Shown in pieces: positions 1 to 64,000 of a DNA stretch of 64,000 nt. Below the pieces are notes generated by a model. It ran no database searches, had not been told where the DNA came from, and saw nothing but the letters and a program-made list of their open reading frames with translations. The stretch lies in contig NC_091475.1 in the NCBI RefSeq assembly GCF_036971445.1, positions 195,052,001 through 195,116,000 of the forward strand, given 5' to 3'. Every line of letters begins with the position of its first letter. The first letter of the stretch is position 1. The position numbers and the translations under genes are program-made. This DNA comes from Narcine bancroftii (taxonomy: Eukaryota).

Positions 1-644
1 GCAAGAATGCTGCTATGGAGCCAGAGTTCAATCTGTCCTTCCACTTCCAACACCCCCCCTCCCCCCCCCCACAAAAAAAGCAATTTATTTGACTCTCTGG
101 AGATAATGGTATCGAATTCAAATGTCACCCACCGTTAAGCCTTGATGCTCCATTTTAAATGACAAGCATCTGTTCCTGCCCAGCTTTCAAGATTATGCAA
201 AGCAAAGGGCGAACAGAACAAAAGGGAGTGTATGGTGGAGGGGGGAAGTAAGCCAAAGATCTGACACTTAAAAGCTACATGTGTAAAATTAGAGAAGGTT
301 TGTTAACAGCAATCTCTGCATCAAAGATGTGCTGATTGCTGGAACATGAGCAAGCCACAAAGACTTGCCTCCCACTTGTAGAAAGTGCCCTCAGGTGATC
401 CACTTACCTTGTATGCTCAGCCAGCTATGGCTGTGAATATTATATCACCTCTGAGGAAAGAAACTAACATTGTTGGAATGCTTGGATTTTCTGCATTTTT
501 ATTTGTAATGCTGAGATAAATTCACCGATCAAATCATAGAATCAGAAACTGATAGATTCACTTCCTGGTAGATTTGGAAAGCTTCAGGACAATTAAATAT
601 TCGAGGCAGCGTGTTCATACTTCCTTTTCCTTCACTTTGTTGGT

Positions 645-2800
645 TCAAGTCGAGTCAAGTTTATTGTCATCTGATTGTACAAGTCTTCTTTCTTTGGCTT
701 GGCTTCGCGGACGAAGATTTATGGAGGGGGTAAAAAGTCCACGTCAGCTGCAGGCTCGTTTGTGGCTGACCAGTCCGATGCGGGACAGGCAGACACGATT
801 GCAGCGGTTGCAAGGGAAAATTGGTTGGTTGGGGTTGGGTGTTGGGTTTTTCCTCCTTTGCCTTTTGTCAGTGAGGTGGGCTCTGCGGTCTTCTTCAAAG
901 GAGGCTGCTGCCCGCCAAACTGTGAGGCGCCAAGATGCACGGTTTGAGGCGTTATCAGCCCACTGGCGGTGGTCAATGTGGCAGGCACCAAGAGATTTCT
1001 TTAGGCAGTCCTTGTACCTTTTCTTTGGTGCACCTCTGTCACGGTGGCCAGTGGAGAGCTCGCCATATAATACGATCTTGGGAAGGCGATGGTCCTCCAT
1101 TCTGGAGACGTGACCCATCCAGCGCAGCTGGATCTTCAGCAGCGTGGACTCGATGCTGTCGACCTCTGCCATCTCGAGTACCTCGACGTTAGGGGTGTGA
1201 GCGCTCCAATGGATGTTGAGGATGGAGCGGAGACAACGCTGGTGGAAGCGTTCTAGGAGCCGTAGGTGGTGCCGGTAGAGGACCCATGATTCGGAGCCGA
1301 ACAGGAGTGTGGGTATGACAACGGCTCTGTATACGCTTATCTTTGTGAGGTTTTTCAGTTGGTTGTTTTTCCAGACTCTTTTGTGTAGTCTTCCAAAGGC
1401 GCTATTTGCCTTGGCGAGTCTGTTGTCTATCTCATTGTCGATCCTTGCATCTGATGAAATGGTGCAGCCGAGATAGGTAAAGTGCAGAGAACAAAACAAA
1501 GGACTCTACATCACCTTTGTTGACCTCACCAAAGCCTTCGACACCGTGAGCAGGAAAGGGCTTTGGCAAATACTAGAGCGCATCGGATGTCCCCCAAAGT
1601 TCCTCAACATGATTATCCAACTGCACGAAAACCAACAAGGTCGGGTCAGATACAGCAATGAGCTCTCTGAACCCTTCTCCATTAACAATGGCGTGAAGCA
1701 AGGCTGTGTTCTCGCACCAACCCTCTTTGCAATCTTCTTCAGCATGATGCTGAACCAAGCCATGTAAGACCCCAACAATGAAGACGCTGTTTACATCCGG
1801 TACCGCACGGATGGCAGTCTCTTCAATCTGAGGCGCCTGCAAGCTCACACCAAGACACAAGAGAAACTTGTCCGTGAACTACTCTTTGCAGATGATGCCG
1901 CTTTAGTTGCCCATTCAGAGCCAGCTCTTCAGCGCTTGACGTCCTGCTTTGCGGAAACTGCCAAAATGTTTGGCCTGGAAGTCAGCCTGAAGAAAACTGA
2001 GGTCCTCCATCAGCCAGCTCCCCACCATGACTACCAGCCCCCCCACATCTCCATCGGGCACACAAAACTCAAAAACGATTGTACAAGTACATCCTGATGA
2101 AACAATGTTCTCCAGTCCTCAGTGCAAAAACATGCAGACGTATAACTAGGCATAGGACACATACAGCCAAACAATACATATTCAGGACAAGTATTTCATC
2201 CATTTAAATGAATAAATATTGTTTTATGAATATGAGAGTGTCGGATGGTCATTTGGTCGTTCAGCGTTCTCATTGCCTGTGGGAAGAAGATGTTCCTCAG
2301 CCTGCCGGTGCTGGATCTGATACTCCTGCATCTCTTCCCCGGTGCGAGCAGTTGAAAAATGCTGTGTGCAAGGTGGAAGGGGGTCCCCAGTGAGTTTGTG
2401 TGCCCTCTTCAGACAACAATCTCGATAGATCACGTTGATGGGAGGGAGGGAGACTCCAGTGATCCTCTCTGCCACTCTTACGGTCCTATGGGTTAACCTC
2501 CAATCCATTTCTCTGCTGCAACTGTACCGCACTGTTATTCTGTCAGCCAGGATGCTCTCGATAGAACTCCTATAGAAGGTTGACCTAATGGTGACTGGTA
2601 GCCTTGCCCATTTCAGTCTTCTCATGAAGTGCAGTCACTATTGCACATTCCTGACAGGGATGGAGAAGTTGAATGTCCATGATGGGTCACTAGTTAAGTG
2701 AACTCCAAGGAACTTGGTGCACTCCACTTTCTTTACTATAATTATGTATAGTGGAGGGTGGTCATCCTGAAGTTCCATGATCATCTCCTTTGTCATTGAT
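645..2800 (-). mobile_element. Rex1/Babar LINE 3' fragment, interrupted by the RTE insertion at 685-2076
   Basis: Rex1-type tail (caagt-ttattgtcat) at ~645-684 resumes at 2089. ORF 2224-2625 (FYRSSIESILAD...) matches the Rex1 ORF C-terminus. Confidence 0.8.
685..2076 (-). mobile_element. RTE-clade LINE, 5'-truncated with 5' inversion (685-1481 minus, ~1480-2076 plus), 12-bp TSD
   Basis: Minus ORF 744-1499 is the RTE C-terminus (YLGCTIS...FPCNRCNRVCLSRIGLVSH). The plus segment encodes the RT core (FVDLTKAFDTVSR, GVKQGCVLAP, LFADD). TSD gattgtacaagt at 673-684 and 2077-2088. Confidence 0.95.
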
Positions 2801-2859
2801 GTATATTGCTCAGGATGTCAGTTGAAATCAACGATCTGAACAGTTCATTTCTGAGGAGA

Positions 2860-3190
2860 GATGAGAGAACCCAGGTCCATTCTCCCTTGAGCAGTGGAGG
2901 TTAAGATGGGGCATGTTTGAGGTAAAATTAGCAGAGTTCCAGTTAGTATAAACTGCAGGGAACTTTTCCCCAAAAATTGATAATTCTATAGGACATATAT
3001 TTAGGGTAAGGGAGAAGAGATTTAAGAAGGGATACAGGGTCTCTCGAATGCACTGCCTGAGAGAATGGTTGAAGATGGGTCACGAACAGGATTTATGAAG
3101 TGTCTGGGTGAACACGAATTGCTTAGTCATAGAAGGCTTTGATTAACAAGGGATTAAGTGCTGGGAATAGTATGGAAGAGTTGATTTACT
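2860..3190 (+). mobile_element. Old CR1 LINE 3' remnant
   Basis: Degenerate similarity to the 3' part of the CR1 at 26900-27300 (ttctcccttgagcagtggaggttaag...). Confidence 0.55.
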
Positions 3191-3200
3191 GTTTTGTAAT

Positions 3201-3637
3201 TCTTTTTTTGGCTTGGCTTCGCGGACGAAGATTTATGAAGAGGTATGTCCATGTCTGCTGCAGGCTCGTTGGTGACTGACAAGTCCGATGCGGGACAGGT
3301 AGGCACGGTTGCAAGGGAAAATTGATGGGTTGGGGTTGGGTGTTGGGTTTTTCCTCCTTTGTCTTTTGTCAGTGAGGTGTGCTCTTCGGTCTTCTTCAAA
3401 GGAGGTTGCTGCCCGCCGAACTGTGAGGCGCCAAGATGCATGGTTGGAGGCGATATCAGCCCACTGGCGGTGGTCAATGTGGCAGGCACCAAGAGATTTC
3501 TTTAAGCAGTCCTTGTACCTCTTCTTTGGTGCACCTCTGTCTCGGTGGCCAGTGGAGAGCTCGCCATATAACACGATCTTGGGAAGGCGATGGTCCTCCA
3601 TTCTGGAGACGTGACTCACCCAGCGCAGTTGGGTTTT
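3201..3637 (-). mobile_element. RTE LINE 3' fragment
   Basis: Highly similar to 685-1130; ORF 3233-3661 is the RTE C-terminus. Confidence 0.92.
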
Positions 3638-3639
3638 AA

Positions 3640-4350
3640 TAATACATAAAAAATATAACATACATAATATGCTTCAACATTCGTCTGCCAGTGTCTTCGG
3701 TTCATTGATTATTTAGGAATCTAATGGCAGCAGGAAGAAACTGTCCTTGTGCCAGTTTCTCGGGTGGTAGCAGAGTGAAGATGGCATGCCCTGGGTGGTG
3801 GGGGTCTTTGAGCATAAAGGCTGCTTTTTTAAGGCACCTCCCTCGGCAACTGGTACTTTGGCTTCCTCATCTGAAGACCACAGTCAGTATGAATGGGAAA
3901 CCGTGTCTCCACCCCACTGATGATCAACACAAGCACACCTCAAGGATGCATGCTTAGCCCACTGCTTTACTCACTCTACACCCAAGACTCTGTGGCGAGG
4001 CACAATTCAAATGGTGTCTGCAAATTCGCCGATGACACCACGGTTGTTGGCAGATTCACAGACAGCAATGAGGAATCGTACACATTGGAAATAGATCAGC
4101 TAATTAAATGGTGTCACAACTATCACTTTTCCCTCAATGTTGGCAAAACCAAGGAGCTGATGTGGACTTTAAAGAGGAAATCAGGAGAACATGAAGCAGT
4201 CCTCATCGAGGGGTCATCAGTGGAAAGAGTCAAGAACTTCAAATTCCCAGGGTGTTAGCATCACTTAGAATCTGTCCTGGGGCCGCAATGTTGTTGCAAT
4301 CATGAAGAAGGCCTGCCAGCGGCTATACTTCGTTGAGTTGAGGCGATGTG
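3640..4350. mobile_element. Rex1/Babar fragments: 3' part on minus (3640-3840) joined to RT part on plus (3835-4350)
   Basis: ORF 3893-4258 has PQGCMLSPLLYSLYT and KFADDTTVVG. The reverse complement of 3700-3840 matches the Rex1 3' region at 44720-44900. Confidence 0.75.
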
Positions 4351-4440
4351 ATAGGCCACCAAAGACTTGAAGATTTCTAATGGTAAACCATGAAGAGCAT
4401 TGAAAAGGCTTTGTTGGGTAATCTTATCTGAAAGATGGCA

Positions 4441-4664
4441 TCTCTCCACTGGCCACCGAGACAGAGGTGCACCAAAGAAGAGGTACAAGGACTGTTTAAA
4501 GATATCTCTTGGTGCCTGCCACATTGACCACCGCCAATGGGCTGATATCGCCTCCAACCGTGCATCTTGGCGCCTCACATTTCGGCGGGCAGCAACCTCC
4601 TTTGAAGAAGACCGCAGAGCACACCTCACCGACAAAAGACAAAGGAGGAAAAACCCAACACCCA
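4441..4664 (+). mobile_element. RTE LINE internal fragment
   Basis: LSTGHRDRGAPKKRYKDCLK...RRKNPTP, near-identical to the other RTE copies. Confidence 0.9.
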
Positions 4665-4894
4665 GATGCAAGATGAGTGCAAGGAACATCAGAAACAGCC
4701 CGACCTCAGTCAGATCATGAGAGGGAAATCACTTCCTGCAGGTGATAGTTGTACTCCAGCAAGTCTGTCTTCCTCCCAGCAGAATGGAGAGGCCTTTGTC
4801 AGATTTGTTGTAGAGTAAATCTGATTTTTTTTTGATCAAAAAAGAATCACTTTTGCTGAGAGATTTTTTTGGTCATATTACAATCCAATTTTTT

Positions 4895-5115
4895 TCTACA
4901 TACAGTAACAGGCCCTTCCAGTGCATGTGGCCAATTACACCCAATTGACCTTTATTGCCAGTACGTTTTAAACAATGGGAGAAAACTAGACCACCCGGAG
5001 GAAACCCACGCAGACATGGTGAGGATGTATAAACTCCTTACAGGCAGAGCTGGATTCGAACCCAGCTTGCTGGCGCTGCGACAGTGTTGAGCTTACTGCT
5101 ACGCTAACCGTTCCC
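4895..5115 (-). mobile_element. tRNA-derived SINE (V-SINE/HE1-like)
   Basis: B-box-like ggttcgaatcc on minus; core tctgcgtgggtttcctccgggtgg; CR1-like 3' end. Confidence 0.75.
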
Positions 5116-6054
5116 ACCTCTCCCCCCCCCCCCCACCCCCGCCACATGGTTAAATAGTCTTATATTTGAAAATTTGGAGTGAATTTTGAATACAAATTGA
5201 GGCCAAGTCTCTGGCAGCCCTTCAAATAAGATGCTGTCATGCAAATTATCAACCCTCCCCAAAAATAACAATGCAAGTAGAGAATTTTTATGATTTTCCT
5301 TTGCATTTCACTATAAACAGAGGATTTGGCACAGTATAAGGGATAATGCTTGAGTATCAGTTCCAGATAACCCAATCTTTGATGGATTACAACTATTAAA
5401 CTGTGAAAATGATGGAGATTGGAAGCAGAACAGCATAAAAGCATTTAGCAGTGATTTTTATAGAATATGGTACATCTTACTTCAGCATAAATCTTTCTTT
5501 GTTTCTATTCAGATCTTGGACACATCCCAAAAATAGAAGTGTCAGTACTTTTTATGGTTCTTTTTTGTTGTTGTTGTTGCTTAATTACAAGCGAAGCTGC
5601 TGCTGTGTTCAAATAGGAGACAAAAACTACCCAGGGTGGCTCACTGACCACTCTGCAATCATTCATCATGATTAAAACCTACAGCAACGGCTGGTCGGTT
5701 GTTTGCACTTCCTTAAAGCTTCCCTTTCATCAATGGATGAAAGCATAGGGGCCAAACAGGAAGGCGACGAACCATTTCCTCTTCATTGAGTGTTCTCTCA
5801 AGCCTTTCTGCCCACGTTAGTCTTTTTCTGAAGGGCACTGTGAGAGAACAATGCTTGTCAGGAAGATTGATTTTCCCGACTGCACTTCATGTATGAGGTT
5901 AAATTACATTTTTGTCACTCTTCAGATAAGTATCGTGGCTTGGACAACGTTGTAAATGGTCTTTAATTACTCAAATATGGTTCCACGTTGACTGCAACTG
6001 TATTAATTTTCTGCCAAAGACTCTCTGTCACTTAATGTGCCTGGGACTAATCTA

Positions 6055-6195
6055 AATTCGTCTGGATGTTCCAGTTTCCTCCCATGCTCCAAAAATGTAT
6101 GAGTCATTAGGTTAATTGGTCACGTGGATGTAAGTGGGCAGCACAGGCAAAGGTGCCAGAAGGGCCGACCACCATGCTGGGTCTCTGAATTAAAT
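6055..6195 (+). mobile_element. SINE fragment, same family
   Basis: tccagtttcctcccat...aggttaattggt...gaagggcc core and tail. Confidence 0.55.
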
Positions 6196-6319
6196 TAAAT
6201 GAGGGAAGTGGTGCTATCCTTGATTAAACGAGTGCAATGAAAAGTGGATGATCAGGAGTAATGCAATAGCGTCCTTGTCACAATCATAGAACATAGAACA
6301 TTACAGCTCAGTACAGTTG

Positions 6320-6570
6320 TGGGTGGCATTGTTAGTGCAGTGGTTACTGCAGTGCCTTTACAGCGCCAGCAATCAGGACTGAGATTCGAATCCCACGCTG
6401 TCTGTTTATACGTTCCCTCCGTGTCTGCGTGGGTTTTCTTCGTGGGCTCCGGATTCCTCCCACTGTTTGGAAAAAAAAACAACCAGGGCTGGGGGTCGAT
6501 CAGTGTAAATGAGGCGGCATGGACTCGTGGGCAAAAATGGCCTGTAACCGGGCATTTTGTCTAAATTTAA
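6320..6570 (+). mobile_element. tRNA-derived SINE
   Basis: tggcattgttagtgcagtgg A-box-like, gattcgaatcc B-box-like, core gtgtctgcgtgggttttc. Confidence 0.8.
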
Positions 6571-6787
6571 AAAAATCCAGCCCCTTCAGCCCACAATGTT
6601 TTGCCGACTCATACGTACCCACCAAAACCCTCCCTATTTCATAACCCTTTATTTTCCTTTCATCCATCTGCCTGTCTAAGAGTCTCTTAAATGTTCCTAT
6701 TGTTCCAGCCTCTACCACCAACCCTGGGAATGCATTCCAGGCCCCCACAACTCTCTGTGCAAAAAATAAACACCCCTGATGTCTCCC

Positions 6788-6973
6788 TGATGCAAAGATT
6801 GAGGTTGAGAAACCAATAGCCTTTTATTCACTGAAGAACAAAGTCACATCCACACTGCTTTACTCAAGGTGGAACAGTCACCTTTATACAGGACCCTGTG
6901 GTATGGGCCACAGGTACAGGTAGCCAATGGATGTGCCCAACCAGGCAAACACATACAACAGTAGTTTACCACA
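6788..6973 (-). mobile_element. Solo LTR (186 bp)
   Basis: TG...CA ends; TATAAA and AATAAA on minus; flanks ctccc/ctcca (5-bp TSD, 1 mismatch). Shares the terminus TGTGGTAAACTAC with 40414. Confidence 0.75.
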
Positions 6974-7669
6974 CTCCACTAAACTCTCCTCCCTTCACTT
7001 TGTACATATGTCCTCTGGTGTTTTCTACTCCCACCCTGGGGAAAAAAAGATGCTTGTAGGCCTCATTTAAGTCACCTTCTTTCCAAATCATTATATGCTG
7101 CCTCATGGTCATCAGTTGAGGAGTCCTCGATGACTGAATATATTATGAATGAATTTCAGATAACATAATACAGGGGAAGTTATGAGGTGCGAGTATGAGT
7201 TTGTTTCTTGGTCAAACTGGCTACTGTGACAACCCAGTATCATGTGATTTGCTCCATCTCAAAGGTGTGGAGGTCTTCTTCAGCTCCAAAGAAATTTTGC
7301 TGATTCCATGGTTGTAGAGTTTGTTTGTTTATGTAGCAGCCCAGATAGTCTATGAGAGAAAGTAGAGGCTGATGGTGTTTGTAGGGTTCTGAGCACGGGA
7401 AGGCCATAGAGAGGCTATGTTTTAGGGAACAGTAGGGGTTGTCTTCTTTCCTCAGGACTATTGTGGAGGCTAGATCTACTGTAAGATAAAATAATTAAAA
7501 CTTATGGAGCACTAGTTAGGCCACCTGTATTCGGTTTCATCTAAATGGGCAGTGAAAAGTGATACATGATCCAACTAGAGAACAAATTCTTTACTGAACT
7601 TAAGAATATAGGAGCAGGGACATGGCACCTGGCTCCTTAAGTTTGTCCTGATCACCACTACCCTAATTC

Positions 7670-7985
7670 TGTCGAAAAATTTGCAGAAGGCACCATTATC
7701 GTGGGCAGGACCTCAATAATGATGAGATGGAGTATAGGAAATAAACAGAAAGTTTGATGGCATGGTGAGGTGGTTACAATGTCAGCAAAACTAAAGAGCT
7801 GATCTTTGACTTTGGAAACGGAGTCTCCCTGAATATATCAAGAGTGTTGAGGTGGTGATAGTGAGGAGCTTGTAGTTCTCAGGAGCATACATCACTGACA
7901 ACCTGCCCTGGTCCAACCACGTTGATGTGATTACCAACAAAGACTACTTTCTTAGAAGCCTGAGGATATTTGGCATGTCCACAAC
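7670..7985 (+). mobile_element. Rex1/Babar RT fragment (decayed)
   Basis: aatgtcagcaaaactaaagagctgatc and ttcttagaagcctgaggatatttggcatgtc match other Rex1 copies. Confidence 0.7.
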
Positions 7986-7989
7986 AAGG

Positions 7990-8235
7990 GGCTCAATGGC
8001 TGAAGGGCCCACACAGGCTGTGGGCAGTTGGTGAATTGCAGTCAAAGGACTGTCAGAAGTTGTGGGCAGGTGGCGACTTGCGGGCGACGTGCAGTTGCGG
8101 AGGCTGCGGGAGTACTGGAGGAAAGCCCACCAACACTGAATGTCTCTGAAGGGACTCTCTCTTGCCCCTCTTTCTCCTATTGTTCGGTTGCGAGGCAATG
8201 CACATGCTGACACTTTGTTTGCCTTATGTCAGAAC
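7990..8235 (+). repeat. Non-coding interspersed repeat (same family as 42587-42980 and 12770-12940)
   Basis: ctggagg...cactgaatgtctctgaagggactctctctt matches the reverse complement of 42690-42740. Confidence 0.6.
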
Positions 8236-8249
8236 ATTAAAAAACAGAG

Positions 8250-8580
8250 CATAGATAGAACATAGAACTTTTCAGCACAGCCCTTTGGCCCACGATGTTG
8301 TAGCAAGCTATGTGAACAGACTCAAAAAAGTCAACTTTCCCCTCCTCTTAACCCTCTGTTTTGCTTTCATCCATGCGCCTGAACACAATATTCCAGAGTT
8401 GTATAGAACTACATTATGTCTCGACTCTGGAACTCAAACCCTGACTAATGAAGCATAGCATAAGCCTTCTTAGCTATCTTATCAATGTGCATGGCGTCCT
8501 TTAGAGATGTAGGGATTTGGACACCAAGTACCTCTGTTTTTCCACACAGTTAAGAGTCCTTCCATTAACCATATACTCTG
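8250..8580 (-). mobile_element. CR1 3' fragment with internal deletions
   Basis: atagaacatagaac tail; ggcccacgatgttgt; CR1 RT C-terminal remnants. Confidence 0.7.
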
Positions 8581-9154
8581 CCCATCACTTCCCCTGACAG
8601 TAATATTCCAGGCACCTACCACTGTCTGCGTAAAGAATTTGACGCATGAATCTCCTTTAAACATTCCCCTCTCACCTTAAATCAACATACGACCCCACCC
8701 TCTATAGTTGCCATTTCCAAACTCCCACTCTGACTATCGACCCTTTCTATGCCTCACGTTATTTTATATACTTCTTTTGGGTCCTTTTTCTCTAGACATA
8801 CAGCGTGATAGCAGGACCTTCCAGGCCATGAACCCGTGCCGTCCAATTACACCCAATTGACCGACAACCCCTGTAGCTTTTTGAAGGGTTGGAGGCAGTA
8901 GGAGCACCGGGAGGAACCCAACAAAGACATGGAAGAAGTTACAAAGTCCTTACAGACACTGCCAGATTCCAACCCAGGTCGCTGGCTTTGTAACAGTGTT
9001 GCTCTAATTGCTACAACCATCCGTGCCACTCTTTAGCCTCCAACTCTCCAGAATAAACAATCCAAGTTTGTCCAATCTCTTCTTCTAACTAAAACTCGCT
9101 GATCGAGGCAACATCAAGTTCAAGCTTATTTGTCATCCAATTGCTCCAGTAGAA
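8581..9154 (-). repeat. Left arm of an inverted duplication (copy of 11622-12173)
   Basis: Near-identical reverse complement that includes the Rex1-tail/CR1 and CR1/SINE junctions. Confidence 0.92.
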
Positions 9155-9359
9155 AATTGGATTTGAGGTCAAGTTTCACCTTCCAAAATGCATAACTTCG
9201 TACAATAGCTGAAGTATATCATGTATATTACATTTTGATGTGTTATTATGTGACAAAAAGAGAACCTTTGAACTTTTGATGGTCTTTTACCAATTTTTAA
9301 AGATTCACCAAAGGAAGAATCCTCTCTAGGTGCATCACAGCTTAGATCAGGGACTTCTC

Positions 9360-9590
9360 TGCACAAGACTGCAACTTCTCTCTCTCCCTTTGACTAACAT
9401 CTGCCAATCTTCTGCTCTTGTCCGTCATGCTCTGCTACTCCCTGGTTCACCAATCCTTTGCAAGGTCCTATCCTGCTCCTCCCTCTTATCCAGTGGACTT
9501 CTCTCGTTGCATTCCCAGTCTGAAACCATTCCTCCAGCAGGTAGTCTTTAGCTTTAGATTCCAGCATCTGCAGTATCCTGTGTATCTACA
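9360..9590 (+). mobile_element. Penelope-like element 3' remnant
   Basis: Pyrimidine-rich tract ending ttcctccagca...ttagattccagcatctgcag, as at 46700-47090 and 50620-50890. Confidence 0.55.
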
Positions 9591-11109
9591 GGAAATTTCT
9601 TGTCTTTTGGTTCAGAACCAATAAAAATATGCACAGTTGAGGATGGATTTGTTTTGAGGAGCTGTGTAGATTAACATTCACTACTGTTGATTTCATGAGG
9701 TTAGAATTTGTAAACATTTATTTTCTTGCCAGTCTAAATCTTCATGCAGAAGCAAGATGGCGGCACAGCTGGAACCGCTGTAACAACAATGCTGCCGTTG
9801 GTACGGATCCACGGGGAGCAAAGGAGGGGAGATACACCATAGCGTCTAGTTGCCCAGTCGACTGCCGTCGGCTCTGCATGGACTTTGAATGGCCTGTTGT
9901 GGGAGCTGACAGTGGTTTTAGTTGAAATCTTGTGACTCCAAGTCTGCAGCCAAGATAATAAAATAAAATTTAAAAAAAATAAAAGGTCTGTCAGCATCAC
10001 GACTGGGCAGTAGTCCCCCACGGAGCAGTGCTGTGTCTCTGATCCTCGCTCTCCTGGGTTCGCACCAGCGTCAACGCTGCGATTACAGCAACATCTCCAC
10101 GTCCCACCCAGATTCTATCTCCCACTTACACATTAAAGGATATTAACAGTGTCCAATTAATCTGCCACTTTTGGGATTTGGGAGAAAACCGGAGCACTGA
10201 AAGTCAATCCACATTCACAAAGGCAGAACATGCAAACTGCATAGAGACAGCATCTGGAGTCAGGCATGATCCTGGCTCTCTGGCCCTTTGAAGTAAGTAG
10301 TGGTCCTATCAGCTATCACTTGCTACTCAAAGTGCAAAATTCAATTAGCAATTGCCTTTGTAGAGTTTGCTAAAAAAGGATATTAGCAGTTCAAGAAGGT
10401 GGACAATTTTCACTTTCTCAACCTTTCCAGCAATACTCGTATCCTATGTATGATTTTTTTTAAAAATGCACTAAAAGTCCCTTGTGTAAATTACTGTAAC
10501 AATAACACTTAGCAGTTAATGATTTCATGTTTGAAAATCACCAGTTGTATGCATGACACCTGTCTCAGCTGGTAAGATGGAAGAGGGGTTCAGCTGACTC
10601 CCAAGATAGCATCCTTCCAGTCATAAAGTTTTGCCAATTTATCGTCCTTCTCATGCGCAAGTTTGCCATTATTTGGCCATATGCAGGGGAGGTCATGTCT
10701 TACAAACTTGAATGAGTTTTTAGGAGGTGACAAAGATAATTAATGGGGATAGGATGGTGAGTATTGTCTCGACAGACTTCGGCAATACCTTCAACATGGT
10801 GGTCTGATCCAGAAAATTAAGGCACATGGGGTCCACAGTGACTTGGTAGATTGGATTCAAAGTAGATTGGCCACAGAAGAAAGAGGATAGCGGCGAACAG
10901 ATGTTATTTTGACTGGAGGTCTTCGACCAATGCTGTTCCACAGTCATGATGCTGGAATCTCTGTTGCCTGTGGGCTGATTAGCACGTTTGCAGACAACAC
11001 AAAAATTGGCAGTGTTGTACTTACTTTTGATTAGGTCACGTTTGTGTGCTTTTTCCACATTGCAGAAGGGATGTGGAGATTTTGGAGAGGATGAAGCGGA
11101 GGTTCATGA

Positions 11110-11661
11110 AGATACTATCAACTTTCTTCAGGAGCTCTATCAAGAGCTTCCTGGTGGCTACATCACACTGTGGCATGATCGCAGTAGAGAATTGGATTGG
11201 AGGTCAATCCACAGGACCATAAAAGCTACAGAGAGGCTTACTAGGGACTCCCTGGCCCCCCACCCCCGGCCCACCACACCCAATGTGATGTGATTTACTG
11301 GGGTCGTTGTATAAAGAGAGCTCATTAAATCTGTGAGAATCCTTACTACCACGCAAACAGCATCTTCCAGCTTACCCTGTTGTGAAAGGGATACAAAAGT
11401 TTTAGAGCCAGAATCACCTGGCTGAGAAGCAGCTTCTTCCCACGGGCAGTGAGACTGCTGAATGACAAATGGACTGCTAAAACAACTCTCTGAAACCACT
11501 ATTTATTAATAATATTTATTTTAAATATATATATACGTGTACTGTACTTGTTTGCATATGTGCTCTGTACGTGTGTTTGCATTGTTTTGCACTGTGGACT
11601 GAAGAATGCTGTTTCATCAGGTTATACTGGTACAATTGGATGATAAATAAGCTTGAACTTG
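11110..11661 (+). mobile_element. Rex1/Babar 3' fragment
   Basis: Matches the 2224-2625 and 36900-37420 family; tail gataaataagcttgaacttga. Confidence 0.8.
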
Positions 11662-12173
11662 ATGTTGCCTCGATCAGCGAGTTTTAGCTAGAAGAAGAGA
11701 TTGGACAAACTTGGATTGTTTATTCTGGAGAGTTGGAGGCTAAGGTTAGAGCACCACTGTTACAGAGCCAGTGACCTGGGTTGGAATCTGGCAGTGTCTG
11801 TAAGGAGTTTGTAAGTTCTTCCATGTCTTTGTTGGTTTCCTCCCGGTGCTCCTACTGCCTCCCACCCTTCAAAAAAGCTATAGGGGTAGTCGGTCAATTG
11901 GGTGTAATTGAATGGCACGGGTTCATGGGCTGGAAGGTCCTGCTATCACGCTGTATGTCTAGAGAAAAAGGACCCAAAAGAAGTATATAAAATAACGTGA
12001 GGCGTAGAAAGGGTCGATAGTCAGAGTGGGAGTTTGGAAATGGCAACTACAGAGGGTGGGGTCGTATGTAGATTTAAGGTGAGAGGGGAATATTTAAAGG
12101 AGATTCACGCATCAAATTCTTTACGCAGACAGTGGTAGGTGCCTGGAATATTACTGTCAGGGGAAGTGATGGG
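11622..12173 (+). repeat. Right arm (probable source) of the inverted duplication
   Basis: Continuous with the flanking Rex1 and CR1, unlike the left arm. Confidence 0.9.
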
Positions 12174-37964: not shown

Positions 37965-39040
37965 GTTCTGTGGCACTCACATCAACAGTGATTAAATATT
38001 TTGAAAGGATGGTGTTGAAGAATTTCAGCCCCTGTCTGAACAGTGACATGGATCCATTCCAATTCATCTATCATGGCAACAGGTCTACAGCAGATGCCTT
38101 CTCACTGGCTCTACACAAAGCCCTGGAACATCTGATCAACAAAGATGCATATATCAGGATGCTCTTAGCATTTAACACTGTCATCCCTTCAAAATTGATC
38201 AGCCACTGTATAATTAGATCCTGGATTTCCTCACCTCCAGATTATAATCAGTGAGGATTGGTAAGAGCATCTCTTCCATAATTGCCATCAGCACTGGAAC
38301 ACCACAAGGCTGCGTTCTTAGCCCCTGCTCTACTCACTTTATACCTATGACTGTGTGGCTTGGTATGACAAATGAATCTACAAATTCACAAATGATACCA
38401 TGGTAATGGGTTGCATGAAAAGAGGGAGAATGAAAACTTGCCTGAATGGTGCACCAACAACAACCTCGCATTCAGTGTTACCAAAATCAAGGAGCTGATT
38501 GTGGACTTTAGGAAGGGAAACCCAGAGGTGGATTAGAAGCGAAAAAGTTGAGCAAATTTAAGTTCTTGGGAGACACAATCTCAGAGGATCTTTCCTGGAT
38601 CCAACACACTAATAGCATCATGAAGAAAGCACGTCAGCACCTATTCTTCCTCAGGAATTTGCGGAGGTTCGGTATGACATCAGAAACCCTGGCAAATTTC
38701 TACAGATGTTGGGTGGAAAATGTGCTGTTCGACTGCATCGTGGTCTGGTATGGAGGCACTAATACACCTGAGCATAAAGCCTTGAAAAAGGTAGTGGACA
38801 CAGCCAGGACATCACACACCACCAGCAAGAATATTTCCAGAGAACACTGCCCTCAGAGAGCAGCAGCAATTATAAATGAGCTGCACAACCCAGCACGTGC
38901 TCTGTTCTCACTGCTGACATCAGGAAAGAGGTATAGATGCTACAAGACATGCACCACCAGGTTCAGGAACAGCTGTTTCCCCTCCACCATCGGACTCCTC
39001 AGCAACAAACTCAATCAGGGACTCATTCAAGGACTCCTAT
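37965..39040 (+). mobile_element. Rex1/Babar RT to 3' region, followed by a CR1 3' piece (39040-39230)
   Basis: VALTSTVIKYFER, STADAFS; ORF 38548-39075 (FKFLG...ARQHLFFLR...RFRNSCFP). Confidence 0.88.
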
Positions 39041-39813
39041 TTTTGAACAAGCTGCCAGGGGAGGTGGTGGAGTAAGATACAAGTGCAATGTTTAAAAGGT
39101 GTTTGGACAAATACTCGGATAGGAAAGATGTGGGTCTCATGCAGGTGAATGGGATGAGTGGAGATAGGCCTGATAGTCAGCATGGATGATGTAGGCCATA
39201 GGCGCAAATGACCATGCTATATGTTTACTTGTTTCTATCCCTACCTGGTGCATGGTTAGAAGGTCCAAAGGCAGAGTCAGCTGGGGCTGAGTGCTGACTA
39301 AGCATAAAGCAACTGAGTGGAGCTCACGGTGAAAAATATGCAAGGAATTCCAACAGAGGAAATGAATAGAGATGGTCAGTACAGCCAACTTTAAACTGGC
39401 AGTTTCAACCAGTGGTTTGGCTGTAAAGGTAGCTAATGTTCGAGATCTGGGATCTCAAAGCAAAGGAGTAGAGAATGGAACTAGAGGGGCTGTGCAAGCA
39501 AGAAATTGTCGCTGAAGGATGAGAAAGAAGTGGAGCTGCTAACAAAAAATAATTAGAAACCATCATCCTACAATGTTTCATCCATAGGATAAGCTATTAA
39601 GATATACATTTTTGAATTATTTTCTTAATAACAGCTATTTTTGTTTTCTAAAAACATCAAGGCGATAGACATATTAAATGCCCTCTAGTCTTTTGATGCA
39701 TCCCTTGTGTCTCAGTAGACTTGCACCCCTCTGCTTGTAAAAACAGAAATGCTGGACGAACTCAACTGGTCTCACAACGTCCAGGGGAGGTAAAGATATA
39801 TTACTGATGTTTC

Positions 39814-41500
39814 ATAGAGCACATCAGTACACTGCAGTTCATTTGTCTCTTGATGTTGTGCCAACCTATATATTCCTTCCAAAAAAAAGTTCTAAATCCT
39901 TACGGCCACATAACCCTCTATTTATGCCTGTCCATGTGCCTGTCTAAGAGTCTCTTAAACGCCCCAAATGTATCAGCATCCACCACCATCCCTGCCAAGG
40001 CATTCCAGGCACCCACAATTCTCTGTGTAAAAATAAATTATCCCTGATGACTCCCCTAAACTTCCATGGCTTCACTTTGTACATATGTCCTCTGTTGTTT
40101 GCTATTCCTGCTCTGGGAAACAGGTCTGACTGTCCACCCTGACTATGCTTCTCAAAATCTTGTAGACATCTATTAAGTCTCCTCTCATCCTTCTTCTCTC
40201 CAAAGGGAAAAGTCCCATCTCTGCTAATTTTTCCTCATAAGACTTATTTTCCAATCCAGGCAAGATCCTGGCACCCTCTCCATAACTTGCACATCCTTCC
40301 TATAATGAGGTGACAGAACTGAACACAATACTCGAAGTGTGGTCTCACCAGAGATTTGTAGATTTGCGACAGAACTTCTTGTCTCTTGAACTCAGTCTCC
40401 CTGTTAATGAAGCTGTGGTAAACTACTGGTACACTATGATTGGCCGCTGCTCACTGGACACGCCTCCTGAGACTGATCCTACTTATAGCCTTTTGCATGC
40501 TCCCCATTTCACTCTGCCTTGATGAGGTTAACAGCTATTCCAATCTATAGTTAATAGAAACCTATCAGTTTCACAACATCAGTCTTTTGTGATTTATTGA
40601 CAGTGCTCAGAAGTCTAACATCCCATAGACTTTCTTAAGGATCCTATCAACCTTAAGAGATGTTTGGATTTGGATCCCAAGGTCTCTGTGTTCATCTACA
40701 TTCTTAAGAAGCTGTACTCAGCCTTCTGGTGTGTCCTTCCAAAATGTATCCCCTCACACTTATTGGGATTGAACTCCATTTGCCACTTTCCTGTCCAACT
40801 CTCCATTCTGACTAAATACCTTTGTAACCTACAACAGTCTTCAGCATCATTCTCAACTCCTTCAACCTCTGTGTCATCCGCAAGCTTACTGACCCATCCT
40901 TCTACCTCTTCGACCAGGTTATTCATAAAAATCACAAAGAGCAGGGATTCCAGAACATATTCTTGTGGAACTCCACTAGTCACTGACCTCCAGCCAGAAT
41001 ACTTTCCATCCACTAATAATCTCTACTTTCCACATGCAAGCCAGTTTTTTTTTAATATCCGCACTGCCAAGGTTCCATGGATTCCATGTCTCATGACTTT
41101 CTGAATGAATCTCTCATGGGCTACCTTGTCAAATGCTTGACTAAAATCCATATAGACCACATCCATCAATTTCTTTTGTTACCTCCTCAAAAAAACTCAG
41201 GCTTGTGAGGCACAACTATCTCTTAACAAAGCTATGCTGACTATCCTGGAGTTGACTGTACTTCTCCAAATGCTCAGAGAACGTATCCTTAAGAATTCTC
41301 TCCAATAGTTTGTACACAACTGACGTAAGACTCACTGGTCTATAATTCCCAGAATTCTCCCTATTAGCTTTTTTTAAACAAGAGGATCACATTTGACATT
41401 CTCCAATCCTCTGAAACCTCCCCTGTGGCCAAAGAGGACTCAAAGATCATAGCCACTGCCCCAGCTATCTCTTCCATCACTTCCCAGAGCAATCTGAGCC
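39814..41500 (-). mobile_element. CR1 RT-to-3' fragment with a nested solo LTR
   Basis: ORF 40696-41013 (VTSGVPQ...SKLADDT...WQMEFNPNKC). Confidence 0.88.
40414..40609 (+). mobile_element. Solo LTR (196 bp)
   Basis: TGTGGTAAACTAC...CA; flanks gaagc/gaagt; removing it restores CR1 continuity. Confidence 0.75.
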
Positions 41501-41659
41501 CATCCAGGCCCAAAACATTGGTAATATATCTTTACCTCCTATGGATGCTGCGAGACAGGCTGAGTTTCTCCAGTAGTTCTATGTGTTTTTTCTATGATCA
41601 CAGTGTCTGCAGACTTTCGTGTTTCACGACCCTCTGGTTGTGTTGATTTGGTGCCTTCT

Positions 41660-41960
41660 TACAGCGGCACAAGGGCACAGTTGTCAGTGCTGCTGCCATA
41701 TCTCCAACTTCTGATGTTCAAACCTGCCCTGTAGACTCTCCCTTTTGCCACACAAGTTTTCACTGGTGCACAGGTATGTTAATAGTCTATTGGAAATTAC
41801 ACCTCATGATGATGGATGATAGCGGAATCAGAGCTGGTGGGGAATGAGGTCGAATGGCTTGTGAAAGTCTATAGGTTTGCAGGGAAGTAAGTGGGTGAAT
41901 GCATTGATGAGAATTCTCTGAAGGCTGGCATAGAATTGACAGGCTAAATGGCCTCATTCT
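41660..41960 (+). mobile_element. Old tRNA-derived SINE
   Basis: gcggcacaagggcacagttgtcagtgctgctgcc...gttcaaacctg head; aggctaaatggcctcattct tail. Confidence 0.5.
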
Positions 41961-42039
41961 TTGTCATGAGAAAACAGTAAAATGAAAGTATATATTATTT
42001 TTTACCACAAACATTCACACATTTTGGTTTCATTCACAG

Positions 42040-42114
42040 GTTCTATTTTTTTTTCCGCTGGACTAGGAGTATGGAAGTTCTGTTCGCGGGCAAGTAACCT
42101 TCCAACATCCTCAG
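42040..42114 (+). other. Candidate host exon (gene unknown)
   Basis: Acceptor ttttggtttcattcacag; open frame GSIFFSAGLGVWKFCSR; donor either GC (cgg|gcaagt, after 42089) or GT (cag|gtagaa, after 42114). Lies in non-repeat sequence. Confidence 0.25.
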
Positions 42115-42586
42115 GTAGAAAAGTGTTAGTGGGAGTAAAGGACCACTTGGCAGGGTTTGGGTGGGCTGTGAACGAAAGAGGAATCAACAAATGTTGTGAG
42201 CATTTTGAGGGTGAACTCTGCTTTATTTCCAAACTTTCATTTTTCCTTCCGATCATCAAGTAGCCTCTCTTTCTATTTCCCAGCTCTGTTTTACTCCTGG
42301 TTTTAAAACACATTTTCCCTCTTTTATGTTCTTTCTCCACTTCACTCCATTCACTTGTGTCTTTTCTCCACCATGGGTACCTGCCCAAAGTCGGGGCTAG
42401 TAATCTAAGATCATAGCGAGCACCTGACATCTTATGAAGTGGGTAGGGTACAAAACGATAAAACGAGGACAAATATTTCCAGGATACTAATTCCACTGCA
42501 GCACACATTTCAGCTTATAATGGAAGTTCATACATTGTACTGAAATTCTTCTTCATCCAAACAGGTATTTCATAAAAAAAATACAA

Positions 42587-42980
42587 TTGATTCAAGATTC
42601 CTTTTATTGTCATGTAATATTACCAAAAAAAAAGGCATATTATGAGATTCATCAACTTATGCCTTTTGTAAGCCAAAGAGAGAAAAGCAGAAGAGAGACC
42701 CTTCAGAGACACGGAGTGTCCGTGGATTCGCCTCCAGCAACCTCACAGATTCTTGTTCAATCCATGGGCATCCTAAGCTCCAGGTCCAAACCTCTGATAT
42801 GATCAGGAAACCTTCAGTACCCAAAGCCCTACGGCAGCCCTTCTTGCCCTCAGCACCCTCTTGAATTCTGGTCTGATACCTGGTTCCCATGAGCCAGTCT
42901 CTAGCAGCCGACCCCCCCTGGTGTCAGTCCTTCGGCCTCAAGTCGTCATTACCCCACAGCCGATGTGGATCCTTCAGCTG
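42587..42980 (-). repeat. Non-coding interspersed repeat with a Rex1-type 3' tail
   Basis: Tail tgacaataaaaggaatcttgaatcaa on minus; body shared with 7990-8235 and 12770-12940. Confidence 0.65.
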
Positions 42981-43307
42981 TTAAAAATAGATAATAAATC
43001 AAAAGATAGGTAGTTCATAAATATTCATAATTACCATTGTGCAAGAGTAAACAAGAATGGCATTGCAATAGTGTAGTCAGTTCCCCATAGATCTGGGATC
43101 ACACCAGAAACACATTTTGACTGTGGATATAAACTCAATACGTATATGTGCAATAGTTCTGTCAAATCCAAGCCCTACATGATATATTCCTGCTGCTCAC
43201 TGCTAAGATATTGCCTACATTACAAAAACCTCATTAAACCTCATTCACATCTCAGGGTGGGTTTGTAGCTTAATTTGGAAGCTAATCCTTTTTTTTACTT
43301 TGTATAG

Positions 43308-43445
43308 TTTCGGAAGGAACTGAAGGAAAGGGAGAGGATCAAGAAGAAGTATTTTACTGAAAAACGAAACAAATTTAAGTTTATTGGCATATTGTTTAAA
43401 ATTGCAGATGAAGAAATTCAATACAAAAATATTAAGTGGTTGTAA
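43308..43445 (+). other. Candidate host (terminal?) exon
   Basis: Branch point gctaat (43281), poly-T tract and tag; purine-rich body. Frames FRKELKERERIKKKYF...KWL* or (V)SEGTEGKGEDQEEVFY*; AATAAA at ~43472. Confidence 0.3.
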
Positions 43446-44204
43446 ATGACAGAAATTTCCAGGGACAAATTAATAAAACACACACACACTTCCTGGTGGT
43501 CTGATGGTCCTCTAATTCCTGACTCCTTGGACTGGCTTTAATCGCAGACTGAAGGATGAATGAAATGTGAATTACACACAAAGCAAATTGTGTCAGTGAA
43601 TGTAGAAAGGAGACTGCACTAATTTCCAATTAAGGAGTGGAGAGGATGACGCTAACTGCAGGAAAATGGATTTTAATAGTCTTTACATAGCTACAAGAAT
43701 ACAGGGTAGATAAGACCACTTTTTCATCCTTTTAATTGATTTTGCACATGTTAAAAAATGAAATGATATATGCACCCGTATGTATTTATCAAGTTATACC
43801 AAGCTTCATATTGTGGGAAGGTTTACAGTGAATCTTGCTTTAATCTGTCAAACACTTCAGAAAAATGTTTTCCAATCAATTGTGTTAATTCCTTAAATTA
43901 AGTTAATTGATGTAATAAACAAACTCCTCATTCTTTCACAAGGGGCCGGGACATGGTCTTCCCAAAATCTAGATGCCTCTAAGGTCCTCTCTTTTGTACC
44001 AAATATATCTCCAAATGAACAAAGAGATGCTCTATATTTTTTCGATGTATTACTGCACTTAAAGTACATTAATATCCAGGGGTAGTTATAACAGAGAAGA
44101 TTAAGTTGGTGCCTTTTGGATGAATCTAACTTGTCCTTGCCCTGAATACCTTCTTTTTTGATGCCTCTCAGTTCCTAAGAATCAAAGGTTTATTCATATG
44201 TACC

Positions 44205-45015
44205 TACCTCAAGGATGCGTGCTTAGCCCACTGCTCTCTACTCGATATACACCCATGACTGTGTGGCCAGGCAGAATTCCAGTACCATCTACAAGTTTGC
44301 CAATAGCACCACAGTTGTCGGCAGAATTACAAATGGCAACGAGGAACTGTACAGGAATAAGATAGTTCAGATCATTAAATGGTGAAACAACAACAACCTA
44401 GCACTCAACGTCAGCAAAACCAAGGAGATGATTATGGACTTCAGGAGGAAGTCAGGGGAACTCGACCCAGTCCTCATCGAGGGTTCAGTAGTGGGAGGAT
44501 CAAGAACTTCAAATTCCTTGGTGTCAACATCTCTAAGGATTGGTCCTGGAACCTCCACGTTGATGCAATCACAAAGAAGGCTGGCCAGCGGCTCTACTTC
44601 GTGAGGTCTCTGAGGAGATTCGGTATGTCTCTTGTAAACTTTTACAGGTGTATCTTGGAGAATATTCTGGCTGGTTGCATCACTGCCTGGTAAGGAGATG
44701 GCATCTTCATCGAGGATATCTGTATGAACCTGTGTCTTAAAAAAGTAGCTTCTATCTTCAAAGAACATAACCACCCAGGCCATGCCCTCTTCACTCTGCT
44801 ACCATCGGGGAAAAGGTACAGGAGCCTAAAGATGAGCACAAGGACAGCTTCTTCCCCGTTTCCATCAGATTCCTGAATAATCAATGAGCCAAAAACACTG
44901 CCTTACTTTTTGTGCCCTTTTTTATAATAATGTCGTAAGATGGTTATAATATGAATATTTGTACTATGACGCTGTTGTTAAACACCAAATTTCATGACAA
45001 TAAATCCTGAATCTG
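44205..45015 (+). mobile_element. Rex1/Babar RT to 3' end
   Basis: cctcaaggatgcgtgcttagccc; NFKFLGVNISKD...AGQRLYFVRSLRRFG; tail tgacaataaatcctgaatctga. Confidence 0.88.
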
Positions 45016-45019
45016 ATGA

Positions 45020-47090
45020 TTGATCCTAGCTGTGCCTGACCTTTGGTTGGCAATGTGGAATAATGCTTGTTCCAAAACTACTCTGGCACCACTCTCCAAA
45101 TCTTTCTCTGTTACATTGATAATTGCATTGTCAATGCTTCTTGCAAATCCCTTCTTTGGCTTGGCTTCGTGAACGAAGATTTATGGAGGGGGTAAAAAGT
45201 CCACGTCAGCTGCAGGCTCGTTTGTGGCTGACAAGTCCGATGCGGGACAGGCAGACACGGTTGCAGCGGTTGCAGGGGAAAATTGGTTGGTTGGGGTTGG
45301 GTGTTGGGTTTTTCCTCCTTTGCCTTTTGTCAGTGAGGTGGGCTCTGCGGTCTTCTTCAAAGGAGGTTGCTGCCCGCCAAACTGTGAGGCGCCAAGATGC
45401 ACGGTTTGAGGCGTTATCAGCCCACTGGCGGTGGTCAATGTGGCAGGCACCAAGAGATTTCTTTAGGCAGTCCTTGTACCTTTTCTTTGGTGCACCTCTG
45501 TCACGGTGGCCAGTGGAGAGCTCGCCATATAACACGATCTTGGGAAGGCGATGGTCCTCCATTCTGGAGACGTGACCCATCCATCCTTGCAAATGTGCAG
45601 AACACATTAATCCTATCAGATTCACCACTGACTTCCATCCCAATCTCAAATCCACGGTCCATTCAGACCCTTCTCTTAGCTTCCTGGATCTCTTTATCTC
45701 CATCTCTGGAGACAAACAATTTGTTGACTTACTATAAACACTCTGAGCCATTGAGACTATATACCCCTTCTCACCCTATTTCTTGTAAGGATGCCATCCT
45801 TTTTTCTGTTTCATTGTCTCTGGCACATCTTGAGGGTTCAAGATGAGGCTTTCCATTCCAGGACATCTAAACTATACTCTTTTTCAGGAAAGAGAGCTTC
45901 CCTTTAAGTGCAATTGATATAATCCTCTCTCACATTCCCTCCATTTCTCATAGGTCTGCTCTCACCCCCCTCCTTCCTCCATACAGAACAGACAGAGGGT
46001 CTCTCTTGTCCTCACCTTTCTCTCTACTACATCCAACACATTATCTTTTGTCAATTCTGCCAGCTGCATCAGGATTCCATCACTAGCCATATGCTTCAAT
46101 CCAAACCCCTTTCTGACTTCCAAAGGAACTACTCTCTGCATGGCTTCCTAGTTTGCTCATTCTTTCCCACCCACCACTCCCTTACTCTGGCATTTTGCCT
46201 CCAAATACAGGAGGTACAACAGTTTTATTGGTACCTTTTCCCTCACCACCATTCAGAAATCTACAGAAACAAACCTAAGTGATGCAAATATTCATGTGGT
46301 CCTCCTCCAGCCTTGTTTACACATTTGGTGCTCCTGAGATGTCAAAATGAAGCACAGATTAGGCGAATAACTTGTGGAGCATTGTATTGTCTGGAATAGC
46401 CATCCTGAACATCAGGTTACATGCTATCTCAATGCCCCATTTCCATTCCCACTCTCATCTCCCCATCCTTGGTCTTAAATTAAATTTAGTCATACAGCAC
46501 ATGAATAGGCCATTCTGGCCCATGAACCTGTGCCACCCAAATGCCACAATTAACTTACAACCCCGTATATTTTGAAAGGAGGGAGGAAACCAGAGCACCC
46601 AGAGGAAACCCACGCAGACACAGGGAGAACATACAAACTCCTATAGACAGTGCTGGATCGCTATGCTAACTGTGCCACCCTTCTTCACTGCCAGAGTGAA
46701 GCACGATGTAAACTTGAAAAACAGCATGTCATATTCGACAACCCAGTGTTCAACTTCTCAATTTCAGGTACCCTGACCTCTGGTTTTCCCCTCTCTCTAC
46801 CGAGTGCCATTTGCTTATTTCTTTCTCTCGCCTTGCCTGCTTTCACCTATCACTTACCTGCATTTGTCTCCCAACTCCCTTCCTCCTCCCTTATCTGGCT
46901 CTTTTTGTCTGTCATCTTCCTCCTCAGTTCACCTATCACTAACTACCCCCTGTCCCACCCCTCCCCTTTCCTTCCTATCCTAGTTATCTTCCCTTTCCAC
47001 TCTAAGTTCTGAGGTCAAGTTTCAAACTACAAGGGCAACAATTCCTTTACTCCTGCAGATGCTGCTTGACGTACTGAGCTCTAGATTCAA
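45020..47090 (+). mobile_element. Penelope-like element (RT and GIY-YIG remnants), interrupted by RTE (45151-45583) and a SINE (46475-46680)
   Basis: Decayed YIDx motif at ~45110; FHPNLK...SFLDLFISISGD...SHPISCKDAI; endonuclease remnant at 46290-46385; pyrimidine-rich 3' region. Confidence 0.75.
45151..45583 (-). mobile_element. RTE LINE 3' fragment with TSD
   Basis: Nearly identical to 685-1121; TSD cttgcaaat at 45140-45148 and 45586-45594. Confidence 0.93.
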
Positions 47091-47299
47091 GACCCCAATT
47101 AGTTGGTCAGCACATTGATGTGAACCAATGAGGCACTTCAGTTAGGAGCTCAGTTCCAGGGCCCAGGCTCAAAATGTTGGTGACCTTTTGCTTTTTATGA
47201 ATGCTGCCTGACCTGTTGAGTTTCTCCAGCATGTTTGAGTATTACACTTGTAGATTCATAGAAAATTGGTGCAGAGGCAGGCTATTTAGCCTTCAATAT

Positions 47300-47983
47300 T
47301 GTGAGAGATGAGAAAATTGATCTAAAATTATGAACATGGAAGAAACTAAAATTCATCAGTTAATGGCTGTAACCAGTACAAACAGGATAAGCTTGGGGGT
47401 TAGGATGCAGGAAAGCAGAGTCAGCACGATTAACATAAGAATCTTCTAGTCTTTGTGACAAGACCATAAGACTAAGAAAAGGAATGGTAAGGTACAATAG
47501 AATGTAGGAAGTTGAGGTAGTCTGGATCAGATAAAGGTCTCCTAGCCCTGGACAGAAGTACCAAGTCCTACATATCTAATTAGCTAACCATACACAGATT
47601 TATACATATGAAATTAGCCAACCCTAGATAGAATGAGTCAACTCCGCATACCAAGAGATTGTAGCCCCGAGAATCAGGAAGGTGTGAATAAGGACAATGA
47701 CATGATGAAACACCCACAGGATACCCCCTGGTCCTCCAAGTGTACTGAAACTGCACGTAGGCAGGAAGGATTGCCTATGCCAAACCCATCCAGGGGGCAG
47801 AAGAATGTAAGGGGCACTCTGATACTGAAATTGACTGTATAAAAGTTGGGTGAGCCCTAGTGTATGTGTGTGTATTCCCAGGGTAAGGGGAAGCACCCAA
47901 CTTTGCATTGTTGTAAAATAAATGTTCTTTGTTCTCAATTTTTGTCTCGAGCAATTTCTTTAAAGGTACTTTAATATCTAACA
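47300..47983 (+). mobile_element. Solo LTR, 684 bp, 4-bp TSD (ERV-like or Gypsy)
   Basis: TG...AACA ends; TSD atat at 47296-47299 and 47984-47987; TATAAAA at ~47838 and AATAAA at ~47917. Inserted in a CR1-like 3' remnant. Confidence 0.8.
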
Positions 47984-48227
47984 ATATGATCGTGGCTAAT
48001 CCTGTGACTTCAGTCCTTCATTCCTCTTTCTCTCTATGCCCCTTGATTCTCATGCTAGTAACACTTGTTCACAAACACTTGAGAAAGGGCCCAGGTCAAC
48101 TTTGTGTGTCTCAGATCCATAGGTAATGACGACTGACTGTCTCCACATTTTCCCACCTCTTCCATGATGTAGCCCTGTAGCACATCTGCAGCACCAAAGG
48201 CGTTTATTCTTTCCGTTGTTGTCACTC

Positions 48228-49071
48228 GGCCCTTTCCGACTGCCATGTAAAATGGCATTTAATCGGGCAATTTGCCCTGTTAGCACCCCACTCATGCGGC
48301 AGTTAGAAAGGGTCCGACCCGGTCAGCGTGGTCCTAATCTAACCAGGTCCCTCATGATTTGAATAGGAAAAGGGCCAACCCAGTAACTCTGCTGATGTCA
48401 GCGCTTGCACGCTCACGTCCCAGGGAAACCCCTGGCTGAAGTGCCTGCTGTGATCAGGTCAGGGGAGAGAGGAGTCATTGCTGTGAGTCCCAGGGTGAGG
48501 AGGGGAGGAGGGGTCACAATAGGGGGGGAGAGAGAAGTCATTGCCATGGGGAAGAGGTCACTGCCATGGGGGAGGGGTACCACAATCTGCAGGAAAGAGG
48601 TTGCTGCCATGGTGGGGAGGGGGGTGTACCACGATTGGCAGGAGAGAGGTCGCTGCTGTGGCAGTGGTGGGGGGGGGGAGGGTTGGGGGGGAGAGTGTGG
48701 GTACTGCTGCGAATGCCATTCCGGTTTGCAGTGAAAGCTCAAGATTCAATGCAGCGGGACCTGGCTAAGGGGGGGGAGGGGGATCACACGATTGACAGGG
48801 TGGGGTCGATTGACAGTGGAGGTCGCCATTGATGGGGAGGAGGGTGACTAACTGGGGGGGTGGTGGTGACTGGCAGCTGGTGGGAGGGCGGGAGAGACTA
48901 ACTACCAATAGTTCCCATGAGTGTGTGACATGTCATTTATCACGTCATTATCACGTCATTATCCCCCTTAAATCACCAACCAATCCCCCGCAGGTTAAAA
49001 AGTGCTTCCAGCACCTTTGCCCCAGTAATTGCGCTTGGAGTGCTAGCCAGGTGCTGCAGTTTAAAAGAGCC
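48228..49071. mobile_element. Putative non-autonomous DNA transposon (PIF/Harbinger-like TIRs) with G-rich interior
   Basis: ggccctttccgactgc versus gcagtttaaaagagcc (imperfect inverted); extra inverted copy gcagttagaaagggtcc at ~48299; no clear TSD. Confidence 0.4.
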
Positions 49072-49194
49072 TACTGGCTCCATGTGGAACAATGCATTCC
49101 CCTCCCACTTTCACACTCTTCCCCTCTGAAATTATCTTCTTTTGTGCCTACCCAATTTGTTTTTCACGCTTCGCCTTTTGCTTTTGCAATGCAC

Positions 49195-49340
49195 AGACAT
49201 GCTGGAGAAAGCCAGCAGGTCACACAGTACCAGTTACCTGATGGAGGGCCCAGCCCCAAATTGTTGGTTACCCTTATCCTCTGAATGCTGCGTGACCTGC
49301 TGACTTTCTCTAGCACATTTGGCATCTGCAGACTTTCCAG
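49195..49340. repeat. Short palindromic Penelope pLTR derivative
   Basis: tgctggagaaagccagcaggtcac ... gtgacctgctgactttctctagca. Confidence 0.6.
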
Positions 49341-50104
49341 TTTAACCCCCTTTGGGTCTTCATTTTATGTCCAAATCCTGTAGTTGTTTAAACCATCCAT
49401 TAATGGAAACTGTTTATCTCTATACACTCTACTTAATTTTCTCCAAACACTCTCAGCGTACACAAATCAGTTCTAATGTTACGATGAGATTAATATGTTA
49501 CAAATGCAGTACCTTCGACACTTTGGAACTTTTATTATGGCAACGTAGACAACTAAAGTCTCACATGTCAAACCCACTGGGAACTAACGTCCTGAATTGT
49601 TGTTTGATTAGTGCAATGCATTATTGATCCTATAAAAAAAACTCTTGCATTTTTGTAGTTTCCACCAGATATCTCAAAATGGTTTAGATCATTGGTGCAT
49701 TCATCGATTGTTATAGGTTGCAGCATGTGAACATGGTATGCTCCAAAAAACAGGAATACAATAATCTTTACATCCACCACAGAGGGAAGTTAGAGCTGTC
49801 AACCCATTTGAAAAATGACATCATGACTGCAACACTCCTTCAGTACCTCACAGCTGGGTTGGCCTAGAATTATGTTTGCCTCTCAGTGGCATTCCTTGCA
49901 TTCATAAATTCCAGATCATATTCCCGCTGGGTAGAGTACACTTCATATCTTTTCTACTCCCCTACCAAACCCCCATCTAGTCACTCTTTATATCATCACT
50001 CTTACCTTCTCCACTTTTGCATTCCAGCACACATAGCTTTTGTCTTCCAATCACTTACTCCACCCTCTAATTCCTGTGAAGGCTCTGGAAACTTAATCCC
50101 CCAC

Positions 50105-50615
50105 CCTCCATCGTCACTACATGGATGTACTGAGAGCATCCTGTGCTTCTGCATCACCACCTGGTTTGGAAGCTGTACCACCTTGGACTGCAAAATCCTG
50201 CAAAGGATAGTGAAGTTACGGGAAAAGATAATTGGGGGCTCTCTTCCTACCGTAAAGGACATCTACAACACTCGATGCAGGCAAAAGACAATAAACATTG
50301 TGATGGACCCAACACACCCCTCATGTGAACTGTTTTCCCTTCTGCCATCTAGCAGAAGGTACCGCACCACTTACGTACGTCCAGATTGGGCAACAGTTTT
50401 TTTCCCCAAGCCGTCAGGCTCCTGAATTCCCAGAACATATGTGGATAGAGTGCTGTGGACTTTTACTATAACATCTTAATATTTTAATATTTCAATGTGT
50501 TTAACTTCTATTCTAAACTTATATTTAAGTAAACATGCTCTGTGTTCCTAAAGAAACACTATCTCGTCTTTACTGTGCGGGTATGGTATGAACGATAAAT
50601 AAAGGTGACTTGACT
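50105..50615 (+). mobile_element. Rex1/Babar 3' fragment
   Basis: TESILCFCITTWFG...DPTHPSCELFSLLPS; tail aaataaaggtgacttgact. Confidence 0.85.
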
Positions 50616-50619
50616 TTAT

Positions 50620-50890
50620 CCACCATTTGCTCTTCCTTCCACTCTTCCTCTTTGTCCGACATCTGCCTCTGTCCATCATGTTTCACTTCCACCTGGTTCA
50701 CCAATCCTTTGTGAGACCCTTATCTCACTCTCTCACCCTTTTACATTGCTTCTGCTCTAACTTTTCTCACTCCTGATGAAGAGTTTTGGCTTGAAACTTT
50801 GACAATTCTTTTTCTGCCATTGATTCCACTTGACCCCACTGAATTCTTCCGGCAAATTTGGCTTCAGATTCCAGTCTCTCCAGTCTCCCG
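50620..50890 (+). mobile_element. Penelope 3'/pLTR remnant with a decayed hammerhead core
   Basis: ctgatga at 50773-50779 and gaaa at 50793-50796 after a pyrimidine-rich tract. Confidence 0.6.
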
Positions 50891-51620
50891 TGTGTCTGCA
50901 ATGCATATCTCATTGCTTTTTCATTTTACATGTGCTGCATTTCATCAATCGGGAAAGATTAGAGCAGGCTTATTGAACCACAGCCATTTATTTATTGTAC
51001 GCTTCACTGGCATTGAATTTAACAAGGTTTTAGGAAGAAAATTATTAAGTTAACAATAATTTTATAAATTCAACAGCAAATTACTGCAACTATTTTATTA
51101 CAAAGGGTACTTGGTAACATGCATACATGACTGTGTAATTCATTCGAACATGACCAGTGAACCATTTCCAATTTACAATTGCTGTAAATAGTGTAACTTT
51201 GCATCTTGTTCATTTTAATTCTGTTATGGTCAGCAGAATACATCCCACTGTAAATCCATCGGGACTTTGCTCGAGGAATAATTTCAAAATGACACAAAGC
51301 ATATTTAGCTGATGTAGCATATTACAGGCTATTGTATTTGAGATCAGCTACTGCCCACAATTTTAAAACAAGGGCAAGGGATGAAAGGGGAAGCCTAGGG
51401 CAAGTTCCTCATATCTGCTCACAACAGAAAACTCCCAATAAGCATAAATGTTTCGTTTGCAACTTCATGTGCATTTTAAAACCCAAGGTTTGCTTTTCAT
51501 TTCACAGACCTGGATTGTGTTGGGAATATAAGAGAGCATTTTTTAGACGTACAGGATGTTTTGCTGACTTAGTAAGATTATGGCTCATCCATGACCTAAC
51601 CCTATTTTTGACTATATTCT

Positions 51621-51920
51621 TGTGGTGATACAACCACCAGCCTACTGCAGGGGGCGATCTCGGTACCTGCAGGAAGGCCACCCAGGGGGCTGACTCCACC
51701 TGGCTGGGTATAAATCAGCCGACCTGAATAGACCATCTAAGGGGCTGAATCCACCTGGCCAGCTGTCAATCAGCCGACCTGAATATAATCCTGAGCCGGC
51801 CCCTCCAGACCCAGTCACATGGGAAGCCACCAAGGCTTCAACTGGTGTTCAGACTTTTACTTGAATAAAGCCTGGTGAGTTTGAGTTTGTGCTTGCTAGC
51901 TTCTACCTCAGCGCACCACA
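51621..51920 (+). mobile_element. Solo LTR, 300 bp, perfect 5-bp TSD
   Basis: tgtggtg...caccaca ends; TSD attct at 51616-51620 and 51921-51925; AATAAA; internal tandem duplication. Confidence 0.9.
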
Positions 51921-52093
51921 ATTCTTTAATAATTTGGTGAACAAACATACTTGGAGATCACATTTTAAAATATCAGCTGCCCTGGAATTATATTCTATCT
52001 GTGGAAGAGAATTGTAAACTTCTATCAGCCAATGGAAGTGTTCATCAATTAATTATTTTGATGAAATGCCCATCTCTAACCTTTAGTCTAGAC

Positions 52094-52317
52094 CAGTAAT
52101 TCTCAATCATTTTTTTGGCTGTGTCCTCCTTAGGACTTTGCTGAAAACCTTTGGCCCCCCCCCCCCCACCCTTCCCTGTAAAGCAGTCAAAAAATCATCG
52201 AAGTTATTTTACGACTTCAGTCTGTGGCTTCCTCCCCCCTCCTCCCCTCCCCCACCCCCAACCTTAAATGTGATGTGGACTACAGAGTGGCTGAATGGTC
52301 CCGATTGAGAATGGCTA
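52094..52317. mobile_element. hAT (Charlie-like) MITE
   Basis: TIR cagtaattctcaat / attgagaatggcta; 8-bp TSD gtctagac/gtccagac. Confidence 0.75.
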
Positions 52318-52389
52318 GTCCAGACACTCCAGTTCTATTTTTCCAACCAATCATATTTCCCCCTTGTTTACCCCATCAGTTTCTTTTAA

Positions 52390-52630
52390 CATTTAAATTT
52401 AGACATTCAACACTGTAACAGGCCAATTCACCCCCTACAAGCTCGTGCTGCCCAATTTACACCCGATGAACCTACATGTTTTTGAAGGGTGGGAGAAAAC
52501 CAGAGCCCCCGGAGAAAACCCATGCAGACACGGGGAGAATGTACAAACTCCTTACAGACAGCACAGGATATGAACCCAGGTCAGCTCCCAATCGCTGGCG
52601 CTGAAATGATGTTGCGCTAAGAACGACGTT
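52390..52630 (-). mobile_element. tRNA-derived SINE
   Basis: ccggagaaaacccatgcagacacggggagaatgtacaaactccttacagac. Confidence 0.8.
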
Positions 52631-52768
52631 GATTGTGTTGCGAACTTCATTGAAACTACGCATTAATCTTCTCAAATCTTGGGAATGCAAAACTATTTTA
52701 TAATGTCTCCTCATAAATTAACGCTTGGTGTTAATTTTTGGGCACCTTTCTCATCATGATTGAATTTC

Positions 52769-53224
52769 TCTTTCAATATTTTTTATTGTTAACATTGAAA
52801 TTTCACATCCAAAAATACCGAGTGCATAAAGATATATGTTAAAATTCAAAAAGATTCATTACACTTAAATCATATCATTTCAACCAAGATGCCCCACATT
52901 TTAATCAAACAGATTATATTGTATTGCTATCTTATTATTTTATTATAAAAAAGGAAAATCTGAACCCACTATCAGGAAAGAAGCTGCTTGGCCAACAAAT
53001 AAAAGAAAGGCATAATTCTTATTAGAGGGATAAATGACCTCATTAGTCAACAGTTCTATCTTCATAACAAATCAAAAATTATAAAACTAATTCAAAAAGG
53101 GTCCTCACAGTATTTGAACATGTGAATTCAAATCGGAAATTGAGCATCTAATCTTCTCTAAGTTTAAACGTGACATGATATCACGTAGCCATTGAGCATG
53201 AGTGGGCGGGTTAACGTCCCTCCT
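52769..53224 (-). mobile_element. L1 3' end fragment with 15-bp TSD
   Basis: DVNPPTHAQWLRDIMSRLNLEKIR (L1 ORF2 C-terminus); TSD tcat(g/t)attgaatttc at 52754-52768 and 53225-53239. Confidence 0.8.
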
Positions 53225-53824
53225 TCATTATTGAATTTCAAGGGAGTCGAACTATTTCGGCCATGAAACAATAAATTAAGTTGGTTCCCTCTGATAATAA
53301 ATTTAATGTTATTATTCCTTGTACAGAACAAATGACCATAACCTTAAATTATGCTAATTCAGCATAAGGATGTGCAGCAGTTGTTTTGAGCCTAGTTCTT
53401 CCTTCAATGAGATGACGTCTACCTCAGTTTCATTTTATATTCTCTTATACTCCTGGTCCCTTCAACGTCAGGATATCTGTCAATCTCTGTTTTCAATACA
53501 TTCACCAAATTCCAAAGTTTTACCACTTTGAATGAAGAGATATCTCATCATCTCATTCTAAGTACCCTATCCTCATTTTGAGACTGCTGGCCAGTGAAGC
53601 ATTTTCCATGCATTTGCCTTGTCAATGCCTCTAAGACCATTCTGCTTCTTGGAGCAAAAGTTAAGTTGATCAAATCTTTCAAAATTGAGGATCATTGTTT
53701 GGTAAAATATCAAGAGAAATGGAACCAACGCAGTGAAATTAATTCAGGTTACTAATCAGACTTGATTAAACTGGATGCTAGAACAAGTTCAAGAATAGCC
53801 AACTCCTGATGCTCTGCTCCACGG

Positions 53825-54620
53825 GATCCTGGGTTTTCTCACCTCCAGGTCACCATCAGTTCAGATTGGTAAGAACATCTCCTCCACAATCTCCACAGGG
53901 CTGGGTTCTTTGCTCCCTGCTGTACTCACTTTACATCTAAGGCTTTGTGGCTCGGTATGACAATAACACCATTTACAAATGTTCCAATGATACCATGGTA
54001 GTGGGTTATATAAAAAAGTGATGAGTCAGCGTACAGTGTGGAGCTTTTAAAATGTGGCTGAATGGTGCACCATCAACAACTTTGCACTCGCTGTCATTTA
54101 AACCAAGGAACTGATTAGTGACTTCAGAAAGGGAAAGCCAGAGGTGTACGATCCAGTGATCTTTGGAGGATCAGAGGTGGAGAGGGTAAGCAAATTTAAG
54201 TTCTTGGGAATCACTATCTCATAGGATCTTTCCTGGACCCAACACACTGATGGAATGATGAAGAAATCACGTCAGAGCCTCTAGTTCCTGAGAGGTTTGC
54301 AGTGGTTTGGTGTGACATCAGAAATTCTGCAAAATTTTTACAGAGGTGTGGTGGAAAGTGTACTGCATCATGGTCTGGTATGGGGACACCAATACCCCTG
54401 AGCGTAAAGCCCCACAAAAGGTAGTGAACTCTGCCTAGGAGTTCTGCACAGGCAAAGCCCTCCCCACCATCATGAAGATCCACCAGAAACGCTGCCTTTG
54501 GCGAGCGGCAGCAATCATCAAGGATCCGCACCACCCAGCACGTGCTCCGATGTCGCTGCTACCCTCAGGAAAGAGGTCTAGGGGCCACAAGGCTCGCACC
54601 ACCAGGTTCAGGAACAGCTG
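53825..54620 (+). mobile_element. Rex1/Babar fragment
   Basis: Collinear with 38215-38975. Confidence 0.85.
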
Positions 54621-54994
54621 TTGAGTTCTTTCAGCGGGTAATTTTATGCCCCACATTGATACTGTTGGGACTCCAAATGAACTGAAGATTTCAATATGAG
54701 CCATACCTAATGGTAATAACCCAGAACATTTTTAGAGACATTGAATTTATTGAAGGAAAAAAAAACTCATGAAATTTTGAAAGTTCAGAATCCCTAGAGT
54801 AATGATTTCAGAAGTGACGCAAGTTTTCTTGGCATAGATGTTAAGCAACTCGCTTTGAAAAACATCATGCCTACACCCACTATAATGCACCCCTTCATTT
54901 TCAAAACTAAGAAGCTTCCCCTGTCTTGTCCTAATGCTCTGATGAGGACAGCATTTCACTGCCAAATCCCAGTCTGAATTCCTGTGCATTTTGA

Positions 54995-56240
54995 GGTCAG
55001 ATACAGAAATGAGCTCTCCAAACCCTTCTCCATTGACAATGGCGTGAAGCAAGGCTGTGTTCTCGCACCAACCCTCTTTTCAATCTTCTTCAGCATGATG
55101 CTGAACCAAGCCATGAAAGACCCCAACAATGAAGACGCTGTTTACATCCGGTACCGCACGGATGGCAGTCTCTTCAATCTGAGGCGCCTGCAAGCTCACA
55201 CCAAGACACAAGAGCAACTTGTCCGTGAACTACTCTTTGCAGATGACGCCGCTTTAGTTGCCCATTCAGAGCCAGCTCTCCAGCGCATGACATCCTGTTT
55301 TGCGGAAACTGCCAAAATGTTTGGCCTGGAAGTCAGCCTGAAGAAAACGGAGGTCCACCATCAGCCAGCTCCCCACCATGACTACCAGCCCCCCCCACAT
55401 CTCCATCGGGCACACAAAACTCAAAACGGTCAACCAGTTTACCTATCTCGGCTGCACCATTTCATCTGATGCAAGGATCGACAAAGAGATAGACAACAGA
55501 CTCGCCAAGGCAAATAGCGCCTTTGGAAGACTACACAAAAGAGTCTAGAAAAACAACCACCTGAAGAAACGCACAAAGATCAGTGTGTACGGAGCCGTTG
55601 TCATATCCACGCTCCTGTTCGGCTCCGAATCATGGGTCCTCTACCGGCATCACCGACGGCTCCTAGAACGCTTCCATCAGTGCTGTCTCCGCTCCATCCT
55701 CAACATTCATTGGAATTACTTCATCACCAACATTGAAGTACTCGAGCTGGCAGAGTCCGCAAGCATCAAATCCACGCTGCTGAAGACCCAACTGCACTGG
55801 GTGGGTCACGTCTCCAGAATGGAGGACCATCGCCTTCCCAAGATTGTGTTATATGGCGAGCTTTCCACTGGCCACCGAGACAGAGGTGCACCAAAGAAGA
55901 GGTACAAGGACTACTTAAAGAAATCTCTTGGTGCCTGCCCCATTGACCCCCCCACCAGTGGGCTGATCTCGCCTCCAACCATGCATCTTGGCGCCTCACA
56001 GTTTGGCGGGCAGCAACCTCCTTTGAAGAAGACCGCAGAGCCCACCTCACTGACAAAAGACAAAGGAGGAAAAACCCAACACCCAACCACAACCCACCAA
56101 TTTTCCCTTGCAACCGCTGCAACCGTGTCTGCCTGACCCGCATTGGACTTGTCAGTCACCAACGAGCCTACAGCAGACGTGGACATACCCCTCCATAAAT
56201 CTTTGTCCACGAAGCCAAGCCAAAGAAGAAGAAGAAAGAA
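54995..56240 (+). mobile_element. RTE LINE, 5'-truncated, (GAA)n tail
   Basis: GVKQGCVLAP, LFADD, through to gaagccaagccaaagaagaagaag; serves as the non-inverted reference for 685-2076. Confidence 0.95.
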
Positions 56241-57297
56241 AAAGAAAAGATATCTCCACTAAGATAATATTCACTGACAAAAGTTTAATGGTTGACTGTG
56301 TCTGGTGACCATTTCGAACACTTGAATCATACACACTGCAAATGACTTTTCTACATCGGTTACCCCATACTCTGATATTCCAGGGACAATTATAGAAATT
56401 AGCAATTTTTATTGCCATTTCACACTTTTTATCATGCAAATGTCTCCTTTTCAGTAGAATAGAATTGCTCATTCAGAAAGATTAGTTTTGGTGCAATAAA
56501 TACTGATAGATCATTCTCAATCAAAAGTAACTTGTTTTATGATAGGATACAATTATACTGTATGGATATTAACGAGTCAGAAATTTTTCTTTGAAAAATA
56601 TGCAAAGTGATGAATGAATGAATAAATGGATTTTACTGAAATAATTCAATTGCCAGGTACATCAAAAGATTGCTGTTTTTCAAACAAATGAATCCCTTTT
56701 GATCGATTGGGTCTGAAATGAAGTTGTTGCAATCTTTTGTGATCATCTTCAAGGGAGCTGGGTGTTTATTGGATGTCACGGCCCTCTTCAAAGGCATTCC
56801 TTCACATTTCTGGCTAATGCGGAATTGCTTTGAATGGCACTGGGATTTTCACACTCATTTGGAGAAGGGAGAAGCAAATTATTACTATTCATTAACAGTC
56901 TGTCATAGGACAAGACTTAATGGAGAAACTTGTAAGAAAAACTGCCAAATCTGTGTCCTCAGATTTAGTCGACATTTTTTGTAAATCTGTCATGGTTGAC
57001 AGAGCCTATTGATGTACCATTTATCTTAGCATTTTATTTCTGATTAATTTACAAAGCAAAACCATTAATCTATACCAGGAAAGGTGCAGACAGAGGGCCT
57101 TGGAAGAAAATATAAATTAACATAAATCAAAAACTTGACCTTATATCTTAACATACCAAAAATGTGGATACTGAGTTTCATCCTTTTGGAAGATGGTAAC
57201 AGGAGTCAGTGGTTGTAATGGTCAGTTTGCCAGACTGGAGGACCATGACCAGTGGAGTGGCTCAGGGTTAATACTGGGACTCTTGGTTTTTGTAATA

Positions 57298-57985
57298 CAG
57301 TAAAACCCCTGGTATCCAGAATTCAAGCAATCGGCAAAAAATTAGGGAAAATAAAAGGTAAAACTGAAAATAAATAAGAATAAAATAAAATGTAAAAAAA
57401 AATACGCAAAATTAAAATGGCAAATAAATGTTCTCTGAAGTAACACATAAACCTTTGGTGAAGATGGGAGCAAATATTCAGCCAGTGGAGTGCCTTGGTC
57501 GTGCTTTGCTCGTAGCAGCCATTTAAATAAAATTGTGTGAAACATCGATGGTGTTGCCCAGGTTGAAGAATTCAGTTGATGCTGCTCGCCATCGGGGTGA
57601 CTCTCTTTAAGTGTCTCCTTATCTCTGCTAAAAGTGGCCCAGTCAGATGCTTTATCTATAAAAGTGGGGGAGGAGGGGTGTTAATTATCTATAATGTTAT
57701 TGTTCATCTTACGGGACGGCTCCATAGAGGGGGAGAGAACCTACAGATGCAGTGACAGTTAAATGTTTTAAATGACTGAAAATAAAGTGAAAAGCTGAAA
57801 GGTTTATATATTCATGGAAGTGAAATTTGTTCAGTGTAAGTCCAGTATAGTATTTGAATCTTTTGTCTTTTGAACTAACACAGGTATTAATTTGGCTCTG
57901 TGAGAGTAAGTCTCAAGCAACCAGAAAATACACTTATCTAGCAAATGTCAATCCCCACAAGTGCCAGATACCAGGTGTTTTACTG
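57298..57985. mobile_element. Tc1/mariner (pogo/Tigger-like) non-autonomous DNA transposon
   Basis: TIR cagtaaaacccctggtatc / gataccaggtgttttactg; TA TSD on both sides. Confidence 0.9.
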
Positions 57986-58595
57986 TATCTGAAATTTGAA
58001 GGAAAAAAAAACAAGCACGGCTAAAACATCACAGAAAACTAAGTTGGAAAAGTAGTTTCATGTCAAACTCTGTTGCCATGGTTAAAAATGCTAGCAAGTC
58101 GACAAAGCGCTTTACGAAAGCAAAGTTCAAAAACAGTCCTGGGGTTCCTTGAGGATAGATGCTTTTTTTAAAAATACCACCTCTTGTCGATGTCCTTGTG
58201 GGAGTAAAGACCTGATGCCCATGATGTCGCAGGCTGAGTTAACAATCTTTGGAGTTTTTTCTTGTCCTGAGCATTGGCACCTCCATACTAAAGAACGATG
58301 CAACCAGCCAGAATGCTCTCCATGGTACATATAGTTTTTGAGTCTTCCATGACATGCCGTATATCCTCAACCTCCTCACAAAGTTTAGCCACTGGTGAGT
58401 GAGGAATCTACCTCCCTCCTGTATGCTTTCTCGTTACCATTTGTCATTCTGCCGACAACTGTGATGTCGTCGGCCAATTTGTAGATGGCATTGGAATTGT
58501 GCCTGGACACACGGTCATGGGTGCACAGTGAGTAGAGCAGTGGGCTAAGCACACATCCTTGAGGTGCGCCTGGGCTGATCGTCAGTGAGGAGGAG

Positions 58596-59141
58596 TCACT
58601 TCCATTTCATACAAGCTCACATTTCATTTTGAATGACTGTCATTTTAAGGATTCAGCTTGTGTTGAGACAGAGTGGCACCGGCAAGTCATCTGCTGAACA
58701 CAGAGGTGAAGAGACTCTGTGAAATGGATAATTCTCCTTGCCAGGGGAATTATTGCACCCCTATGACCATTACAAGGGTCAGTTTGATTGACCCATATCT
58801 GGGTTAAGGAAGCAGGAGAATTGCTTCATTGGATCACAACCATTGCGATGGTCATTTCGACTGACCTGTGCCTGGGTTTTGGAAGACTTGTGGAAGTCAC
58901 ATGTTTCATTTCCCCTACACAAGGAAAAGGGGAGTTGTGGCTACCATTCATATGAAAGGACATTTTTCTGGAAGCAATTCTACAAGGATTCATGAGTTTT
59001 TGGCAGTCTTATCACTCGGTCTCTCACCTCCTTTGTGATTACGTCTGGTTTAAAAGTCTGAGTTTCAACGAAGGATTTCTAAGACTGAACTTTGGAATGA
59101 ATTTCCAGAATTGTGCCTAAGTGGTAATGGTTTGGGTGCTC

Positions 59142-59222
<81 letters not shown>

Positions 59223-59359
59223 CTATATTTATGCATAGTAGGGGTTAAATTAGCTAAGTTGCTATATTATTATTAGTTATTAATAAATATATTGTTTTAA
59301 AAGAAAAACAGTAACAGTCTCTTCATGAATTTATATTGCTGCTCCTCTGTGACATAACA
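58596..59359 (+). mobile_element. LTR-like fragment containing (CA)n
   Basis: Ends AATAAA...tgacataaca; no 5' TG end or TSD found. Confidence 0.45.
59149..59221. repeat. (AC)n microsatellite, ~36 units
   Basis: Direct reading. Confidence 0.98.
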
Positions 59360-60004
59360 GTACTACTGACTGTGATCTTGCGATGAGGAAGTCAAGATCC
59401 AGTTACAGAGGTGGGGTGCAGAGGCCCAGGATTTGGAGCTTCTTGACCAGCACTGAGGGAATAAAGGTTTTGAAGGCTGAGCTGTAGTCAATAAAGAGCA
59501 ACCTTATGCATGTGTTGTTGTTTTCTAGGTGATCCAGAACTGAGTCGAGAGCCAGTGATGGTGCGTTTGCTGTGGAGTCATTGTGACGATAGGCGAATTG
59601 GAGTGGGTCCAGACCTTTCCTCAGGTGCATGTTAATTCTGGCCATGACCAACCTCTCAAAGCATTTAATCACAGTAGATGTTAGTGCAACTGTGTGATAG
59701 TCATTGAGGCAACTCACACAGCTCTTCTTGGGTACCAGGATGATTGCTGTGCTTTTCAATTTAACATAATGTGGCAAACTACTCTGTTCAATTAGTGCTA
59801 AGTAATAAATGTTAACCTTGACAGTATCACCCACATCTTATAAGTAATATTCCTTACTGTTGAATTTTTTTAAAGAAATTGGAACTTCAATTTTAAATCT
59901 ACAGCTTTTCATTGCCATATATTCCACCTTACTTATAACCAAAGCCATGCCAGTTTCTAAGGGAACAATCCCATTCTTTACACTTACATTTTAAAATTTT
60001 TAAT

Positions 60005-60320
60005 TTTATTCCACTGAGGGTAAGTAAAATACAGAGGACATGCGTTAAGAGTGAAAGGAGAAAAGTTTAGGGAGAACGTGAGGGGAAACATCTTCACACA
60101 GAAAGTGTTGATGGGGTGTGGAACGAGCTGCAGATGAGGTGGTGAATGCAGGCTCAATTTTAACATTTAAGAAGAATTTGGACAAGTACATGGATGGGAG
60201 AGGTATGGAGAGCTATGGACTGGGTGCACGTAAGTGGAACTAGGCAACAAAAAAAATGGTTCAGCACAGACTAGAAGGGCCGAAGGGGCCTGTTTCTGTG
60301 CTCTTGTGTTCTATGATTCT
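60005..60320 (+). mobile_element. CR1 3' end, followed by minus-strand SINE remnants (60325-60710)
   Basis: gggaacgtgaggggaaacatcttcacacag...gggcctgtttctgtgct...ttctatgattcta. Confidence 0.8.
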
Positions 60321-60994
60321 ATTCACAGCTGCCCAATTACATGAAAATTAACCTCCATGTTGGAGGTTGAGAGGAAATCAGAGTTCTCAGAGAAAACCTA
60401 TGCAGACATGGGGAGAGCGTACAAAATCCTTACAGACATCGCCTGATTCGAACCCTGGTTGCTGGCGCCGTAGCAGCATTGTGCAAACTGCTACACTAAT
60501 CTTACCTTTTCCATTTTTGTCTGTATTCTCCCATCAACTTCCCTGTCTCTTTTTTTTTCTATTACGAAACACTACCAGCCTATTTTGGGAAATCACAAGG
60601 TCAAAGAGAGGAACTCCAAACTCCCCAAAGGCAGTATCTGAAGACAGGACTGAATCTGCATATTTGGACTGGCGAGACTGTGGCAATGACTGCTGCACCA
60701 TCGTAGCTCTGGACCTCATGAAATATCCTGCATGCAGGGAAGGCTGACTGACCCCTTATGCTTTATCCAATTTTTTAATGAATGCAGAAACTCAGCTGGT
60801 CAGGTATGGGAGAGAGTGAGGAGAATGAAAGAAGTTTGTGTTGTTGAGGAGGGGGGAAGAGAGGTAGAGAATTTGCGACCCTTGTTTTTGTTTGGCTTTA
60901 TTCCATCCGAGAAAGGAATAGAGCTTAAAGGTTTAAGACTTGATCAGAAAAATAACCCTCATAGCAAAGAATTTTCTATAAAATATAGGAATGA

Positions 60995-61590
60995 TTTGAG
61001 AGTTCAGACTTTAGACTTATTGTCAGAATACATTCATGAAGGTAGAGCTAGTGGAGTTGTTCTAGTGAACCGGTGCGGACTCGAAAGGTCGACATGGCCT
61101 GTTTCCGCTCCGTAAATGGTTATATGGTTATATGGTTATGACCACACATACAACCCTGAGATTCCTTTTCCTGTGGGTGAGGCAGAATTTACTGTTAAAA
61201 AAAAAGCTAACTTAGTAAACTCATATAAACAAATAAAGAAATGTAAACAAACTGACTGTGCAAATCATCCAGAGAGTGAGAGAGAGAATGAAGTACAAAA
61301 GTAAGAGTCCTTGAACGAGTCCCTGATTGAGTTTGTTGTTGAGGAGTCAGATAGTAGAGGGAACTTGGTGGTACATCTTGTGGCGCCTATACCTCTTTGC
61401 TGATGGCACCAGCGAGAACAGAGCATGTGCTGGGTCACGTGGATTCCTGATGGTTGCTGCTGTTCTACGACAGCAATGTTCCCTGCAGATGTTCTTAGTA
61501 GTGGGGAGGGTTTTACCCGTGATGTCCTGGGCTGCGTCCACTGCCTTTTTCAGGGCTTTACGCACAGGGGCATTGGTATCCCCACGTCAG
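60995..61590 (-). mobile_element. Rex1 3' fragment with a ~100-bp CR1 3'-end insertion (61040-61137, plus)
   Basis: ORF 61347-61565. The insert has the (ttatatgg)n tail of the 23525 CR1 and is flanked by atga/atga. Confidence 0.8.
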
Positions 61591-62459
61591 TATGTGAATA
61601 CAATTTGTTCACTTTGAAAACAACAATCACTTTTAATGCCATATGAAAATATGATTTTTGACATAATATTTCAGAGACAACATATTTTCAAGAGGGCTTG
61701 TGTTTAAACATGCAGAATGATGTAAGCGTGAAAACGTTGCACGGACATGCATTTTGTTTGGATTCAAAATAGGAAAGGTTAATAATTATGCCATCGCATA
61801 ACTAAATAGCAATGGACTGCTGTTAGCATAACTTCAAAATATCTAAGGTGTTGTCACAATCCAATTTAAACTCTTATTGACTTTGGCACAGAACTAGAAT
61901 CTTGACTTGATTTAAAGTTCTCGATGTTACTTCAGGCGTTTTAGGTCAGCACTTTCTGATCATTATTCTTCTTACGATATTTGTAGAACTGTTGAAGAAA
62001 ATATAATAATACATGGAACGTGTTTTGGCATTATTTTGCCCAATTGTTAATATTATTGAATAATTTTAATCTATCATTTTGAAGACAAACTGCAAACAGA
62101 CTTTAATAAATTACTGTGATTGCTTTTATTCATTTAGGAGTCGAATCAAGCATTGTAATTGTAATTTGGAACAGAAAATGGGGCATTGAAGAGCTGCAGT
62201 AATATGCAACTGTATAGTTAAACTTGAAGGATCTGGCCACTGACTCCTGCTCATTGCTAATGAGAATTACATCACTATCCGTGAAGGGGGTGAATCTGTG
62301 CACCACTGGGAACAGTTTCTAATGAGCACACAGAACAAGGAAGGACAAGGTAGTCAGCGACCTACAGGGAAAAGTCTCTGGTTGTTACTTCACTAAAGTG
62401 ACAACTCTATCTTGGTGACATTACCATGTCTCAATTTTGCCACTTAAACTTCACATGAT

Positions 62460-62780
62460 GTATTCAAAATTATGTTGGGTATAGATAGAGCAAATGCGAG
62501 CAAGCTTTTTTCCACTGAGGTTAGGTGAAATTTAAAAAAAAAACTAGAGTGTGAAAGTGGAAAAGTTTAAAGGGAACATGATGGGGAGGTTATTCACGCA
62601 GAGATTGGTGGGAGTGTGGAATGAGCTGTTAGCTCTATTGTTGAATGCAGGCTCAATTTTCACATTTAAGGTCCATGGAGGGATATGGTCCGGTGCAGGT
62701 CCGTGGTGCTAGGCAGCGTATTAGTTCGGCACAGACTGGAACAGTTGAAAGGCCTTTTATTCCTGTTCTATGATAATGAT
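62460..62780 (+). mobile_element. CR1 3' fragment; SINE remnant at 62880-63060
   Basis: Collinear with 60005-60320. Confidence 0.75.
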
Positions 62781-63264
62781 TCCCAAGTCTGATTCTAGGT
62801 TGGATAAAGTGCCATGGTTGAAGAGGAAAAGAACAAAAGAAAGACAAGTAGAAGATGGGTAATTTTAGGCCTGTTCTACAGTTGAATGATTTTATTCATT
62901 TAATATACAGACAACATAGTTGAAGTCGATTCTGGCATTTACACTCATGCCTCCCTAATTTACTTACCACCCCATATATTTTTTGAGGGTGCGCGGAAAC
63001 CTGAGCACCTGGAGGAAACTGACGCAAGTCACAGGGGCAACATATAAACTCTTTACAGACCCTCCGTGCAGACTTGGCAAGACCTAGTCATTTCCCTGAC
63101 AGCTTTGTGTGCCTTGACAGAATGAGCCGCCATGTGGGTGACCCTGGACAGCAGAGCTCATTATGCATAATGAGCTCATTATGGCCCAAGGATTTCTGCA
63201 TACACTTAAAAATATGGATAAAGCATAAGGGGTCAGTCAGCCTTCTCTGCATGCAGGATATTTT

Positions 63265-64000
63265 ATGTGGATAAGACATCTGGAGGGTCATTAAGGGCTC
63301 CTGGCCGATATGCAATGTCATAATTGTAGGTGAAGAGCTCGATCCTCCACCGAGCAATCTCGTCATTCTTGATTTTGTCCCTCTTGACATTACTATACAT
63401 GAATGCGACCGAGCACTGGTCAGTGAGGAGTGTAAACTTTCTACCAGCCAGGTAGTGTCTTCAGTGCCTTACGGCTTCTACAATGGCTTGAGCTTCCTTT
63501 TCTACCGATGGGTTCCAGAGCTCATGGTCTTGTAATATCCATGAAAAAATGCAACCGGCCTGCCCACCTTATTTATGGTAGCGGCCAGGACTATGTACAT
63601 TCTCTTCTACCACGTGCATGGCGGCTTTCGCAATATGGTTCCGGAGATAGTTAAAAGCCATTTGGGCTTCAGCTGAGAGGGGAAATTAGTGGTATTTAGG
63701 AGAGGGCAAATCTTATCAGTGTCCTGATCTAGGATAATCGAGTCTAGGACCCTGGAGACTCCATACTCCTCAGCCAAGTGGCCTCCACCGTCCTGGGTTT
63801 CCCTGCATGGGTAAGATAGCGTCGACCTTGTGGCGCGGCAAGATGATCACCCTCCTTCCTCCTATGATGTTGATGGCGTCATGTTTGAATTTGCGTCAAG
63901 GCAAGATGGCCACTGAGCCTTTTCATGTCGTTTTCTCACCACCACCCCCCATCACCGTGTCACACAGCAAATGGGTTCGGGTGAATTCAGGGCAGAGGGC
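63265..64000 (-). mobile_element. Gypsy internal fragment (RNase H joined to gag/pro boundary), runs off the window
   Basis: SVEKEAQAIVEAVRH*RHYLAGRKFTLLTD...RWRIELFTYNYDIAYRPG. Confidence 0.8.

Follow-up and report, generated by a model that had tools for sequence, protein, structure and literature searches.

Here we describe a single 1.39-kb insertion of an RTE-type LINE in the 3.33-Gb genome of Narcine bancroftii, the front of which (approximately 600 bases) is flipped. The insertion occupies positions 673-2088 of the window, which is the whole 64,000-nucleotide stretch of contig C16 that was analysed. With a probability of about 0.85, it is interpreted as a co-insertional 5' inversion of a single-ORF RTE-type LINE, generated by twin priming with the element's own enzyme. 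The interpretation draws on the observed geometry of the insertion, its target site duplication (TSD), the junction sequences, the rate of inversion in the family and the junction statistics. Twin priming was reportedly proposed by Ostertag and Kazazian in 2001 as the model for 5'-inverted L1 elements. It is a known mechanism, met here in a clade for which the searched literature reports none. No report of 5' inversion in RTE elements was found among the titles and abstract openings covered, and within that scope the description of the event as rare, made in the original prediction, holds provisionally; "undescribed" would be an equally provisional label. What this analysis adds is the inversion rate, a control from another clade and statistics on the junctions.

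The two segments of the insertion lie on the strands originally assigned to them, the 3' part on the minus and the upstream part on the plus strand, and their coordinates were reproduced against a working family consensus of 3,584 bp built from fetched copies (Table 1). The 12-mer GATTGTACAAGT is present at both ends, in agreement with the claim of identical TSDs, and one TSD (12 bp in the window copy) encloses both segments, as one does in 17 of 17 inverted copies of the family sample. The inverted segment is upstream sequence; in RNA orientation, its 3' end lies directly against the 5' duplication and corresponds to a consensus position close to that at which the sense segment begins. What had been read as a short A overlap at the flip proved to be three As compatible with both segments. 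The approximately 10 nt said to be missing between the breakpoints are GGTCAACCAG (consensus 2779-2788), and the loss is 10 nt, or 9 nt with the G that opens the right-hand duplication assigned to the element. The A-run beside the right-hand duplication, absent from the earlier description, has five As against four in the consensus. The copy used there for comparison (54995-56230) is non-inverted and older, with 92.6% identity to the consensus.

The empty site was reconstructed by removing the insert and one 12-mer and was aligned to other copies of the older host repeat. Nine such copies (two within the window and seven from fetched loci) could be aligned over it, and none of the nine contains the 12-mer twice. 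The 12-mer is therefore a true duplication and not a chance repeat. In two of the nine a short deletion is found at or beside the 12-mer. The window copy differs from the consensus by two substitutions and one inserted base, which indicates that it is very young. It is dead and shows no sign of function. The Logan short-read contigs over 300-2500 and 1442-1520 are dominated by other copies, and among the matches listed there is neither a contig bridging a junction nor a clear empty allele. The window holds four more pieces of this RTE family, either fragments or truncated copies, at 3200-3632, 4435-4664, 45151-45583 and 54995-56230 (91-98% identity to the consensus).

Table 1. Coordinates of the inverted RTE insertion and its landing site in the window
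Feature	Position	Strand	Basis or remark
TSD at the 3' end of the element	673..684	-	ACTTGTACAATC on the element strand; identical to 2077-2088; single in host-repeat paralogues
Short GA-rich 3' tail AGAAAGAAG, 9 nt, no poly(A)	685..693	-	Similar tails in sampled copies
Non-inverted 3' segment	690..1481	-	Consensus 2789-3580, 100% identity (read from 1481 to 690); C-terminus of the ORF with Cys/His motif, and 3' UTR
AAA microhomology (3 nt) at the inversion junction	1479..1481	.	Junction alignment
Inverted upstream segment, reverse-transcriptase core	1479..2076	+	Consensus 2182-2778 with one extra A in the terminal A-run; 1479-2074 matches consensus 2182-2777 at 99.7% identity
Nonsense codon TAA for AAA in the RT frame	1765..1767	+	Window copy compared with consensus
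TSD at the 5' end of the element	2077..2088	-	Its 3' end is the putative second primer
TTT at -12 to -14 from the start of the duplication	2100..2102	-	T at -1, A at +1: RTE-type split target signature
Older interspersed repeat, the landing site	2089..2765	.	Continues left of 673; 72% identity to window 36734-37405

The family consensus has one open frame of 1,174 codons. Exo_endo_phos and RVT_1 domains are found in family copies, the latter in the region that matches the inverted segment of the window copy. Upstream of this frame, the long copies L067, L074 and L111, which are bounded by duplications, have no Met-started ORF of more than 22 aa, and no ORF1 was found. The anatomy is that of RTE elements (one ORF with an APE-type endonuclease and a reverse transcriptase, no ORF1), and so is the mode of insertion, with a short microsatellite 3' tail, short duplications and a split T-stretch target signature. 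None of three features of the L1 clade (an ORF1, a poly(A) tail and an A-run target) is present. From this anatomy, the clade of the family is probably RTE. The closest homologues carry no clade name; they are up to 82% identical, many are approximately 1,060 aa long with EN and RT domains, and their named hosts are amphioxus, shrimp, sea urchin, medaka and a carp. The exact 34-mer with the TAA stop of the window copy occurs in eight genomic copies on different haplotype backgrounds, so the stop looks recurrent. A defective sub-lineage mobilised in trans was considered for these copies and rejected, as the TAA is present in only the eight exact-pattern copies.

Copies of the family were located with an exact 34-mer marker situated 400 nt from the 3' end, which has 13,805 exact matches genome-wide. 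The first 100 listed marker copies were sampled (contig C1, 1.99-15.6 Mb) and were chosen blind to their 5' structure; the survey spans 14 Mb of a single contig and is confined to copies that extend at least as far as the marker. The count of TSD-flanked inverted copies against a family consensus, which had been proposed as a check, gave 17 simple inversions in the 100 copies (Wilson 95% 11-26%), or 19 with the addition of two cases that are not simple (11-28% for the combined 17-19%). These two are L132, which is complex, and L084, whose inversion junction contains foreign sequence. Extrapolation from this one contig suggests that the genome likely holds approximately 2,300-2,600 marker-bearing inverted copies (17-19% of 13,805). 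Breakpoints differ in all 17 simple inversions and no breakpoint pair is shared. The inverted pieces are 33-627 nt long and consist mostly of upstream sequence, for which only RNA could have been the template. The offset between the two internal breakpoints ranges from a deletion of 33 nt (+33) to a duplication of 90 nt (-90).

Inverted and non-inverted copies differ in their duplications. Under one strict rule, which allows the duplication to end from -1 to +5 nt relative to the inverted segment, a 10-14 bp duplication is found in 17 of 17 inverted copies versus 22 of 80 single-segment copies (Fisher p 1.4e-8). Looser rules detect some duplication in 41 of the 82 C1 copies that have no adjacent inversion (L084 included), the short ones among which may be chance matches. 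No duplication is detectable in 41 of the 82, 15 have a short one (5-9 bp), 14 have a full duplication joined directly and 12 have a full duplication with extra bases. This distribution suggests that, outside inverted copies, the upstream target end is frequently shortened.

Some copies have a more complicated structure. L132, L161 and L178 are complex copies of three segments, for example an inverted piece followed by two overlapping sense pieces. L084 (2134-4597) is inverted and has a 12-bp duplication, with approximately 520 nt missing and approximately 235 bp of L1-like sequence between the segments. This L1-like piece is 75% identical to the young L1 reference and was either captured at the junction or inserted later. 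In the pairs L007/L137 and L008/L138 the same inverted insertion, with flanks 99.9% identical, is found on contigs C106 and C9; the pairs represent a duplicated or haplotype scaffold.

The geometry originally taken as the hallmark of twin priming, namely a duplication, a flipped upstream piece and a sense piece, recurs in the 17 copies with distinct breakpoints and excess microhomology. The excess was measured against a simulation that combined real target sites with random consensus positions. Microhomology between the target end and the internal site has a mean of 1.8 versus 0.60 simulated (15 of 17 copies scorable, p 1.5e-4). At the inversion junction the mean is 2.25 versus 0.66 simulated (12 of 17 scorable, p 5e-5), and the window copy has 3 nt. 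When unscorable copies are set to zero, p is 5.5e-4 at both junctions. The target end compared with the far-end sense sequence gives a mean of 0.71 at the best placement. Complementarity between the TSD end and the internal priming site, put forward earlier as a way of checking the mechanism, is thus positive family-wide and weak at the window locus, where primer and RNA pair over one base beside the slipped A-run, or, on a reading without slippage, two bases are untemplated. Inserted bases (3-25) are found at 5 of the 17 inversion junctions, and one extra base at 2 of the 17 5' junctions. The inserted bases, along with snap-back-like pieces in several truncated copies, suggest that host end-joining or repair also acts. 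The extra bases at the 5' junctions of L037, L050, L056, L066, L088, L100 and L124 include antisense element pieces of 8-18 nt. L037 is a micro-inversion with a long slipped T-run and breakpoints almost equal to those of the window copy; most of the other extra-base 5' junctions look like snap-back.

At the target sites of the 17 inverted copies, position -12 is T in 16 cases, position -1 is T in 16, and position +1 is A in all 17. No A-run follows the cut, and 22 non-inverted copies have the same target profile. The RTE split signature and the lack of an ORF1 in long copies make the element's own machinery the likely agent. The earlier proposal that RTE-clade machinery twin-primes is supported by the family rate, the junction statistics and this target signature. 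Genomic footprints cannot name a polymerase, and we infer both its identity and the order of events.

In the proposed model, the element endonuclease would nick the bottom strand between T and A, approximately one helical turn from the T-stretch, and the reverse transcriptase would start at the GA-rich tail of the RNA. The minus-strand segment at 690-1481 would be the resulting first-strand cDNA. The top strand would be cut 12 nt away with this cDNA still unfinished. The freed 12-nt 3' overhang could anneal, through one base or a few, to that same RNA at a point just beyond the first enzyme (consensus approximately 2779) and prime a second cDNA, with one slip on the A-run. The plus-strand segment at 1479-2076 would be this second cDNA, primed from the other target end. 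Its synthesis would stop at consensus 2182, the RNA would be removed, and the cDNA ends would be joined via three complementary bases with a loss of 9-10 nt.

Two other LINE families of the same genome were surveyed as controls. One, presumably CR1-like to judge from its sequence, has 3,907 marker matches and was scored by the RTE rule against a single reference copy, the near-full-length element at window 23574-27345 (+). No inversion was found in 70 copies of this family, which appears older (mostly 85-97% identity to its reference copy), and the difference from the RTE family has a p of 2.5e-5. The 5' end is in view in 41 of the 70, and 29 extend past the 1.48-kb view; a 5-kb view of 40 copies also contained no inversion. 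With only copies whose 5' end is in view, the comparison is 19 of 90 for RTE versus 0 of 41 for CR1-like (p 8e-4). The other control is a young L1-like family with EN and RT domains and 3,800 marker matches. It has one inversion in 27 copies scored at 30 loci, with 20 out of view, which is too few to compare (p 0.07 versus RTE). A decayed L1-like element is also present in the window at 20770-23068 (-).

Twin priming predicts pairing between the target end and an internal RNA site, and between the two cDNA ends (PMC2912911). The inverted share among duplication-flanked RTE copies is 17/58 (simple) to 19/60, approximately 30%, versus 30.9% of 2,068 human and chimpanzee L1 insertions (PMC2912911), under detection rules that differ. 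As in L1 of these two species (PMC2912911, PMC4245944), the order is duplication, inverted upstream piece, sense 3' piece and duplication. The small deletion or duplication at the flip, the microhomology at both junctions and the full-length duplications of inverted copies, as opposed to the often short ones of truncated copies, are shared with L1 as well. Unlike L1, the RTE family has one ORF, no ORF1 and a GA-rich tail instead of poly(A). Its target is T at -12 with the cut between T and A, and not an A-run, and its duplications are 10-14 bp versus 14-16 bp. The family resembles the RTE-clade LINEs of PMC6007223 in its A-containing microsatellite tail, a duplication starting with A, the T at -1 and a T-stretch approximately one helical turn upstream, although the stretch peaks at -12/-13 here and at approximately -10 there. 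A peak of 10-12 bp is given for RTE duplications (cited in PMC4245944).

In the literature consulted, 5' inversion is treated as nearly exclusive to L1 (PMC2912911) and as dependent on L1 and human host factors. L2 and RTE elements are described as forming U6 chimeras by template switching only (PMC4476161), and in PMC6007223 twin priming appears only in the reference list. Inversions were seen only with L1 in human cells in PMC4245944, with the exception of a single 5'-inverted insert of zebrafish Nimb-2_DR in chicken DT40 cells, and an overhang of approximately 5 nt was proposed there to be too short to prime. The RTE family is like Nimb-2_DR in that a non-L1 LINE with duplications of roughly 12 bp can yield an inversion. 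Unlike that one event in a heterologous assay, inversion affects 17-19% of native RTE copies. Five short extra-base junctions are like the snap-back inserts made with R2 protein, in which antisense element sequence is joined to the upstream target (PMC11371274). R2 snap-back copies within the cDNA, whereas the inverted 0.6 kb of the window copy lies upstream of it.

Several other explanations of the insertion were weighed. The same footprint might have been left by another enzyme: a host repair polymerase, such as polymerase theta, could have extended the top-strand overhang on the RNA, or the cDNA could have snapped back during repair. Inserted and repeated bases at 5 of the 17 inversion junctions would fit such an origin, as would the 8-18 nt antisense pieces from inside the sense segment at the 5' junctions of L056, L066, L088, L100 and L124, which resemble R2 snap-back junctions (PMC11371274). 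We nevertheless regard it as improbable. Snap-back copies only sequence already in the first cDNA, whereas the inverted pieces of the window copy and of the 17 are mostly upstream sequence of up to 627 nt, and CR1-like inserts face the same host repair with 0 of 70 inverted. It is less probable still that an L1-type protein of the same genome mobilised the RTE RNA in trans and twin-primed it. The young L1-like family, with its EN and RT domains and its one inverted copy in 27, could have supplied the protein. However, the GA-rich tails, the 10-14 bp duplications and the target of the inverted copies, with T at -12, a cut between T and A and no A-run, are those of the non-inverted RTE copies, and the split signature that PMC6007223 describes for RTE-related elements is said there not to be reported for L1-clade elements.

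Nothing specific speaks for an ordinary 5'-truncated insertion with a front part flipped by later genomic rearrangement. The Logan contigs leave room for an uninverted allele at the window locus, but such an event would need one breakpoint at the duplication edge in 17 of 17 copies. Moreover, it is the antisense internal site that the target end matches (1.8), whereas the sense far end, where a rearrangement predicts the match, gives 0.71, and two substitutions and one inserted base leave little time for it; we give it very little weight. An assembly artefact in a high-copy repeat is just as doubtful. The public short-read contigs listed include none that bridges the junction, and L007 and L008 reveal at least one duplicated region in the assembly, yet exact 10-14 bp duplications, the target signature and excess microhomology at 17 distinct sites are not what a misjoin would produce, and misjoins would not spare CR1-like repeats. 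The least credible of all is re-mobilisation of a source element that was already inverted. The common end of six top matches in the first search, the window copy included, at consensus 2777 could point to such a source, but the other breakpoints and the duplications of these copies all differ, the first search was biased to 5-A ends, and the 17 unbiased copies have no common breakpoint pair. Twin priming by the RTE element's own enzyme is the reading we prefer.

The balance tips slightly towards a broader view, in which the element, and not a mammalian host, sets twin priming. An RTE LINE without ORF1 or poly(A) would twin-prime at the frequency of human L1 (approximately 30% of TSD copies), and would do so only with a full 10-14 nt overhang, and a CR1-like LINE would not. 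If this is true, whether a LINE clade inverts would be decided by how long its staggered cut is. An RTE family with an inversion rate like that of L1, next to a CR1-like family that does not invert, tests the overhang-length idea within one genome. The data suggest that an ORF1 protein and poly(A) are dispensable for inversion and that second-strand cleavage often precedes completion of the first strand in RTE elements. The thousands of near-identical copies form a large junction set for studies of second-strand cleavage. Annotation tools would score each inverted insertion as two elements.

A priming hot spot at the A-run (consensus 2774-2777) was also considered. The shared end at 2777 came largely from search bias, in that the first search favoured copies with the rare 5-A end of the query. 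Two end-of-match patterns were compared, one at the A-run and one at a control position (2802). The A-run gave seven clear inverted ends and one break without a sense part in view in 30 examined of 133 matches (approximately 31-35 genome-wide). The control gave one clear and one possible case in 30 examined of 278 matches (approximately 9-19), a third break there being an internal deletion. Any priming preference at the A-run is at most modest, two- to four-fold with a wide error.

Runs X6 and X12, which are labelled as other organisms, contain approximately 0.4 of the words of the window, and X6 is near-identical over the element only. These matches and the homologues of at most 82% identity in marine invertebrates and fishes are hints of horizontal transfer or contamination. 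The 5' leader of the long copies L111, L062 and L130 is a variable GC-rich tandem repeat, 876 bp long in L111, and the beginning of their ORF contains a short tandem repeat. Two near-full-length copies of the family, L061 2600-6185 (-) and L133 5324-9138 (G000:C9, approximately 304.34-304.35 Mb), lie head to head approximately 460 bp apart and are 98.9% alike across the 1.7 kb compared.
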